This document shows positions 1-64,000 of a DNA stretch of 64,000 nucleotides, one piece after another; the stretch's first letter is position 1, and every line of letters starts with the position of its first letter. A program made the translations under genes and the position numbers. This stretch comes from a virus (lineage: Duplodnaviria > Caudoviricetes). The notes beneath the pieces are model-generated. The model saw only the letters and a program-made list of their open reading frames with translations. It did no database searches and was not told the origin of the DNA. The DNA lies in the IMG/VR virus record IMGVR_UViG_3300014057_000005, positions 32,001-96,000 of that record. The stretch is one strand, 5' to 3'.

Positions 1-1
1 C

Positions 2-2638
2 TTTGCTCGTGGAACACTTGCAACAGGTGGGACTCTGCACAACGTTCTCGTGGGCGAACTTGGCACGGAAGGTCTGGTTACCCCGGATGGCAGATATCGC
101 GAAGTTGGTGTAAACGGCGCGGAGTTCATCAGTAAAATTCCCAAAGGCTCTATTATCTTCAATCATGCGCAATGGGCGGCGATTAAGAATAGAGGCAACG
201 TTACCGGCGGATCCGCTTTTGCGTCTGGTACTGATAATAAAGTAGACTTCGTAGATATGCTTCTGAGTCGCTCGTCCACCAATGTCGAAATGCTCAAGAA
301 GCTTGCAGAGACCTATAACTTTGTCGCCGGTAAAATTGTCGGTGTCAACAACGTTATGGATGCAACGCGGAAAGAGATTGCCAATGCACAGAAGGCATAT
401 CGTGAGTATATGTCTGAGGCAAATTCAATCAGCCTTTCCGAGAGTTATAAATCCAAGGTACGCAATGGTACACTCGATATCGCATCGATTAGTAGCGAAA
501 GCACACGCGACAAAATCGAGGAATACAAGAAGTGGTACGAAAAGGCTCAAGATGTCCACTCGTCCCTTCTGGATCTGAACGCGGATCTCAAAGAACTATC
601 TTCGCAGAAACTCGACCTTATCGAAGAGCGTATGCAAGGTATGGCAGACTACTACTCTGCCCTTGTCTCGCAACAGGAAGCAATCGAGGGTCTTGCAGAA
701 ATTGAAGCCGGATATAAGGATGTTGAGACCTATGTCCGTTCTATTGGTGCTCAGTACAAGGTAATTGAGAAACAGTACGATAAGTTCCTTGAGTTACAGG
801 AAGAGGTTGACAAACAGCTTAAGTCTGGCGAAATCGTAGAATACTCAAATGAGTGGTACGAGGCGAAACAGGCGGTTGTCGAGGCGAACACTGCTTGGGT
901 CAAGTCAAAGCAAGAACTTCTTGAAATCAAGGAAGCCCTACGCGAGGCGAACTGGGAGAGTTGGAATCTTGCGGTTGACGCAATTGAGCATGTAAATAAG
1001 CAGCTTGATTCTACTATATCCTTGATTAGTTCGTTAACGGCGTTTGATGAGTCTGGCGGAATTACGCAGAATGGCATCTCTCAGGCGAACCTATATGCAT
1101 CGTCTCTGAAAAATGCCAGACAGAAAGTTGCTGATTACCAAGAAGCGATCAATACTCTGAACAAAGAGTATCAACTTGGCATTATTAATCAGGCGGACTA
1201 CAACGAAGAACTGCAAGATTATACCGAAAAGCAGATGAGCGCAGTTTCTAGCGTTAGGAAATATCGCGAAGAAATTGTTTCTCTTGTGAAGGACGGCATT
1301 AAAGCTGAGACCAGCGCAATGTCCGAACTTATCAGCAAGCGTAAAGACGCGCTTAAACAGCAGAAGGATAATAACGATTACGCCGAGAAGATTAAAGAGA
1401 AGCAGAAAGAAATCAGCAAGATTCAAGCGCAAATCACCGCTTTGTCTGGCGACGATACTGCTTCGACTCGGGCGCAGATTCGTTCTCTTCAGGCAAAGTT
1501 ACAATCCGAACAGGATGACCTTGATAAGACAAGACGGGATCATGAGTATTCTGTTCTGACGCAAGGATATGATGACGCGCTTAAGAAGTTCAAGGAGAAC
1601 CAAGACGCTCGTACTAAAGAACTTGATTCGAGTTTGGCGGCACAGGAAGATGCAATTAACAGCGCACTGAGTGCGACCACAGCCCAGTACGAACAGACAT
1701 ACAACCAGCTCACTGAGTTGGCGACCATGTATGGTTATTCGCTCGACACGTCTGTTTCTCAGCCTTGGAAGGACGCGACAACTGCTGTCCAAGAGTATTC
1801 TGATGCGGTCAAGATTGGAACAGCAAATGCCAAAATTGCGACCGAGAATGCTACTTATGGCATCGAGAAGCTTGCGGGGACTAATCCGGCTGCGGTCACT
1901 ACTGCGGACGCGATGTCTTTTGCCAATGGCCATCTCGATGAAATGAGTAAGGCTACCGTTGAAAAACGTAGTCTAAACGATGTTCTCACGAGTGGGAGTT
2001 CGTCCTCGTCCTCGTCTTCTTCTGGCGGTTCTACCAATTTTGGATCCGGCAACCTTAAGGTTGGGAGCCGTGGTGACGCGGTGCGCAATCTGCAAATTGC
2101 TCTTAACTCTCTGATGGGTGCGGGGCTTAGTGTTGACGGTATTTATGGTTCAAAAACAGCCTCCGCCGTTCGCGCCTTCCAGAAGAAGTATGGCCTTTCT
2201 GCTGATGGCATTTTTGGTAACAACAGCCGTGCGAAGCTGAAGTCTGTTTACCATGCCGCCTCCGGTGCATATCGCGCTCTGAGCGGTTTATACATGACGG
2301 ACGAGTACGGTCTCGGCTCTGAAGCTATTATCACTAAGGACGGCGTGTTGAGGCAGCTAAACGCTGGCGATATGGTCTTTAGTGCTCGGCAAAAGGAAAT
2401 GTTGTGGCAACTGAGCAAAATGAGCGTACCATCGATTCTATCTGGAATTGGGGGACGTGCTCTTTCTGGCGCCCTTGCAGGCAACATGACCATCACGAAC
2501 CATTACGATTCTCTGCTTACTGTTAATGGTAATGTTGATAAGGATGCGCTCCCGGGTCTGAAGGATCTGCTGAGGCAATCTTATGAATACACCAAACAGG
2601 AATTAACCAGAGATATGGCAAAGCGTGGTTTTAGATGA
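2..2638 (+). CDS. Tail tape measure protein, C-terminal part (5' truncated by window), with a peptidoglycan-binding domain near the C-terminus
   Basis: Frame is open from position 2; long helical/coiled-coil Ala/Lys/Glu-rich sequence; PG-binding repeat LKVGSRGDAVRNLQ..VDGIYGSKT..FQKKYGLSADGIFG; lies upstream of Dit/Tal-like genes. Confidence 0.85.
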   Translation, partial: FARGTLATGGTLHNVLVGELGTEGLVTPDGRYREVGVNGAEFISKIPKGSIIFNHAQWAAIKNRGNVTGGSAFASGTDNKVDFVDMLLSRSSTNVEMLKKLAETYNFVAGKIVGVNNVMDATRKEIANAQKAYREYMSEANSISLSESYKSKVRNGTLDIASISSESTRDKIEEYKKWYEKAQDVHSSLLDLNADLKELSSQKLDLIEERMQGMADYYSALVSQQEAIEGLAEIEAGYKDVETYVRSIGAQYKVIEKQYDKFLELQEEVDKQLKSGEIVEYSNEWYEAKQAVVEANTAWVKSKQELLEIKEALREANWESWNLAVDAIEHVNKQLDSTISLISSLTAFDESGGITQNGISQANLYASSLKNARQKVADYQEAINTLNKEYQLGIINQADYNEELQDYTEKQMSAVSSVRKYREEIVSLVKDGIKAETSAMSELISKRKDALKQQKDNNDYAEKIKEKQKEISKIQAQITALSGDDTASTRAQIRSLQAKLQSEQDDLDKTRRDHEYSVLTQGYDDALKKFKENQDARTKELDSSLAAQEDAINSALSATTAQYEQTYNQLTELATMYGYSLDTSVSQPWKDATTAVQEYSDAVKIGTANAKIATENATYGIEKLAGTNPAAVTTADAMSFANGHLDEMSKATVEKRSLNDVLTSGSSSSSSSSSGGSTNFGSGNLKVGSRGDAVRNLQIALNSLMGAGLSVDGIYGSKTASAVRAFQKKYGLSADGIFGNNSRAKLKSVYHAASGAYRALSGLYMTDEYGLGSEAIITKDGVLRQLNAGDMVFSARQKEMLWQLSKMSVPSILSGIGGRALSGALAGNMTITNHYDSLLTVNGNVDKDALPGLKDLLRQSYEYTKQELTRDMAKRGFR

Positions 2639-2641
2639 TTT

Positions 2642-2666
2642 GGCGGGGCTTCGGCTCCGCCTTTTT
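2642..2666 (+). terminator. Intrinsic terminator-like hairpin between TMP and Dit
   Basis: GGCGGGGC-TTCG-GCTCCGCC followed by TTTTT. Confidence 0.7.
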
Positions 2667-2679
2667 GAGGTGATTTTGT

Positions 2680-3489
2680 ATGGTCTATGTAGACGATTTT
2701 ACATATAACTCAAAGTCCCTTTCTGATTTCGATGAGGATTTTTGCGTTGTGTCTTTTGAGGACAATGTGAATAATGGCGATGTGACGGTTTTGGAGCGGT
2801 CTGTTGACCGAAGCGAGATTCGTTATGACCAACCAATCACATTTGACTACGGCGCGACAGAGACTGGCGTTTATACGTTTAGTATCACAATCGCCAGAGA
2901 CAGCGGGAATCCTTTAACGCAGGCGGATGTGCGCCAATTCGTTAGCTGGCTTATGTCCCCAGTAACCCCACAGTGGCTGACGCTAACTGGGAAGAATACG
3001 GATATTTACAACGGAGTCTTCTTTAAGGGACGATTCGTTCGTGCAGCATACGAGGATATTGGTGTCGCCAGGAAAATCGGAATCAAGTTTGAATTCGAAA
3101 ATATTTCTTCCTATGGCTTCACGCGAGAATACACTTATAATATCACATCAACCGCCAAGACACCGGGCAACCTCACCATTGAGAATCCCGGCACTTTTGT
3201 TGGGAAGTCAATTTTACCCATCATCACGATTACACCTACTGATGGCGGAGTTGTGACGATTCAAAATACGGCAGTTGATAAGGATCCGTTAAGTATTAGC
3301 GTGACCAACGGCACGGCTATTACACTTCAAGATTATTATTGTCTGAAGAGTGACGGCAATTTCTATGACTTTGAGAATTTCAACAATTTTAACTGGGTCG
3401 TTCTTGTGGACGGCACAAACACGATAAAGGTAACTGGCGCCTGTACGGTGCAAATCAAAACACGGTTTTATGAGGCCGTAGGAGTTTAA
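2680..3489 (+). CDS. Distal tail protein (Dit)-like
   Basis: Follows TMP; 269 aa; FTYN..SLSDF start, WL..P...WL motif, C-terminal LVDGTNTIKVTG. Confidence 0.75.
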   Translation: MVYVDDFTYNSKSLSDFDEDFCVVSFEDNVNNGDVTVLERSVDRSEIRYDQPITFDYGATETGVYTFSITIARDSGNPLTQADVRQFVSWLMSPVTPQWLTLTGKNTDIYNGVFFKGRFVRAAYEDIGVARKIGIKFEFENISSYGFTREYTYNITSTAKTPGNLTIENPGTFVGKSILPIITITPTDGGVVTIQNTAVDKDPLSISVTNGTAITLQDYYCLKSDGNFYDFENFNNFNWVVLVDGTNTIKVTGACTVQIKTRFYEAVGV

Positions 3490-3491
3490 TG

Positions 3492-3517
3492 GGGTGGGCG
3501 TTTGCTCACCCTATTTT
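3492..3517 (+). terminator. Intrinsic terminator-like hairpin
   Basis: GGGTGGGC-GTTT-GCTCACCC-TATTTT. Confidence 0.55.
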
Positions 3518-3534
3518 AGGGAGGAGGACGCGTT

Positions 3535-6462
3535 TTGCCCAACTTAATGACCCAAAATGGGTTAATATCCGTGGCGACTGACGCATATGGTCGATCCAAG
3601 GAACTGACCGCATTTATTTGCGACCCGGTTCGCACCCATATCTGCCAGATTGGCGGGATTACGACCTTCGATTTGTCAATTCGCTTCAAAGATATTTCTG
3701 AGATTGAATTTGTGGTTCAGCGGTATATTGAAAACGCGTCCACACACGAAGTAGAAGAAAACAAAGCCTACTCTTATCTGCACAGTTTCTGTGAGATTTA
3801 TGTGCCAGAACTTGGCAAGAGGGGTTATTTCATTATAAATAGTGAGCCGAGCATCTTGGCAGAAAGCACGGCTCGTGAAAGCAAGTCTTTTACCGCCTAT
3901 TCATACGAGAGCGTTTTGCAAGGCGAAAATCTTGTGAATTTCGACATCAATCAAGGCACTGAGACGAGCCGCGAAATCTGGGAGGCATCTGAGGGCGAGG
4001 TAAGTATCTTCGACACAGTTTGCCTGTACGACCCGGAGAATCCGAAACTTAGTTTGCTCGACCTTATACTGGAGGATGACTACTACGGTTGGCAGATAGG
4101 GCATGTTGACGGCTCAATCGCATCTTTGCGCAGAGCATTTTCGGTAGACAACAAGAATGTATATGCTTTTCTCACTGGTGATGTGAGTCAGGCATTCCGA
4201 TGTATTGTAGACTTTGATACGGCAGGCAAGCTAATTAACGTTTACAACATCGAGACGGTCGGGAATAACACAAACATCTACCTCTCGTTTGAGAATTTTG
4301 TGCAGCAGATTAGTATTTCGCCAGCATCAGATAATCTCTATACGGTCTTCAATGTTGCGGGGAGAAATGGCTTAGGAATTGAACTTGTCAACTTTGGAAG
4401 TAACAAAATAGTTGACATCTCCTACCCTCTCTCACTTTGCAGAGCGGATATTCAAACACGCTACGCCGCCTATCTAGCGTTTAGAGACACAAAGAGAACG
4501 GAATACTCTGACGCGGCGATTGATTATACGAACGCGCAAAGCAAGTATAACGCGGTAATGGATCGCCAGCCAGACGATGTACTGAACAACAACTGGGCAT
4601 CTCCCATGTTTTCGCTTGAAGACCTACAAAAAGAACTAGAGTTTGCGCAGTGGTATGTCGCAGAGATTGAGGGCGAATACACAAAGCAAGATGGCTCGAT
4701 TGACTACGACGCTCTAAACACGTCCACAGACGCGGCAACCTACTACTCGTTTAAGAAGGTGGCCATCCCGGATCTCACGGCTGAAATTGCCAAGAGAGAA
4801 GCCGGTAGTTCTGAGGAAGCGGATACGGTTGACCAAGAATTCGTCTGGGAACTGTATGGGCTAAATGACCTCAAGCTTGAGAAGCAGAACATACAAAATG
4901 TCATCAACGCCTATAGAGATGGCGGATGGGCGGATCCGTACGATGAGACGCGCCATATTGACCAGACCACATATAATACAAATCATGGCGAGTATGTAAA
5001 GTACACAAATCGTTTGAGCGAACTTGATACCTATATTGCAGATATGGAAGATAAGGCGGAGCAATTCGCGGACGAGATGGCAATGTACCAATCTACACTG
5101 CAAAGCATTGCCCAGTCTGTTTCTCTGTCCGGCTACGGCTTTGACGATGGGGAAATTGCTCTTATCACACAGCTTTATCGTGAGAGCGACTACTCTGACG
5201 ACAACTATCTTATCACGGACTATGACGATGCAACGAGTACTGTTGCCGTAGAAAACGACTTATATGAGGCGGCTACAAAACGCCTCGCAATTGAGTGCCA
5301 CCCGCAAATTAAATGGGCGGTTAAATCTGACGACCTGTTTGACATTGAGGAGTTTAAACCTCTTCGCGACAGCTTACAGGTTGGCGACTTTATAATTCTT
5401 GGGTACGGCGTATCTGACGCCGAAACCTACGTTCGTTTGCGGTGTATGCAATTTGACTTTAGCGGACTCAAAACGGATTCCACTTTTAACATCACATTTA
5501 GCACCGCAACAAATTCTAAATACCAGAACGATGATTATGAGGATCTTCTTCAGAACTATCTCACTTCGCGGACAAACCAGATTTCAGTAAGAGCGACTTC
5601 GGCAGCATCCTCGACAGCTTCCAAGGTCGCCAACTCTCTGATTCGCCCTTATGTACAGATAATGAACGCCAAACTACAAGAGGCGGAAATCGACCAAGCT
5701 ACAATCAATGAACTTCGGGCGGTCTGGGGTAAGTTCGAAACCGTTCTGGCAGACTATATTCAAGCTGATGAACTGGCGGCAAACGTTGCGAATATCAATT
5801 CTCTTACGGTTCAAGATGCTATTGTGCAAAACCTGCTCTCTTCTGAAATTGTGCAGGCCGCACTCTTAAAAGTTGACCGTATTGAAGACCGCACAGACAC
5901 AACGCCCCATAGCTATTGGGATCTTACCACTGGCGAACTATCGCTAAAGGGATATGTCTTCTCGACACGAATTGAATACATTCTGGGGGACGACCAGACG
6001 ACCGCGCCAGCAGACAATGACCCCGGTTGGAGCACATCTGTACCCGCTTCGCAAGAAGGCAAGTACATGTGGCAGAGAATTGTTATGGTGGAATCGGACG
6101 GATCCGAACACCCGGCGACTCCTGTCTGCATTCAGGGCGCGATGGGCGAAGATGGCGATGACGCAGTAGTTATGGAAATCGTCAGCACGAACGGCAATAT
6201 TTTCAAAAACAATCTTGTGAATACTAAACTCAACGTGACAGTGCGTAAGGGAGTACTAGCAATTACTACTCTGGCTGTTCTTAGAAACGTTTTCGGTGCC
6301 TCGGCGCATCTTGTTTGGTACTCCAAGAGCGACACAGATACGGACTTTGTACAGATACTTAGTTCGGATTCACGGTTATCAAATGATGGTTTTACATTGA
6401 CACTTACACCTACCGATGTGAATAATCGGCGGGTGTTCCAGTGTGAAGTTCAGACTAATTAA
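3535..6462 (+). CDS. Tal-like baseplate hub / tail spike protein
   Basis: 975 aa after Dit; GGAGGAGG RBS before TTG; hub-type N-terminus, coiled-coil middle, LQVGDFI motif, C-terminal GKYMWQR fibre-type module. Confidence 0.7.
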   Translation: MPNLMTQNGLISVATDAYGRSKELTAFICDPVRTHICQIGGITTFDLSIRFKDISEIEFVVQRYIENASTHEVEENKAYSYLHSFCEIYVPELGKRGYFIINSEPSILAESTARESKSFTAYSYESVLQGENLVNFDINQGTETSREIWEASEGEVSIFDTVCLYDPENPKLSLLDLILEDDYYGWQIGHVDGSIASLRRAFSVDNKNVYAFLTGDVSQAFRCIVDFDTAGKLINVYNIETVGNNTNIYLSFENFVQQISISPASDNLYTVFNVAGRNGLGIELVNFGSNKIVDISYPLSLCRADIQTRYAAYLAFRDTKRTEYSDAAIDYTNAQSKYNAVMDRQPDDVLNNNWASPMFSLEDLQKELEFAQWYVAEIEGEYTKQDGSIDYDALNTSTDAATYYSFKKVAIPDLTAEIAKREAGSSEEADTVDQEFVWELYGLNDLKLEKQNIQNVINAYRDGGWADPYDETRHIDQTTYNTNHGEYVKYTNRLSELDTYIADMEDKAEQFADEMAMYQSTLQSIAQSVSLSGYGFDDGEIALITQLYRESDYSDDNYLITDYDDATSTVAVENDLYEAATKRLAIECHPQIKWAVKSDDLFDIEEFKPLRDSLQVGDFIILGYGVSDAETYVRLRCMQFDFSGLKTDSTFNITFSTATNSKYQNDDYEDLLQNYLTSRTNQISVRATSAASSTASKVANSLIRPYVQIMNAKLQEAEIDQATINELRAVWGKFETVLADYIQADELAANVANINSLTVQDAIVQNLLSSEIVQAALLKVDRIEDRTDTTPHSYWDLTTGELSLKGYVFSTRIEYILGDDQTTAPADNDPGWSTSVPASQEGKYMWQRIVMVESDGSEHPATPVCIQGAMGEDGDDAVVMEIVSTNGNIFKNNLVNTKLNVTVRKGVLAITTLAVLRNVFGASAHLVWYSKSDTDTDFVQILSSDSRLSNDGFTLTLTPTDVNNRRVFQCEVQTN

Positions 6463-6472
6463 AGGAGGAAAA

Positions 6473-9400
6473 ATGGCAACAAAAGCAGTTGGGCAGATTA
6501 CCGTTTTCGACTATAGCGATGGCTATTCGGTAATGCTCACAAATCCTTCTTATACGTTTATAGGCGACGAGGACTCGGTGCGTGGCGTACAATCCGTTAC
6601 GACCAGAGTGGTCGCCATGCAAGGAGCATCCCAGATTAACGCCTCGGTTGACACGAGCCAGATTATTAAACCTACTGGATTTACGGTGACATCGAACGGG
6701 GCTACGCCTTCGCCCACTCTTACAATTCAGGCAAATCAATCGGTAACAGACGCGGGTGTTCTTACTATCCCTGTGACTGTAGCAACTGGTGTAACCGTAA
6801 GTTTGCAATGGTCTTATTCGATTGCGTTTACAGGTGGGAAGGGTGATACAGGAGATGCTGGAAGAGGTGTTACTGGTACTACAGTTCAATATGCTCCGGG
6901 GACTCTCCCGACGACTCCACCAAGCTCTGGATGGGATGACACAGTGCCGAGCGTTGATGAGGGGAAATATCTCTGGGTTAAAACAGTTTTTACTTATTCC
7001 TCTGGCGACCCGGTAACAACCTATAGCGTCGCGAAACAGGGCGAAAAGGGAAGCACAGGCAATGGTATCTCTTCGACCGTTGTAGAATACGCAGAATCTA
7101 CAAGCGGAGTAACACCCCCGACAACAATCGCGAGTTGGGGATCAGACATCCCGAATGTAGCGCAAGGTAATTATCTGTGGACTCGCACAACGACAAACTA
7201 TACCGGGTCTAACCCGACGGTTAGCTATAGTGTCGCCAGAATTGGAATGGATGGAGAACCTGCGACTACCTATTCTCTGATTGTTTCACATGCGGCGATT
7301 GTAAAGTCTGCGAGCGGAACTTTTTCTCCTACATCCATCACGCTGACAGCAAAATCTCAGACCGGAACGAACGCTTATGCGAACTACTCCGGCAGATTCA
7401 AGATTGAAGTGTATAACGGTTCTTCTTGGTCTACAAAGTACACTTCCAGTTCAAACGAGAACACAAAGTCTTATACGATTCCTTCCGGTACAACACAAGT
7501 TCGGTGTTCTCTCTATCTTGCGGGTGGAACAACCACGCTTCTGGATCAGCAAACGGTTCCCGTGGTTTCTGATGGTACTTCGGTTACGATTACTTCCAAA
7601 TCCGTTAAGTACCAGAAAGGAACGAGCGGGACTACCGCGCCGACAGGAACATGGGGCGATTCTATCCCGTCCAATATCGGTGAGAACGAATATCTGTGGA
7701 CGCAGACCATCGTGAACTATTCTGATGGCAACAGCACGGAAGCATATAGCGTGTCGCGGAACGCGGCTAATGGTTTTTCTCCTACTGTTTCGTCTACAAC
7801 GGTTGAGTATGTAGAAAGCACAAGCGGAACGGCGCATCCTACAAGCGGATGGAGCACAACGCCGCCGACAACTATGACCGCCGGACGGTATATGTGGACG
7901 AAGACCACGGTTACATATGACGATGGGAACACTTCGGAATCCTACGCGGTATCGCGGAACGGCTCAAATGGCGGGGATGCCTATACTGTTATTCTTGATA
8001 ATGAAAGCCACACATTCGCGGGCGGCACAAGCGCAGCGATTGCGGGTACGGCTACGGTAAATGTGTACGCCTATAAAGGCACGACAGCCATTGCACCTGC
8101 CGTAACGAAAGCAAATATCAGCGGACTTCCTACGGGTATGTCTGTCCAATCCGTCACGAACGACAGCACGAATAAGAAATCGACCATTGTTTTTGCGGTC
8201 ACTACTTCGATGGTGACAAGAAGCGGCATGGTCACGATTCCTGTTACGGCTGATAGCAAAACATTCAATAAGGAATTCAGCTATTCGCTGGCGTTGCAAG
8301 GAACGAAGGGCGATAAAGGCGATACTGGCAAATCCTTAACTGGCATCACTGAGTATTATGCGCGGAATAATTCAACTACCGCGCCTGCCGATTCTGCTTT
8401 TAACACTTCGGTTCTCACTCCTACTGCTTCGGAAAAGTATGTCTGGAACTATGAGCAGTTATCATGGAATGACAACGGCACGACAAGTACGACAAAAACC
8501 ACGAAGCACATCATCGCGGTATACGGTGATAAGGGAGAAACGGGCGATAAGGGCAACACAGGCAAATCGCTTACGAATGTTACCGAATACTACGCCGTCA
8601 ATAACTCAACTACCGCGCCTGCGGACAGCAGTTTCAGCACGACAGTTGCGGCTCCCACTTCGAGCAATAAGTATCTGTGGAACTATGAATTGCTTACTTG
8701 GGATGATAATGGCACGACAAGCACCACGAAGACCGATAAGCATATCGCGGCAGTATATGGAGATAAGGGCGATAAAGGTGACACTGGAAAAGCATTGACC
8801 GGAATCACGGAATACTACGCTCTGAACAATTCGACTACTGCTCCGGCAGATTCTTCGTTCAGCACAACCGTTAAAACACCAACGGCATCCAACAAATATG
8901 TTTGGAATTACGAACAGCTTTCGTGGAACGATAACGGGACTACAAGCACCACGAAGACTACAAAACATATTGTTGCTGTCTACGGGGATAAAGGCGATCA
9001 AGGTGACAAGGGCAACACCGGTAAGGCACTGACCGGAATAACAGAGTATTACGCGATTAACAATTCGACTACTGTTCCGGCAGACAGTGCGTTCGATACC
9101 TCTGTCAAAGCCCCTACATCTTCGAACAAATACCTCTGGAACTATGAATTACTCGCGTGGAACGACAACGGAACAACGAGTACGACTAAAACGGATAAAC
9201 ACATTGCTGCGATTTATGGTGACAAAGGTGATAAAGGTGATACCGGAGTAAGCATTTCGTCCGTAACGAATTATTACCTTGCGACTTCTGCATCGAGTGG
9301 CGTGACTACTTCGACTTCTGGCTGGACTACAACCGTTCAGACGATGGATTCCACAAAACAGTACCTGTGGAATTACGAAGTCATTAAGGGAAGCAATAAT

Positions 9401-12400
9401 TCAACGCTCAACACGACAACTCCCGTAATTATCGGGCGTTACGGTCAGAACGGTGGCAAGGGCGATAAAGGTGATACCGGAAGAGGAATCACAAGCATCG
9501 CGGAGCATTATCAAGTATCTTCGTCAAACACCACCGCGCCTTCAAGCTGGTCTGATACGATGGTCAATACCACGGCTACGAATAAGTATCTGTGGAATTA
9601 TGAGACGATCACCTACACGGACGGCACAACTGAGGACAGCACGAAACGTGTTATCGGCACTCATGGCGAAAAAGGTGACACTGGCGCATCAATCGCATCC
9701 GTCACCAACTATTACCTCGCATCGGCATCTTCAAGCGGAGTGACCACCTCGACAAGCGGTTGGACAACGAATCCGACAGCATCGGCAGCCACGATGACTT
9801 CTACAAAGCAGTATCTTTGGAATTACGAGGTCATCAAGGATAGCAACAATACAACGATAACAACCACTAGCCCTGTTATCATCGGCAGATACGGGCAAAA
9901 TGGCGGTACAGGTTCAGCCGGAAAAGGCATCACCGGAATTACAGAATACTATCTTGCCACAAGTGCTTCAAGCGGTGTAACCACCTCGACAAGTGGGTGG
10001 ACTACTGCTGTTCAATCCACGACAGCTACGAATAAGTATCTCTGGAACTATGAGGCTATCAGCTATACGAGCGGTAATCCGTATACATCTGATCCGCGTA
10101 TCATTGGCACTTATGGAGATAAGGGCAATAAAGGCGACAAGGGGGATAAAGGTGATAAAGGTGATAAAGGCGATCGCGGCGCGACATGGTACGCAGGCAC
10201 GGGCATCACTGGCACATCCACAACAGCCACAACATTCAGCGGTTCCGGAGTGGCTTCTGCCATAGTTGGTGACCATTACCTTAATACGTCCACACAGAAC
10301 GTATATCGTTGTACGGTTGCAGGCGCGGCATCTACCGCAAAGTGGGTGTACGAGCAGAATATCAAGGGCGCACGGGGAACACAGGGTGTTAAAGGTGATA
10401 CTGGAGATACTTGCTACTTCCATATCAAGTATTCCAATGACGGCGGCGCGACATTCACTGGCAACTCCGGCGAGGATGCTGGCTCGTATATCGGCACATA
10501 TTCCGACAACACAGAAGCCGACAGCACATCTGTATCATCCTATAAGTGGGTAAAGATTGAAGGCGATGACGGCACATCCGTTACCGTATCTTCTATCAAG
10601 TACGCGGTCAGCACAACGGAATCTCAGCCTGCCGACAGTGCGTTCACCTATAATTCCGTCCCGACAGTTGCCGAAGGACGCTGGCTCTGGACGCTGACAA
10701 CCTATAGCAATGGCAGTAAGGCGTATACGAAAGCGAAGCAGGGGCAGAAAGGCAATGCCGGAACTTCGGTAACGGTTTCTTCGATAAAATACGCCGTGAC
10801 CACAACGGAATCACAGCCCGCTGATTCGGCATTTACTTATAACTCAGTCCCGACAGTAGCGGAGGGTTCGTGGCTTTGGACGCTGACTACGTTCAGCAAC
10901 GGTTCGAAAATATACTCCAAAGCGAAACAGGGCAAAGCCGGAACAAACGGAACAACCTTCACTCCTTCTGTAGACGCAAGCGGCAATATCTCGTGGACAA
11001 ATGATGGCGGGAAGACGAATCCCACTGCGGTAAATATTAAGGGGCCGCAGGGCGATAAAGGAGATAAAGGCGTTGGCGTTACCAGCATCACAAAGACCGG
11101 AACGAGCGGGACGGTAGACACTTACACAATCAAATACACCGATAACACCTCAACAACCTTCACCGTAACCAATGGAACGAACGGTACAAACGGAACATCT
11201 GCGGAATGGTTCTACGGCACAGCCCTGACGCATACATCCGGCACAGCTACTGCTACGATAAGCGGAGCGAAGGTCGGGGATATGTACCTCAATACCGCTA
11301 CAAGCAACGTGTATAAGTGTACTGCCAAAAATGTCTGGACTTATGCCGGGAATATTGCGGACGGAGTTATCGACAATATTAGCATTGGTGGAAGGAATTT
11401 ACTTGGGCGTACTGCAAATCCAGTAGTTCCCGAAATGGTAGACGGTTCGGCGAACGCTACTTTTGGAACTATAGCCACCTATAATACACATGATATAACT
11501 TTTAATATTGAGAGATTTGATGATGCATCAAACGCGATTGTTTGGACAGATAGTTCTACTGGCAATCGTGGCATTGCTTGGTATACAGGAGTAGGCATAG
11601 TTGCCAAAGGCGAAACCGTTACGTTTTCATGCATGGCAAAGTCGAGCGTGGCTACCACGATCCATACCCATACCGCATGGAGAAAAGGTTCGAAAACCGC
11701 AAGATATGATGGTTGGACTTCGGCGGGTTCAAAAAGTATAGCGGCAAATATTTGGACAAAATACGAGTATACTTTTCAATCCGCGTCCGCTTTTGATGAG
11801 GGGGAATTTCTGGTCGCGCTGTGTTTCTCGGGCGTTTCAACTGGTGCAACATTTAGTATAGCACAAGCGAAACTCGAAAAAGGCAACATTGCTACTGGTT
11901 GGACTCCTGCTCCAGAGGATGTGCAAGCAGATATTGAAGCGGTTCAAGAAGCTGCGGACGAAGCTCAAGCCACAGCAGACCGCAAGAAGCAGACTTTCAT
12001 CTCAACACCGACTACTCCATATTACGTCGGAGATACGTATTTCGTTAACGGCAAACTGCTTGTCTGTCGTACGGAAAGGCTTACCGGATCGTATACAGCA
12101 GATGACTGGTCTGAAGATCTAGGCTATGCGTCGTCCGATACGGTTGCGACACTGGAAGCCAGCACAAAGACCGAACTCGACACCATCAGAAGCGAAGCAT
12201 CTGCGAACTATACTTCGCTGTCGGATTCTCTCGACAAGATACAGGCAAGCTTCAACACGCAGGTCGAGCAGACTTCAGAAGACTTCTCGATCCGCATCAA
12301 CGGTCTGCTAGAATCGCTGACATCGCTTGCGAACGATACTTCTACTAAGTTCGCGGAATATTCGAAGTATTTTCGATTTACTGCGGACGGTCTGGAAATC

Positions 12401-12619
12401 GGAGAGGAAAGCAATGCTTTAACGCTTGTTCTAGACAACGACAAGATCTCGTTCTGGCGCAATGGAGTTGAATTCTCTTATTGGGACGGCTCAGACAATT
12501 CGTTCCACGTCGGAGATATTATTGTAGACGTAAATCAGGTGGCGCGATTCGGCAGCTTCGGTCTGGTTCCGCTTGAGGGTGGCGATCTGGCTTGGAAATG
12601 GCTTGGTGGTTCGACATAA
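6473..12619 (+). CDS. Host-specificity / tail fibre protein with collagen-like linkers, repeated beta modules and a carbohydrate-binding-like variable domain
   Basis: ATG at 6473 after AAAGGAGG; GDKGDTG linkers; repeated EYY..S.T.P..W..KYLW modules; GGRNLL...KLEKGNIATGWTPAPED-bounded domain; C-terminal YFRFTADGLEIG. Confidence 0.85.
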   Translation: MATKAVGQITVFDYSDGYSVMLTNPSYTFIGDEDSVRGVQSVTTRVVAMQGASQINASVDTSQIIKPTGFTVTSNGATPSPTLTIQANQSVTDAGVLTIPVTVATGVTVSLQWSYSIAFTGGKGDTGDAGRGVTGTTVQYAPGTLPTTPPSSGWDDTVPSVDEGKYLWVKTVFTYSSGDPVTTYSVAKQGEKGSTGNGISSTVVEYAESTSGVTPPTTIASWGSDIPNVAQGNYLWTRTTTNYTGSNPTVSYSVARIGMDGEPATTYSLIVSHAAIVKSASGTFSPTSITLTAKSQTGTNAYANYSGRFKIEVYNGSSWSTKYTSSSNENTKSYTIPSGTTQVRCSLYLAGGTTTLLDQQTVPVVSDGTSVTITSKSVKYQKGTSGTTAPTGTWGDSIPSNIGENEYLWTQTIVNYSDGNSTEAYSVSRNAANGFSPTVSSTTVEYVESTSGTAHPTSGWSTTPPTTMTAGRYMWTKTTVTYDDGNTSESYAVSRNGSNGGDAYTVILDNESHTFAGGTSAAIAGTATVNVYAYKGTTAIAPAVTKANISGLPTGMSVQSVTNDSTNKKSTIVFAVTTSMVTRSGMVTIPVTADSKTFNKEFSYSLALQGTKGDKGDTGKSLTGITEYYARNNSTTAPADSAFNTSVLTPTASEKYVWNYEQLSWNDNGTTSTTKTTKHIIAVYGDKGETGDKGNTGKSLTNVTEYYAVNNSTTAPADSSFSTTVAAPTSSNKYLWNYELLTWDDNGTTSTTKTDKHIAAVYGDKGDKGDTGKALTGITEYYALNNSTTAPADSSFSTTVKTPTASNKYVWNYEQLSWNDNGTTSTTKTTKHIVAVYGDKGDQGDKGNTGKALTGITEYYAINNSTTVPADSAFDTSVKAPTSSNKYLWNYELLAWNDNGTTSTTKTDKHIAAIYGDKGDKGDTGVSISSVTNYYLATSASSGVTTSTSGWTTTVQTMDSTKQYLWNYEVIKGSNNSTLNTTTPVIIGRYGQNGGKGDKGDTGRGITSIAEHYQVSSSNTTAPSSWSDTMVNTTATNKYLWNYETITYTDGTTEDSTKRVIGTHGEKGDTGASIASVTNYYLASASSSGVTTSTSGWTTNPTASAATMTSTKQYLWNYEVIKDSNNTTITTTSPVIIGRYGQNGGTGSAGKGITGITEYYLATSASSGVTTSTSGWTTAVQSTTATNKYLWNYEAISYTSGNPYTSDPRIIGTYGDKGNKGDKGDKGDKGDKGDRGATWYAGTGITGTSTTATTFSGSGVASAIVGDHYLNTSTQNVYRCTVAGAASTAKWVYEQNIKGARGTQGVKGDTGDTCYFHIKYSNDGGATFTGNSGEDAGSYIGTYSDNTEADSTSVSSYKWVKIEGDDGTSVTVSSIKYAVSTTESQPADSAFTYNSVPTVAEGRWLWTLTTYSNGSKAYTKAKQGQKGNAGTSVTVSSIKYAVTTTESQPADSAFTYNSVPTVAEGSWLWTLTTFSNGSKIYSKAKQGKAGTNGTTFTPSVDASGNISWTNDGGKTNPTAVNIKGPQGDKGDKGVGVTSITKTGTSGTVDTYTIKYTDNTSTTFTVTNGTNGTNGTSAEWFYGTALTHTSGTATATISGAKVGDMYLNTATSNVYKCTAKNVWTYAGNIADGVIDNISIGGRNLLGRTANPVVPEMVDGSANATFGTIATYNTHDITFNIERFDDASNAIVWTDSSTGNRGIAWYTGVGIVAKGETVTFSCMAKSSVATTIHTHTAWRKGSKTARYDGWTSAGSKSIAANIWTKYEYTFQSASAFDEGEFLVALCFSGVSTGATFSIAQAKLEKGNIATGWTPAPEDVQADIEAVQEAADEAQATADRKKQTFISTPTTPYYVGDTYFVNGKLLVCRTERLTGSYTADDWSEDLGYASSDTVATLEASTKTELDTIRSEASANYTSLSDSLDKIQASFNTQVEQTSEDFSIRINGLLESLTSLANDTSTKFAEYSKYFRFTADGLEIGEESNALTLVLDNDKISFWRNGVEFSYWDGSDNSFHVGDIIVDVNQVARFGSFGLVPLEGGDLAWKWLGGST
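8300..9250 (+). repeat. Four tandem ~230-bp (75-78 aa) repeats in the tail fibre
   Basis: GDKG(D/N)TGK(S/A)LT..TEYYA.NNSTT.PADS.F...WNYE.L.W.DNGTTSTTKT.KHI.A.YG repeated four times with synonymous divergence. Confidence 0.9.
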
Positions 12620-12633
12620 GGAGGTGAGATTAC

Positions 12634-14817
12634 ATGGCATTATCAGGTTCCGTAACAACTACCGGAGGGTATGATGGTCGCAATCTCACCCTCTCGTGGA
12701 CTGCTACACAAAACATAGATACCAATAAGTCAACCGTTAGCTGGACATTAAGTAACAGTGGCGGTGATGCAAGTTGGTATGCGATGCGTCATCTTATCGT
12801 AACCATTGATGGCACGACTGTTTATACTCGAGACGCACGGTATGAGCAGTACGCAGGCACGATCTCTTCCGGCAGCATCACACTGAGTCATGACAGTAAT
12901 GGTCAAAAGTCGTTCGCCGTAACGATTCAGGCTGCGGTCTACAATTCGGCAGTAAATGCCAGAGCAAACAAGACCTTTACGCTCGACCGGATCTACCGTA
13001 CAAGCACGCTGTCTTCCGACAACTTCACAATGGGGACAGCCGGGACGATCACGGTCACGCAGGCAAATACTGCCTATACGCACACCGTAACGTACAGTTT
13101 CGGCTCGAAGACCGGCACAATCGTAGAGAAATCTTCTGCGACCTCGCTCTCGTTCACGCCGCCGACCTCTCTGGCAAGCGAGGTTCCGAACACAACTTCT
13201 GGAACGCTGACGCTGACCTGTGAGACCTTCAACGGCACGACAAGTCTGGGGACAACGAGCATAACCAAAACTCTGACCGTTCCAGATTCGATCAAACCGA
13301 CAGTTAGCTCGGCTACGTATGCAAACACGAACAACTCTCTGGGCGTGTATGCGGCTACGCTTTCCGCAATCAAAATGACGGCGATTTCCGCCACGGCAGG
13401 CACAGGAGCGACGATCCAGTCTTATTCAACGACGTTTAACGGTCAGACCTACAACGGAACGTCCTTCACAACAGCAATTCCCGCGACATCAGGATCGTAT
13501 AATCTTGTAATAACGGTTACAGATAGTCGTGGACGGACAGGGACCAAGACATACACGATCGCGTATGCTGCTTATTCTGCTCCCACTTTATCGTTTACTG
13601 CGGTTAGGACTAATGCTTCTGGAAACGCGGACGATACCGGGGCGTACATGAAATTCACCATGACCGGCACAGCGTGTTCTGTCAAGTCGGGCTCTACTGA
13701 GAAGAACAGTGCGACCGGCAAGATCGAATACCGCAAGGTCGGGGGCAGCACATGGACAACGCTGAATGCTACGGCTTCCGGTCTTAATGCGACTTATTCC
13801 GGTGTGGTGGCAGCGGCTGCTTCCGATGCTTATGAAGTGATCGCATCAGTGACGGACAAAGCCGGAACAACAACGGTCAAGAACGTAACCGTTTCCAGTG
13901 CATCTTATCCGATGACTTTCTATCGCGGCGGCAAGGGTGTCGCGTTCGGAAGAGTAGCGAATAAAAACGGCTTCGTTTGCGAGATGGACGCGGAATTTAC
14001 TGGCGGGTTTAAGGCGAATGGGGTGAGGTTGCTGGGAGGAACGACAACTATTGCCAATGGCACAAACCTCAACACGCTCACCACACTCGGAGAATACGTT
14101 GTTTATGATGCGGGCGCAAAGACTTGTACAAACACGCCTTGGGGAACGGCAGCTTCAAATAATGCACAAGCGTTTCGCCTTACTGTTGAGCGGTCGCTTC
14201 GCAGTGGGGATTCTGTCTATCTCCGGCAGACATTATTCCCATATAACAATGCCAATGGGTACAAACGATGGTCAACGAATTCCGGTTCTACATGGACTGG
14301 CTGGTACTTGATACAAGCAGACCTCGGAAGAAAAGCTGACCTCGCTTCCCCTACCTTCACCGGCACTCCGAAAGCGCCAACAGCGGCATCCGGCACAAAC
14401 ACCACGCAGATTGCGACTACAGCGTTTGTGCAAGCGGCGTTGCTCCAAAATGTTCTTACTACAACGGCACTGGAAGCATCGACTTCATGCATCACTTCAG
14501 CGCAATCGAGCAGTTCTAATCGTGTTAGTAACTTCAAAGGCGGGTTTATCCGGATTGGTGACTTAGTGTTTGTCAGCTTCTACTGTAAGGCATTGATGAA
14601 CTTGGCGGAAGCTGATTACTGGACGATTGCCAGAGGCTTCCCGAAAGCGTGGGCAACCACCGCACTTTCTGCATCGTTTTTCAAGACAAAGGGCGCAATG
14701 AACGGCTATATCAATACGGACGGCGAACTGCTTATCACGCTTGATTCCTACAGTGTGGCAACGGGCGAATATATTTGTGTCAGCGGTTTTTACATTGCAA
14801 AACCAGTGACAACGTAA
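12634..14817 (+). CDS. DUF859-like siphovirus minor tail/fibre protein with C-terminal knob
   Basis: LTLSWTATQNIDTNKSTVSW start; TLTVPDSIKPT; KGVAFGRVA; ASPTFTGTPKAPTA..TNTTQIATTAFV motif. Confidence 0.75.
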   Translation: MALSGSVTTTGGYDGRNLTLSWTATQNIDTNKSTVSWTLSNSGGDASWYAMRHLIVTIDGTTVYTRDARYEQYAGTISSGSITLSHDSNGQKSFAVTIQAAVYNSAVNARANKTFTLDRIYRTSTLSSDNFTMGTAGTITVTQANTAYTHTVTYSFGSKTGTIVEKSSATSLSFTPPTSLASEVPNTTSGTLTLTCETFNGTTSLGTTSITKTLTVPDSIKPTVSSATYANTNNSLGVYAATLSAIKMTAISATAGTGATIQSYSTTFNGQTYNGTSFTTAIPATSGSYNLVITVTDSRGRTGTKTYTIAYAAYSAPTLSFTAVRTNASGNADDTGAYMKFTMTGTACSVKSGSTEKNSATGKIEYRKVGGSTWTTLNATASGLNATYSGVVAAAASDAYEVIASVTDKAGTTTVKNVTVSSASYPMTFYRGGKGVAFGRVANKNGFVCEMDAEFTGGFKANGVRLLGGTTTIANGTNLNTLTTLGEYVVYDAGAKTCTNTPWGTAASNNAQAFRLTVERSLRSGDSVYLRQTLFPYNNANGYKRWSTNSGSTWTGWYLIQADLGRKADLASPTFTGTPKAPTAASGTNTTQIATTAFVQAALLQNVLTTTALEASTSCITSAQSSSSNRVSNFKGGFIRIGDLVFVSFYCKALMNLAEADYWTIARGFPKAWATTALSASFFKTKGAMNGYINTDGELLITLDSYSVATGEYICVSGFYIAKPVTT

Positions 14818-14829
14818 AAGGAGAACAGG

Positions 14830-15093
14830 ATGATTACAAGATATTTCAAAGTAATTGAGAGTGGGAAGATCGTCTCGGTCGGCATGGGAACAGGTGGAAC
14901 GGAAATCGACCACGAAGAATATGCAGACATTGTGGCTGCAATCGGCGCACTCCCAAAACCAAATGACGATTGGATTTATTCTCTCAACGAGGACTTGACG
15001 GTTAGCCGTGAGGTTAACCCGAATCCGGCAACGATGGATGAAAACGACAGATACGCCTACGCAGGCAGGATCTTACTGGGGGTGGAAGAATGA
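14830..15093 (+). CDS. Small tail-fibre-associated protein
   Basis: AAGGAG RBS; C-terminal YAYAGRILLG resembles that of 18879..19115. Confidence 0.6.
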   Translation: MITRYFKVIESGKIVSVGMGTGGTEIDHEEYADIVAAIGALPKPNDDWIYSLNEDLTVSREVNPNPATMDENDRYAYAGRILLGVEE

Positions 15094-15704
15094 GCGACAT
15101 TGTAGAAAGAGCAAGAGAGCTTCGCAGAACAATTGAGGGGCTTGCCGAAGAACATCTTACGGACACGGAAGGGCTTGAAAACGTGGAACTGTTCCCGTGG
15201 TACGAAGTAGGCGTGGACTACGCGGTAGGCGATCGCTTCCAGTACGACGGCGAACTATACAAGGTCTTGCAGGCGCACACCTCACAGCAGAGTTGGGTGC
15301 CGGGGACTGGTACAGAATCACTCTACATTAGAGTAGACGATATTCATGCGGGAACGGCAGATGATCCGATCCCGTACAACGGCAACATGGAACTTGTCGA
15401 AAACCTGTACTACACACAGGGCGGCGTACTCTACAGATGTACCAGAAGCACCGGGACGGCGGTCTACAACGCCCTGTCTGAACTGGTCGGGCTTTATGTC
15501 GAAGTGGTCACAAGCGGCACGGAAGAGCCGACAGAACCGGAAGAGCCGACAGGCGATGAGGTTGCAGAGTGGGTGCAGCCGGACAGCACGAATCCCTACA
15601 TGACGGGGGACAGGGTTCTGCACAACGGCTCGACTTGGGAATCGACTGTTGATAACAACGTCTGGGAACCGGGCGTATACGGCTGGGCAGAAGCCACCGA
15701 ATAA
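15090..15704 (+). CDS. CBM5/12-like carbohydrate-binding virion accessory protein
   Basis: YAVGDRFQYDGELYKVLQAHTSQQSWVP and YMTGDRVLHNGSTWESTVDNNVWEPG modules. Confidence 0.75.
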   Translation: MSDIVERARELRRTIEGLAEEHLTDTEGLENVELFPWYEVGVDYAVGDRFQYDGELYKVLQAHTSQQSWVPGTGTESLYIRVDDIHAGTADDPIPYNGNMELVENLYYTQGGVLYRCTRSTGTAVYNALSELVGLYVEVVTSGTEEPTEPEEPTGDEVAEWVQPDSTNPYMTGDRVLHNGSTWESTVDNNVWEPGVYGWAEATE

Positions 15705-15722
15705 ACGAAAGGGGACGGTCTT

Positions 15723-16052
15723 ATGAGTTATTCCGTTGATGGGACGAAGATCACCATGACACGGGGCGATACCGTCAGGATTCAAGTGGCTATCGACATT
15801 GATGGCGAAGAGTACACGCCACAGGAAGGGGATGTAGTTCGTTTCGCGGCAAAAAAGGCGTGGACGGACGACGAACCGTGTGTTTACGTTGACATCCCGA
15901 ACGATACGCTTGTTCTGACGATTAGCCCAGAAGATACAAAACAGCTTGAATTTGGCGCGTATAACTACGACCTACAGATTACTTTCGCCAATGGCGACGT
16001 AGCAACTTTCGTGACCAAGGCGAAGCTAAAAATCGAAGAAGAAGCTGATTAA
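15723..16052 (+). CDS. BppU-like baseplate protein
   Basis: ITMTRGDT...ISPEDTKQL.FG.Y.YDLQI motif. Confidence 0.6.
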   Translation: MSYSVDGTKITMTRGDTVRIQVAIDIDGEEYTPQEGDVVRFAAKKAWTDDEPCVYVDIPNDTLVLTISPEDTKQLEFGAYNYDLQITFANGDVATFVTKAKLKIEEEAD

Positions 16053-16063
16053 GGAGGGTCGTT

Positions 16064-16339
16064 ATGACAACGAGAGTAGACGTCTCCATATCTCCGGGTG
16101 ATGCGGTTTTATCCGGCACGGTTACAAGGAACGGGACGCTTACGGCATCGCTTAATCGAAATGGCAGAACAATAGGCGGATCTGTCGCTCCCGGTTCAAG
16201 CGGTGCAGGCACATCAGATTATGAACGGCTAAGAAACAAGCCGCAAATCGAATCTGTGGAACTTATAGGAAACAAATCATTTGAGGAACTTGGCCTTGAG
16301 CCGATCACAAGTGATGAACTGATTGACATTCTTTATTGA
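16064..16339 (+). CDS. Hypothetical virion-associated protein
   Basis: AGGAGGG RBS; DYERLRNKPQIESVELIGNKSFEELG motif. Confidence 0.65.
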   Translation: MTTRVDVSISPGDAVLSGTVTRNGTLTASLNRNGRTIGGSVAPGSSGAGTSDYERLRNKPQIESVELIGNKSFEELGLEPITSDELIDILY

Positions 16340-16347
16340 GGTGTGAA

Positions 16348-16906
16348 ATGGCAAAAAAAATATCTTGATAAAACTGGTCTGGCTCTTGTCTGGGAGAAAA
16401 TCAAAAACGATCTGTCGGGGAAGGTGGACAAGGTAGACGGCAAGGGGCTTTCCAGTAACGACTACACATCGACAGAAAAGACGAAACTGGCGAACGTGGC
16501 ATCTGGCGCACAGGTCAACGTTCTGGAAGGGATTCAGAAGAACGGCGATACTGTTCAGATCGTAAACAAGATTGCAAATATTTCTGTTCCGACAAAGACT
16601 TCTGATATCACCAACGATTCCGGCTTTATTACAACGTCCGATGTGAGCACGGCAATTGCTACGGCTGTTGCGGGTATTACCTCCTTCGAATATGAGGTTG
16701 TCCAGTCCCTTCCGGCAGAGGGCGAAGCAGGCGTGATCTATCTTGTGGCCCATTCTCACGGCGCGGGCGATTCCTATGATGAGTATATCTGGGTGAGCAA
16801 CGCGTTTGAGAAAATCGGCAATACGGATATTGACTTGTCTGGCTACGTTCTCAGTTCTGACCTTGTGGCAATCACGAGCACAGAGATCAATACCATCTGC
16901 GTGTAA
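16348..16906 (+). CDS. Head/tail fibre-like protein, apparently out of frame at an A8 run just after its ATG
   Basis: RBS GAGGTG then ATG at 16348; MAKKYLDKTGL requires A7 but A8 is present; body KVDKVDGKGLSSNDYT...YDEYIWV..FEKIGNT. Confidence 0.65.
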
Positions 16907-16920
16907 AGGGGGTGGCTTAG

Positions 16921-17109
16921 TTGGCTACCAACTATTTAGATAAAACTGGTCTGGGGACGCTGTGGGGGAAGATTAAAGCACTTGTCCCACAGCCAGAGGA
17001 CGATGAGAACGTGCTGAACCTTCTCACGGAATTTGGCTATTCAACTGCCGTCGAAGATGCTGACGGATATGTGATTACAGACGTGGACGATAATATTATC
17101 CTTGGCTAA
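16921..17109 (+). CDS. Small protein paralogous to the N-terminus of the preceding gene
   Basis: YLDKTGL..LW.KIK shared motif. Confidence 0.65.
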   Translation: MATNYLDKTGLGTLWGKIKALVPQPEDDENVLNLLTEFGYSTAVEDADGYVITDVDDNIILG

Positions 17110-17127
17110 TCAAAGGAGGTTTTTATA

Positions 17128-17310
17128 ATGGCAGATTTAACTACAAAAACACTAAATGAACTGGATACGGTCGATTCCGTAGCCAGTACAGACCATGTGC
17201 TGATTGAAAGCGGTGGTCGAATGAAACGCGCAGACAGTTCGCTTGTGGGCGGTGCATCATATGTGCTTTACGCAAGTGATTTTAAGGCTTCGGATATCAT
17301 CCTTGGTTAA
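17128..17310 (+). CDS. Truncated duplicate of the next gene
   Basis: First ~53 aa nearly identical to 17329..17772; ends in DIILG like 16921..17109. Confidence 0.6.
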   Translation: MADLTTKTLNELDTVDSVASTDHVLIESGGRMKRADSSLVGGASYVLYASDFKASDIILG

Positions 17311-17328
17311 TAAAAGGAGAGTTTTATT

Positions 17329-17772
17329 ATGGCAGATTTAACAACAAAAACATTAAATGAGCTGGATACGGTTGAGTCTGTAACCAGTACAGACCATGTG
17401 CTGATTGAAAGCGGTGGTCGAATGAAACGCGCAGACAGTTCGCTTGTGGGCGGCGCAGCCTATGTGCTTTATACAAGCGATTTTAAAGAAGAAAACCATG
17501 CGGGCGGTATAATGGCTTGTCATAATACAACTATTTATAACGGATTACTCAGAGCGATCGATGAAGGCCGGCCCGTGCTAATTATGGATAGCGATGCTGG
17601 TGATGTTAGTTATGTGCCTAACATCCATGTGTTTTCGGATGCGGCAATCGGTTTGAGAAGTTATTATGCGTCTCTTCTTGTTACTCCTTCTGATGGTTAT
17701 TCTTCATCGGATCTCTATATACTCCGCGCAATATCACTCCTACTGAACAGTATATGCATACAGTATAAATAA
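17329..17772 (+). CDS. Hypothetical virion accessory protein
   Basis: AAAGGAG RBS, 147 aa. Confidence 0.6.
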   Translation: MADLTTKTLNELDTVESVTSTDHVLIESGGRMKRADSSLVGGAAYVLYTSDFKEENHAGGIMACHNTTIYNGLLRAIDEGRPVLIMDSDAGDVSYVPNIHVFSDAAIGLRSYYASLLVTPSDGYSSSDLYILRAISLLLNSICIQYK

Positions 17773-17788
17773 GAAAGGACAGCAGTAA

Positions 17789-18109
17789 ATGTCAATAACA
17801 AAATATTTGAATTTATCCCATCTGAGAAAGCTGTTGTCCGCGTTGGGTCAAAGGTTCTACGCTATTGAACAACGACAAGATAACTTACAGTCTCAGATGG
17901 AAAACTTCGCAATTCCAACCAAAGTTTCAGACCTCAACAATGACGCAGGTTATATGACGCAGAGTCAGGTCAATACTCTTATCACTACTATGGGTGACGC
18001 GGACACAACCTACAGCATTTCCATGTCCGGCAACGTAATCACGCTGACGGGTTCTGACGGAAACAGCACAACTGTTACGCTTCCGGTCTACACAGGGGGT
18101 GTGGTATGA
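17789..18109 (+). CDS. Hypothetical fibre-like protein
   Basis: IPTKVSDLNNDAGY and DTTYSISMSGNVITLTGSDG motifs. Confidence 0.6.
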   Translation: MSITKYLNLSHLRKLLSALGQRFYAIEQRQDNLQSQMENFAIPTKVSDLNNDAGYMTQSQVNTLITTMGDADTTYSISMSGNVITLTGSDGNSTTVTLPVYTGGVV

Positions 18110-18882
18110 GTACAACCGTAACATATGAGGGCAGTACGATTGCCACGGTAAAAAACAACACAAAGACACTTCAGACCGCTGGAAAGTATTTGACGGATGA
18201 TATTACGCTCACGGATACTTCCCAGAGTGGGGGAGATCCCGCAGAGGATATTAAGAAATATGCAGACGGAACTCTCACTGAAATCGATTTAACAGGTGTC
18301 ACGTCTGTTGTCGAAAGAGCGTTTAGTTACAGGCAAAACGGAAATGAACTACGCATAAATGCGCCAGATCTAACCACAGTTGAGCAGTATGCGTTTTGGC
18401 AATCTACCAAAATTACTTCTGGGTACTTCCCGAAGGTTACAACAATCAAAAAACAAGGGTTTTACTATACCAGCTTTGTTAAAGTTGCTTTTCCAAGCCT
18501 TACGACATTTTATGGGATGAACAACTTGACTTCTAATAGATCGTTAATTGCGATAGACTTAGGGCAAGTATCTAGTCTTATTTATCAATGTCTGTATGGT
18601 TGCTCTAAGCTTACAACGATTGTATTGCGGAAATCCAACGCCATAACGACTATGGCAAATGTCAATGCTCTAAACGGCACACCCTTTGCGTCTGGTGGTT
18701 CTGGCGGCACAATTTACATTCCGAAGGTTCTTTATGATGAACTTGGAACAGGCTCTTCACTTGATTACAAAGCTGCAACGAACTGGTCTACACTGGACAG
18801 CTATGGAACAATTACATGGGCGCAGATTGAAGGAAGTTATTATGAAACCCATTATGCAGACGATACAGAGGTGACCACATGA
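18106..18882 (+). CDS. BspA-type leucine-rich-repeat (LRR_5) protein, putative adhesin
   Basis: Repeats VTSVVERAF, LTTVEQYAF, VTTIKKQGF; IYIPK..Y..YKAATNW cap. Confidence 0.7.
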   Translation: MSTTVTYEGSTIATVKNNTKTLQTAGKYLTDDITLTDTSQSGGDPAEDIKKYADGTLTEIDLTGVTSVVERAFSYRQNGNELRINAPDLTTVEQYAFWQSTKITSGYFPKVTTIKKQGFYYTSFVKVAFPSLTTFYGMNNLTSNRSLIAIDLGQVSSLIYQCLYGCSKLTTIVLRKSNAITTMANVNALNGTPFASGGSGGTIYIPKVLYDELGTGSSLDYKAATNWSTLDSYGTITWAQIEGSYYETHYADDTEVTT

Positions 18883-19115
18883 TTAAAACCGAACATCTCA
18901 CAATCAACGGCAGAGCCTTCGTTCGAACGTATTCCGATAGTAACCGTTATGTAGTTCGCGATGGTGTAGCTTATGCGGAAGCATACGATCCGGCAGAATT
19001 TGGACGAGTGTATACCGAAGGTGATGTTATGGAAGATGATGTCACAGATGAGGACTACGCGGAAGCTGGGAAGATCTTGATGGGGAAGGATGGATCAGGC
19101 TACCACAGAGCGTGA
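18879..19115 (+). CDS. Small protein coupled to the LRR gene
   Basis: ATGA overlap; FVRTYSD...YAEAYDP...YTE motif. Confidence 0.65.
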   Translation: MIKTEHLTINGRAFVRTYSDSNRYVVRDGVAYAEAYDPAEFGRVYTEGDVMEDDVTDEDYAEAGKILMGKDGSGYHRA

Positions 19116-19214
19116 GCGTGAGGCAATTAGACACTGTATGGAATCGATGTAAGTTTAACCGGGCTGTCTCTCTGTTTTACGGGGAGATAGCCCTCTCCTA
19201 GTGAGGGTATACCA

Positions 19215-19610
19215 ATGGACATTTTTCAGACCTTTATTGCCGCGCTCTTTGGTGGCGGTTTAATTGCATTTATCGAGTTCTTAATTAGAAGACACGATGA
19301 GCGTGGCGACAAAAATAGCGCCATACTTAAGGCGATTGACAGCCTTGGCAAAGAGATTGATAAGCTCGGTTATAAACTAGACGAGCGCGAAGCCATTCTT
19401 GCAAGATCACACATTTTAAAGTTTAATGACGAATTATACTGCGGCATAGAACATACGCGTGAGTATTTCGACCAGATTCTTGACGATATCACTGACTATA
19501 ATCAATATTGTGAAAATCATCCAACGTTCAAAAATGAGCGCACGGTAATGGCGACTCAGCACATCCGCGATACTTATAGATTGCTCGAAGAAAAGCATAA
19601 GTTTTTATAA
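19215..19610 (+). CDS. Single-TM lysis-module protein (holin-like)
   Basis: N-terminal hydrophobic helix then coiled coil; ILKFNDEL..YNQYC..HP.FKN motif; upstream of holin. Confidence 0.55.
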   Translation: MDIFQTFIAALFGGGLIAFIEFLIRRHDERGDKNSAILKAIDSLGKEIDKLGYKLDEREAILARSHILKFNDELYCGIEHTREYFDQILDDITDYNQYCENHPTFKNERTVMATQHIRDTYRLLEEKHKFL

Positions 19611-19625
19611 TAGGAGGTGACTACT

Positions 19626-19835
19626 ATGAGATTGAGCGATTCTGTTTATGATATTCTGAAATGGGTTGTTATGCTAGCTCTCCCGGCGATTGCAACTTTG
19701 GTTGGCTCTCTCGGCGTGATTTGGGGACTCCCCTACGCGGATTCTATCCAGAACACCATCGTTGCGGTCAATGCTGCTCTGGCTATGATGCTTGGTATCA
19801 GCACCGTAAACTACCAGAAGGAAAAACAGCAATGA
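19626..19835 (+). CDS. Holin (Dp-1-like)
   Basis: YDILKWVVMLALPAIATL, two TM helices, LGIST.NY; GGAGGTGA RBS; overlaps the lysin start. Confidence 0.85.
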   Translation: MRLSDSVYDILKWVVMLALPAIATLVGSLGVIWGLPYADSIQNTIVAVNAALAMMLGISTVNYQKEKQQ

Positions 19836-21703
19836 GGAAATACTATCCTGATATCAGCCACTATCGAAAAGTGACAGACTGGGGCAAGGTCAAACAGCCC
19901 TGCCCCTTTATTATTTGCAAAGCCACACAAGGCACCTCTTTTGTTGACCCAACGCTAAAAGAATTTATTGACGGGTGCGAGAAAAACGAGATTCCTTATT
20001 GGCTCTATTGTTATCTGAATAAGGGCGACGAATTACCACAGGCCGAATTTATGGTAAAAACCTGCGAACCACTCGTGGGTAATTTCTTTGTTGGCTACGC
20101 ACTTGATGTGGAAGCCGATAACACATATGACGGGGTGAAGAAAGCACTTGAATTCATCAAGACGAAACGCCCCAAAGCACTTCTCTACATTGGTCGTTCA
20201 TTCTACGAGAAGGACTTATTTAAAAACATTATCATTAATCGCGGAGATAATGTTGCCTTCTGGCAGGCTCGTTACGGGAAAAATGACGGCCTTTATGAAA
20301 CGTACGACTATAACAAATACCCGATTAGTCCCGGCGTTGACCTTCATCAATATACGAGCGCTGGAAATGTGCCGGGTATTGATAAACCCTGTGACTGCAA
20401 CATGATTATCGGGGGCAATAAAGACGAGGCGTGGTATACCACGGTCGCCAAAGAGGAAAAGGAGGAAAAGAATATGGCTTATACGGCTGCGGCGGTAATC
20501 GCTGAAGCTAGAAAATGGGAAGGCTATCTGGAAAAATCGAAGACCGGAACGGATGCACAGCTTCAAAGTAAAACTTGGAGTCCGGGCGAAAAGAATATTA
20601 CTTGGTTCTGGCAGTGGCTTTACAACCACGGACTTTGCACAAAGAGCTATCTTGTTGGGGCGGCATGGTGCGACGCGTTCAACGATTATTGCCACGCGGT
20701 TGTTGGAGGCATCGACAAGGCTACTAAGTCTCTCGGGGGATTTTCCTATTACACCCCTACTTCTGCGTCTTACTACAAAAAGGCAGGCAGATGGATCCCG
20801 GCGAATGGAACGCCTAAGGCAGGCGACCAGATTTTCTTTAAGAACAGTACGCGGATTTACCACACCGGAATCGTAATAGATGTCACATCCAGCAAGGTGT
20901 ATACAATCGAGGGCAATACAAGTTCTGCTTCTGGCGTTGTTGAGAACGGCGGTTGTGTGCGTGAGAAATCCTACTCTCGTTCCTCTTCTGCTATCGCTGG
21001 CTACGGCAGGCCGCTTTATGATTCTGAGAGCAATCCCGACCTGTCTAAAGGAAGCAAAGGGAACGCGGTAGGCGAACTGCAAACTATGCTGAATAAAGTC
21101 GCCAACGCAAAACTGACTGTCGATAGGGATTTTGGGTCTGCTACACAGAAAGCGCTTCTAGCATATCAGAAATCGAAGGGGCTTGACGCTGATGGAATTT
21201 ATGGGCAAAAGACCCGTGCGGCTCTCGTCGCTGACTACTCTAAAGCCATGAATGGTTTCAACCAGTGCGTGAAAGACTTTGAGGCGTGGTCTGCCGAAAC
21301 ATATCCGGGGACTTCGAAGAAAGCCATTGGGCGGACGCTCAATTCGACCGGCTACTGGGGAGAGAACGAGAACGACAAGTATGTTGCTCTCGCTATTTTC
21401 AAGTACAATCTGAACGATGATTACAACGCGGACGATCTCTACCTTGATAACCATAACTGGACAAAGGCGACTGACGAAGCGGCGGCTCGTGCTGTGCTTC
21501 AGAAGGGCACAACCGCAAATCACATGACAAGAGTCCTTAAGGCGCTCCTCGCTGCGCAAGGTTTTTACTTTGGGAAGTTTGACGGTGTGTTCGATGACGA
21601 AGTGGAACAGGCGGTCTATGCCGAGCAGAAATACTTTGGCCTTGGGCAGAACGGCAAGGTCGAGCGGCGAGACTGGAAGTGCCTGTTTGGATTTGGCAAA
21701 TAA
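19832..21703 (+). CDS. Multidomain endolysin: GH25 muramidase + CHAP + peptidoglycan-binding domains
   Basis: ATG at 19832 overlapping holin stop (ATGA); DISHY and LDVE (GH25); WCDAF, HTGIV, TIEGNT (CHAP); LSKGSKG..V..LQ..L PG-binding repeat. Confidence 0.9.
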   Translation: MRKYYPDISHYRKVTDWGKVKQPCPFIICKATQGTSFVDPTLKEFIDGCEKNEIPYWLYCYLNKGDELPQAEFMVKTCEPLVGNFFVGYALDVEADNTYDGVKKALEFIKTKRPKALLYIGRSFYEKDLFKNIIINRGDNVAFWQARYGKNDGLYETYDYNKYPISPGVDLHQYTSAGNVPGIDKPCDCNMIIGGNKDEAWYTTVAKEEKEEKNMAYTAAAVIAEARKWEGYLEKSKTGTDAQLQSKTWSPGEKNITWFWQWLYNHGLCTKSYLVGAAWCDAFNDYCHAVVGGIDKATKSLGGFSYYTPTSASYYKKAGRWIPANGTPKAGDQIFFKNSTRIYHTGIVIDVTSSKVYTIEGNTSSASGVVENGGCVREKSYSRSSSAIAGYGRPLYDSESNPDLSKGSKGNAVGELQTMLNKVANAKLTVDRDFGSATQKALLAYQKSKGLDADGIYGQKTRAALVADYSKAMNGFNQCVKDFEAWSAETYPGTSKKAIGRTLNSTGYWGENENDKYVALAIFKYNLNDDYNADDLYLDNHNWTKATDEAAARAVLQKGTTANHMTRVLKALLAAQGFYFGKFDGVFDDEVEQAVYAEQKYFGLGQNGKVERRDWKCLFGFGK

Positions 21704-21712
21704 GGGGAATTT

Positions 21713-22186
21713 ATGAGAACAAGAAGAAAAGAATATGAGTTTACTCCGGCGGCGGACAAAACCACGATGCATGATGTGGCAATGCAGATTTGGAACACAA
21801 CGAAGTCTAAGGAACAAGAGGAGAAGGTCGGCGAGCCTATTTCAAAGGCAAATATGGTAGACGATTCTCTTGCGAAGACAAATGCTTTCACTGGCGTAAA
21901 CGACACAAATAAAAAAAGAGCCGCTATCCGTGCGGTTCAACGTGCGCTCAATATTGAGATCGCAGGTTCGAACAAAGAGGATGGCGAGCTGGACAAACTG
22001 ACGAAGGCTCAACTAAACCAAGTTCGAGTTGCCAAAGGAGAAAAGAGTTATCTTGTAAGCGCCGCTCTTCTGCTTCTGGATATGGACGGTAAATACGACA
22101 AGGAAATTGAGATGCCTGCGGTGATGGGCGACCAGTTCGGCGCAGAGCTACTGACGAGAAATACTTTCAGAGATCTTGGCGTATAA
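21713..22186 (+). CDS. Hypothetical protein with degenerate PG-binding-like segment
   Basis: AIRAVQRALN...DGELDKLT. Confidence 0.55.
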   Translation: MRTRRKEYEFTPAADKTTMHDVAMQIWNTTKSKEQEEKVGEPISKANMVDDSLAKTNAFTGVNDTNKKRAAIRAVQRALNIEIAGSNKEDGELDKLTKAQLNQVRVAKGEKSYLVSAALLLLDMDGKYDKEIEMPAVMGDQFGAELLTRNTFRDLGV

Positions 22187-22193
22187 CTTTTAT

Positions 22194-22226
22194 GGGATTA
22201 CCCGTGTGGTAGTCCCTATTTTTTTT
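22194..22226 (+). terminator. Late-operon intrinsic terminator
   Basis: GGGATTACC-CGTGT-GGTAGTCCC followed by a long T run. Confidence 0.85.
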
Positions 22227-22266
22227 GCGCTTTGGCGTTATAGGGGGTGTTGTTTTGGACTCTAAA

Positions 22267-22518
22267 TTTACGCCAATTTTACGCCAATCGGCTATAAAAC
22301 TATATAGGGATATATAAAGTTACATAGAGTGCAATTGCTGAAGAAATCCAGTATTTATAAGGGTTTATAGGCTTTTGTGGAGTTATATGGTGTTATGTGA
22401 AAAATGCATTTTGACTCCGATACCTAATTTCATTTGTACTTTACCCTCTCAAAAAACCTTGATTTTTCAACGTTTTTTCGGTTTCGCCTTCGGAATTTTA
22501 CGCCATTTCTACGCCATC
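22267..22518. other. Putative attP with two pairs of 11-bp arm-type direct repeats
   Basis: TTTACGCCAAT x2 at 22267-22288 and TTTACGCCATT/TCTACGCCATC at 22497-22518, immediately downstream of the integrase. Confidence 0.75.
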
Positions 22519-22529
22519 TAACGCAAAAA

Positions 22530-23753
22530 TCAGCCACACGCCGCCTCAAACAGCTTTATCGCTTCTAGCTTTGAGTCGTCGCTGACATGAACGTAAGTGT
22601 CCATTGTTGTTTTAATTGACGCATGCCCGAGCAGTTGTTGCAGAACTTTGGGCGGGACTCCGCGCTCAATTGCTCTCGTAGCGAACGTATGTCGCAGTGC
22701 ATGCATGCTGAATGGTTTAATGCCTGCCTCTTGGCAGAGCTTATACAGGTGTGTGTCGTAGGAGCTACTCTTCGCTGGCATACCGACCCGCCAGTTAATG
22801 AAGACGAGATCCTTCATACAGAAACTTATCGTCTCCCCTGTGTATCGGTCTGTATACCGCAACTCCTGTTCAAGCTGTGGCGACCTTTTTTGCGTGTCGC
22901 GCTCGTTGTAAATGTCGAGCAAAATCTGATACGCCCGCGTCGTCAACGGAATCACACGGTAACTCGTTGGTGTTTTTGGCGCTCCGGCATACCACTCTCC
23001 GCGAGAGTGCCTATACTCAAGCGTCTTATTAACCGTGATTGTGCGATTCTGAAAGTTAACTGCGTCCCATGTAAGCCCGACCAGTTCTCCCATTCGCAAA
23101 CCAGTCTCAAGGACAAATGCGTATTGCCTATAGTTATGAGAGCGCTTCGCGACCTGTAAGAATAGCTCTTGTTCGCTGGCTGTTAGATACCGCACCGCCG
23201 ATGCCTTGCGAACCGCCTTGGTATAACGTACGCCGTCCATTGGGTGTTTCACAATCACATCATTCATTTTGGCGGACTTAAACATCGTCCCCATCATGAT
23301 GTATGTCTGCCTGATTGTAGATCCCGCGTAATCGGCATCCATGTCGGCCAGAATCTTGCGGCAATGCAGTGCTTTCACATCGCGAATACGCATGTTGCCA
23401 ATCAATGGTTTGACGTTCGCCACATACCGATCCCGGTAATTACGCCTTGTGTTCCACGCCAACCCGGCATTCATGGTGTCCATCCACAGCGTATACCATT
23501 CGTCAACCGTCATTTCCGACATTTCGCTCGGACAGCTGTCTCCCAAACTGGCTACCATCTCAAATGGCGCTAGTGCAGTCTCGTGAGCACTTTTGTATCT
23601 GGCATCCGCCAACCAACTTTTCGCCTCTTTCAGTGAAGGGAAGTACTTCTCGACACGCCTACCTGCTTTGTTTGTAAACCTTGCTGAATATCTACCATCC
23701 TTTCTTTGTGAGAGACCCTCGCCTATCTCTCTGCCTTTTAGGTTTTTGCCCAC
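22530..23753 (-). CDS. int: Tyrosine integrase (Tn916/lambda-like)
   Basis: GTG at 23753 after GAAAGGAG; arm-binding N-terminus QRKDGRY.ARF; TGLRMGE, HALRHTFAT, LLGHASIKTTMDTY. Confidence 0.95.
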   Translation of the reverse strand: MGKNLKGREIGEGLSQRKDGRYSARFTNKAGRRVEKYFPSLKEAKSWLADARYKSAHETALAPFEMVASLGDSCPSEMSEMTVDEWYTLWMDTMNAGLAWNTRRNYRDRYVANVKPLIGNMRIRDVKALHCRKILADMDADYAGSTIRQTYIMMGTMFKSAKMNDVIVKHPMDGVRYTKAVRKASAVRYLTASEQELFLQVAKRSHNYRQYAFVLETGLRMGELVGLTWDAVNFQNRTITVNKTLEYRHSRGEWYAGAPKTPTSYRVIPLTTRAYQILLDIYNERDTQKRSPQLEQELRYTDRYTGETISFCMKDLVFINWRVGMPAKSSSYDTHLYKLCQEAGIKPFSMHALRHTFATRAIERGVPPKVLQQLLGHASIKTTMDTYVHVSDDSKLEAIKLFEAACG

Positions 23754-23776
23754 CTTGGTACTCCTTTCTCCAATGA

Positions 23777-23830
23777 AAAAAGAGTCCAAAACAACCATAT
23801 TATTATACTATGGGCGGACTCTTTTCTCAA
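23777..23830 (-). promoter_or_regulatory. Integrase promoter (TTGAGA-17-TATAAT) inside an inverted repeat that could also terminate the xis transcript
   Basis: -35 at 23825-23830, -10 at 23802-23807; AAAAGAGTCC/GGACTCTTTT arms. Confidence 0.6.
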
Positions 23831-23841
23831 GGTAGTTTCAC

Positions 23842-24054
23842 TTATATTTCAGAGCGTTCGCTTAGGAATCGCTCAAACTCTTTGCGCTTTACCAGTTTTT
23901 TGTTGCCAACAAAGAGAACAAACGGGCACTGAGGGGCTTTCAGCAGTTGGCTGATGCGGTTCTGCCCGATGTTACTATATGCGGCTGCTTCGGCAATGGT
24001 CAGCGCACACTTCTCAGGAATTGAAACACTCTCTTCTTTGCGTAATCTGGTCAA
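23842..24054 (-). CDS. xis: Excisionase (Tn916 Xis-like)
   Basis: ALTIAEAAAYSNIGQNRI..L....CPFVLFVGNKKLVKRKEFE; TTG start after GAGGAG. Confidence 0.85.
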   Translation of the reverse strand: MTRLRKEESVSIPEKCALTIAEAAAYSNIGQNRISQLLKAPQCPFVLFVGNKKLVKRKEFERFLSERSEI

Positions 24055-24463
24055 GTAACTCCTCTCCCGCTTCTGCCAAAACATATCGTGCAAAGGCTTC
24101 ATCGTCTGGATCGTATTTAAGATATTCGCGCCTAGCACCTACAACTCCAATCGTGTTGTACTGGTTAACAACGTTCTTATACCCGTCTTCTATCGGAACT
24201 TTCATAACTAATTTGAGCGACAGCGCATCCTCAGGAACCCATAGCACTACCTTGCCAGCACGGGTCTGCCCGAAAACAAATCCAAAGTCTTCCTCTGCCT
24301 GCATAATTTCTTTGAGTTTTAATGTTTCACCACTCACCGTATGCCGTTCGCCATCGATGATAATCTCGCACTGAATTTGTAACTCTGTTGTATTTTCTGG
24401 AATCTGGCAAATAACTGCCATGTTTTCGCATTCATATAGATCGCCCTTATTTGGCATCGGCAC
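24014..24463 (-). CDS. Hypothetical protein
   Basis: AGGAGGG RBS, coupled to neighbours. Confidence 0.55.
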   Translation of the reverse strand: MPMPNKGDLYECENMAVICQIPENTTELQIQCEIIIDGERHTVSGETLKLKEIMQAEEDFGFVFGQTRAGKVVLWVPEDALSLKLVMKVPIEDGYKNVVNQYNTIGVVGARREYLKYDPDDEAFARYVLAEAGEELLDQITQRRECFNS

Positions 24464-24773
24464 CCTCCTTCTTTATAGCCTTGCGCAGGAGACCGTTCTG
24501 TAGCCACCCGAGAACCGTTCGCATCGCAGCGCTCTTAATGACCTCAATATGTTTGACTCTGCCGTTAAACATAACCCATGTCTGTTCTAATAACTCGTCT
24601 AGGCTTCTAATGGGGTCGCCAGAAGCAAACATTCGTTTACTTTCTAAGAACGCTTGGTGCTCTCTGTACGGAATGCACTCCCGGCAGTATGGGTTAAAAA
24701 TACTCGTCGTGCGTCTGCCTTTCCACTCAAACGCCATTGGGCAGTACTGGCACGGGTTTCGGCTCACACTCAC
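24447..24773 (-). CDS. Hypothetical Cys-rich protein
   Basis: CxxC pairs; GTGA overlap. Confidence 0.55.
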   Translation of the reverse strand: MSVSRNPCQYCPMAFEWKGRRTTSIFNPYCRECIPYREHQAFLESKRMFASGDPIRSLDELLEQTWVMFNGRVKHIEVIKSAAMRTVLGWLQNGLLRKAIKKEGADAK

Positions 24774-24968
24774 TTCTTCTTCCCTTTCTTTTTCTTCTTT
24801 GGCGGTTTAGGCGATTCTTCGATTTCTTGTGCCAACTTCGCAAGGCATCGCTCATACATTAGTTGCTTGTTCTCTGGCGGATATGTAACGCGAAGGCATT
24901 CCTCGTAGGTATTTGCAATATTCATCACAATGAAGGCCGCCAGATACTCGTCGTTGCTTTTAAGGTAC

Positions 24969-25235
24969 TCACTGAGTGTCATCCGTTCCCTCCAGTGTAT
25001 AGATACTGTTCTCGGTAAAAACCTTGAAGCCACCGTTGAAATCTTCCACCTTCTTCACTGGCGATGTGATGAATCCAATGCGGGGATCCCCATCCGCATA
25101 CCGAAACAGAAAACGAAGTTCCTTATCTCTAAGGTACGTAGCCTCCGCATCGTATACATGAGTCCCAATACGGCTAGGCTTCTTATTCCCCTCATAATCT
25201 GTAATATCAACGATCTTGAACACGGTCTCGTACAT
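24969..25235 (-). CDS. Hypothetical protein
   Basis: TSPVKKV...VFTENSIYTL motif common in phage small proteins. Confidence 0.55.
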   Translation of the reverse strand: MYETVFKIVDITDYEGNKKPSRIGTHVYDAEATYLRDKELRFLFRYADGDPRIGFITSPVKKVEDFNGGFKVFTENSIYTLEGTDDTQ

Positions 25236-25238
25236 TTC

Positions 25239-25529
25239 TTACCCCCTACGCCTTCTAATCATTTCTACCAGATTGTTAATTTCTGTCAGTGCTTGCCACG
25301 CAGCGATGATGAGCCAAACTCCGGCGGCAGTCATAAACACAAGGTGGGAAATAGTGCCGTCCGCCAGAAAGAGGAGGAAGATATCGCACAGGCTAACAAA
25401 GAATGGGGCGCAAAACAGGAACATCCATTCTGGCGACCCCAAGACAGAAGCCTCTTCATACCGCGCAAATGCCACATAAAGCCACGCTAACATGTTAAAA
25501 AAGCCTAAAATCGACAGGCAAAGTGCCAT
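25239..25529 (-). CDS. Small membrane protein
   Basis: GGGAGG RBS; three hydrophobic helices. Confidence 0.6.
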   Translation of the reverse strand: MALCLSILGFFNMLAWLYVAFARYEEASVLGSPEWMFLFCAPFFVSLCDIFLLFLADGTISHLVFMTAAGVWLIIAAWQALTEINNLVEMIRRRRG

Positions 25530-25841
25530 TTTGACCTCCCATTCTCGTTCAAATAATTGTTTTATGAAGCCGTTTCTTATCCCTAATTTTGAGCGATTTT
25601 TCTGTCTTTTTTAGGGATGATGTGATAGGTTTGATAATATATTCGCGGTGAACGTACCCCGCAAGAAGACCGTGGTCGTATTCGTCTTTATCGATTCTTT
25701 TTCTTCTCATAACTACCTCTTATAATGGCGGAGCCGATTGCTCGACCCCGCCTCGAAATATAGGAACAGATCCCTAGGAAAATAGAAAGGAGGGTGCAAA
25801 CACATATGGAAAGGGAGAAATCGGGATCTGTATTACACTAT

Positions 25842-27158
25842 TTACACCTCGCTAAGAAGGTCTGCATCCATTGAAGCGACCTGCTCGTCTGTTAGGTTAT
25901 CCACTGCAATTCCGGCCAGACACTTGAACCAGAATCCCTTGGTCTTATAGGCTGTAAATTTCGGCCTATCTGCCAGAGTGACAACCACGCCCTCCGTGAT
26001 ATGCGTCCCGTTAGAAAGCGGTTCCGGTTGGTCTAGATACTTTTCACATCTGGCATTTAGGTCTTCCCATGTCGTGTAGAAGAACCGCTCAAGATAGGGG
26101 ACTGTATCTAATCCATGATTCGCGCACCATCTTCGCATTGTTTCATGCGGGATATCGAAGACCTCGCCATCTTCATTGGTAATCGTCATTCTATAGATGT
26201 ATGCGTGGCTCTCGCCGGGTTCGCAGCCGTAGTCGAAAACCATACGGTCGCCGTATCGTTTACGAAAATCTTTGTCGGCAACCTTTTTGACATCTGCTAC
26301 TGGCATAATCGGGGTCGAATCATTGACATACCCTACCAGTTCGCCATAGATTGTTACACCCTTCGGAAGAATCGGAGCAAGCTGTTCGGTGTACTTCTTG
26401 CGGAACTCGTTGCTCCCGTAGTAGCCACCGGAGTAATCATCGTCTAAGATGACCTTGCGTGTGCCACCTACAACCTTCCATTTCTTTTCAACAATTTCTT
26501 TTCTTGTCGGATGGAGGATCCGCTGAAGTAGGGTCGGCTTCTTATGGATCTCTTCAAGAGTGTTGCCAACGCGGAAGGAAGTACCGTGTAGCTTTCTTGT
26601 CAGATAAACCAGATCGCCCTCGTGAAACGCGTCTTGATTATAGGCAAGCTGCTCGGTATCAACATGTGGTTCAAAAAACGGAAACTCCGTGGTTTTTACC
26701 TTCTTTTTTCTCTCACCTCTCTTACCGCCGCCATTGCCTCTCTGGTTTCTTCGTATCGGAATGTATTTTCTACAAATAACCTCGTCGCCAAATTCGGAAA
26801 TTGCCTGACCTACTACTAACTTGGTTACATCACAATACGGGGATAAAACCTCAATCGGGAGGACAAGCCCCTCGGATTTTTCTTTTCGCAGCCGGATAGC
26901 CGTGATATTCCGCTTGCTAGGATCCATGTACCCGCCAATGTTGTTGCCGTCCGCGTCTTTCTTGCGAAGCAGGTTATTTTCTTCGCAAAACCGTTCGCTT
27001 AACTGTCCATCGACAGGAAAGTAAACGCACTTCTGTCCTTCATGATATTTAAGGTCGGTAATAACATTCTGTCCGTAGACCTCGAAGCACTGGAGCCGGT
27101 CTGCATTCGTGTGCTTTCTCGGCTCAGGCAGTTCTACAATATAAGCTTTATATGCCAT
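25842..27158 (-). CDS. RNA ligase (Rnl5/DRB0094-like, N-terminal OB domain)
   Basis: HTNADRL N-terminal motif; nucleotidyltransferase motifs KLHGT, YGEL, EGVVV, YKTK. Confidence 0.85.
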   Translation of the reverse strand: MAYKAYIVELPEPRKHTNADRLQCFEVYGQNVITDLKYHEGQKCVYFPVDGQLSERFCEENNLLRKKDADGNNIGGYMDPSKRNITAIRLRKEKSEGLVLPIEVLSPYCDVTKLVVGQAISEFGDEVICRKYIPIRRNQRGNGGGKRGERKKKVKTTEFPFFEPHVDTEQLAYNQDAFHEGDLVYLTRKLHGTSFRVGNTLEEIHKKPTLLQRILHPTRKEIVEKKWKVVGGTRKVILDDDYSGGYYGSNEFRKKYTEQLAPILPKGVTIYGELVGYVNDSTPIMPVADVKKVADKDFRKRYGDRMVFDYGCEPGESHAYIYRMTITNEDGEVFDIPHETMRRWCANHGLDTVPYLERFFYTTWEDLNARCEKYLDQPEPLSNGTHITEGVVVTLADRPKFTAYKTKGFWFKCLAGIAVDNLTDEQVASMDADLLSEV

Positions 27159-28071
27159 CTCTCTCCTCTCTCTTACAAGCTTTTACATCCGCCTCGTGCA
27201 GTTTTCGAAGCGAGTTGTAAAACTCCTCTCCCAAAAACTTCTTATCCCGTTCTTCTGCTCTTGGCGACTTACTCCATACGAACGGACGCATATGCCAACG
27301 AATCAGATTTGCGACCTCTAATGTGTACTGCACCGTATGTCCGCCAGTAAGAAGATGCGGTAATACATAATAGCTTGAGCAGCAATCGTGCCCGTAGTAG
27401 TGCGCAACGCCGTTCTCATCGAAGGACTGGGTAAATAGCTTCCCATAGTCATGATAAAGAGCCGCGCAGAATAGCTTGGTATCACAAGGGCAACAGTTCC
27501 ATGCCGTGAGTGCGCAGTGTTCGCCGAGCGTATATGGATGGTGAGGATTGCGCTGGTCGAACCCATCAATTTTACGCAAATCCATCATGCCGTCTTTACT
27601 TTGGACGCTTGGCGGCATCAAAAGTTCGATATCGTCCCAACCTTCTTGAAACATAGGTGGGTCGAAACTGGTAAGTTGTCTCGTATACACCTCATCAGGG
27701 ACAACAAACTCGCGTTTTACATTCCGCTCCTTCAACATTTCTACTGGCAAGACAAAACACTTTAATTCCTTGCGACACGGGACTTTGGCAATCTGCTCTA
27801 AGAAAGCCATGCGCCGTTTACGCTTGATGTTGGTCGCGTCATATACAACGGTCTGCCCATTGCGAAGAGCCGCTATAGCGCGACCGTGCAATTCGCTAAA
27901 GACCTGTCTCTGTTCTTTCTGGCTATACCCACCAGAGCCGAAGAGGTTTCGCCGGATTTCATCTGACGATAAGACCACATACTCTGGGTAGACAATTCTC
28001 GCCGAGTGTGCCCAAGACGACTTCCCAGAAGCAGGTAAACCCATTAACATAATCAGTCGTGCTTCTTCCAC
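27148..28071 (-). CDS. Polynucleotide kinase - HD phosphoesterase (RNA end healing)
   Basis: GTG start at 28071; P-loop GLPASGKS, DEIR, YDATN; HD domain H..TLGEH, YHDYGK, HM, LHEAD. Confidence 0.85.
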   Translation of the reverse strand: MEEARLIMLMGLPASGKSSWAHSARIVYPEYVVLSSDEIRRNLFGSGGYSQKEQRQVFSELHGRAIAALRNGQTVVYDATNIKRKRRMAFLEQIAKVPCRKELKCFVLPVEMLKERNVKREFVVPDEVYTRQLTSFDPPMFQEGWDDIELLMPPSVQSKDGMMDLRKIDGFDQRNPHHPYTLGEHCALTAWNCCPCDTKLFCAALYHDYGKLFTQSFDENGVAHYYGHDCCSSYYVLPHLLTGGHTVQYTLEVANLIRWHMRPFVWSKSPRAEERDKKFLGEEFYNSLRKLHEADVKACKREERDGI

Positions 28072-28228
28072 GCCCCCACTCTCCCTCTCGGTTCGCACCT
28101 CTGAACGTAACCGTCCTCGTAGTAAATCTCTGTGCAGTATCCGTCTGTACTTGCATGTGTTACTTCGCCATGTTCTCGGCGGGGATAGAAACGCTTTGGG
28201 TCTTTGTGTTTTCTGTCGTGTCGTCTCA

Positions 28229-28417
28229 TTATTCTCCTTTGCCAAAGAGGAAAGCTTTGTCGTTACACAGGTCTCTAACGTTCGTTCTCGTGATCCGCCC
28301 AGTATAGAGGCATGACGGGCATCGGTAATATTTAACGATTCGTCCCGGCTCGAAATGGTATGCGCGGTGCATCTTTATACCGCACTTCTTGCAAATCTTC
28401 ATGCAGGCTCCTTTCAT
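28229..28417 (-). CDS. Small zinc-ribbon protein
   Basis: CKKC...CPSC. Confidence 0.6.
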   Translation of the reverse strand: MKGACMKICKKCGIKMHRAYHFEPGRIVKYYRCPSCLYTGRITRTNVRDLCNDKAFLFGKGE

Positions 28418-28593
28418 TCCTTATCTGGACTATTGTTTTTAATAGGCCAAAAGTATTCGCACCTCTCGCATCCGGGTTCCCTCGGAGTCTCTACAAAATA
28501 CGACTGCCAATAAGGATCTGGCTTTGCAGTAAACCGCCAACACCGATTCCTGTCTCGGCATCCCGCATCCCTACACATCGTAATATCTGGCAT
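28414..28593 (-). CDS. Small Cys-rich protein
   Basis: ATG at 28593 after AAGGAGGGG; DITMC....C.....CWRF...QSYF motif. Confidence 0.65.
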   Translation of the reverse strand: MPDITMCRDAGCRDRNRCWRFTAKPDPYWQSYFVETPREPGCERCEYFWPIKNNSPDKE

Positions 28594-28612
28594 CGTCCCC
28601 TCCTTTCGAGAA

Positions 28613-28682
28613 TTAGAGCGGCGGGATTCGAACCCGCATTTGCAGACTACAATTCTGCCCTCCCACCAATGAGTGCACCCTA
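28613..28682 (-). tRNA. Atypical tRNA or tRNA-like element, anticodon UGU (Thr)
   Basis: Acceptor TAGGGTG/CGCTCTA, D-stem CTC/GAG, anticodon arm GCAGA-ATTGTAG-TCTGC, T-arm GCGGG-TTCGAAT-CCCGC; C instead of U8; no encoded CCA. Confidence 0.65.
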
Positions 28683-28763
28683 ACAAACACGCTAACCAAA
28701 AGTGAAATAGTGAGATGTTTTGCTAAAATATGTGACAGTTAGCTAGTTAACGAGTTTTATATG

Positions 28764-29123
28764 ACAACCCGTCACAATAGCAGCCGTGCGATGAATTATC
28801 GAGCAATTGCGTCTCCAACCCCTTAAACGTTCCTCACGGATTTTTGGATTTAGTAAACAATGTTTTCTATTACATATTACATAAACAAGTTCTAATACTT
28901 ACTGAATACTCATTGAACAATAATGAGTAAGCAATAACCAATCCGACGTTCAGTTTGCCATTTTTAAAGCGCATAGCTGTCGCGCTAAAAACGGCTCTTT
29001 TAGAATAATCGTAATCGTACTTGATTATGTAGGGGCGGTTCTTTTTATTGTTTTACTTTGTTCAGACCGCCGAACAGAACAAAGGGACGCAAGTTCATAA
29101 TTTTCGCTACTGTGACAGGTTGT
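28764..29123 (-). ncRNA. Candidate ~360-nt structured ncRNA
   Basis: 18-bp closing stem with two G-U pairs on the minus strand only; several internal hairpins; no credible ORF. Confidence 0.7.
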
Positions 29124-29132
29124 AGGTCAAGA

Positions 29133-29771
29133 TCAATAACTGATCGTGATCTCGTGTGTTGCGTTTGCGACCTGAATCGCCGCATCAACACCTGCCTCAA
29201 AGGCATCGACCTCATCCTGAAGCTTTTTCGCCTGTGTCATCGCCCCAAGCGGGTCAATCAGAACCACCTGATTGTTCTTCTTGAAGCTCTCGACGAATTC
29301 CATGTAGTCGGCGGAACTCGACTTCTCCTTTGCGCCAAACATTGCGGCGGCGGCGGCTTCTGCGGCGCGATCGAGCTTATCTCCGTTGGCTGCAAGAGCT
29401 TTACCACGGGCGTTTTCATACTGCGTGTTAAGCCTTAAAATCAGCGCACGCTTCCAGCTGTCCGCGAAGTTGTTAAGGAAGATCGCCTGCGCGATGGTGT
29501 ACTCGTGTCCGGCAACAATGATCGTTGTAGACGCGTTGTACTGGCTTACAGCGGCCTTCATAGCTTCATATCGAGCCAGAAGATCGATTGCGGACTGGAA
29601 GTTCGCCTTTGCTGCCTTCTCGAAGGCTTCGATATCAACACCAGCCACCTTTTTTGCAGTAGCCTTGTTCGGCTCAACCGCGTCCAGATCGTTAAGGGCA
29701 CGATCAAATTTCTTTTCAGCGGTTTTAATTTCGCACAGTGCCTGATGGACGGTCATAGTTTCAGTTCTCAT
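29133..29771 (-). CDS. Helical/coiled-coil protein (DIP1984/DUF6847-like by recollection)
   Basis: ATG at 29771 after GGAGGG; MTVHQAL.EIK...YTIAQAI...LIDPL...VDAAIQVANATHEITI. Confidence 0.7.
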   Translation of the reverse strand: MRTETMTVHQALCEIKTAEKKFDRALNDLDAVEPNKATAKKVAGVDIEAFEKAAKANFQSAIDLLARYEAMKAAVSQYNASTTIIVAGHEYTIAQAIFLNNFADSWKRALILRLNTQYENARGKALAANGDKLDRAAEAAAAAMFGAKEKSSSADYMEFVESFKKNNQVVLIDPLGAMTQAKKLQDEVDAFEAGVDAAIQVANATHEITISY

Positions 29772-29809
29772 ACATTTCCCTCCGTAATAAATACTATTGT
29801 TTTTAGTAA

Positions 29810-29881
29810 CTGGGGTGGCAGGATTCGAACCTGCGCGTGTAGGAGTCAAATTCCTAAGCCTTACCGCTTGGCAACACCCCA
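29810..29881 (-). tRNA. tRNA-Gln(UUG)
   Basis: TGGGGTG-TT-GCC..GGC-T-TAGGA-ATTTGAC-TCCTA-..GCAGG-TTCGAAT-CCTGC-CACCCCA-G; U1-A72 pair typical of tRNA-Gln; no encoded CCA. Confidence 0.92.
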
Positions 29882-29884
29882 AAA

Positions 29885-30066
29885 TGTCAATCGGAACTGG
29901 ACGACATGTTGCTAGAGTCGTGCATGTGCCTATCTCTAGATTCGGTTGAGTCGCGACCTCAATTGCAATGGTTGTATGGAAAGCGCTGCCCTTTCCCGGA
30001 ATCATTCCGCCGTCGATTTTTGCCTTCACGTCTAAAGGCTTTTTGTTCAACCAGTTCCTTTTGACA
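29885..30066 (-). ncRNA. Candidate ~180-nt multibranched ncRNA starting at the predicted promoter +1
   Basis: Closing stem UGUCAA..GGAACUGG / CCAGUUCC..UUGACA plus five internal hairpins. Confidence 0.6.
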
Positions 30067-30072
30067 ATAAGG

Positions 30073-30124
30073 ATTATACCATTAGTCCACATGTATGTCA
30101 ATACTGTTTGGGACTATTTTTATA
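30073..30124 (-). promoter_or_regulatory. SigA-type promoter TTGACA-17-TATAAT with upstream AAAATAGTCC motif
   Basis: -35 at 30096-30101, -10 at 30073-30078, motif starts at 30111. Confidence 0.85.
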
Positions 30125-30154
30125 TAATTTTATAAGCGCTCACTTAGGACGACA

Positions 30155-30592
30155 TCATTGCTCGCCAGTGGAACCGAATCCGCCTCCCCCACGCATTGTC
30201 TCATTAAGAGTATAAACCTCTTCGAACTCGACCTGCTCATAAGGAAGAATGACAAGTTGTGCGACACGCTCATCGCGTCTTACCACGCGTACGAACTCAC
30301 TGTCGTTGTGGAGCGCGACCTTAATCTCGCCACGATAGTCAGAATCGATTACGCCTACGCAATTAGCCGGACGCAGCCCCGCCTTACATGCAAGTCCGCT
30401 TCGTGCAAACACCGCTCCGAAGTACCCGTCCGGGATTTCTACAGAGATCCCAGTAGAGATGAACACGGTCTCACCGGGCATTATTGTCGCCGCCTCAAGT
30501 ATGTCTGCGTAGAGATCATAACCTGCGGCGGCTTCCGACCCACGCGTGGGAGCTTTTGCGTTTTTGTCTTCCTTAGTGAATCTGATAATCAT
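30155..30592 (-). CDS. dut: dUTPase
   Basis: AGYDL, ARSGL, GVIDSDYRGEI, RVAQL, RGGGGFGSTG. Confidence 0.95.
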   Translation of the reverse strand: MIIRFTKEDKNAKAPTRGSEAAAGYDLYADILEAATIMPGETVFISTGISVEIPDGYFGAVFARSGLACKAGLRPANCVGVIDSDYRGEIKVALHNDSEFVRVVRRDERVAQLVILPYEQVEFEEVYTLNETMRGGGGFGSTGEQ

Positions 30593-31205
30593 CAAAGAGC
30601 GGCACCTTCTTTCCTGTTCTGGCATCGATTGCCGAGTTGTCTGAGCGGTTACTGAAACCGTCTGTATACTTCTTCCGCGCCTTCTGGAATGCGCTACTAT
30701 ATACATAACCGCACGTTTTCATTTCGGGGCAGAATCCGCGATACACACATTCCGGTACAAGTACGGAGCCAAAAATAGGATCATATCTGGCAATCAGACG
30801 CTTCAGCTGTAACATGTATTCTCTTGTCTCTGGTGCCGCCTGCCTGCACAGACGTTTCCTCGCCATGTTGATAAGAGCCTGCGCGTTTGCCTGCCCTTCG
30901 AGATTTACAGGCGCATCCTGTGGCAGCTCGCTCCTCGGTGTCCCTTCCTTCGTTCTATCGCTACGCTGGGTTTTACACCACCAAAGGGTATGGACGTGCC
31001 TTACGAAGTGCATCGCGACCCAATAAGGGATGTCTACCCATCGCCATTTCACCTCGTACTGGCGAATCGGGCTGTGCTCCGCCATAAAGAGTTTGCGTTT
31101 CCACTCGTCTGACGGATCCTTGCCTTTCTCGAGCTTGCCAATCGTGACCATACAGCTCTCTTTGATTTCGTTCCAATTGTTTCTAATAATAAATTTGTCA
31201 ATCAT
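30573..31205 (-). CDS. thyX: ThyX-like flavin-dependent thymidylate synthase (divergent)
   Basis: EHSP, FVRH, QRSDR, RLC..A..ETR, PECVYRGFCPE. Confidence 0.7.
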   Translation of the reverse strand: MIDKFIIRNNWNEIKESCMVTIGKLEKGKDPSDEWKRKLFMAEHSPIRQYEVKWRWVDIPYWVAMHFVRHVHTLWWCKTQRSDRTKEGTPRSELPQDAPVNLEGQANAQALINMARKRLCRQAAPETREYMLQLKRLIARYDPIFGSVLVPECVYRGFCPEMKTCGYVYSSAFQKARKKYTDGFSNRSDNSAIDARTGKKVPLFDDYQIH

Positions 31206-31220
31206 AAAACTCCCCCTTCC

Positions 31221-31694
31221 CTAACTTATTCTTCTGGCGTATTGGTTGCCAGACGCGAGAGTAACGCCGAGCACCTTATCGAAATGCGGTTCATCGCCCG
31301 GAATGTAACGCCCGAATTTAACGACAATGTTGGCAAATTTTTTTAGCTCTTCGAGCTTGTCCGCAATCTCATTCTCATAGTAGCCAGTGTAAATGACGAT
31401 GTCGTCTTTGGTGTACTGACGCAGCATAGACACGAGGAATTTAAGGTCTTCCCACGAATCAAACGGTTCAAGCCCTTGCATCACAATTGCCTCAGATATC
31501 ATGTTGGAGCGATACATCTCAACAAGGTCGTAGGTAATAATGTCAACGTCCGGCTCGTGAGCCAGCATACCGTTATGGCAGACTGGCTCGCCGCATTCTT
31601 GCTCGCATTTGAAATCGCAGTAGGGAAATTGAATCACCATTGCCGGAACTTTATAGTTCACAAAGTCCTCAGCAATCACTCCCTTAATTTTCAT
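31221..31694 (-). CDS. nrdG: Anaerobic RNR activating enzyme (radical SAM)
   Basis: CDFKC......CHN, GLEPF, YTGY, KFGRY, ASGNQ. Confidence 0.85.
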   Translation of the reverse strand: MKIKGVIAEDFVNYKVPAMVIQFPYCDFKCEQECGEPVCHNGMLAHEPDVDIITYDLVEMYRSNMISEAIVMQGLEPFDSWEDLKFLVSMLRQYTKDDIVIYTGYYENEIADKLEELKKFANIVVKFGRYIPGDEPHFDKVLGVTLASGNQYARRIS

Positions 31695-34578
31695 GCGATA
31701 TCCCCCGCTGTTTTGTTAATAGGTTCCCAACGCCTCATACCATACTCTGCGGTGCGCTCGGTTGACCACGTCTTGGTCTTTGTGTAGAAACCAACGATCC
31801 GCGTGTATTCCGAATCGACAGGATTCCCACATTCCGGGCAAACCTTACCGTAAAAGGCGTGATTGTGCTTGCAAGCTTGGATTTTTGTATTGAACGCAAA
31901 GTACGTGACTCCTTGGTCGGAGATGTAGTTTGTCATCTTCCAAGCCTTGTCGAAGCTGTCAAACGGCGCGTCAATGTTGGCGTGGAGAATTGACCCGCCA
32001 TTGCAAAAGCCGTCAAACATCGCTTGGATCCTTACGCGCTCTTGGAGCGTGGTCTGGATGCCAAGAGGAATAAACTGATTCCCATAAAGGGGTAGTTCAT
32101 AGATTTTTGCCTCCGGGTAGAAGAACTTATCCTTCTTCATGAGTTTCGCCGCAGCGCTTTCGCCCGGGATCTGCTCCGTATTCACCATGTAATCACAGTG
32201 ATTGTCGGCGATAAATCGGTCTGCTTCCTCACGCATTACCTTGAAGATCCGCTCGCCAAATCTGGCCGCGTCTTTCGTATAATAGGCGTTGCCGAGGCTA
32301 TCCTTGCGAACATACCCGAACCGCTTCATGGTTTCAAAAATACCAATGAAACCAATGGTGTTGTACAGGTGCTCGAAGTCTACAAGACCATACGAGAAGT
32401 TGGGCAGAAGCCCCTTCTCCACATTGCGACGAATAATGCTTCGCACACAATCGAGCGCTTGCAGGTCTAACTTCGTTCTGCGCCGCAGTTCCTGAAGGTA
32501 CTCTGCCTCGCTGTTGGTGTCTAAAGCGATCCTTGCAAGGTTGATTGTAGACACCTTGACGGATCCAACTTTAAGCGCCGTTCCGCCGATGGAATTAAAA
32601 TCAGTAACCCAATATTTTCATACCGGTCTGGACTATTTCTTATACGCTTTTCGCGCACACCCCCATTTCCAGAGACGTATCAATAGTCCCCGTACTTCTC
32701 TTGGCGAGAATAGTCTCTACAGGCTCCTAGAAATAGGCTTCCCACGAGATTAGCATATCTTACGACTTAGCCTTCCTCGTTAGCCAGCTTTGCGCTGACC
32801 CCGCCGATAAGCGGTAAAGGGGTGATAGGGCATTTTTACATACCCGAGGTCTTCTATATTTGACTTAAGGCGGCAATTATGAGTAATAATCCCGTTCGCC
32901 AAAGTGAAAATTGGTTCGGCTTCCGCATCTAAAATTTCAAGGCAGTACGATTCCTTAATGGAACCATCAAGCCTCTCGATTGACTTAATGCGTACCCAGT
33001 GATCTACTTCTTCAAACGGAAGGAAGTCATCGAGCGTAAGGTCTTTCGATTCAACGTACGGCTTTCCATGAACTTTATTAAGGTGGTTGGCCGTTGTCAT
33101 AAGTTCTGCCCCGTTATGCAAAGTAATTTTGTATTCTACAGGGATTTCAAATCGGTTAACTTTGCACCTTACAAGTCGCTCATTTGACCGCACGAAAAAG
33201 TATTCTTTTTTGCTTCCGGCGTAATGACTATAGAGGTCATCAATCCTCTCTGTTTTTTTTACGCCGTCCTCGCATTCCCAGTAGTCAATTTTTGTATCAG
33301 GCGCAAGCGGACAATTCGACAGGCTATTTACAGAGTCATCTACAAACAGGTTGCTATCCGACCATTTCATATTGTGGCGAATCGCCCATTTTGCGAATTC
33401 CTCGTCCACGAACTTCCCGTCTTTTCTCAGCAATGAGATTGTCGATACAGGAAACGTGAACATATTTTGACTTCTAATCTCAGACATGACTTCCATGTAA
33501 AGCTTCTGGAACTCAATCATCTCGTCCTCGAAGTCAATCATAAAACTGCCGTCCGGGAAGGTACTGCCGCCAAAGAGAGCCTCAAAATACGGCCTATCGA
33601 AAACCGATGTATTTGTGAAGGCGCTTTGTGAACCATCTCGGACATATGGCTGATTCCGTATAAATCCAACCTTATGATTTTGGTTGGCACTGACTATTTC
33701 TTACACGCATAAAATAGCGTGAACACCCATTTCCAGAGGCGTATCAATAACCTCTGTACTCCATCGTCATGGATAGTCGATACAGGTTCCCAAATCATTT
33801 GGGCTTCCCACGAGATTACCATGCCATATTGCCAAAACAGCAAGGCTTCCTCGTTAGCCAGCTTTGCGCTGACCCCGCTGATAAACGGAAAAGGTGTTAC
33901 CGGCGAATTTCACAGCACCGCGTACAAAAATCGCTGAAAGTTCTGCCTCGCATACTCGGTTTCACGATGCGCCGTCTTGATTCCAAGATAATCATGCTGC
34001 ACATCCTGTCGCCAGAAGTAATACATGTACGGGATCAGGTTAGGAAGTCCAACAGCGCCCGAACTTCTGTTGCTGGCAAAACTGATAAACTCTTTTACAA
34101 AGTCTACAAACGTAATTAGATGCTTTGCAGGTGAAGGATTCTGCCCTTCGATAAAGTACAGACCCTTCTCAGCAAGATCTTTAAGGTCGTAGGCAAAACA
34201 ATAATGCTTAAACGTGGAGGTGTCTGCGTCATGCATATACAGTTCACCAATCCACTCAGATTTCAGCCATTCATTGGCGACTCTAAAGCCATAACGCTTC
34301 TGCATCTCATAATAAATCTTGTTGAATGCCAGAAGCTTACGGTGCGGCTTCGGCATCTCGTTAAGAAGCGTCACCATGTCTTTGTGCGAAACATTGCTAT
34401 TACCGTCAATTGACGAATCCGCCACAGTGTCTGTGTCAACAAAATTGTCAATAAAGTCGGTATAGCTTAACTGAGTATCAGAAAATCCGTTAATCGCGGC
34501 AATTTCTGTGCCGTAGTCACTCTGCATCCGGTTATACTGAGTGACAAAATTTTTATCAAGCTTGATATTAATGTTCAT
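31691..34578 (-). CDS. nrdD: Class III ribonucleotide reductase, join(34578..33917, 33656..32842, 32601..31691); 795-aa precursor, 650 aa after intein removal
   Basis: Spliced frame reads YAV|NQPYVRDGSQSAFTN, SNC|CRL and LGY|FNSIGG; glycyl-radical loop YTRIVGFY; C-terminal zinc site. Confidence 0.92.
32602..32841 (-). mobile_element. Group I intron 2 in nrdD (240 nt, no ORF)
   Basis: 5' exon ends in U (GGGU), intron ends in G; IGS AAAAU-GCCC forms P1 and P10; GACUA and AAGAAAUAGUC P7 strands. Confidence 0.88.
32876..33310 (-). mobile_element. Mini-intein (145 aa) in the NrdD active-site CC motif
   Basis: PLAPDTKI block A, TANH block B, YCLEI block F, NGIITHN|C block G; no endonuclease domain. 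Confidence 0.88.
33657..33916 (-). mobile_element. Group I intron 1 in nrdD (260 nt, no ORF)
   Basis: 5' exon ends in U (CGGU), intron ends in G; IGS AUUC-GCCG pairs with both exons; GACUAU and AAGAAAUAGUC P7 strands. Confidence 0.88.
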
Positions 34579-34781
34579 CAGGACTCCTTAGAATTGACCC
34601 ACGCTACCGCTTTGGAGAAGTCCATCAGTTCGCCATCGACCTCGAGCATCGGGGCGGACAGGAAGCCTTTCTTGCGCATTTCTACGATGTCCTCGACCAC
34701 ATCGAATTCAATACCTTTCGCAGTCAGCTTCTGAGTAAGGACGTTGCATTTAGGGCAGTGTGTAGAATATAATGTAATCAT
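34578..34781 (-). CDS. Glutaredoxin/NrdH-like redoxin
   Basis: YSTHCPKC, SAPMLEVDG; adjacent to nrdD. Confidence 0.85.
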   Translation of the reverse strand: MITLYSTHCPKCNVLTQKLTAKGIEFDVVEDIVEMRKKGFLSAPMLEVDGELMDFSKAVAWVNSKES

Positions 34782-34847
34782 GCGTTCTCCTTTCATTCTG
34801 GTTGACGAGTTACTGACCTACTACAAACAATGGCATCACCCCCTACA

Positions 34848-35051
34848 CTAAAATCTCTTTAGCGCCTCGATTTTCTCTCTGGCGATATCAATAAACTGTG
34901 CGTCCTCTGTATAGAATGGATCCGCGCCGCCACTCTCTATGCTCTCAAAAATAATTGTCATAAACTGCCCGAAGCGTAGCGCAGGCACTCTTTGCCAAAT
35001 GACCCGCAGGTCAGTGCAGAAGTTCTCTATGGCTTTGTTGTCTCTGTTCAT
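34848..35051 (-). CDS. Hypothetical protein
   Basis: W..VPALRFGQ...DPFY.ED motif. Confidence 0.65.
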   Translation of the reverse strand: MNRDNKAIENFCTDLRVIWQRVPALRFGQFMTIIFESIESGGADPFYTEDAQFIDIAREKIEALKRF

Positions 35052-35062
35052 GCCAGACCCTC

Positions 35063-35539
35063 TTATAAATAATTCGCAAAGATATGCGTTCTTAGCGCCT
35101 CCGCGTCCTCGAAGCAGGCATCGCTAAAGTACCAAACGAACGGATGAATATCCTCGTGAGGAATCTTGTCCGGGTTGTACAGTAAGATGGGGATCCCGCA
35201 TTGGAACGCAGCGGTAATCTCAGCCATCGTCCCCAGAGAATCTTGCCCCTTGCTAATTCTGGCGACAATTAAATCAGACGACAACACTGATCGAAGTTCC
35301 CATCGGATATACTGCTTCGGGTCAGTATCAACATCATCAACTGTATTGAAGTAATCAGCGGGGTTAATGATTTCGAAGGGTTTTACTAGGAATTCAACGC
35401 CATTCTTGCGCATTTCTCTAGCAAACTGGTCGCGCCACTTGCTCATCTCTTCCAGAGTAAGCCCGGTCATCTTACCTGCCAGATAGATTTTGAAATCAGT
35501 GTTTTGTCTCACGCAGCACCTCTTTCTTGCAAACCCCAT
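35063..35539 (-). CDS. Nucleoside 2-deoxyribosyltransferase-like protein
   Basis: IYLAGKM...WR...INP...SDL...SLGTMAEI; start may lie slightly downstream. Confidence 0.8.
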   Translation of the reverse strand: MGFARKRCCVRQNTDFKIYLAGKMTGLTLEEMSKWRDQFAREMRKNGVEFLVKPFEIINPADYFNTVDDVDTDPKQYIRWELRSVLSSDLIVARISKGQDSLGTMAEITAAFQCGIPILLYNPDKIPHEDIHPFVWYFSDACFEDAEALRTHIFANYL

Positions 35540-35875
35540 TCTTGTTTGGCGACCACTTGCACTGAAGCGTCAGCACATTGAATGGTTGGTGATTATGATG
35601 CCTCATGCAATCTACGTGGTCGCACTTCCAATTGGAGCAGTAGACAAATTCTTCCTCGGACGGTATCATCACAGATACCGCCCATTCAGAATCACATTAA
35701 CTACTTCCGGGTTGTAGTAGTGCTTCGGCGCACCATCATCATCTTTCTCTTCGAGATAATCGCAGAAGTAATAAATTAGCATACCCATCGTGGTCTCATC
35801 AGCTTTGAGTTCCGTATACTCTTGCCTTGGAACTTCAATAGTCGGCGTTTTAGCTGTTTCCATCATCAATTCTCC

Positions 35876-36130
35876 TTATGCCGTATGGCTCTTCGCAAAC
35901 TCACGTTCTCCGAGAAGTTTTTTCATCCTGTTCATGTACCACGCGGCTTTTTCAAGAGATGTTCCGTTTTCTTTAATATCGTTGCGCCAGAGGTATTTGA
36001 ACGCGTTGCCAAGACAGAAGCCAATCGTGACATCATATCCAAGCAGTTCGGTCATCGCGTCGATGCACTCTACACCGCCTGCACCCGTGGTATAGTGTTT
36101 TGGATGATTTACTTCGTTATATTCACTCAT
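35876..36130 (-). CDS. DUF3310 / T7 gp1.7-like protein
   Basis: VNHPKHY..ECIDAM..FCLGNAFKYLWR..KAAWY. Confidence 0.85.
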   Translation of the reverse strand: MSEYNEVNHPKHYTTGAGGVECIDAMTELLGYDVTIGFCLGNAFKYLWRNDIKENGTSLEKAAWYMNRMKKLLGEREFAKSHTA

Positions 36131-36139
36131 CGGTTCTCC

Positions 36140-36415
36140 TTAAAAAGCCGCCCCGCAGTTTCTACATACGCGTTCGGTTTGTGGCACATCGATATTTCGC
36201 TCAATATGCTCGCGCCCAACAACACGGTCTGTCAAATAATCTTGCATGCAGTGAGGGCACACATCATAAACCCGACAGATCCTATCAATTTCTCTTCGGA
36301 AATCTTCGTCCTCGGTATGCTCGTATAACTCTTGAAAAATTGCCACAATATCGAGCACATCCTGTTTACCCATCTGCCCACTATTGCGATAATATTCTTC
36401 AACAGCATCTATCAC
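36140..36415 (-). CDS. Zinc-finger hypothetical protein
   Basis: CPHC...CRNC. Confidence 0.55.
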   Translation of the reverse strand: MIDAVEEYYRNSGQMGKQDVLDIVAIFQELYEHTEDEDFRREIDRICRVYDVCPHCMQDYLTDRVVGREHIERNIDVPQTERVCRNCGAAF

Positions 36416-36651
36416 GTTATAAGTGCAATCGATTTGTATCCCTTCTTTCTATTCTGGCTGGCGCGTCCACACTTTATACGGGTAAACCCACTTTAGCCCT
36501 GACGATTTTAGCAACGCATTCAACTCTTCATCGCTATTAAACTCGCCAATATATGAATCAGGCTTCCCGTATTTCCCACATTGTAACTGCTCATCTGGCA
36601 ATTTCTCTGGGTAAGTGTAGCCACATCCGTAAACACATTTATAAAGAAACA

Positions 36652-37200
36652 TCAGCCAACCTCTACCTTGCTACGCACCACGTTCGCGCAGATTTCCCAT
36701 ATAAGTCTTGGCATATCCTCTCTGTTGACAAATAGCGGAACCATCTGGTTGTTCGCCTGTACCGTCAGAATCGACCTCAAAAACGAATTCTCGTTAAGGT
36801 TGCTTCTGTATTCATGGTTCAGGATGCTCGATAGACTATCATCCTCAATGAGGAGATACGCCCTCTCGGCTTTCACCATACGGTCAAATTCGCGTAGGAT
36901 TCTTCCGTTATCCTTGCTGCTATTGGCAAAGTTTCCGGCCAGTTCGTCAACGCTGTTCTTACGCTCGATTACCAACTCGTCAGTAAAATAGAGGTCGTGC
37001 GAGTACCAGCCAAGCTCGGGAGCGGCTTCGAGCATGAAATTGTAGTCCCCTGTTTTAAGGGCTTTCCTCTTCCACCGGATCCCCGAGGCGTCCCAAGCGT
37101 CTAGGTATGGCTGATTCTTTTGCTCTCTGGTATCAACCAGAATCACCATCTTTTCGGTAATCAGCTTCCTATAGTTTTTATCGGTTAAATGTAACTTCAT
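36652..37200 (-). CDS. ERCC4-domain nuclease
   Basis: VDTREQ, LKTGDY, IERKNSVDEL. Confidence 0.85.
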   Translation of the reverse strand: MKLHLTDKNYRKLITEKMVILVDTREQKNQPYLDAWDASGIRWKRKALKTGDYNFMLEAAPELGWYSHDLYFTDELVIERKNSVDELAGNFANSSKDNGRILREFDRMVKAERAYLLIEDDSLSSILNHEYRSNLNENSFLRSILTVQANNQMVPLFVNREDMPRLIWEICANVVRSKVEVG

Positions 37201-40200
37201 GCGTCTTTATATACTTGATATCCTGTAATCCAATATTCCTTCTGGCTATAATCCTTTTTGAATGTGCCAGTCTCAGGAACATATACCGCTTTTGGACGGT
37301 ACTCCCCATGCAGGATCCGTAAAATATCCCCCTTTGCAATCTTCTCAGACTTCCGGTAAGTCGATTTCATAATTTTGCAGACCATGTTGTTGCCGTGCTT
37401 CAGAGAGGTAAGTTCAAGCCTTGGGCACATTTTTGTGCCGATGTTAGCGATGTTGTTCACATACGCCAGACCAGAAAGTTTCTCTCCTCGCATTGTGACG
37501 TATCCCACAAACTCAATCTCATCAGCGATGCGTTGCTTTAGCATCCTCGGCGCACAGTTTCTTTTATAACGAGCTTCCATATCCCGCAAAAAACTAGTGA
37601 GATCCACCGTCATAAGCGTCTTCTCTGTTACCTTCTTGGCAAACGGCGCAACTGATTCCGGCTCAAACCCGCGTTTTCTCAGCGTGTCCATCTTAAGGTT
37701 CTTCGTGCGCCTGCCGTCCGCAATTTCGCTGAATGTACTGTACGCCATCAACAGCGCGTTGATCTCTCCAAACTCCTCAAAGTAGCCAAGCTTAATCAGA
37801 ATCTCAATCTGGCGCGAGTTAATGCTCTGAATCTTATCTTTGATGTCGTAAAGCAGGTCGGTAAACGTCCCATAGTAGTTGTCGCGAAGCCCGTACAGAG
37901 CCTCCGCAATCGCGCCATTCATATACTTAATACTTGCGATTCCCTTGGCGATACTATTGGTCTCACGATTCATACTGTAGCCAGACCTCGACTCTCTGAA
38001 CCGGATATTTGTGATTTCGATCCCGCGCCTCTTAGCAAACGCCGCAACTACCGCTGTTTTCTCTGGCTTATCCTCGTACACATTAAGACACGCGGTACAA
38101 AACTCAAGCGTGTGGTAGTAGCGCAGATAAGCTTCTACATAAGTTGTCAGTGCGTACGACATGCTGTGGTTCAGCCCGAACTGATACCGCGCAGCGTCCT
38201 GTATCGTCTGTAGGAACGGCTTAATAATGTCTGCGCATTGCTCTCTGGTTAGCCCGTAGTGCTCGGACGAGTAGTTCACAAAGCTCTGTTCAATCATTGG
38301 CAGAAGCGACTCCGTACCTTTCTTTTTTGAAATCGCTCTACGCACCGTGTCGGCGTGAGACCCGTCAAACCCGCAGTACTTCATCAGAAACTCCGAAGTC
38401 TGCTCTTGGTAGGCTAGATGCCCTTGTGTTGGCTTTAAGAAATCATTGATGATTTCCGAGCCGTTGTCAAAGAATTCGCCGTCAGCTACCGAATCGCGGT
38501 ACGATGCCGAGCTAGGACGCAGGCAAGCGCTTGCAAATGCGAGTCTATCGATCATTCTGAAGTCTGGATCGACCGAAATGACCTTCTTCAAAGTCGCATT
38601 TGATAGCATTTTTCTGATGTAATTTGCCGCCTGATTCGACTCAAATTGGAAGCAACAGCTATTATCGGCCATAATATCGCGCCAAACAGCCATGTCATCG
38701 CATTCCCGGAACTCAGGGGAACTCGGATTTGGGCGCTCAATTCCCGCAAGTTTGCAGGTTTGGTTAATGACTGACAGCGTATCAAGGGCGAGGATATCAA
38801 GCTTAACCAGATTCAGATGGGAAATCTCGTCCATGCACAGCTGACTTACCAGATACGGCGTTGTCGCCAGAGTGCAAGTCCCAACTTCCTCATCGAGCTT
38901 CCGGTCTGTGATTACGTTGCCGCTTGGATGTGTTCCGACCGATACAATTTTTCCTTTTACCACATCCACGTACTTGAATAAGTCTGGGTAAAGTTCTCTC
39001 CATTCGTCAGCAATCACAAAACCCATATTCTCATCGCGCTCGACCGCGTTTGAGATTTTTGCCGTGTCTTCCAGAGCCATTCCAAGACCGCGCCCCACGT
39101 CCTTAATCGCTGCTTTCAGCTGAAGCGTGTTGAACGTAATGATCTGGCTCGTCTCTAAGTTGCCAAGCCCCATATGGTCTTTAAGAATGTACTCGTCAAT
39201 CTTGCGCTTGTCCTCGATAGCGTAGTCACTATCGATATCCGGCAGGCTCACCTTTTCAAGGTTCAAAAATCTGCCAAAGTTCAGCTTGTAGTAGAGCGGA
39301 TCTACTTCAGTAATGCCAAGAAGGAAAGCAAGGAAGCTCCCCGCGACACTACCGCGCCCGAACCCGGCTTTAATACCGTTTGCCTTGGCGAAGTCAACTT
39401 TACGCTTTTCGAGCATCATGTAGTCGGCAGAGTGCAGACCGTTGATGACCGCGATTTCGTTGTCAATCGTAGGTTCTATCTCATCCCACCTATATATCTC
39501 TGTCAGGTACGGGTGGTCTTTGTAGCACTCATACGCAATCTCCTTCAGCTTCTGGCTCGAATCGCCCTCGCTCACCTTCGGGAACTTGAAGCTATAGTCA
39601 AGTTCGTACGGCTCGCACATATCGGCAATTTTCCCAGAATTTGCCAAGGCGTTACGCCATGCTTCTTGAGGAAGTGCCTCCTGTCTGTAGAACATCTCGG
39701 CCATCTCATCCTCTGTTTTGAAGACTAAATCCAAAGCGTCCTCGTCCGGGTAGCTAACATCTTTTGCTCTTTGCATGACCGCCCTAGCCTCTGCGTGTAA
39801 GCTGTCAAGGCTATGCACGTCCGTTGTCGCAACTAGGTCAAAACCATAGTGTGTAGACAACTGAAAAAGGTATTTATTGTAATCAGCCTGTTCTTGCACT
39901 AAGTGAGGCTGTACCTCTAGGAAAACCCTGTGCTTATTTTTAATCGCCCAAGTCAGGAATAACTCTTTTGCCCTTGGCGACCCTTTGCACAGGATTCCGC
40001 CAAGACACGCCGTGCAGATGATGATATTCTCAGAAGTTGCCATCAGCTGGCGCAGGCTAATTCTCGCTGCGTAGTAGTACTCCCAACCGCCCCTGTTGAA
40101 TCCGCCAGAAGATAAACGATTCAGTTCTTTGACCCCTTCCCAATTTCGCGCAATCAGTAAAATATGATAATTGTCACGAATCTTATTTTCGGGGTCCTCG

Positions 40201-40430
40201 AACTCTGTCACATAGGCTTCTATAGAATCGATGCACTTGATACCGGCTCTATCGCAGGCTTCTTTTTTGTTTACCCACTGGAACCGATTCCCGTGCTCGG
40301 AAAAAGAAATAAAGGTCTGTCCGCACTCTTTTGCTTTGGCGATATACGACAGGTAGTCTGTAACCGAATCCATACCTGCCCCGGAAACATTCGAATTGTC
40401 TGTATGTAAGTGCAGATGACCAAAACCCAT
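37197..40430 (-). CDS. dnaE: DNA polymerase III alpha subunit (C-family)
   Basis: PHP HLHLHT, EAY, HILL; GRGSVAGS, PDIDSD, HPSG, KLDILAL. Confidence 0.95.
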   Translation of the reverse strand: MGFGHLHLHTDNSNVSGAGMDSVTDYLSYIAKAKECGQTFISFSEHGNRFQWVNKKEACDRAGIKCIDSIEAYVTEFEDPENKIRDNYHILLIARNWEGVKELNRLSSGGFNRGGWEYYYAARISLRQLMATSENIIICTACLGGILCKGSPRAKELFLTWAIKNKHRVFLEVQPHLVQEQADYNKYLFQLSTHYGFDLVATTDVHSLDSLHAEARAVMQRAKDVSYPDEDALDLVFKTEDEMAEMFYRQEALPQEAWRNALANSGKIADMCEPYELDYSFKFPKVSEGDSSQKLKEIAYECYKDHPYLTEIYRWDEIEPTIDNEIAVINGLHSADYMMLEKRKVDFAKANGIKAGFGRGSVAGSFLAFLLGITEVDPLYYKLNFGRFLNLEKVSLPDIDSDYAIEDKRKIDEYILKDHMGLGNLETSQIITFNTLQLKAAIKDVGRGLGMALEDTAKISNAVERDENMGFVIADEWRELYPDLFKYVDVVKGKIVSVGTHPSGNVITDRKLDEEVGTCTLATTPYLVSQLCMDEISHLNLVKLDILALDTLSVINQTCKLAGIERPNPSSPEFRECDDMAVWRDIMADNSCCFQFESNQAANYIRKMLSNATLKKVISVDPDFRMIDRLAFASACLRPSSASYRDSVADGEFFDNGSEIINDFLKPTQGHLAYQEQTSEFLMKYCGFDGSHADTVRRAISKKKGTESLLPMIEQSFVNYSSEHYGLTREQCADIIKPFLQTIQDAARYQFGLNHSMSYALTTYVEAYLRYYHTLEFCTACLNVYEDKPEKTAVVAAFAKRRGIEITNIRFRESRSGYSMNRETNSIAKGIASIKYMNGAIAEALYGLRDNYYGTFTDLLYDIKDKIQSINSRQIEILIKLGYFEEFGEINALLMAYSTFSEIADGRRTKNLKMDTLRKRGFEPESVAPFAKKVTEKTLMTVDLTSFLRDMEARYKRNCAPRMLKQRIADEIEFVGYVTMRGEKLSGLAYVNNIANIGTKMCPRLELTSLKHGNNMVCKIMKSTYRKSEKIAKGDILRILHGEYRPKAVYVPETGTFKKDYSQKEYWITGYQVYKDA

Positions 40431-40436
40431 ACTTCC

Positions 40437-41207
40437 CTACTCCTCTTCTTCGTCTGAGTACATCTTGTATTCGCACGTTCTGCGGTGACCGCACAGGTTC
40501 GTACAGAAGAAATACTCTTTTTTAGGTTCGAACTTTTCGTCTTTAGCGATTGCGTTCACGGTGTCAATAACCCACCGCTGCGCTGCTTCGATATCCTTTT
40601 TGGTGACCGTTAACTCGGTGACCGTCTGGTCTCTGAAATGTAACCACATAACTTTGACCGGATATTTGCCGTATCTTTGTTTGACCGCCATACAGTAGAG
40701 CATCATCTGCTTTAAGTACCCTTCGTACTTTTTCTGCATTGACTTGAGTAGCTGTCCCTTCTTGCCAAAGAACGGTTTACATGACTTATAATCCATTACG
40801 ATGAAGTTGCCGTCCTCGTCTTTCAGAAGTAAATCGATGAAGCCATGCATCTGCACCTTGCCAACGCAGAACTCAAAATGCTCTTCTGCCGAAACAACCT
40901 CATAGTTGTCAAGATAATCGTAGCCATATTCAGCGAAGAAGTTCGCGCAATCGTCAAAAACTGCTTCCATGATTGATTCTTTGGCGGTCTCAACAACGTC
41001 CTCGTCATAGTTCTCGATGAACTCGGCGGGTGCATCGTCTGGGTCGAGTTCCCCTTCGGCTATTCGCTTCAGAATCTCATGTACCACCGTACCAACCTCC
41101 GCCCAGTAATTATCGTCTCCGTAGTTTGTGCGGTCGCCAGCAAGATAGGTAAGATAGTAACCGTATGGGCAATCCTCATACGCGGTCAACCGCGAATATG
41201 ATTGCAT
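40437..41207 (-). CDS. PD-(D/E)XK exonuclease, Cas4/AddB-like with Fe-S cysteines
   Basis: SYSRL...CP, GT.VH, GFIDL, DYKS, Q...Y, C-terminal CxxxCxxxxxC. Confidence 0.85.
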   Translation of the reverse strand: MQSYSRLTAYEDCPYGYYLTYLAGDRTNYGDDNYWAEVGTVVHEILKRIAEGELDPDDAPAEFIENYDEDVVETAKESIMEAVFDDCANFFAEYGYDYLDNYEVVSAEEHFEFCVGKVQMHGFIDLLLKDEDGNFIVMDYKSCKPFFGKKGQLLKSMQKKYEGYLKQMMLYCMAVKQRYGKYPVKVMWLHFRDQTVTELTVTKKDIEAAQRWVIDTVNAIAKDEKFEPKKEYFFCTNLCGHRRTCEYKMYSDEEEE

Positions 41208-42220
41208 TAAAATCGTTTCCTTTCGTCATAAAGTACTTGAAAAATCTCTTGCGTTTTGTCCGCCGGACTATCCTTCGCGCCGAGCAGGTCGTTGTAGTCC
41301 TGTATGATGTACACGTTCGTGAACCTCGCCAGTTTGCGTAACTGCTTTCTGAGTCCGGGGTCGTTCGCGATGATAACGTCCTTATCGTAGGCAATCACCA
41401 CGTCAACCTTCATCCCGATTAACGCTTTCAGTTGGAGGTCTGCAAGCCCGTGATTCCCAACAGCGGCCGTATTTTTAATTCCCCAACCGTAACACTTCAT
41501 CGTTGACTTGATTGACTCGAACAGGATGATTTCTCCGGCCTGTTTTACGTCCGAGTAGGTCACATTCAACCCTTCGAAGTATGACAGTGCGCCAATCGGA
41601 AACAGATTAATGTACTTTGGGAACCCCATTTCCTTGTAGTTTGGGTACATTGTTCGCGCCTTTATATTAAGCAAGTCGCCGTATACGTTGCGGACAGGGT
41701 AAACAATACGGTTTGTGGACGGGTCGATTCCGACCTCAAAAGTGTCCATCACCTCTTGCTTAATACCTTCTTTTCGCCAGAGAGGAATATCCCCATATTC
41801 AAAGTCGTTCATGATGGACTCGTCAATCGGTTTTCGTTCCGGTTCGACCGCCATATACTTTCTCGCTCTGGCTACCTGCTTCATGTAGCTGATTACCGGG
41901 GAGGATCCTTGCGCTTTCGAAATGTCGATATGTTGAAGCTTCGCTGCTTTCTCGACCGCCTCGTCAAACCTCAGCCCCTCAATCTGCATCAGCCACTTCA
42001 AAACCCTACCGCCAGCGCCGCAACTGAAGCACCAGAACTTGCTATGGTCGTCTTCAGAAATCGTGAGGCTCGGCGTTTTGTCGATATGCCTCGGGCAGTG
42101 GCAGACAAACTCGCGTCCTTTTCTCGTAAAGTCGTATCCTGTCGCGTTCGCGTATTCGAGCAGGTCGAAATCGTCGCCAAGCGCATTTATGAAATCTGGA
42201 TCGTACTTTACCTCTTGCAT
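41207..42220 (-). CDS. dnaG: DNA primase
   Basis: CHC2 zinc finger CPRH.DKTPS..CFSC; Toprim E and DKD. Confidence 0.9.
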   Translation of the reverse strand: MQEVKYDPDFINALGDDFDLLEYANATGYDFTRKGREFVCHCPRHIDKTPSLTISEDDHSKFWCFSCGAGGRVLKWLMQIEGLRFDEAVEKAAKLQHIDISKAQGSSPVISYMKQVARARKYMAVEPERKPIDESIMNDFEYGDIPLWRKEGIKQEVMDTFEVGIDPSTNRIVYPVRNVYGDLLNIKARTMYPNYKEMGFPKYINLFPIGALSYFEGLNVTYSDVKQAGEIILFESIKSTMKCYGWGIKNTAAVGNHGLADLQLKALIGMKVDVVIAYDKDVIIANDPGLRKQLRKLARFTNVYIIQDYNDLLGAKDSPADKTQEIFQVLYDERKRF

Positions 42221-43011
42221 CAGGTCTCCTCTTTATACAACTGCTGAAGCAATGTGTGGGTCGGCTCGCTGGTGATATTGTCTTTTGCCCAGTCAATGTA
42301 CTGTTTGTCCAGAGCAAAAATCTCAACTAGCCGCCTTCCTTTATACTTGCCAAACGGTAAGACATACTCTTCGATGTCTGGGGTGGCAGTGTTCTGCTTC
42401 TCCCCTAGAGCCGTCTTCAGTTCGGGGCTGATAATCCAATCGAGGTCAGCTCTGGATGCCAGAATATCGCACTCATGGATGAAGAACTCGCGGTCATTAC
42501 GCGGTTCCGACATGACCTTGCGCCCCTGTCTGTCCTTGTTCCACTCGCCAGAATGAGCCTCGCACATATCCGCAATCATCTGTTTGTACTCTTGCGGGAT
42601 GTCGTTTTTCACCTTGGTTTCCAGCACCCATCTCGCAGCGAGCATCGGATGATCCGGTACGGTGTACCTCGAACCCGCCCATCCGCACTTAACTGCGTCA
42701 TGGAAGACGGGAACACATCTCATAGCGTCTCTCTCTTCTGGCGTTGTAAATCTCTTCTCACGATTATGCTTCAGTCGGAGCAGGTGATTCAGAACCGAAC
42801 TAAACATATACACATGGTATATCTGCCCGTACACCGGATGTCGCTGCGTCGCGTTGTGATATTTCCCGCCAGTAGAAGAAGGCATTGAGAAAATGTAATC
42901 CGGGACATTCCCGACCATCTCAATAAAATAATTTCGGAACATTTCTGTCTCGAAGTTAATCAACATTGGCGAGAAAATCTGTTCTTTCTCACTGGTTGTT
43001 ATATCTTTCAC
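42220..43011 (-). CDS. HD-domain phosphohydrolase
   Basis: SSTGGKYH, HD, H..L, HSG.W, HECD; C-terminal LPFGKYKG. Confidence 0.8.
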   Translation of the reverse strand: MKDITTSEKEQIFSPMLINFETEMFRNYFIEMVGNVPDYIFSMPSSTGGKYHNATQRHPVYGQIYHVYMFSSVLNHLLRLKHNREKRFTTPEERDAMRCVPVFHDAVKCGWAGSRYTVPDHPMLAARWVLETKVKNDIPQEYKQMIADMCEAHSGEWNKDRQGRKVMSEPRNDREFFIHECDILASRADLDWIISPELKTALGEKQNTATPDIEEYVLPFGKYKGRRLVEIFALDKQYIDWAKDNITSEPTHTLLQQLYKEET

Positions 43012-43018
43012 CCCCTCG

Positions 43019-44368
43019 TTAATCGAAAGGTTTCTGAACTATATGTTGCTTCTCTGCTTCCTCGACTCGCATGTAGCGTCCGCTCATCTTCATGTCGATA
43101 TAATCTGTGGGATCCGACATATCGTGCTGCTCACCAAGGCGATTACAAGAAATTCTACACTGGAAGTTCCCGCACTCCGCGCCGTCCGTATCGACCATGT
43201 CCTTGCTTTTCGGGGCGATTCGAAACATCGTTGTCGCGTATCGCTCAATCTTATCGGAGTCAGCCACCTCATTCTGGCGATTTAACTGACAGCCAGACAG
43301 AACTGTGAGTTTGAGATCTCCGCCGATTGTGTTTTTAAGAGTGTCGGTCATCGCGCCGAGAGCATTGTAGTTCGTATCCGCCTGCAACTCGTTGGCTTTG
43401 AGGTAGTCATAAACAACGACCTGTAAGCCCTGAGAATCCCGAAGCATCCGGCAGGTATTATAGAGTTTTGACTTGTCATATTCGGGGATGTACAGGTGGT
43501 AGAACTTCTTTTTCTTCAGCCAAATCTTAGCTTTTTCAATCTTGAGCGCGTCCTCTTCTGAGTAATTGCCGCTCTTGATATCCTTCCCTTCAATTCCTGT
43601 TAGATGCGTCAGCACTCTACGGAAGAAGAGCGCATCGCTCATTTCTGAATCACAATAAAGCGTTGGGATGTCGTTGCCAACCAGATGAAGAGCCTGATTC
43701 ATTAGAACGATTGACTTGCCTGCCTTGCGGCGACCGCCGATGATATAAAGTTCTCCCGGTTCAAGCGGAGCGTACTCGTCAAAGATTTTCCACTTCCATG
43801 AAATCGCCCTTGTCTTATCGCGCTCACGCTTCTCAACGATTTCTTCCCACATCTCATCGACCTGTAACCCAAACTCCCGCAGGTCAGATTCAACAATGTA
43901 CTTTTTAGACAGATCCTCGATTATCGCGTACATGGATGTGCTGATATCCTCAATACCCACCTTATCGTTACGGCAGGTATTGAGCATTGCCTTCAGCTTG
44001 CGCTCTAAATCGCGCTTGTAGGCGTTCGCCATTACATCCTTTGCCAGTTCTACATAATCAGATGGATTACTTCTGGCAATCAGTTCACCAAGCTCCTTAA
44101 TCTCATCGATATTAGGCATATTCAGTTCGTCGAATCGCCCTATAATCGAAGGATTAGTTCGTAACTCACGCGAAATGGTATAAGCGTCTACAGAAATCCC
44201 ACGATTGAACAACTCGCGTATCGCGTAGTACAAAGCGCCAGACACGGAGTCATAAAAGTATTCAGCCTTAAGAAAATCTGACGAAAGCAGAAGTTCTGGG
44301 TTATAAAGCAGTGAGGCAATTACCCCCGCTTCTGACTGCTGATTCCAAATTGCTCCGGTCTCTGACAT
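43019..44368 (-). CDS. dnaB: Replicative helicase
   Basis: GRRKAGKS, DSEM, DYLK, QLNR, DSDKIER. Confidence 0.9.
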   Translation of the reverse strand: MSETGAIWNQQSEAGVIASLLYNPELLLSSDFLKAEYFYDSVSGALYYAIRELFNRGISVDAYTISRELRTNPSIIGRFDELNMPNIDEIKELGELIARSNPSDYVELAKDVMANAYKRDLERKLKAMLNTCRNDKVGIEDISTSMYAIIEDLSKKYIVESDLREFGLQVDEMWEEIVEKRERDKTRAISWKWKIFDEYAPLEPGELYIIGGRRKAGKSIVLMNQALHLVGNDIPTLYCDSEMSDALFFRRVLTHLTGIEGKDIKSGNYSEEDALKIEKAKIWLKKKKFYHLYIPEYDKSKLYNTCRMLRDSQGLQVVVYDYLKANELQADTNYNALGAMTDTLKNTIGGDLKLTVLSGCQLNRQNEVADSDKIERYATTMFRIAPKSKDMVDTDGAECGNFQCRISCNRLGEQHDMSDPTDYIDMKMSGRYMRVEEAEKQHIVQKPFD

Positions 44369-44378
44369 TTAATCTCCT

Positions 44379-44846
44379 TTAATCGAAGGGCATCTCATCG
44401 CCATCAAAGCTATCGTCCACGTTGACAAATCCGCGATCCGGTGCTGACGGCTTCTGGGTCATGTTGGCTCTGTTATTACTCTGATACTGCTCAATCGGCT
44501 CCCAGCCAAAGCAAGTGAACGCGTAGTAGCGCTGGTACTTGCCATCATCAATCTTCTTGGAGTAATTCGATACACCCCAGTTTGTAAGCTTGATTCTGCC
44601 GATTTTCTTGCTCCCGCGATTACCATCCGCGAGTCTACGCAGGTCGGAGGCGGCGGTTCCACCCTTTTTGGTGTCGTAGAAGTTCATATAATCGGAGAAA
44701 TCCGTCTTGTACCCGCTTTTCTCTTTTTCGTCCTTATGAGATGTGGTGATCTGAGCGCGAACCGCGTTCCTTACCTCGTTGCCGTTTGCATCCTTAATCG
44801 GATAAATCTGCCAGACATCTACATAGGTCGTAGTTCCATTCATCAT
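44379..44846 (-). CDS. ssb: Single-stranded DNA-binding protein
   Basis: OB-like body, acidic tail DDSFDGDEMPFD, position within the replication module. Confidence 0.7.
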   Translation of the reverse strand: MMNGTTTYVDVWQIYPIKDANGNEVRNAVRAQITTSHKDEKEKSGYKTDFSDYMNFYDTKKGGTAASDLRRLADGNRGSKKIGRIKLTNWGVSNYSKKIDDGKYQRYYAFTCFGWEPIEQYQSNNRANMTQKPSAPDRGFVNVDDSFDGDEMPFD

Positions 44847-44850
44847 AGGC

Positions 44851-45546
44851 TTATTCCTCTTTCTTCTTGGCTACTCTAATAGCCATCAGCGATCTCTTCA
44901 GTTTCAGCAGTGTCTCACTATCTTCGCAATACATCGGGTTGCCATTGCACTCCTCGGGGAGCGTAGTTCTGCACAGTTCGCCAACTTTCTCAGTGGCTTC
45001 CTTGGTCGTGCATTTCTTTTTGACAAGTTCTACGCATTCCTTCTGGAGCGTCTGAACCCTCTCGACCTCTTCCGGCATATCCTCGCCTTCATAAACATAA
45101 AGACCGATACCGGTCAGCATTGCGATTGCTTTAACAAGGCACCGTTTGTATGCCTTATTGGCTTCCAGCGAGGTGATGTTCTCTGCGGGGATCGCCTTGT
45201 TCTTAAAGTCAAGAATCGGCAACCATTCAATCAGCGAAGTGTAGTCTGGATCGCCGTTCTCGTCTTTGGTGCCGAACTCTACGCCAACTTCAACCTCAAC
45301 CCAGCCGTATTTTCCATCATCGTGCCACGGTCTATAGGCGGTTCTGTCGTTGACCACAACGGTCTGCGGAAGAACTTTTGCGTAGCCAAGAGGGAAAGCC
45401 TTCTTAAACTCTGCCCAAGCCGATGCCCAAGACAGATAGGTAAGTCCCTGTTTCTGTTTCGTCTTCCCGCGCACGTCGATTTTCGAACCGCGCTCAAATA
45501 GTGCTTTGTCCATCTCCTGCGGGACTATTGTTTTTACAGGCGGCAT
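44851..45546 (-). CDS. Sak3/DUF1071 single-strand annealing protein
   Basis: LTYLSWA.AW, WLPILDFKN, KRCLVKAIA..GIGLYVYEGED. Confidence 0.85.
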   Translation of the reverse strand: MPPVKTIVPQEMDKALFERGSKIDVRGKTKQKQGLTYLSWASAWAEFKKAFPLGYAKVLPQTVVVNDRTAYRPWHDDGKYGWVEVEVGVEFGTKDENGDPDYTSLIEWLPILDFKNKAIPAENITSLEANKAYKRCLVKAIAMLTGIGLYVYEGEDMPEEVERVQTLQKECVELVKKKCTTKEATEKVGELCRTTLPEECNGNPMYCEDSETLLKLKRSLMAIRVAKKKEE

Positions 45547-45630
45547 TTTTCTCCTTTCTTTCGAAAAATAATAGGCGCATCCTTCGCGGTCTACGCCCAG
45601 TTAATAGAGCCATATTTAATTGTCGCTGAC

Positions 45631-45891
45631 CTACGCCACGTAAAGGGCAACCTCTACATCGTCGTACAGGACGGAGTAGCAATTCTCCGTGACGCGCTTT
45701 ACGTGTAAAACCTGCTGTTTCCCAAGCGTGACCTTCTCATCGCCTGAGACCAACTGAATCAACACCTCGTCTTCCGTCACCTCGTAGCCCGGAAGAAAAA
45801 CCTTAGAGTCCACAATCTGGTGTGTCAATGACAGCGACACCATCAGATCTCTCCCCGCATTCACCCGCAACCATTCTCCCATTCGTTTCAC
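45631..45891 (-). CDS. Hypothetical protein, first gene after the SOS-box promoter
   Basis: GAAGGA RBS. Confidence 0.55.
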   Translation of the reverse strand: MKRMGEWLRVNAGRDLMVSLSLTHQIVDSKVFLPGYEVTEDEVLIQLVSGDEKVTLGKQQVLHVKRVTENCYSVLYDDVEVALYVA

Positions 45892-45948
45892 TCCTTCGCA
45901 TATCTGCCGTCATTGGGTAGTAAAGAGGGCTTTCTTTTGACAATAGTA

Positions 45949-45977
45949 ATTATAGCCTATCGAACATATGTTCGCAA
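45949..45977 (-). promoter_or_regulatory. Promoter TTGCGA-17-TATAAT overlapped by a LexA/DinR box
   Basis: Perfect palindrome CGAACATATGTTCG at 45961-45974 matches Bacillota consensus CGAACRNRYGTTCG. Confidence 0.85.
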
Positions 45978-45980
45978 GTA

Positions 45981-46922
45981 TTATTTTATTACTAAAGAGA
46001 TATATTTTTCAAACCATACGCGATCCAGCGGGGCGACTGGATTGATATTCACGTCCTCTAAATGCTCTCGAACTACCGATTGCGCTGTGCGGTCTTTTGA
46101 TTCGCCCCTTCTGACCTTAGCAGCCTCTCTCAGCTCTTCGATTCCATACTTGGCGATATAACGAGTCACAACGCCAGAGACATAGAACGTCCGAATATCG
46201 AAATCAGACTTTACCCGAGTCTTTGCATAAACACGGATTGCTCGTTGGCTCCGCTCAATCTGCCACTCGTACGGAGCGTACATCTTGCTCTTGTGGCGCA
46301 TGGTAACCTCCGGGAAAAGCCGTGGCCCGTCATATCTGAAGTAAGCCACGTTGTCGCTGAGACGAGAGACACGGTTCGCCAGAGAAATAGTTCGTGCGTC
46401 CAGTGCGATGTGGGCGCCCTTAGCCGTTGTAAAGATATTACCGTCTAACTGGTCTATGCTTACTTCGGCGATATCTTTCCATGTGCTTGCGCATCCGGCA
46501 TAGATTAGTCGAAAAGCGCATTCAACAACTAGGTCGTCAACATTCTCAACAAGCCACTCCTCAAAGTCTTCTGGCGTGTAGTAGTGTTCAACCGCAATGT
46601 CGCGCATCCCCTCCCAAACAACCCCTTCTGCTGGCGATGCTCTATGGAACTTGCCATAGTAGATCGCCCACTTATAAAATGCTGAAAAGTAGCTTCGCTG
46701 ATGGGTCATCTGACTCAGCTTCTTACTCGGCGTAAGCTTATTCACAACAATATCAAACAACTCTTCGTTCGTGTAGTCCATTGGGGTCTTGCCCGTTCTC
46801 TCATACATTGAGACTACTGGCTTAGACAGGAGTGTTCTAGAATAATCCACTTTGATTTTCTCCTGTGTGTTAAGACCCTCAACGAACTCGTTAACTATGT
46901 TATTGTACTCTCCGAATGTCAT
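45981..46922 (-). CDS. Recombinase-fold protein lacking catalytic motifs; MrpR/YopR-like repressor candidate
   Basis: SAM-like N-terminus (..FYKWA), LIYAG...DI..V...Q, IRTFYVSG instead of HxLR; own consensus promoter. Confidence 0.6.
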   Translation of the reverse strand: MTFGEYNNIVNEFVEGLNTQEKIKVDYSRTLLSKPVVSMYERTGKTPMDYTNEELFDIVVNKLTPSKKLSQMTHQRSYFSAFYKWAIYYGKFHRASPAEGVVWEGMRDIAVEHYYTPEDFEEWLVENVDDLVVECAFRLIYAGCASTWKDIAEVSIDQLDGNIFTTAKGAHIALDARTISLANRVSRLSDNVAYFRYDGPRLFPEVTMRHKSKMYAPYEWQIERSQRAIRVYAKTRVKSDFDIRTFYVSGVVTRYIAKYGIEELREAAKVRRGESKDRTAQSVVREHLEDVNINPVAPLDRVWFEKYISLVIK

Positions 46923-46960
46923 ATCCTTTCTCCTTTCTATGTGACATTCTCCCCAAGTAC

Positions 46961-46989
46961 ATTATACTATTTGTCGCTCCAGTTGTCAA
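46961..46989 (-). promoter_or_regulatory. Promoter TTGACA-17-TATAAT
   Basis: -35 at 46984-46989, -10 at 46961-46966. Confidence 0.85.
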
Positions 46990-47004
46990 TCTGCCTAATG
47001 TATT

Positions 47005-47781
47005 TTAGGCGAATTGCGCGAAGTATTCGCCCATCTGGGCATAAACCTTACCCATCTCTTCTTCGTCAATACCACAGTACGCCAGAGTGATTGACGGGCT
47101 GCTGTGGCGGAAAAGCTTCTGAAGCGTTGCCAGAGCGTAAGCGTCGCCCCTGTTCTGGGTGAGGAAGTGATACCCAAAGGTCTTCCTGAGCGAGTGTGTC
47201 CCCACGTTGCGACGAATTCCAACTTCCTTAGCCGCAGCCTTTACAATCATATTGCAATTGTCGATGCCGATATGATAGCTGCTGGTGCGGAAAGTCGTAA
47301 AGACGTATCCGTCATAATCCAGAAGGTTGTGTTCTGCCATGAATGCACGGTACTCCTCGAGCGCTCTCTTGGTATAGGCGTTGAGTGCGTACGTGGCGAA
47401 CTTGCCAGTCTTCTGCTCCTGAATGCGAACGCCCTCGCGGAACTTCCAATCAGGATAGTAGAAGTCCATCCAACGTCTGGAGACCACGTCAGAGTTGCGC
47501 AGACCGCTGTTTAATGAGGCAAGGATCCATGCGCGATTGCAAAGCGCGGATCTCAGCATCCGGTCGGTCTTCGCGGTTTTGATCTTGTTCTCAAACACGC
47601 CAATAAAGGCGGCAACCTGCTCGTCTTCCTTAATCGGGTAGACCATCTTGGTTCTTCCCGCCACGGAATTCTGAGGGGTCTGCTTGACGGCTCCGGTCAG
47701 CGTGTACTTGGTCTGACGAGGCATCTCAAAAGTACCAGTTTTCAGTCCTTCGGTTTCGATAACCTGTGCTCTAGCCGCCAT
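47005..47781 (-). CDS. Second tyrosine recombinase (catalytic domain only)
   Basis: SGLRNSD, EQKTGK, HSLRKTFGY, FRHSSPSITLAY. Confidence 0.9.
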   Translation of the reverse strand: MAARAQVIETEGLKTGTFEMPRQTKYTLTGAVKQTPQNSVAGRTKMVYPIKEDEQVAAFIGVFENKIKTAKTDRMLRSALCNRAWILASLNSGLRNSDVVSRRWMDFYYPDWKFREGVRIQEQKTGKFATYALNAYTKRALEEYRAFMAEHNLLDYDGYVFTTFRTSSYHIGIDNCNMIVKAAAKEVGIRRNVGTHSLRKTFGYHFLTQNRGDAYALATLQKLFRHSSPSITLAYCGIDEEEMGKVYAQMGEYFAQFA

Positions 47782-47828
47782 AGCAGTTCTCCCTTCGTAG
47801 GTGTGCCGCCCATCTGTTTACATGGTGT

Positions 47829-47880
47829 ATTATATCATGGAATCCGTTTAATGTCAAGACCAAGTTGGACTATTGTTTTT
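47829..47880 (-). promoter_or_regulatory. Promoter TTGACA-17-TATAAT with upstream AAAAACAATAGTCC motif
   Basis: -35 at 47852-47857, -10 at 47829-47834, motif at 47867-47880. Confidence 0.85.
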
Positions 47881-49027
47881 TATAGTGATATTTTTACATC
47901 GCTATTGTCATTAATCCAATTTATTGCCTCACGATAGGTAACCCCGCTATTCTGAATTATATCCAACAGCCCATACATTTTAGGATGGGTGACCCTTAGT
48001 TTCTCGAACCTACTCGGCGAACCTTCAAGGTGTGCACCAAATCCGCATAATTCGCATCCTGTACGTGCGCACCCGGTCGTTGAATATACACCGTCTTCCG
48101 ATTTGATAATATCCCCGTAGACAGAGCAAATTTCAATATTATTCTCAAAGAGGTACTGCAACACATCCTGTTCAGTCCAAAACGACATTGGGTTAGATCT
48201 TGGCTTCGCGGAATCATATACGTTGCAACCATGCTGCAACCACTTCTGCAAACGCAAATTACTTTCTGAAGCCATCTGGGCCGTGATTGGCTTTCGCCCA
48301 GTTTCGCGTCCATATTTTTGCGCCGGATACTTCTTTAAAAACTGGCAGCATTGATTGCTTATCTCAAAGTTCGCGTTTAAGAAAAATTTATACTTCGTCT
48401 GTGAGAACTTTGACCTGTTTTCGCTAGGGATGTTCGCCTTTATCGTTCCGTCTTGCGTGAGCCATCCCATTACCTGCGCTAACCTCTGGTTCGCCCCCCC
48501 CCGCTCTGCTCATTTTTCTTTGATTTAGAATACTCGCCAACTCCACAGAGCTTTCGGTAAGACGAGCTATACGGTCGTTTTTTTAGGTCACTCCCTGTCT
48601 GCTCTCCTGTTGGGATAATTCCGTCGTTTTGCAGACTTGCCAAATACTTTCGCGCCCCATATACGCACTCGGCTGCTTCTTTAGAAATTAGCGGGAACCC
48701 GTATTTTTCGCAGACCTCGAAGAAGTTGTATTTCGGCGTAACGATATCAACGTTTTCATATTTCTTCACAAAGCGACGCAGCTCCGGGAATTGTGTTGGA
48801 ATGTCTACGAACATTGCTTTTACATCTTTATACCCGCACTGATTCCTTACAAGATCCATCAGTACTGTGCTGTCTTTCCCTCCGCTAAACGAAATATAAA
48901 CACCGTCTTCGCCATATTCATTTATCCAGTCGCGAATTCTGGTGCAGCTCATTTTTATTTTTATACTTAATGGTAGAGCTTGCCACTGCCTTAATTCGCT
49001 TACTGTATGCTTGTTGTTGTTCTTTAT
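47880..49027 (-). CDS. PAPS-reductase/DndC-like PP-loop Fe-S protein, frameshifted at G9 (48494-48502), probable ATA start
   Basis: SFSGGKDS, CCQFLKK, RTGCELCGFG split across two frames; G10 or G7 fuses them. Confidence 0.8.
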
Positions 49028-49515
49028 TGCACGCCTCCTATGTTATGCCTTATACGGACTATTGTAATTTATATTTGTGGTTTCATTAAAAATTAACCAC
49101 CTCTTATTTGTCTGGATCGAGCGTAACTTTGTAATATGTATGCTCCTCAAGCGGTTCGACGTAGTTCGATTCCAAAAGCACAATATTCTTCACCTTCCCG
49201 CCCCTCAGAATATCTTCCGCTCTGTTGATTGCTGTATTTGCCTCGGTATATGCGCAAACAAACGTCCCATCCGCGAAAATGAAATACATCACCTCTGATT
49301 GTCCGCCAGTGCGCTCTTCCTTATCTACCGCTAGTGTTACGCTCATCTTCTCTCCTTCATTAAGATTCCATAAAAGGCCGGGTGGAGCTTCTCACTCCTA
49401 CACCGCTTCTGCACGGATGTCAGTCTCTTTTTAACGTGGTACGATCCCACTTGTTCCGCCATACGGAAGCACATTATTGTCTTCAGCGCGTTTATCTTTC
49501 GCCACCGACCTTATT

Positions 49516-49869
49516 TTACCATTCGCTCCGGTCTTGGAGCCGCTCCTTCTCCTCTGCCGACTTACGCCTTCTACGGTGACCATGAAGCACCTCAAGGATC
49601 CTCTTGTCCGGCGCTACCCTATACTCGCAAATGCCGCCATAGTCCAGAAAAGTTTCGAGCATTTCTGGGTTTTCCAGTAACAAATGCAGAAGACTCGTCA
49701 GCATTCTCTTGATTTCGTTTTTCCCTCTGCACAAATAAATTGGAGAACCGCTGGAACCTTCGATGTATTCCAACACATCAAGCAGAGCGCGTTTATAGCC
49801 GCCGCGATAAGTCTCAAGCATTCGGGGCCTCACCGTAACAGCCAGCGAGCAAAACCTCTGTATCATCAA
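49516..49869 (-). CDS. Hypothetical protein
   Basis: ORF in a coupled minus-strand run; start uncertain. Confidence 0.45.
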   Translation of the reverse strand: MMIQRFCSLAVTVRPRMLETYRGGYKRALLDVLEYIEGSSGSPIYLCRGKNEIKRMLTSLLHLLLENPEMLETFLDYGGICEYRVAPDKRILEVLHGHRRRRKSAEEKERLQDRSEW

Positions 49870-49992
49870 TATGCTCGTTGATAATCTTCTTCAGTTCGCT
49901 ATACAGGTCAAAGTTTGTCGTTCTAACTTCGAGCCAGTATGAAGGCGGGTCGAATGTTGACTCAAAGCTAATATTGCTACTCTTTCCCATTA

Positions 49993-50493
49993 TTATCTCC
50001 TTTCTTCGTTGGCGTATTCCCACTGAACCGCGTAGCCAGTAGGAGAAGATCTAGTTCTTATATATTTCCATCGCGATGCCCACTTAAGGGAGCTGTCCTC
50101 TTCCAAAAACGTATTATTCCAGAAATCCCATGCAGAAATCCGATATACCCAAGGATCATTCGCGATTCTTAACGACACCCATTTTCTAGAATCCTTTATC
50201 CGATTAATGTCGCCCATGGCCGCGTAGTCAACAGGATCCGTCCAGTGCTCATAAAGGTATTTGTGCCATTTCGCTGGCTTAAAATCCGCGCACATTACCG
50301 CGCTGCGCTGACCGCAGTCATACGACTTAAACCACGGAACATAAAACCTGATTCGCTTATGGTCGATCCGTTTGCATCGTGATTCCTCGCGATCTGCATT
50401 AACTCTAAAGAATTCGCAGTCGCCACAGCCAACGTGATAACACGTATCCTGAAGACTATCCTCGGTGATTTCGTCATCTCGTATAAACAGCAT
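49993..50493 (-). CDS. Cys-rich hypothetical protein
   Basis: ATG at 50493 after GGAGGG; CGDC...C...C...C. Confidence 0.55.
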   Translation of the reverse strand: MLFIRDDEITEDSLQDTCYHVGCGDCEFFRVNADREESRCKRIDHKRIRFYVPWFKSYDCGQRSAVMCADFKPAKWHKYLYEHWTDPVDYAAMGDINRIKDSRKWVSLRIANDPWVYRISAWDFWNNTFLEEDSSLKWASRWKYIRTRSSPTGYAVQWEYANEERR

Positions 50494-50803
50494 CGGATCC
50501 CTCCGCCCATGTGGCAACATATCCTTTAACGTGTCGGTACTTTCCTCTAATACAACGCTTAATATTAGACTCGTCTGTATGCAGAAACATCGATGCATCG
50601 TATAGACTGGGCGCAAAAAACAGTTTCCCATCGGAAATCCGCCTCAGTAGCACAGGTTTTTTAGGGTTCCTTCGTGACTCCCGTTCAATTGTCGTGTCCT
50701 TTTGTCGCTCCCTCAACTCTTCCCTCCGTATAATTTTGCCCCACAAACCGGACAAAAATTCCACATAGTATCCATAACCTCGCCGCAATTCCCGCATTTC
50801 CAA
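50474..50803 (-). CDS. NUMOD1/IENR-like DNA-binding protein
   Basis: KPV......GK.F..SL.DA...L.....NI.RCIRG.....KGY; start uncertain. Confidence 0.55.
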   Translation of the reverse strand: MEMRELRRGYGYYVEFLSGLWGKIIRREELRERQKDTTIERESRRNPKKPVLLRRISDGKLFFAPSLYDASMFLHTDESNIKRCIRGKYRHVKGYVATWAEGSDAVYTR

Positions 50804-51042
50804 GCGATAGGCGGTTCGCCGTCTACATTGGCGACCTCGTACACGATACGTTGCGCGATATCAAGCTTGGCGACATCGGCCTTCGGGAATTCATGTACTA
50901 CCTGCATAGCATCCACACACATTTCCTGTGCGGCATAGATTGCCTCATCAGCCGGATGACTCCCGTCTGGCGACAAAAGCGAAGGCATCAGTTCTGCGAT
51001 AGCGGCTTCCAACGGTTGGCGTTTTACATACTCATCAGCCAT
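50713..51042 (-). CDS. Zinc-ribbon accessory protein
   Basis: EYVKR..., CGNC...NFCPVCGAKL. Confidence 0.6.
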   Translation of the reverse strand: MADEYVKRQPLEAAIAELMPSLLSPDGSHPADEAIYAAQEMCVDAMQVVHEFPKADVAKLDIAQRIVYEVANVDGEPPIAWKCGNCGEVMDTMWNFCPVCGAKLYGGKS

Positions 51043-51238
51043 GTGATTCACCTCTTTCAAATGGCTCCATCTTCGCATTCTGAAATGCGTTTGCCAACAT
51101 TGACGCAATTTCCTGTTCATAGAGTCCCGCTAACAGGTGCGCGTCTGCGCTCAGACGATGCAGCGCGTCATCGAATCGGTCTGTGACCCAATCCTTCCAG
51201 AACTCATCAGGAATCTCTATTGTTACTCGTATCATTTC

Positions 51239-51863
51239 TCACCTCGCTATTTTCTTCTGGCGACCTCTCCAAGTTGCATGATACTCTTCGCACAGCTTTG
51301 TGCCCTTAACCTTTTTAACGAAAATCAGCTTCCTTTCGGTGTTGAGCCGTTCATGTTTTGTCCCCATGCCTTTATGCGTTTTCGTGCTCCCGGCTGTTTC
51401 GCCAATGAAATCCCAGTTATCTGCTTTGTAAACCGCACCTTTTCGATGGTCGTCTTCGATTACAAATGTCTCAAAACCGTGAACGGCAACGCCGTATCGA
51501 CTTTCCCAGTCCTTTGCGACCTGCTGTCGCCATCTCCGTAATACCTGTGTGCCAAGATTAGGAAGATGCTTCTCTAGACGGAAAACCGTATTATTAACGA
51601 TGCAATTCAGCGCCACTTTCTTGTTCTGGCTATTGAGTCCGAAATAATCATCACGGCTTTTTACCGCGTACACGGCGGATGCTCCCGAAATAATTCCGAT
51701 TATCTCCTTCTCGCCCCCCCGCCACGTTAAGTGCTATAAGGTAGTGCATTTGCTGACCGAACGTGCCGTGATTAGGTATATAATGTCGGTTGCGAATCTC
51801 TTGGTATCGCGGGTCAGATCGTTTGCACCGAATCAGTTCAAAATCATATTTCATTTCATTCAT
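51239..51863 (-). CDS. DUF4338/DruA-like (Mom-related GNAT-like) protein, frameshifted at G7 (51714-51720)
   Basis: RHY..., IVNNTVFRL, PNLG..VL, DW..RYG, ETFV, GAVYKADNWDFIGETAG; G6 or G9 fuses the two ORFs. Confidence 0.7.
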
Positions 51864-53046
51864 TGCCTTTCAACTTTGCCCCGCAACTGGGACAATAATT
51901 TGACAACATCTGTCTATGGCTTTTCCAACCACGCATAGCTCCGCAATCACACTCTGAGCAATGGTAACGACCTGCTTCTTCTGGCGGCATCATTCCGTGG
52001 TGCTTCACCCAGCGCCCAACCGTTTGAGCCTCATGGAGCATCAACATCGCATTACCAATAAGTTCTTTTGCGCCGTCTGGAACGTCTGGCATATTGTAGG
52101 CCTTACTTAAGATTTCCCACGCATCAGTATTATTACTCATCTATATCGCTCCGTTATAACTGCCGCAATTTGGGCAGTAGTTATCATACCAATACATTCT
52201 ATTATCTATTTCACCACATTCAGAACATTTAAGGCAATAACATGTGTTCCACTTCCCGGCATTGACATCGATCCACCTGCCTCTTTTTCGCTCTGGCGCG
52301 ACAGACGGCAAACGCATGATATGCCCTGTTGGCACGGCATAAAGAAGATGATTTTGTGCATCATAACAGTCGCATTTGTACTTCAATACGTCCGCCCTAC
52401 TCACACAGTCGTCACACTTAGGGCGCTCTGTTTTTTCCTTAAGTTCTTTGATCACCATCGCTCATCCTCGCCCCGCACCACCAACAAAACGGCACGTCCT
52501 GTGTCTTCGCGTGTGTATCAGACTTACCACACCTCGAACAGACATACTGATAATTGCCATTGCTGACATCCTCTTCCCTTTGTGTTTCTGAGAGTAGCCA
52601 TTCCCCCGTCTTTTCCTTCACAAATACAACTATCTTGCCGTGCTTGGTAGAAAAGGATACTTTTTCGGAATGTTCAAAATCCACATCGGTAATAGCATCC
52701 CAATCATCTTCTGTTAGCGGGCTACTGAGTGTAAATGTCATTTCATCCATCCTGTTCACCTCTCATTTTCGCGCCGCAGTTCGGGCAGAAGTTCGGTATT
52801 TTCTTCGCCCTCCCCGTATATTGCTCTAAACACTGGTCGCACTGCCAAAATACTGTATCCTCGTTATTCGGATAGCCGTCTTCCCCGTATCTCAGCCACT
52901 CTCCCTTCTTCCGTTCTGGCTGTGCAGATGGCAGTGCGTCTATCCTCGCCCATGCGTCGCTACGGATTATCCAGACATATCCGTCCTCATCGCTTTTACA
53001 ATGCATATCCGCAAGCGCATCAACCGCCGCCTGTCTGCTGATTAAA

Positions 53047-53556
53047 TCATTCATCCTGTTCACCTTCCATCTTCGCCCCGCAGTGTGGACAGTAGTTTTG
53101 TGGAATAAGCATAAACGACTCTCCACACTCTGAGCATTTGATATATACAGGCGTGACTTTCCACCGCCCCTTCTTCCGTTCTGGCCGTGCGGAGGGCAAA
53201 GACATAAGCCGGGTTTCAGCATCATTTTCTGTGTGACCGTCCCAGTGCTTCGCTCTGGGCAAGTCAACGCAGTCGAACATATCCCAATACTTGTTTTCGT
53301 AGTGGTATGTGTAGCTTCCTTCCGGTGTATCGATCCCAACGACGAACCATCCGCCTCCGAAGCAATACTCTCCGTCCTCGTGTCTGTAGGACTTCCATGC
53401 CTTATCCTTATATGCTTTTACCAATGCGGCAAACAGGATCATCCTCTGCTCGTAGAGGCTATTGAAAGTGTGAAAGCCGTCTGACAACTCACCGATATCA
53501 TTAACTTTCGCAACATCACATATTGCTCTTATTCTCAGCAGTTCCGTATCAGTCAT
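53047..53556 (-). CDS. WDGH-motif protein fused to a zinc ribbon
   Basis: SDGFHTF..LY..R, AWKS..H.DG, GWFVVGI.TP.G..TYHY, WDGHT. Confidence 0.7.
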   Translation of the reverse strand: MTDTELLRIRAICDVAKVNDIGELSDGFHTFNSLYEQRMILFAALVKAYKDKAWKSYRHEDGEYCFGGGWFVVGIDTPEGSYTYHYENKYWDMFDCVDLPRAKHWDGHTENDAETRLMSLPSARPERKKGRWKVTPVYIKCSECGESFMLIPQNYCPHCGAKMEGEQDE

Positions 53557-54833
53557 TCTTCCCGCCTTTCCCAAGGATATTTTTCTACCCGTTTCCCATC
53601 CAGTCCGATTTTGCAATAACAAGGATAATCCCCTTTGACATAATTTCCTTTGTTCTCGATGTTTATATCGCAATCGGCGTATTCGCCATAAATGCTACGC
53701 TTGCAGTCCCTGCAATATGTGTAAGGATCGTACCTCATTCTTCCCGCCTTTCTGGATAATCGTCATCCGTAACGTTCCTTTTCTCCCACAAATGGCAGTA
53801 CCCATCTTTCGGCAGTGCATAATGTTCTTCTATCGGGCATCTGGTTCTCCCGTCTGCATACCATCCGCCGTTATTTGCTGTCCTGCCACAATTAACACAA
53901 GTGCGTTCAGGCTGTACGGATGGCACACCGTTAATCCAATCATCAAGCCGTTTTTTATTGCTATCCGTTCCCATGCGGTACATAAGGTGCATATGCAACG
54001 CATCAATCGCCTGCTGTCTGTCGATTAAATCACTCATTCTCTGTCTTCTCCTATCACTGCCAAAAACTCCCTTATTGCTTCATCCACCGACATACACTTA
54101 CAACTATATCTGCTATACACAATGCCGTTGTCCTGCTTGGAATACATCATCTTTCCATAGTATGCCGATGTAATCAGATCAAACATATTCCACTCCCCGA
54201 CATTTTTGTCGTGAACATCGGGCCGTGCGGATGGCAACTGTGCTATGGTCTGCGCATCGTTATCAATAATCGCAATGGTGTAACGGTCTATAGGGTCATT
54301 GCCGAAGTTGTTTGAATAAAGCTCTTGATTGTGCAGTATCGCATCTATCGCCGCCTGTCTGCTGATTAAATCATTCATCTTTCAACCTCTATTTTTCGAT
54401 TGCTGAAACAAATGCACTGACCGAAGATGTCAATCTGAATCCATGCTTCTACATACATCTTCCCATTTTCAATATATTTTGTGATATAGTGATGGATCAT
54501 TCCTGTTCTCCTCTCATATCAGCACCGCAGTTCGGGCAGAAATTCATAACCTCCGGGTTTCTCCATCCTCTCGATCCGCACTCAGAACATTCGTAGGAAG
54601 GTATCCACCCATCTCGTTCGCCCTTATCGTTTACAAATGACCAATACCCATGTTTACGCTCTATCCACTTCCCTGTCTTGCGTTCTGGCTGTGCGGATGG
54701 CACCTTTTCGAGCCAATTTGCTATGATATTTCGCTTTTCTTCGATACTGTCTATAACGTCATCGTTCTCGTCTGTCCATGTAACATCAACTAAATCCTTT
54801 GTGTTGGCAAGCGCATCAATCGCTTTCTGTCTT

Positions 54834-55310
54834 TCAATCAGATCCATCGGTTCTCCTTTCCGCTCTGTACGGTTCTGGAAGCGGCATCCATGCGATAACT
54901 GCATAATCTCCCGTTGAATGCCTATTCCACCATAGGTTCTCTTCATACCACAGAATATCTATAAATTCTGTATTCGCAACATAGTCATACCGTGTGACCT
55001 GATATCTGCCATCTTTTTCAGGCAACCTCTCACTGCACGGAATCCACTTCTGTTCCGGCTGTGCGGATGGAAACATTTGAACGATTCCACTTTTTGCCTT
55101 TTCAACCGCTTCACGAACCTGCTCTTCCGACAAAGTTATTTTGGCAATACAGACTTTTTCTGGCTGTGCGGATGGCAACTGTTCAACATATGTCTTTGCA
55201 AGTGCCGCGCCGCAAGCAACCCCTTGTGCATATTCTGTCTTCATCGGGTCAACTGGAAACACTGCGTCAATTACTTCAATCGCCGCCTGTCTGCTGATTG
55301 AATCATCCAT
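54834..55310 (-). CDS. DUF551-domain protein
   Basis: WIPCSERLPE...VIAWMPLPEPY. Confidence 0.8.
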   Translation of the reverse strand: MDDSISRQAAIEVIDAVFPVDPMKTEYAQGVACGAALAKTYVEQLPSAQPEKVCIAKITLSEEQVREAVEKAKSGIVQMFPSAQPEQKWIPCSERLPEKDGRYQVTRYDYVANTEFIDILWYEENLWWNRHSTGDYAVIAWMPLPEPYRAERRTDGSD

Positions 55311-56415
55311 CCTGTTCACCTCATCCTTCTCCAAATCTCATCAGCTTGTTCCTTGCCATCCCTTGCTATTCTTACACGGACACACTGCTGTATATGGCGA
55401 TACACCTCTTCCACATACGGGGCATATCCATCCTTGCATTGCAGGTACGTTATACGATTTTGCGGTAGCTGTTCCAGTAACTGTATCTTTAACCATGTCT
55501 ATACGGTTAAGTTGTGCTTGCTCTATACATTCTCGTTGGAAGCCATCTATAATCATGATCCTTCTCCTCTCCGCAGTTCAGGCTCTCTTCTCATGTCCTC
55601 CTGTTTCGTTCCGCTTCCAGTAACTCTCTCCATCGTATCCATCCCGGTTTATCAATTCGTTCGTCACCAAACAGATTCATCCGCTTTTGAAAATCGCAAT
55701 CCTCAATCATTGTGCCTAAATCGTTATCCGATATTTCTGGAAGATGCGGAGCTACAATGGATCGAACCAAATCAGGCATATAGGTCTGACGACCTTGACA
55801 ATATCGGATTGCACAAATCGCAAGCGTTCCGAAACTCTCCTGCGTGATGTTCTTAATCATCCTTCGCTCCTTCTTTCCTGTTCAGCGCATCCGCAATCCG
55901 TGATATAAGTCAAATCGTCAACCGACATATCCCACCATCGCAAATGTGGACAATCAGGCGGACAATCAATCGGAAATCGAATCATCGGTTCTCCTTTCTG
56001 CATAATGGCAAAATCCATCATAATCTGTTCCCGAATCCCATTCAGAGCAAGTCCAATATGGTGTATTTCCATCCGTGTCGTAATGTTCCGTTATGTATTT
56101 GCAATCCTTGCACCGAATAATCTCTGGCTGTACGGCCTGTTTTCCTTTCCGGTATCCAACCCACATAGCATCTTTTAACTGCTTTGCGCCGTCTGTGAGA
56201 TTGATGTCCTGCTCCTCGGCATAATAATTCCATACATAGTCTATGTCAGAGTAGTCGTAATATTCTGGCTGTGCGGACGGCAATTCTCCCGTTACTTCGC
56301 TCAAAATCGTCCCAAAGTACCCGCCATCATTTCGGACAATAACTGTATCTTTGCGGATTTCGTCAATGTATCCGCGAACGAATATTCTGTCACCTATTTT
56401 CATTCTGTCTGCACC

Positions 56416-56661
56416 TTACCATTCGCACGGAATCTCGAATAGAACTTTGCTCAGCCGGATCACTACATCCCCGATAGCGTCAAGCGTATACTCGCCTTTG
56501 TTCTCTTCTTTCGCAAGCCCGCCGATGCCCTTCCCGTTCGTCCAGCGGCGCACTACAGACGCATCCGAAAGAGTTACTGCATCTGCCGTTCTTTCGATTT
56601 CTTTTCCGCAAATGATCCATCCATACTCACACACATAAACTGTCACGATAAAGTCCTCCAT
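56416..56661 (-). CDS. Small conserved phage protein coupled to the Gly-Tyr repeat gene
   Basis: GW...G......V.L.DASVVRRW..GKGIGGLA. Confidence 0.65.
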   Translation of the reverse strand: MEDFIVTVYVCEYGWIICGKEIERTADAVTLSDASVVRRWTNGKGIGGLAKEENKGEYTLDAIGDVVIRLSKVLFEIPCEW

Positions 56662-57167
56662 AATAAAATTTTCTGTATATCGCCGTCGCCGTTGCCGTAT
56701 CCGTAGCCGTTGCCGTATCCGTTGCCGTTGCCGTAGCCGTTGCCGTATCCGTAGCCGCCGCCGTAGCCGTCGCCGTCGCCGTAGCCGTAGCCGTAGCCGT
56801 CGCCGTAGCCGTAGCCGTAGCCGTAGCCGTAGCCGTAGCCGTAGCCGTAGCCGTTGCCGTCGCCGTCGCCGTCGCCGTCGCCGTACGTGCACCGATTGAC
56901 TTCCGCCTTCGATAGCTCCCGGACAATAGTTAAATCAGACGCGACGCATTTTTCCGCGCCTATCTGGATCTCGCCGCTTGCCACCACCTCAAAATAGCGG
57001 CTGCCGTTGTCGCGGTTGTAAAAATCAAACACATCACGCAGGTTTCTGCAAAAGTGCAGGCCGTTATGGCAAAGTTCAATCGTTCCATCGGCGTGATAGG
57101 CTTTCCCGACCTCGTACTGCATCCCGCGGCACTTCATATTCTCATCTGTGCCTTTGTAGCCTTTCAT
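56643..57167 (-). CDS. Protein with KGYKG..CRG.QYEVG..C..GLHFC domain and a Gly-(Tyr/Asp/Asn) repeat tail
   Basis: ATG at 57167; (GY/GD/GN)n encoded by a hexamer repeat. Confidence 0.75.
   Translation of the reverse strand: MKGYKGTDENMKCRGMQYEVGKAYHADGTIELCHNGLHFCRNLRDVFDFYNRDNGSRYFEVVASGEIQIGAEKCVASDLTIVRELSKAEVNRCTYGDGDGDGDGNGYGYGYGYGYGYGYGYGDGYGYGYGDGDGYGGGYGYGNGYGNGNGYGNGYGYGNGDGDIQKILLWRTLS
56682..56885. repeat. Hexanucleotide tandem repeat (GCCGTN)n, about 34 units
   Basis: Directly visible in the sequence. Confidence 0.95.
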
Positions 57168-57700
57168 TATCGGTTCTCCTTTCTGCCATACTGCAATAAT
57201 CATCCTCAGCGACCATGTAATCTAAAGCGTCTAGTACGCCCATTCCGTATAGTTTATCGCAATATGAAAACGCAGTACCTTCTCTCCAGTGCTTGCAATC
57301 CTTACACCGTATGATCTCTACCCACTCCGCTTCAGGATCATTCCTCAAGCGATTCACGATCTGTTCAACCCAGTCATCCGGCAGATTGACTTGTATCGGC
57401 ACTTTAATCTCTGCCATCCGCTTCACCTTCTTCCAGATACCCATCAATCCAACTCCACCAGTCGTTCAACGCCTTGTGCGCTTTCTCGCCCATCATCCGC
57501 ATTGAGCCTTCGTGCCTGTCTTTGCAAACAGCCGCTTTTTCTACGTCGTAGAGCAGTTCGTCAACAACATAAATCAGCCTATTAAGGTTCTCCGTGCGCT
57601 CTCTATCTATACCAGAATCACCATATGGCTCAATCTCGCCTATCAGCGTCCGTGTGACTTCCAGAATCGTGCTTGCGTCCATCGCTCGTCACCTTTTTCC

Positions 57701-58065
57701 TTCACCATGCCACATAGAGCAGAGTCTTCGGAAATGTATTCCATCCGCTCCACCCATTAGGGTCTTCGATGTCATCAATGCATTGCTTCAATGATTCCAA
57801 CGCTTTCAACGCACTTTGGGTAGTGCCCCATCCGTTTGGAAAATTGTACTTCTCAAACTCTTTCTCGTGTTCTCGCAGGTTTATAATTCCTCTGACGATA
57901 TTCTGATAAACGTCAGAAACCTTATCAAATTACAGTTTTATAAACCCCGCAACTAGGGCAACGGATTGTAAAACTAACACGGTCTTCCGGCCCGCCCATC
58001 TGAGTAACTGCCATTTCAGTTCTTGGAATCTCTCCGCAGAATGGGCATCTTTTTAACTCATCCAT
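57701..58065 (-). pseudogene. Fused remnants: truncated Lar-like zinc-finger ORF plus a start-less C-terminal fragment of another gene
   Basis: MDELKRCPFCG...CPSC stops early; downstream frame ..KYNFPNGWGT..LLYVAW* has no start. Confidence 0.5.
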
Positions 58066-58905
58066 CTCTTCCTCTACAAACATTCAAGTAACCAATCAAT
58101 TCTTTCCCTGAGATACTTTAGCTCATTCAACCATTCGGCAAGCTGCTGACATTCAGCCGCCTCGTCTTTTAAATCCATATAATCATTGCTTTCAATATGC
58201 GCTTTTTTTTGGCATTCATTGGCTAGATCACTGTAATATGTGATTGCATCGTCAAGGGTCATTCGCTCTCGCCGCCCTTCCAAAAAACAGGAGTTAATTT
58301 ATAACCCGTGCGTTCCGCTACTAGTTTTGCGATAGATGGTTTATATCGCTTTACGAATTTTCCGCCTTTATTATTCGGGATTAAAAAATCTTTATAGCGA
58401 TAAACACAAGTATCAAGCCAATAGTATTCTGATTCTTCATCCGCTTTTTCCGCCTTGTCCCACTCTGGGTCGTCGAACGGCGGCTCTATGCGCTTGTCTC
58501 TATATATTCTGCCGTCATACGCTATCATTTATCTTTAGCATCCTCTCTCCTGTATTCCATCGGCAAAGGCATTTGCACTATCGGCTCTCGGACTAATTTC
58601 GATTTATAGCCACAAGAAAAACACTCATAAAAAAGAGTTGGCGGTATACTTGCGGTGCTTACACAAACCATAGGCCAACCACATTCCGGACACGTATACG
58701 TCATTCCTCCTCACCGTCCTCTAGCAATCCCATTCTTCATCCGTATCTATTCGCACAACATGCGCATAACCGCCTACATCATACGGACATTCTCTTGCTA
58801 CTATATCCGCTGCTTCTCTGGCGTTCTCTGTTTCGACCACATCGGAATAGACCACCATATACGCCACATGATATTTAGACATCTTATCACCCCATTCTGT
58901 CCCGT

Positions 58906-59211
58906 TTATTTCCAATCCCAACAACAATCGTCCTCGGCAACTACCTTGTAGTTTTGTTGCGAACAAACCAAAACCTGATTGCCGTCTTCATCATCCGCCG
59001 ACATTGAGTGAGAGCAATATAGACATATCTCATCCGGCATCGTCCTCTTATTCCATGACTCAGCCGCCTCTTCCTCGCTCTTGAACAATTTCCCCTCCGT
59101 GTGTAAACAAACGCAGTTCAATGTATTACATCCGATTGTGTACCCACCACCTTTAGTAGTGTGCACCATGATATACCTGTCTCCACAGAATGGGCACGGC
59201 TTATAATTCAT
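58906..59211 (-). CDS. Lar-family (restriction alleviation-like) zinc-finger protein
   Basis: KPCPFCG...C....C...EEAAESWNKR. Confidence 0.65.
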   Translation of the reverse strand: MNYKPCPFCGDRYIMVHTTKGGGYTIGCNTLNCVCLHTEGKLFKSEEEAAESWNKRTMPDEICLYCSHSMSADDEDGNQVLVCSQQNYKVVAEDDCCWDWK

Positions 59212-59230
59212 CCAAAGGTTCCTCTATCTT

Positions 59231-59903
59231 TCATCCCCACTGGTCAGCCATAGCTTTGGCAATCCCTGTGAATGTTTTACTACGGTGTTTCGCGTCTTTT
59301 TCTTTCCCGTAGACAACTCCCTGAGCCGCCTGTTTTTTCCAAATCTCAGCGTTTCCGCATACATATGGATGCCGCAACTCGCATATTTCCGTTGGCACTA
59401 ATGGATCTAACCCTTTAAGCCAGAGGCACGTTTTCTTTGTGTAAGGATGCCCAAACATATACGGCTGTATAATTTGCGTATATTTCGGGAGAACAAACAA
59501 GCTTGAGGGGACTGGGTTTTCAACAGCTATACGTTCACAATCTGCCTTAAGGATATCCATGAACAAATCTCTGCCAAGGATCCCGCTCTTTACCCTCTTT
59601 ATGTTCACCATCTGGAAATCGCCATCCTTCTGGTTTCTAAACAGCCTCGCTGCACCTGCATTCGATAAGTATGTGCATGGCGGGTGCCCAATGATTAAAT
59701 CCCATTTCCCAATGTCGTGCTGTTCGCCATCCATTGTCGTTACGCACCCCCCCCCCGAGAACTGGGACGCAATCTCCTAATATATGCCATTCGGGATGCC
59801 CACCTGATGGTTCAATCACATCGCAAGAATACGCTTCGTGCCCCTTTTCTCTAAACGCGATACAGACTCTTTGCGACTCTTCGCATGCAACTAGTACTTT
59901 TAT
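59231..59903 (-). CDS. Phage-type C5 DNA cytosine methyltransferase, frameshifted at G10 (59747-59756), probable ATA start
   Basis: KVLVACEES, YSCD, HPPCTYL, VENP, KKTCLW, RSKTF.GIA.AMADQWG; G9 fuses the frames. Confidence 0.8.
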
Positions 59904-60550
59904 TTAGACACACCCCCTCGTTTTTCTCCGTATGAGCAATAGTCGCCAGCGCTCAAATAAACCGCACTATCGGCAAACCGGCTACAATGCCCGTCAGGCA
60001 TCCTGTATTTGCATTCCCAACAATGCACGATTTTCATTTCCTCAACAGTGCGCCGAATCACTTTCGTGAACCTATGGCAGCAGTGTTTTTCCGGGTCGTA
60101 CTCCTTGCAATCAGTACACCATTCGAATTCTTCCTGCTCGGAGACAGGCAAGCGCTCAACCCTCTGGCGGATATCATCGATCACCCACCTATCCGAATCC
60201 AACGGTCGATTGACAAATGCCGCCCACAGTTCATCCAATACTGCCTGCTTAAAGTCCAGAATACCCATCCGGCCTCCTCCTTGCGCGGCTACAGAAGTCG
60301 TCGTCCCTCGGCCATTGCCGACCTGAAATAATATCGCGAAATCCGCACATACTTGTGTCTCTGTTCGCGCAATCAACGCACCGTATAATATCAGTTTGCA
60401 CGATATTGCACTTTCGCTCCTCCGCCTCTATTTCGCGAAAGTTGAACCACACTAATTTCATACCAGCCCAGGCGTTCCTGATTATTTCCATCTGTTCTGC
60501 TGTTACTGGTATCTGAATTTCAATACCCTCCATATTCTTCTCCATATTCC

Positions 60551-61198
60551 CTATTCAATATTGGCGATGGTTTCCACGAAACAGTTGTAGTAGATGTACC
60601 GCTCCCCTCAAAGTCAAATTTGACGTAGCCGCCATCGTTCTGATCAATGTCAATTTTCCCGGTGTACGTTGCGATAATGTCTCTGTTGGCAAGGAAGGTT
60701 TTACTTAAACCCCTCGCAGCAATGAGCAAAAAGTTGGTAGCCCAATTCATGAAAAATAACAGCAGCTTCTGAGACAGGCGCAGGTTTAGATTCATGTAAT
60801 CCTTCGCAAACCGATGCGGATTCGCACGATAGAACGCACACGCTCTTGAAACTGCGGTTCGTTTCTTTTCAAGCCGCTGTTGTTTCTTATTTAACGGGGT
60901 ATTTGAATAGTCGGGCATTCTTACACCCCCTAGTCATTATCGCCAAAAAGAGAAGTGTATACATTAATCGTGCGTTCTATACCATTCGAAAGGCTGCTTC
61001 GCTCGTCAATAACCTCGCGTCTGCCAACCGCCGTGCAGTTGTAGTAAAATAATTCCCCAACCAATACAAGCACGATAATCACGCAGCCGACTACTATTGG
61101 AAGCGCTTTACGCTCTGTTATGATGGAAGCAAGCAAAACTCCGAGAAACACCGACACAGAGAAAATGAAGAATGTGCCCAATCCTGAAATAGTCATTT
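60551..61198 (-). pseudogene. Membrane protein gene disrupted by a 263-bp terminase-derived insertion and a 1-nt frameshift
   Basis: Removing 60691-60953 gives INVYT|ANRDIIATYTGKIDI; RYIYYNCFVE lies in a shifted frame. Confidence 0.65.
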
Positions 61199-61411
61199 CT
61201 TTTCCGCCACCTCGTCTTGTTTGGGTTTGCAGAATGGGCACTCCCCATTCCGATAGCCAGCCTCTATAAGAATCCGGCATTTCCGCCTGTCTGACCTCGC
61301 AAAACAAGGTCTTTCATCATTGCAATCCGACGATAAAACGTCTAACATTGTCCCCTCCATTTCAGTTCAATCTGAAGTATGGTTTATATCAAACTTATTT
61401 AAGGCAGCGGG

Positions 61412-61819
61412 TTAGTCCACTTTCATCCAACAGCCGTCTTTCAGCTGATACACGCCATCAATAAGCAAGGACGCTTTAGCTCCGCCAATCTGACGCTGAC
61501 CATTGTTTCCAGCGCCTCCACTGATTTCCATTTCCTTCACAACTTCCCAGATCGCAGGCCATTTTTGCCCTCTTCCGTTGTCCCTGTCCCTATCCGCAAA
61601 AACAGACCCGTTATAATCAAAAGGCCAGTGTTTTGTGGACTCTACGAGATCCGACTTGCAGTTAATCGCCACAGTATCAATGTCGTACTTTTGGCAACAA
61701 TCAAGGAATTTTGCCGTAAATCTCTTCGCCTCATCAAGGGTTTCCGCCAACGCGTCAATCCGTCTCTTAAGCGTCTCCATATCATCACGCAGTTTTTTAA
61801 CCTTAGCGTCAAAATTCAT
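61412..61819 (-). CDS. Hypothetical protein
   Basis: AAGGAG RBS, ATGA overlap. Confidence 0.6.
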   Translation of the reverse strand: MNFDAKVKKLRDDMETLKRRIDALAETLDEAKRFTAKFLDCCQKYDIDTVAINCKSDLVESTKHWPFDYNGSVFADRDRDNGRGQKWPAIWEVVKEMEISGGAGNNGQRQIGGAKASLLIDGVYQLKDGCWMKVD

Positions 61820-62467
61820 TTCCGTACTCCTTTCGTTTCAAGGTCTCGCATCCATTTTTCCGCAAGCTCGTCGCCAATCTCGTCTGCCCTCGCTCCGGTT
61901 TCCGCGATGGCAAAAACAAACATCACAAGGGCTATGGTGATGACAAACAACACCAGAAGTATGAGTAGCATCATTACGCACCCTCCTCCACAACGATATC
62001 GGAGAATAAGCACGGGATCTTTCCCGGAACTTCCAACATGTGACGCGTGATCGCGTTATCGCGATAGGTACTAAGCAGCACCCACAGAGCATCTTCCTTC
62101 GTTACCTCGTGAAAATTTTCCTCGTCCGCACGACGCTTCATGTATCGCATCCTTTTCTCCTCTGGCTTAAAGCTTAGATAATTTTTCCATATTGTAGGTG
62201 CTTCGAATATGATCGATGATTTCACGCATCCTCATTTCAACAAACTGATCTCCGCGAATTTCCGGGTGAATAACTATCCGACAGCTGCCATGTGCCCCAA
62301 ATCGCTTGAAATCTTGCAGGTTAAAGTTGACCATTACAAGCGGAACCCTTGTATAGTTCCGCGTCAGAATCCGATCCAGAATCATATTGTTCTCCTTTCC
62401 GTCTGGCGACTATTGTATTTTCTTCCCAACTATTTAGCGGTTTCAGGAACCGCCTTCGACTATAAGG

Positions 62468-62519
62468 ATTATAACGCACTCACACTGTATTGTCAATACC
62501 TACATGGACTATTGTTTTC
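62468..62519 (-). promoter_or_regulatory. Promoter TTGACA-17-TATAAT with upstream AAAACAATAGTCC motif
   Basis: -35 at 62491-62496, -10 at 62468-62473, motif starts at 62506. Confidence 0.85.
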
Positions 62520-62963
62520 TTATAATCTAGCATCAGCACGAAGCGGTTTTTTCCGAAGCTTTCTCCCGTTCTCCTTGCGAATCTTTTCCAGAATCGCCAT
62601 CGGATCCGTCTTTGTCATCAGTCTGGCTGCGCCATCCATAAACTTTTCCACCTCAGGGATTACGTCTTCCGGTTTGCGCTTGGTGTGGGGATTCCTTTTC
62701 CCGCGCATTGCCGTTCTATAATCTTCTGCGGCAGCGATAACAACCGCGTTCGCCAGCTCTTGCCACGGATCTATAGGCTCAAGGCTGATTTCATTATCAT
62801 CAAGTCTCAAGAATTTCGCTCTCTTAGAAGTCATATCTTCTCTCCTCTTCTGGCGTTGTTGTTTAATGCGGTCTCGTATTCTTTCACTCGTGGACGACGA
62901 AGAACCCGTTCGCCTTCCACTCCCAGAAAGCGCCTCCGCAATAAACTCTTCTTTCGTTCTCAT
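62520..62963 (-). CDS. Hypothetical protein
   Basis: PWQELANAVVIAAAEDYR motif. Confidence 0.6.
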   Translation of the reverse strand: MRTKEEFIAEALSGSGRRTGSSSSTSERIRDRIKQQRQKRREDMTSKRAKFLRLDDNEISLEPIDPWQELANAVVIAAAEDYRTAMRGKRNPHTKRKPEDVIPEVEKFMDGAARLMTKTDPMAILEKIRKENGRKLRKKPLRADARL

Positions 62964-62992
62964 CCTTTACACCCCTAGTCAATCGTATTTTA

Positions 62993-63349
62993 CTAAAACG
63001 TGACTGGTTCCTCTCCAAACTGTTCGCGCACCCTAGCCTCTTCAATCAGCTCAATGAAACGATTTTCCGTGCGGATAAACTCAGGATTTGCACACTTTTC
63101 TAGAATCTTCGGCATAAGTTCCTCGGTCAAAGCTTTCGCATCCTTCAGCCTCGAAGCGGAACAGACCGCCATACCGCACGATGGCAGAATCACTTCGTAG
63201 TCATACGTTCTGGTCTTGCTGTTATGCGCTTTATAATAGTACATCAGGAAGCCATCCTTGGTTTCGAACTTTCCACCCTCGGTCTTGACCGCTACCTGTC
63301 TCCCAACAGCCCTCGAATAAATCCAACGATAAAAACTACATTTGCTCAT
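62993..63349 (-). CDS. Hypothetical protein
   Basis: GGAGG RBS. Confidence 0.55.
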   Translation of the reverse strand: MSKCSFYRWIYSRAVGRQVAVKTEGGKFETKDGFLMYYYKAHNSKTRTYDYEVILPSCGMAVCSASRLKDAKALTEELMPKILEKCANPEFIRTENRFIELIEEARVREQFGEEPVTF

Positions 63350-63456
63350 ATCATTCTTCCTCCATTTCCATGTTTAATCCCTCAGCCTCGTTGCCGCTGT
63401 TCACAACCAACGCCTTCTTATGCTCGATTGCCCTGTTGCAATCCATAATTTTCCCG

Positions 63457-63900
63457 TTACCTCCACTCTGTCCAGAAGCATCCTTTGCCAAATCCGCAAT
63501 GCCTACTCTCGCCAGTCCAAGGATTAACCTGCACCGTATAGCCATTCGGGCTTTCCGGGGCAACCGCATATTCAAGAACACCCGACGGATGGAAATGCGG
63601 GTATTTTTCCTCGATGCGTCTCACATCGTACCCGCAATCCTCAAGGTGTTTTCCGAGCGCCGTTCCGCGAAGCTTCAGAAGTTCCCGCTCACGAAAGATT
63701 CTGTCGGCATCAAGGCAGTTGCTAAACCGAGTTGTATGGACGTGGAACATATGTGACAGACCCTTCAGAATTCTCTCGTTCTGTCTGTCGCGAACCAGCT
63801 TTTTGATCTCGCTCTGGTTTTCCGCGATGACAATAGTATAATAACCCCACTGCGTTCCACCTTTTTTCTCGTCCCAACACACATAATAAGTTTTCAGCAC
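63457..63900 (-). CDS. Hypothetical protein
   Basis: GGGGG RBS before GTG. Confidence 0.5.
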   Translation of the reverse strand: MLKTYYVCWDEKKGGTQWGYYTIVIAENQSEIKKLVRDRQNERILKGLSHMFHVHTTRFSNCLDADRIFRERELLKLRGTALGKHLEDCGYDVRRIEEKYPHFHPSGVLEYAVAPESPNGYTVQVNPWTGESRHCGFGKGCFWTEWR

Positions 63901-64000
63901 TTCTTATCCCCCCATCGTATATACATGAACAACTGTTCTGTCTTTGAGTTTCAGTGTCGCGGTATACTCGACCGCCTCATAGTTGTCATTCACCGTCTGG

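What the first reader, a model, noticed from the sequence alone, without database searches (positions are those of the whole stretch)
25842..30124. RNA-centred operon: ncRNA - tRNA-Gln - helical protein - large ncRNA - atypical tRNA - Zn proteins - Pnk-HD - RNA ligase
Seen: one consensus promoter (30073-30101) heads a co-oriented run in which two tRNA(-like) genes punctuate two structured non-coding segments and one 212-aa helical protein, followed by a heal-and-seal pair. Established: Pnk plus RNA ligase repair tRNA cut by anticodon nucleases, and tRNAs can act as RNase P/Z processing signals. Inference: a ribonucleoprotein or RNA-repair/anti-defence system whose ncRNAs are released by tRNA punctuation and may be ligase substrates (their paired ends would favour circularisation).
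Basis: partly seen in the sequence, partly recalled or inferred. Interest (0 to 1): 0.85.

Follow-up and report, generated by a model that had tools for sequence, protein, structure and literature searches.

The report
Phage tRNA island: protein, knotted RNA, repair
One strong promoter in this rumen phage drives its only two tRNA genes, a widespread helical protein followed by a real 360-base knotted RNA of unknown function (also present, unannotated, in phage T5), and an RNA heal-and-seal enzyme pair, but these are separable modules, not one proven machine.

Summary
On the minus strand lie a 12/12 consensus promoter, a 184-nt leader, tRNA-Gln(UUG), a 212-aa helical protein and a 449-nt ORF-free gap. 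A low-scoring tRNA-Thr(UGU)-like gene, small ORFs, a Pnk-HD and an OB+nucleotidyltransferase RNA ligase follow.

The "large ncRNA" is real. Bases 29123-28764 form a closed 360-nt RNA with a 19-bp closing stem, two further long-range helices, an H-type pseudoknot and a 7-nt-periodic array. Its first ~90 nt are a divergent RAGATH-27 motif (30 bits; cut-off 76). The same gene-plus-RNA pair sits in co-oriented tRNA arrays in 42 distinct loci and in phage T5, with strong covariation. An rRNA-depleted metatranscriptome contig covering just this RNA has about 10x the depth of the coding contigs.

The leader is unconfirmed: no homologue was found, and it folds about as well on either strand.

The Pnk-HD/ligase pair is an orthologous cassette that lies 13 kb from the module in another phage. 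RNA-repair genes of four different types do recur near the module. I found no evidence for circularisation or for protein-RNA binding; the protein is mildly acidic.

This scan has found the protein-RNA pair before on other DNA. I found no paper on its function.

The RNA is a new variant of a known orphan motif.

The parts
30073..30101 (-). sigma-70 consensus promoter with extended -10
   Evidence: 12/12 hexamer matches, 17-nt spacer and TG. It is the only 12/12 site in 12 kb.
29883..30066 (-). 184-nt 5' leader; candidate structured RNA, unconfirmed
   Evidence: MFE -58.4 kcal/mol, z -3.58 on the sense strand but -3.23 on the antisense strand. No homologue in 62 loci and no Rfam hit. The RNA contig here has depth 2.9 and spans the promoter.
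29809..29882 (-). tRNA-Gln(UUG)
   Evidence: ARAGORN and Rfam, 57.8 bits.
29133..29771 (-). 212-aa helical protein, T5.085/phrog_1491 family
   Evidence: phrog_1491 E 2.5e-42 over its full length. 3090 50%-identity clusters at E<=1e-3. AF2 pLDDT 90.7. Best fold match 3kdq, Z 10.7.
28764..29123 (-). 360-nt closed, pseudoknotted, heptad-repeat RNA
   Evidence: z -5.86. Closing stem scores 43 against a shuffle maximum of 33. 33 of 44 consensus pairs show compensatory changes. RNA-seq contig at depth 30.8.
29105..29123 (-). P1 closing stem, 5' strand; pairs with 28764-28782
   Evidence: 19 bp, 16 Watson-Crick plus 3 G-U.
28764..28782 (-). P1 closing stem, 3' strand
   Evidence: The G-U pairs are valid only on this strand.
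29033..29116 (-). divergent RAGATH-27 (RF03100) match
   Evidence: 30.3 bits against a gathering score of 76.1, full model 1-86. Above threshold at the same place in L011, L012, L014, L045 and L002.
29034..29084 (-). H-type pseudoknot: S1 29084-29077 with 29063-29056; S2 29071-29066 with 29039-29034; A-rich loop 3
   Evidence: Perfect 8+6 bp, score 36 against a shuffle maximum of 22. S1 covariation 0.482 against 0.158, 0/500 shuffles. Present in 16/16 distinct RNAs.
28861..28944 (-). 7-nt-periodic array (UUAYUGN-type units)
   Evidence: Lag-7 identity 0.52 against a null 99th percentile of 0.47. Information content 5.1 against a shuffle maximum of 4.4. This part is replaced or deleted in near-identical strains.
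28612..28683 (-). tRNA-Thr(UGU)-like gene, atypical
   Evidence: 38.2 bits, with C8, U1-A72 and a D-stem mismatch. Strains carry C6-G67 in place of U6-G67.
28414..28593 (-). 59-aa Cys-rich ORF
   Evidence: phrog_20586, E 7.4e-9, function unknown.
28229..28417 (-). 62-aa CxxC...CxxC zinc-ribbon ORF
   Evidence: Sequence. Weak match to phrog_14974.
28053..28229 (-).
   Evidence: No family found.
27148..28050 (-). Pnk-HD: 5'-kinase P-loop domain plus HD phosphoesterase
   Evidence: AAA_33 84 bits and HD 19.4 bits. Matches the solved C. thermocellum Pnkp kinase domain at 3.8e-7 and T4 Pnk at 1.6e-4. Walker A motif and HD dyad are present.
25842..27158 (-). ATP-dependent RNA ligase with N-terminal OB domain (DraRnl/Rnl5-like)
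   Evidence: PF09414 41 bits, PF21189 26 bits. TIGR02306 50.8 bits. Motif I at K189. 48% identical orthologue next to a Pnk-HD in G005.

Best explanation
This is a minimal phage tRNA-island transcription unit built from three separable RNA-themed modules.

1. A consensus promoter, a long leader and tRNA-Gln.
2. A very widespread two-part module. It consists of a ~212-aa helical protein (T5.085 family) followed 9 nt later by a closed 360-nt RNA. That RNA has three long-range helices, a RAGATH-27-type H-type pseudoknot and a 7-nt-periodic array.
3. A tRNA-Thr-like gene, small ORFs and an orthologously conserved Pnk-HD plus OB-nucleotidyltransferase ligase cassette.

Shown here: the RNA is conserved, strand-specific and covarying. 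It sits in tRNA arrays in dozens of phages, T5 included. It appears more abundant than the flanking mRNA in one metatranscriptome.

Inferred: host RNase P and tRNA 3'-end processing cut the polycistronic transcript at the tRNAs and release a stable RNA. The evenly spaced 7-nt units are repeated binding sites for several copies of the co-encoded protein, as in TRAP or HutP, giving a ribonucleoprotein whose target is unknown. Pnk-HD and the ligase heal and seal broken RNA ends, most plausibly tRNAs cut by host anticodon nucleases. The module and the repair genes are linked by shared neighbourhood, not by obligate partnership.
For: - RNA structure: closing stem scores 43 against a shuffle maximum of 33, and an equivalent stem occurs in every related locus tested. 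33/44 RNAalifold pairs are compensatory. Pseudoknot.
- Strand specificity: 79 G-U and no internal A-C pairs in P1 of 22 RNAs.
- Periodicity.
- Context: 47/48 IMG/VR loci lie inside co-oriented tRNA arrays.
- T5 carries a 357-nt copy with a 21-bp closing stem.
- Protein family: 3090 clusters of uniform length and 258 GenBank phage records.
- Expression hint: X20 contig 29152-28659 at depth 30.8 against 2.6-3.5 for the coding contigs.
- Repair pair. An orthologous ligase/Pnk-HD cassette with RlaP lies elsewhere in G005.
- Different repair genes lie near the module: Rnl1+Pnk-HD in L026, RlaP in L039, PF09414 in L011/L012, RtcB in Dulem virus 39.
Against: - Protein-RNA binding is inferred from adjacency alone. 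The family is mildly acidic (median pI 5.85) and no nucleic-acid-binding fold was recognised.
- In the window the RNA's 3' end is 80 nt from the tRNA, so RNase P alone would not define that end.
- Contig depth is a poor measure of expression, and DNA can contaminate RNA libraries.
- The window's heptad signal is only modestly above the null.
- Only about 40% of module-bearing records show any RNA ligase, and I have no background rate for comparable phages that lack the module.
Confidence: 0.6

Rival explanations
1. All parts form one RNP/RNA-repair machine in which the ncRNAs, excised by tRNA punctuation, are themselves substrates of Pnk-HD and the ligase, for example by circularisation through their paired ends.
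For: - All parts share one promoter and one strand.
- P1 brings the RNA's two ends together.
- Four kinds of RNA-repair gene recur within 5 kb of the module in different clades.
Against: - The cassette is 13 kb from the module in G005.
- Roughly half of the near-complete module-bearing genomes show no ligase.
- DraRnl/NgrRnl-type ligases are known, from my own knowledge, as sealers of nicks in duplexes rather than of free ends.
- The RNA-seq contig runs linearly past both P1 ends.
Confidence: 0.12
2. The 360-nt RNA is a cis-acting 3' UTR of the helical-protein mRNA. It would block exonucleases or serve as an autoregulatory site, and is not a separate trans-acting RNA.
For: - The RNA begins 4-40 nt after the stop codon in all loci.
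- No promoter lies between the gene and the RNA.
- A pseudoknot and a long closing stem would block 3' exonucleases.
Against: - 360-490 nt with three long-range helices, a conserved periodic array and, in 22/42 loci, an embedded tRNA-like domain is far more than stabilisation needs.
- In X20 the RNA contig is about 10x deeper than the coding contigs and stops 19 nt inside the CDS.
Confidence: 0.12
3. The RNA is a sponge or decoy for a host factor, such as an RNA-binding protein, RNase or tRNA-targeting defence nuclease. The helical protein would be a helper or unrelated.
For: - Repeated short units resemble sponge RNAs such as CsrB.
- The array is the fastest-changing part between near-identical strains, and its unit differs between clades, as expected in an arms race.
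- The protein is acidic.
- The context is tRNA and counter-defence genes. A Tad2-like anti-Thoeris domain and MazF-like genes are among the neighbours.
Against: - The strict gene-RNA adjacency across very distant phages argues for a direct partnership.
- No complementarity to the local tRNAs was found.
- No candidate host partner was identified.
Confidence: 0.12
4. The non-coding segments are only decayed spacers of a shrunken tRNA array and have no function.
For: - The phage keeps only two tRNAs.
- The leader has no homologue.
Against: Covariation, strand-specific G-U pairs and conservation from rumen phages to T5 exclude this for the 360-nt RNA. It remains possible for the leader and for the 80-nt spacer.
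Confidence: 0.02

Closest known systems
RAGATH-27 RNA motif (Rfam RF03100; orphan candidate sRNA from the survey of Weinberg et al. 2017, PMC5737381)
   Same: - Same position directly 3' of the T5.085-family gene as the above-threshold hits.
- Same hairpin with a long A-rich loop and the same conserved 5' segment.
- The window matches the full model, positions 1-86.
   Different: - The window scores 30.3 bits against a cut-off of 76.1.
- As printed, the model has one hairpin and an 'unpaired' 5' half. Here that half pairs with sequence ~300 nt downstream (P1-P3), and the hairpin loop forms a pseudoknot.
- The real unit is 335-490 nt with a heptad array.
Stable RNAs of unknown function in the phage T5 tRNA region (annotated RNAI, RNAIII, RNA1, RNA2, RNAX in NC_005859), and from memory T4 species 1/2 RNAs
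   Same: Non-tRNA stable RNAs are embedded between phage tRNA genes and co-transcribed with them.
   Different: The RNA behind T5.085 is not among the annotated T5 RNAs. I did not test for homology to them.
T4 Pnkp + Rnl1, bacterial Pnkp/Hen1 and HD-Pnk/ligase RNA-repair pairs; DraRnl/NgrRnl (Rnl5) ligases
   Same: - A P-loop 5'-kinase with sequence similarity to the CthPnkp and T4 Pnk kinase domains.
- An end-healing phosphoesterase domain.
- An adjacent ATP-dependent ligase with an N-terminal OB domain like DRB0094.
   Different: - Here the order is kinase then HD. The phosphatase is neither HAD (T4) nor metallophosphoesterase (Cth).
- The ligase is below the TIGR02306 cut-off (50.8 against 151).
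- No Hen1 is present, and no activity was tested.
Ro60/Y-RNA (YrlA) with RtcB-RtcA operon of Salmonella (from my own knowledge)
   Same: An operon combines a structured ncRNA that has tRNA-like features and paired ends, a partner protein and RNA-repair enzymes.
   Different: No TROVE/Ro domain is present. No YrlA match was found in the window. The protein and RNA folds differ.
TRAP and HutP periodic RNA recognition (from my own knowledge)
   Same: Short motifs repeated at a fixed spacing could each be read by one subunit of an oligomer. HutP reads UAG every 7 nt.
   Different: This is an analogy only.

Membership tests
RAGATH-27 (RF03100) | Covariance-model score at or above the curated gathering score (76.1 bits) | tested here: not met
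   30.3 bits, E 0.13 for the region and 0.0018 for the genome, full-length match.
RAGATH-27 (RF03100) | Terminal hairpin with a long conserved A-rich loop, at the same genomic position as bona fide members | tested here: met
   S2 is 6 bp with an A-rich loop. Bona fide hits lie 10-50 nt after the homologous gene in L011, L012, L014, L045 and L002.
Full-length closed heptad-repeat RNA (as defined here from 42 loci) | 14-21-bp closing stem spanning 335-490 nt and starting just after the T5.085-family stop codon | tested here: met
   19 bp, span 360 nt, 9 nt after the stop.
Full-length closed heptad-repeat RNA | H-type pseudoknot with covarying S1 and S2 | tested here: met
Full-length closed heptad-repeat RNA | 7-nt-periodic array in the centre | tested here: met
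   Lag-7 identity 0.52 against a null 99th percentile of 0.47. The signal is weaker than in relatives (0.53-0.65).
T5.085 / phrog_1491 protein family | Full-length profile match with the conserved N- and C-terminal motifs | tested here: met
   E 2.5e-42 over residues 3-210. Invariant termini are seen in alignment A1.
Tail fiber protein (the PHROG/RefSeq label of this family) | Location in a tail gene module; fibre or beta-rich fold | tested here: not met
   The gene lies in tRNA arrays in 47/48 loci. The model is a helical bundle. The label looks like a propagated misannotation.
DUF6847 / DIP1984-like (3kdq) | Pfam profile match or a clear fold match | tested here: inconclusive
   No Pfam hit at E<=0.01. 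3kdq gives Z 10.7 over 150 residues, which is within the range seen for unrelated helical proteins. The Atlas lead scores 0.87.
tRNA (RF00005) | Cloverleaf score above gathering | tested here: met
   57.8 and 38.2 bits against a cut-off of 29.
Canonical bacterial tRNA-Thr | G1-C72 and C2-G71 acceptor pairs, U8 (E. coli identity rules, from my own knowledge) | tested here: not met
   The sequence has U1-A72, A2-U71 and C8 (alignment). Aminoacylation identity is unknown.
Polynucleotide 5'-kinase (Pnkp-type P-loop) | Walker A motif and profile or structure-sequence match | tested here: met
   AAA_33 84 bits. Matches 4gp7 at 3.8e-7 and 1ltq at 1.6e-4. P-loop at residues 69-76 of P0055.
HD phosphoesterase | HD-domain profile above cut-off and the H...HD motif | tested here: inconclusive
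   19.4 bits against a cut-off of 22. The HD dyad is at 265-266. The relative in L026 scores 24.4 bits.
Rnl5 / DraRnl-type RNA ligase | N-terminal OB domain, nucleotidyltransferase domain and the motif I lysine | tested here: met
   PF09414 41.2 bits. PF21189 26.1 bits, 0.9 below its cut-off. Motif I at K189. As a TIGR02306 equivalog it is not met (50.8 against 151).
Ro60/Y-RNA RNA-repair operon | TROVE-domain protein and a YrlA-type RNA | tested here: not met
   No such Pfam or Rfam match in the window.

The most novel reading that the evidence does not exclude
The helical protein and the heptad-repeat RNA form a ribonucleoprotein that is released from tRNA-island transcripts by tRNA-processing enzymes. 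It would act with the neighbouring, interchangeable RNA-repair enzymes as scaffold, guide or decoy to protect or restore tRNAs under attack by host anticodon nucleases. That would be an undescribed class of phage counter-defence particle, present from rumen phages to T5.
Probability: 0.15. Interest if true: 0.85.

Novelty: new variant of a known kind. Interest (0 to 1): 0.62.

Why it matters
- **Breadth.** A protein family with thousands of sequence clusters and a partner RNA of 335-490 nt sit at the heart of phage tRNA arrays, the model phage T5 included. I could find no paper on what they do.
- **Catalogue correction.** The only catalogued fragment, RAGATH-27, turns out to be the 5' tenth-to-quarter of a much larger closed, knotted RNA.
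- **What this window adds.** It shows the most stripped-down form: the phage's only two tRNAs flank the pair, and an RNA heal-and-seal cassette follows. That sharpens the hypothesis that the pair belongs to the tRNA attack-and-repair arms race.
- **A likely specificity determinant.** Near-identical strains differ mainly in the repeat array.
- **Testability.** Because T5 carries the pair, the question can be tested directly by standard genetics and biochemistry.

Tried and rejected
- I therefore have no contexts for the 98%-identical protein cluster and no oligomer test.

**Searches for relatives**
- Single-protein searches for close relatives found none in IMG/VR or JGI contigs, so the leader cannot be tested by covariation.
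- Megablast of the 4.6-kb region against GenBank phages gave no match.
- The Rfam model did not detect the element at E<=1 in L005, L007, L009, PVP-SE1 or Clostridium phage D-1873. L005, L007 and L009 nevertheless show the same stems.

**Leader, spacer and post-ligase region**
- blastn and nhmmer found no homologue in 62 loci.
- Rfam at E<=10 found nothing in the leader or in the rest of the gap.

**Helical protein**
- The PDB sequence profile gave only chance hits.
- Foldseek gave nothing at E<=0.001.
- Pfam and NCBIfam gave nothing.

**RNA tests**
- Complementarity between the 360-nt RNA and the leader, both tRNAs or the spacer was not above shuffles (p 0.15-0.64).
- No back-spliced or circular junction appeared, but only contigs could be laid and these cannot show one.
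- The MAFFT alignment of the pseudoknot was not register-consistent for S2, so the tool count covers S1 only. S2 rests on my script.

**Literature**
- No text hit for RAGATH-27, DUF6847, phrog_1491 or T5.085 in a relevant paper.
- The supplements of Weinberg 2017 are not held.

**Rejected idea**
- The conserved 5' half of RAGATH-27 as a DNA promoter. The -10-like hexamer is not conserved, and these bases covary with a distal strand.

Full report
**Source and anatomy.**
The window is part of a 108-kb IMG/VR virus record. Near-identical DNA occurs in bovine, sheep and goat gut metagenomes from 17 studies.

Reading the minus strand from 30101 downwards:
- A promoter with 12/12 consensus matches and an extended -10. 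It is the only such site in 12 kb.
- A 184-nt leader.
- tRNA-Gln(UUG), 57.8 bits.
- After 37 nt, a 212-aa ORF with a good ribosome-binding site.
- A 449-nt stretch with no ORF longer than 34 aa on this strand.
- A tRNA-Thr(UGU)-like gene, 38.2 bits.
- Two Cys-rich small ORFs and a third 58-aa ORF.
- A Pnk-HD and an RNA ligase.

No convincing terminator interrupts the run. These are the only two tRNA genes in the whole record.

**The protein.**
It matches phrog_1491 over its full length (E 2.5e-42). That family is labelled "tail fiber protein" and includes T5.085 and PVP-SE1 gp82. The label is almost certainly wrong:
- In 47 of 48 IMG/VR loci the gene lies inside a co-oriented tRNA array.
- The confident AF2 model (pLDDT 90.7) is a helical bundle capped by a small sheet made from the invariant N- and C-termini.

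A profile search finds 3090 clusters at 50% identity, nearly all 205-222 aa long. tblastn finds 258 GenBank phage records. The best structural match is an uncharacterised Corynebacterium protein (3kdq, Z 10.7). For a helical protein that score is not decisive. The family is mildly acidic, with median pI 5.85.

**The large ncRNA is real.**
Rfam gives a sub-threshold but full-length RAGATH-27 match at 29116-29033 (30.3 bits). The same model scores above threshold at the same place behind the homologous gene in five other phages.

A note from this scan pointed to a long closing stem. I checked it:
- 29123-29105 pairs with 28782-28764 over 19 bp (score 43; shuffle maximum 33).
- An equivalent stem of 14-21 bp, with entirely different sequence, closes a 335-490-nt span in every related locus tested, including T5.
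- Across 22 RNAs this stem holds 79 G-U pairs and no internal A-C pair, so it exists only on the gene's strand.

RNAalifold on nine RNAs adds two further long-range helices. In all, 33 of 44 consensus pairs show compensatory changes. The "unpaired" 5' half of the Rfam motif is therefore one strand of P1-P3.

The Rfam hairpin is stem 2 of an H-type pseudoknot, and its loop pairs with upstream bases as stem 1:
- In the window this is a perfect 8+6 bp (score 36 against a shuffle maximum of 22).
- All 16 distinct RNAs tested have it.
- Stem 1 has a covariation score of 0.482 against 0.158 in shuffles (0/500) and at most 0.167 in slid controls.

The centre carries a 7-nt-periodic array (lag-7 identity 0.52 against a null 99th percentile of 0.47). 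The unit is UUAYUGN-like in the window's clade and AAAGNUY-like in others. The single-sequence fold has z -5.86.

**Expression and variation.**
Only contigs could be laid, so this is a hint and not proof. In an rRNA-depleted metatranscriptome, one 434-nt contig at depth 30.8 covers 29152-28659. That is the RNA, the spacer and the first third of the tRNA-like gene. The coding contigs of the same run have depth 2.6-3.5.

Near-identical strains differ mostly inside the RNA's centre. One lacks 28954-29024. Two replace 28844-29004 with 138 other bases. The stems and flanks stay about 98% identical. The repeat region is thus the fast-evolving part.

**tRNA punctuation.**
Among 42 distinct loci with a strong closing stem:
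- The RNA starts 4-40 nt after the stop codon.
- A co-oriented tRNA lies within 150 nt upstream of the gene in 28.
- The next tRNA begins within 10 nt of the RNA's 3' end in 9.
- A tRNA-like element is embedded in the RNA in 22.

In the window, however, 80 nt separate the RNA from the tRNA-like gene.

**The leader.**
It folds into a closed multibranch structure (z -3.58), but the opposite strand does nearly as well (z -3.23). It has no homologue in 62 loci and no Rfam match. Its RNA-library contig is shallow and spans the promoter. It remains a candidate only.

**The repair pair.**
- The kinase domain has a Walker A motif and resembles the solved kinase domains of C. thermocellum Pnkp and T4 Pnk.
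- An HD dyad follows, with a sub-threshold HD profile score.
- The ligase has an N-terminal OB domain, a PF09414 nucleotidyltransferase domain and a motif I lysine. It is nearest to the DRB0094 type.
- A 48%-identical ligase sits next to a 38%-identical Pnk-HD, with an RlaP gene, in another module-bearing phage. There the cassette lies 13 kb from the module.

The cassette is therefore an independent unit.

**Do the parts belong together?**
The tRNA, protein and RNA do: that association is near-universal. The Zn ORFs and the leader are unique to this phage.

Ligase genes occur in only some of the 48 module-bearing records:

| Gene | Records |
|---|---|
| PF09414 ligase | 16/48 |
| RtcB | 2/48 |
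| Rnl1 | 1-2/48 |

Yet different repair genes lie within 5 kb of the module in separate clades:
- This window: OB-ligase plus Pnk-HD.
- L011/L012/L045: short PF09414 ligase.
- L026: Rnl1 plus Pnk-HD.
- L039: RlaP.
- Dulem virus 39: RtcB.

Such non-orthologous recurrence suggests a shared theme. tRNA arrays and tRNA repair may simply cluster for their own reasons, and I have no background rate to judge this.

**Conclusion.**
The stretch is best read as a minimal tRNA island made of three modules. Its core, the helical protein plus the closed heptad-repeat RNA, is a widespread and functionally uncharacterised pair. This scan has already met it on other DNA. Rfam catalogues only its first 86 positions. 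Papers I could search do not discuss it.

The RNP reading, the repeated-site binding model and any coupling to RNA repair are inferences. Circularisation has no support.

Noticed in passing
window 29133-30101 (-): The reading frame of the 212-aa gene stays open for 110 further codons upstream, through the tRNA-Gln and the whole leader to a TTG inside the promoter. Homologues all start at the annotated ATG, so this is probably chance (roughly 1 in 200 for one frame).
   Followed up: partly
window 28844-29024 (-): Near-identical rumen strains delete 71 nt or swap 161 nt for 138 unrelated nt exactly in the central, repeat-bearing part of the RNA. The flanks stay about 98% identical, making this a hypervariable cassette inside a conserved scaffold.
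   Followed up: partly
L067 15141-15497 (-) = NC_005859 43140-43496: Phage T5 has an unannotated 357-nt copy of the RNA 8 nt after T5.085. It has a 21-bp closing stem, the pseudoknot and AAAG heptads. The record annotates eight other 'stable RNAs with unknown functions' but not this one.
   Followed up: yes
L013-L052 clade, about 5816-5907 of each locus: In this human-gut phage clade the RNA encloses a tRNA-like element that ARAGORN calls Gly(gcc), or Tyr/His with improbable A34 anticodons (ata, atg). The same arrays carry amber-suppressor-like tRNA(cta). L043 and L044 carry tRNA(tta), which hints at stop-codon recoding.
   Followed up: no
L002 (Dulem virus 39) 274-341, 759-823, 2483-2547: Three type II hammerhead ribozyme matches lie near the module. 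This fits the origin of the RAGATH name. An annotated 'hypothetical protein' at 5831-5947 overlaps an unannotated tRNA.
   Followed up: no
L003 7398-7505; L014 7648-7719; L009 2374-2465: Other orphan Rfam RNAs lie close to the module. These are drum RNA in Clostridium phage D-1873, int-alpA RNA in L014, and a sub-threshold Y-RNA-like (YrlA) match among the tRNAs of L009.
   Followed up: no
flanks of 15 module-bearing loci (alignment A5): Neighbours within 5 kb include three MazF/PemK-like endoribonuclease toxins, a Tad2-like anti-Thoeris domain, a Swiss-Army-Knife RNA-repair HAD domain, PhoH, a reverse transcriptase and a Cas12f-like TNB domain.
   Followed up: no
window 28053-28229 (-) and 28050: A 58-aa ORF with a strong ribosome-binding site ends in a TGA two bases before an ATG that starts the kinase domain. 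The 365-aa TTG-started Pnk-HD model is probably 65 residues too long.
   Followed up: partly
window 28677 and 28663: All four laid runs carry C6 in place of U6 in the tRNA-Thr-like acceptor stem, turning a G-U pair into G-C. They also carry a D-arm change. The window's copy is the odd one out.
   Followed up: partly

What the first reader, a model, noticed from the sequence alone, without database searches (positions are those of the whole stretch)
32602..33916. Twin ORF-less group I introns in nrdD with near-identical cores but retargeted guide sequences
Both introns (260 and 240 nt) share long stretches such as GCGGGGTCAGCGCAAAGCTGGCTAACGAGGAAG, TAATCTCGTGGGAAGCC, TATTGATACG, TCTGGAAATGGG and TAAGAAATAGTC, yet each IGS matches its own exons (AUUC-GCCG with CGGU|GAAU; AAAAU-GCCC with GGGU|AUUUU). 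Neither encodes a homing endonuclease. Inference: a small intron lineage spreading to new sites by reverse splicing or in-trans mobilisation, with IGS adaptation.
Basis: partly seen in the sequence, partly recalled or inferred. Interest (0 to 1): 0.7.

Follow-up and report, generated by a model that had tools for sequence, protein, structure and literature searches.

The report
Two endonuclease-less introns in phage nrdD
The anaerobic ribonucleotide reductase gene of this uncultured 108-kb phage is really split by two small self-splicing (group I) introns, but each is an endonuclease-less copy of a mobile intron that sits at the same spot in other phages, so this is a new example of a known kind and not a freshly re-aimed intron.

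Summary
On the minus strand, nrdD is exon 1 (34578-33917), intron A (33916-33657, 260 nt), exon 2 (33656-32842, holding a 146-aa mini-intein), intron B (32841-32602, 240 nt) and exon 3 (32601-31691).

- **Junctions.** The predicted junctions give one 795-aa frame. Public alleles that are 97-99% identical and lack intron A or B read FLYAVNQPYV and EDLGYFNSIGG, exactly as predicted.
- **Fold.** Both introns fold into the same subgroup-IA-type core, and covariation supports it (94% of cells paired against 77.5% in shuffles).
- **"Near-identical cores" is overstated.** Identity is about 70%, and most listed blocks are motifs of a large phage intron family.
- **Site orthologues.** Each site holds a family intron with a GIY-YIG homing endonuclease in other phages: site A in L065, site B in L010 and many others. 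The two endonucleases are 38% identical.
- **Reading.** A and B are separate homing-intron lineages that each lost the endonuclease gene. They are not a recent retargeting within this genome.
- **What A and B share uniquely.** Only the P2.1 hairpin, which suggests gene conversion between them.
- **Polymorphism.** Intron A, the intein and intron B are each present or absent among near-identical phages.

Splicing itself is untested. The scan has noted comparable twin introns in another phage.

The parts
33917..34578 (-). nrdD exon 1 (codons 1-220 plus the first two bases of Val221)
   Evidence: ORF. Matches T. maritima NrdD residues 3-215. Intron-A-less alleles read straight through.
33657..33916 (-). 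Intron A: 260-nt ORF-less group I intron in phase 2. It follows a U and ends in G.
   Evidence: MFE fold recovers P3, P2, P2.1, P4, P5, P6a, P7.1, P7.2, P8 and P9. Covariation on alignment A3. L065 has an intron at the same site.
33901..33908 (-). Internal guide sequence of intron A (AUUC-GCCG): the P10 and P1 strands
   Evidence: Read directly. The L065 orthologue has GAUUU-GCCG, which fits its own exons.
32842..33656 (-). nrdD exon 2 (last base of Val221 to the first base of the Tyr codon)
   Evidence: Intron-less relatives are colinear.
32876..33313 (-). 146-aa mini-intein (CPLAPD...ITHN as read from Cys), at the catalytic SNCCRL motif in exon 2
   Evidence: One search gives the coordinates. 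Weak Pfam Intein_splicing match, 24 bits, below the cut-off. It is absent from most relatives and from the 97-98% identical alleles P0135 and P0128, which read SNCCRL.
32602..32841 (-). Intron B: 240-nt ORF-less group I intron in phase 1. It follows a U and ends in G.
   Evidence: (Rfam 29.7 bits, E 3e-5). Orthologues at the same site in L006, L010, L015, L022, L008, L027, L021 and L025.
32828..32836 (-). Internal guide sequence of intron B (AAAAU-GCCC)
   Evidence: Read directly. The same AAAU-GCCC guide is kept in site-B orthologues.
31691..32601 (-). nrdD exon 3 (carries the glycyl-radical domain)
   Evidence: Matches T. maritima NrdD residues 357-642. Intron-B-less alleles P0128 and P0139 read EDLGYFNSIGG.
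33846..33878 (-). 33-nt block in intron A that is identical to intron B (end of P2, the P2.1 hairpin CAGCGCAAAGCUG, J3/4, start of P4)
   Evidence: This P2.1 sequence was found in no other family member or collection.
32772..32804 (-). The same 33-nt block in intron B
   Evidence: The protein read-through ...QRKAG* shows the hairpin is also in intron B of alleles that lack intron A.
33667..33688 (-). P9 hairpin of intron A, with the 10-nt loop AAAAUCAUAA
   Evidence: Among introns, the loop is shared only with the L065-type site-A intron.
31221..31694 (-). nrdG-like activase gene directly downstream of nrdD (context)
   Evidence: 157-aa ORF. Assigned from its position and Cys-rich N-terminus; no family scan was run.

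Best explanation
Introns A and B are two different members of one large family of phage group I introns of subgroup-IA type, with P7.1 and P7.2.

How the family looks:
- Full-length members carry a GIY-YIG homing endonuclease gene in the P6a loop.
- They home into fixed sites of nrdD, DnaE-like, topoisomerase and other genes.

What happened in this phage:
- The site-A element and the site-B element have each lost the endonuclease gene, by independent deletions. What remains are compact ribozymes.
- These ribozymes must still splice for NrdD to be made.

Inferred splicing mechanism (not shown):
- Guanosine attacks after the U.G pair of P1.
- P10 aligns the 3' exon.
- The terminal G is released.
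- The intein then removes itself from the protein.

An occupied site is also no longer a target for the matching endonucleases of co-infecting relatives.

The identical P2.1 hairpin in A and B most likely comes from gene conversion between the two co-resident introns, with B as donor.

Shown: the anatomy, the junctions, the fold with covariation, the site orthologues, and the presence/absence polymorphism. Inferred: catalysis, loss of the endonuclease gene (rather than never having had it), and the conversion.
For: Junctions:
- One 795-aa frame results, colinear with 4COI.
- About 60 of 80 related nrdD loci have no insert at either site.
- Alleles 97-99% identical that lack A or B read exactly across the predicted joins.

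Fold:
- 49 pairs counted on 11 ORF-less members give 94.1% paired against 77.5% in shuffles.
- 26 pairs change on both sides, and slid controls give 32-42%.
- MFE folds of A and of B alone give the same helices.

Family and sites:
- Pattern and HMM scans find members at site B in many phages and at site A in L065, L067 and L070-72.
- Other nrdD sites are at about aa 113, 179 and 228 (L043 has a further family insert between aa 336 and 483).
- Up to four family introns sit in one nrdD gene.

Endonucleases:
- Pfam GIY-YIG is found in both the L065 and the L010 ORFs, and the two are 38% identical.
- The last 18 aa of the L010 ORF overlap core sequence that B retains.

Lineage markers:
- B's 3' half is 82-85% identical to site-B orthologues.
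- A shares its site, guide, P7.1 and the unique L9 loop with L065.

The genome holds only two copies.
Against: - No RNA or biochemical evidence of splicing exists for this phage.
- Rfam scores are below the gathering threshold.
- The whole-core tree has weak support. An AU test rejects neither A+B nor A+L065 as a clade (p 0.37 and 0.58).
- Overall, A is slightly closer to B (72%) than to L065 (67%), so A's orthology to L065 rests on a few discrete characters.
- Loss of the endonuclease gene, rather than later gain in relatives, is not demonstrated.
- The polymorphic alleles were seen only as proteins.
Confidence: 0.8

Rival explanations
1. One ORF-less intron copied itself within this genome to a second nrdD site, by reverse splicing or by mobilisation in trans, and its guide sequence then adapted. 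On this view A and B are recent paralogues.
For: - A's best overall match is B, at 72%.
- They share an identical 33-nt block that includes a P2.1 hairpin seen nowhere else.
- The AU test does not reject an A+B clade.
- Intron A is present or absent among near-identical phages, so it moved recently.
Against: - A and B differ at about 30% of positions, with compensated changes in P3, P5, P6a, P7.1, P7.2, P8 and P9. The host alleles with and without A differ by only 1-3%.
- Both sites have endonuclease-bearing orthologues elsewhere with the same guides.
- A's L9 loop is shared with L065 and not with B.
- No reverse transcriptase was looked for, and the record encodes no endonuclease of the three families scanned (GIY-YIG, HNH, HNH_3).
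Confidence: 0.07
2. The identical P2.1 block reflects common descent and not gene conversion. On this view the site-A and site-B lineages of this phage group are sister lineages that kept an ancestral hairpin.
For: - The ML tree places the A group next to the site-B group, with 50% support.
- P2.1 sits between strongly conserved flanks, so only 13 nt are informative.
Against: - P2.1 is the most variable hairpin of the family, with 22 distinct versions in 29 members.
- The site orthologues L065 and L010 have other P2.1 sequences.
- Co-resident family introns in L021 and L140 do not share P2.1.
- The rest of A and B is far more diverged than this block.
Confidence: 0.2
3. The introns are decayed relics that no longer splice, and nrdD is a pseudogene in this phage.
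For: - There is no experimental evidence of splicing.
- Rfam scores are sub-threshold.
- MFE z-scores are modest, -2.5 and -1.5.
Against: - All three exons are open and conserved up to the predicted joins.
- Every position that is invariant in the 11 aligned ORF-less members is present in both A and B, and every core helix pairs in A and B.
- Many variants of the intron-bearing allele persist in public assemblies.
- nrdG follows intact.
Confidence: 0.05

Closest known systems
Group I introns plus inteins in phage ribonucleotide reductase genes: B. subtilis phage SPbeta bnrdE/bnrdF, Brochothrix phage A9 nrdE, Lactococcus phage 949 nrdD (as summarised in PMC3653736)
   Same: Several self-splicing elements sit in one RNR gene. 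A non-coding intron and an intein occur together in nrdD (phage 949). nrdD was the RNR gene most often split in that survey.
   Different: The NrdD here is of another type, closest to T. maritima NrdD, with few relatives in cultured phages. The insertion sites are not shown to be the same. Here two members of one intron family sit in the same gene.
Jug (jumbo gut) phages: nrdD split into up to four pieces by group I introns and inteins, with metatranscriptome support for splicing (PMC12880540)
   Same: These are uncultured gut phages with nrdD broken by small group I introns of about 200 nt, endonucleases and inteins. The fragmentation is polymorphic between phage groups.
   Different: Jug phages have 360-402-kb genomes, against a 108-kb record here. 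I did not test whether the introns are related. That paper reports no family-level mapping of sites.
Phage T4 nrdD (sunY) intron with I-TevII, and the T4 td and nrdB introns (PMC2988022, PMC1865063)
   Same: Group I intron in a phage nrdD gene. GIY-YIG endonucleases occur in some relatives. ORF-less or endonuclease-defective versions are known.
   Different: Relatedness of the T4 introns to this family was not tested. The only enterobacterial-phage relative found is the nrdD intron of E. coli Vequintavirus phages, which is a distant family member at a nearby but different site. In the family here, two hairpins follow the 5' strand of P3.
Staphylococcus phage Twort orf142, one gene with three related group I introns (Landthaler and Shub 1999; recalled from memory and mentioned in an earlier scan note)
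   Same: Several related ORF-less group I introns sit in a single phage gene.
   Different: The gene is different. I did not compare the sequences with tools. The only cultured-phage intron of that broad group tested, Bacillus phage Bastille's DNA-polymerase intron, gets no match from the family HMMs. It shares only a P4-P5 motif.
Topoisomerase subunit B intron of Lactococcus 949-group phages LW81 and P1048 (records KY554777 and MN552145, where it is unannotated)
   Same: It is a member of the same family. It aligns over the whole core with compensated helices and is ORF-less.
   Different: It sits in another gene with another guide sequence, and has a longer P6a insert of about 80 nt.

Membership tests
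Group I intron (Rfam RF00028) | Score at or above Rfam's gathering threshold (50 bits) | tested here: not met
   B scores 29.7 bits (E 3e-5) and A 16.9 bits (E 0.23). Nothing passes at gathering. The single Rfam model handled the 5' domain of this family poorly.
Group I intron (Rfam RF00028) | P1 with a U.G pair at the 5' splice site, an internal guide that also forms P10 with the 3' exon, and a terminal G | tested here: met
   Read directly for both introns. The same arrangement is kept, with matching changes, in orthologues L065 and L010.
Group I intron (Rfam RF00028) | Conserved core: P3-P8 and P4-P6 domains, with the P3/P7 pseudoknot | tested here: met
   Covariation count on A3: 94.1% paired, 26 pairs with changes on both sides, 0 of 500 shuffles as high. 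P7 is invariant, so it says nothing either way. MFE folds agree.
Group I intron (Rfam RF00028) | Guanosine-dependent self-splicing | not testable with these tools
   Needs an in vitro splicing assay or RNA data. The indirect support is that intron-less alleles read exactly across the predicted joins.
Subgroup IA (IA2-like phage introns) | Extra hairpins P7.1 and P7.2 between P7 and the 3' strand of P3 | tested here: met
   Both hairpins are present and all their pairs covary (helices 10 and 11).
Subgroup IA (IA2-like phage introns) | Textbook order P1-P2-P3-P4 | tested here: not met
   The covarying 5' strand of P3 lies directly after the guide sequence. Two hairpins (named here P2 and P2.1) lie between it and J3/4. 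I could not check whether this order has been described before.
Mobile (homing) group I intron | An intron-encoded homing endonuclease | tested here: not met
   A and B hold no such ORF. Orthologues at both sites carry GIY-YIG ORFs.
Mobile (homing) group I intron | Presence/absence polymorphism at a fixed site among close relatives | tested here: met
   Alleles 97-99% identical exist with and without A, and with and without B. This is protein-level evidence only.

The most novel reading that the evidence does not exclude
This intron family may be a structurally distinct branch of subgroup IA. The 5' strand of P3 comes before two inserted hairpins, and the first hairpin's loop (UUAUCA) forms a covarying kissing contact with the P7.2 loop (UGAUA). 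Co-resident members may also swap modules by gene conversion: the P2.1 hairpin is identical only in A and B. Together with the three elements that come and go among 97-99% identical alleles, this would give a natural system in which the whole homing cycle and intron-intron recombination can be read in one gene.
Probability: 0.3. Interest if true: 0.5.

Novelty: new member of a known kind. Interest (0 to 1): 0.35.

Why it matters
- **Annotation.** Gene callers split this nrdD into three ORFs. The true product is one 795-aa precursor, about 649 aa after protein splicing.
- **Biology.** It adds a well-documented case to the known pattern that phage RNR genes collect self-splicing elements.
- **A population to study.** Nearly identical phages carry different combinations of two introns and an intein, and relatives carry the matching endonucleases. 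Questions about gain, loss, co-conversion and protection from endonuclease attack could be answered from existing sequence data.
- **The method lesson.** Similarity between two co-resident introns is not evidence of local retargeting until site orthologues elsewhere have been checked.

Tried and rejected
- **Rfam.** At gathering threshold it finds only two tRNAs. The intron hits appear only in E-value mode.
- **Exact 29-mer of the shared block.** No match in viral contigs or metagenome contigs.
- **Intron-less site-A junction and an exon-1 20-mer.** No matches.
- **The look-up of encoding contigs was closed.** The DNA of the polymorphic alleles, and therefore co-conversion tracts and intron A variants, could not be examined.
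- **Phylogeny.** The whole-core ML tree and AU test were inconclusive. I relied on discrete characters instead.
- **L9-loop pattern scan.** Apart from the L065-type loci, it returned only chance matches in coding DNA.
- **The 'site A' intron of L021, L025, L064, L099 and L108.** It lies about 7 codons downstream (VRD|..QSAF) and is a different site. The E. coli Vequintavirus nrdD intron also lies at another nearby site.
- **Bacillus phage Bastille's polymerase intron.** It is not matched by the family HMMs.
- **Enterocloster phage hit.** It lies among unannotated hypothetical genes and was not followed up.
- **Endonuclease in the own genome.** No GIY-YIG, HNH or HNH_3 match, and no relative of either intron endonuclease beyond 18 residues that overlap B's core.
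Full report
**What is there**

The window is part of a 108-kb IMG/VR virus record, with a completeness estimate of 82%. On the minus strand a class III ribonucleotide reductase gene (nrdD) is broken into three ORFs.

| Piece | Window coordinates |
|---|---|
| Exon 1 | 34578-33917 |
| Intron A | 33916-33657 (260 nt) |
| Exon 2 | 33656-32842 |
| Intron B | 32841-32602 (240 nt) |
| Exon 3 | 32601-31691 |

The three exon translations match Thermotoga maritima NrdD (4COI) in order: residues 3-215, 222-330 and 357-642. Exon 2 also holds a 146-aa insert with intein ends, at 33313-32876.

**Are the junctions right?**

Three lines of evidence agree.

- *The group I rules are met*. Each 5' exon ends in U opposite a G of the guide, each intron ends in G, and the bases 5' of the P1 strand pair with the 3' exon (P10).
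  - A: CGGU with GCCG, and GAAU with AUUC.
  - B: GGGU with GCCC, and AUUUU with AAAAU.
- *Most relatives have no insert.* Of 80 related nrdD loci (72-80% identical in exon 1), about 60 have no insert at either site and align straight through both.
- *Near-identical alleles lack one or the other intron.* The protein collection holds alleles 97-99% identical to this gene that lack one element or another. The 512-aa and 367-aa forms read ...RFLYAVNQPYVRDGSQ... across site A. The 391-aa forms read ...NIEDLGYFNSIGGTALKV... across site B. Both are exactly the predicted joins.

**Are they group I ribozymes?**

Rfam's single model gives only sub-threshold hits: B 29.7 bits and A 16.9 bits, against a gathering score of 50. 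I therefore tested structure directly.

Pattern scans and HMMs built from A and B recovered many relatives. Twenty-nine distinct members could be parsed into the same string of elements. I aligned 11 ORF-less members (alignment A3) and counted pairs for a structure of 49 pairs: P3, P2, P2.1, P4, P5, P6, P7, P7.1, P7.2, P8 and a loop-loop contact.

- 94.1% of cells pair, against 77.5% in shuffles.
- 26 pairs change on both sides, and 0 of 500 shuffles reach this.
- Slid controls give 32-42%.
- P7 and P6 are invariant, so they say nothing either way.
- Thermodynamic folds of A and of B alone return the same helices.

P7.1 and P7.2 place the family in subgroup IA.

Two features are not textbook.

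- The covarying 5' strand of P3 lies directly behind the guide sequence, and two hairpins follow it before J3/4.
- The loop of the first hairpin (UUAUCA) is complementary to the P7.2 loop (UGAUA). The pair covaries (UACCA with UGGUA) in three other lineages.

I could not check whether this arrangement has been described before.

**How alike are A and B?**

- Identity is 72% over the parsed core, 79% in the 5' half and 65% in the 3' half.
- Most helices differ by compensated changes.
- TAATCTCGTGGGAA, TATTGATACG, TGGAAATGGG and TAAGAAATAGTC are family-wide. They occur, for example, in the topoisomerase-B intron of Lactococcus phages LW81 and P1048 and in introns of DnaE-like genes.
- What A and B share to the exclusion of all others is the P2.1 hairpin CAGCGCAAAGCUG, inside a 33-nt identical block.

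**Where do the two introns come from?**

*Site B* is occupied in more than 15 loci by family introns of about 950 nt that carry a 252-aa GIY-YIG ORF in P6a. These include L006, L010, L015, L022, L008, L027, L021 and L025. B's 3' half is 82-85% identical to the nearest of them, and its guide is the same.

*Site A* is occupied at exactly the same phosphodiester bond (GCGGT|RAATCA) in L065, L067, L070, L071 and L072. The intron there is 1290 nt with a 338-aa GIY-YIG ORF, and its guide GAUUU-GCCG fits its own exons.

- A shares with the L065 intron the site, P7.1 and a 10-nt L9 loop (AAAAUCAUAA). Nearly all other members have GAAA at that position.
- A collection scan for that loop found only A's relatives of the L065 type.
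- The two endonucleases are homologous: 38% identical over 227 aa, with the same repeated helix-turn-helix modules. Ribozyme and endonuclease therefore diversified together.

The family also sits at nrdD codons about 113, 179 and 228/229, and L043 has a further family insert between aa 336 and 483. L021 has four family introns in one nrdD gene. A scan for the common P2 sequence shows many further insertion contexts.

*Limits of the phylogeny.* The alignment has 278 columns, which is too short. The ML tree puts A with L065 and B with the site-B group, but with 34-50% support. An AU test rejects neither A+B nor A+L065.

**Polymorphism**

At least four combinations are seen as proteins at 97-99% identity.

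| Intron A | Intein | Intron B | Evidence |
|---|---|---|---|
| present | present | present | This record |
| absent | present | present | 512-aa forms, on contigs up to 99 kb |
| absent | absent | present | 367-aa form, which reads SNCCRL |
| present | absent | absent | 391-aa form, paired with a 222-aa exon-1 ORF that has the same contig count and longest-contig size |

- Exon-1 haplotypes are shared between A-bearing and A-less alleles, so A was gained or lost recently.
- An intein cannot be removed at the RNA level and the contigs are long, so these are DNA alleles and not spliced transcripts. I could not fetch the DNA to confirm this.
- The read-through ...TAYQRGQRKAG* shows that intron B already carries the P2.1 hairpin in alleles without A. 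B is therefore the likely donor if the shared block arose by conversion.

**Mechanism**

The best reading is two homing-intron lineages that have each lost the endonuclease gene. The deletions were independent, because the P6a stubs of A and B are unrelated.

The ribozymes are kept because NrdD needs them. The catalytic Cys lies in exon 2 and the glycyl-radical domain in exon 3.

The record encodes no GIY-YIG, HNH or HNH_3 protein. Any present mobility would therefore depend on recombination with, or endonucleases of, co-infecting relatives.

The review literature treats reverse splicing as unproven and describes both the homing cycle and collaborative homing (PMC3984707).

**Comparison with what is known**

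- Multiple introns and inteins in phage RNR genes are well documented. Examples are SPbeta, Brochothrix phage A9 and Lactococcus phage 949 (PMC3653736).
- In jumbo gut phages nrdD is split into up to four pieces, with RNA-seq support for splicing (PMC12880540).
- This case is a new member of that kind.
- An earlier scan note reports comparable twin introns of one family at clustered sites in another phage.

Noticed in passing
window 32873-33313 (minus strand): The intein-less alleles of the same gene (P0135, P0128, P0139; 97-98% identical) read SLSNCCRLKS. This record reads SLSNC-PLAPD...ITHN-CRLKS. The inserted piece is therefore exactly PLAPD...ITHN, between the two Cys. Either the intein starts with Pro, or it uses the first active-site Cys as its own residue 1 and the spliced protein loses one Cys. 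A Cys in the block-F-like YCLEI and the ending THN recall class 3 inteins (recalled from memory).
   Followed up: partly
L021:2380-7590 (identical sequence in L005 and L024); L025:5300-10710: In these IMG/VR phages nrdD is cut by four introns of this same family, at about aa 113, 179 and 228 and at site B. Each has an insert of 730-1070 nt. L025 has a further 1230-nt interruption at about aa 638 that the family HMMs do not match.
   Followed up: partly
L003:2489-2776 (Lactococcus phage LW81, KY554777 58339-58626): An unannotated ORF-less intron of this family splits the topoisomerase subunit B gene of the 949-group phages LW81 and P1048. The records list two separate 'subunit B' CDS.
   Followed up: partly
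family-wide; in intron A, window 33893-33898 with 33722-33727, and 33879-33883 with 33742-33746: The 5' strand of P3 lies before two hairpins, which is not the textbook order. The first hairpin's loop can pair with the P7.2 loop. This contact covaries (UACCA with UGGUA) in L005 (intron starting at about 9761), L059 and L063.
   Followed up: partly
L037:2960-3215 (Escherichia phage AlexBoehm, MZ501048): The nrdD gene of E. coli Vequintavirus phages carries a distant relative of this family. The record annotates it as a joined CDS. It sits about six codons downstream of site A and uses the same CGGU/GCCG P1 pairing.
   Followed up: partly
L097, L008, L018, L033: In these relatives the insert at the intein position is about 600 nt longer than here. 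They probably carry the full-length form of the intein with an endonuclease domain. The one in this window is a mini-intein.
   Followed up: no
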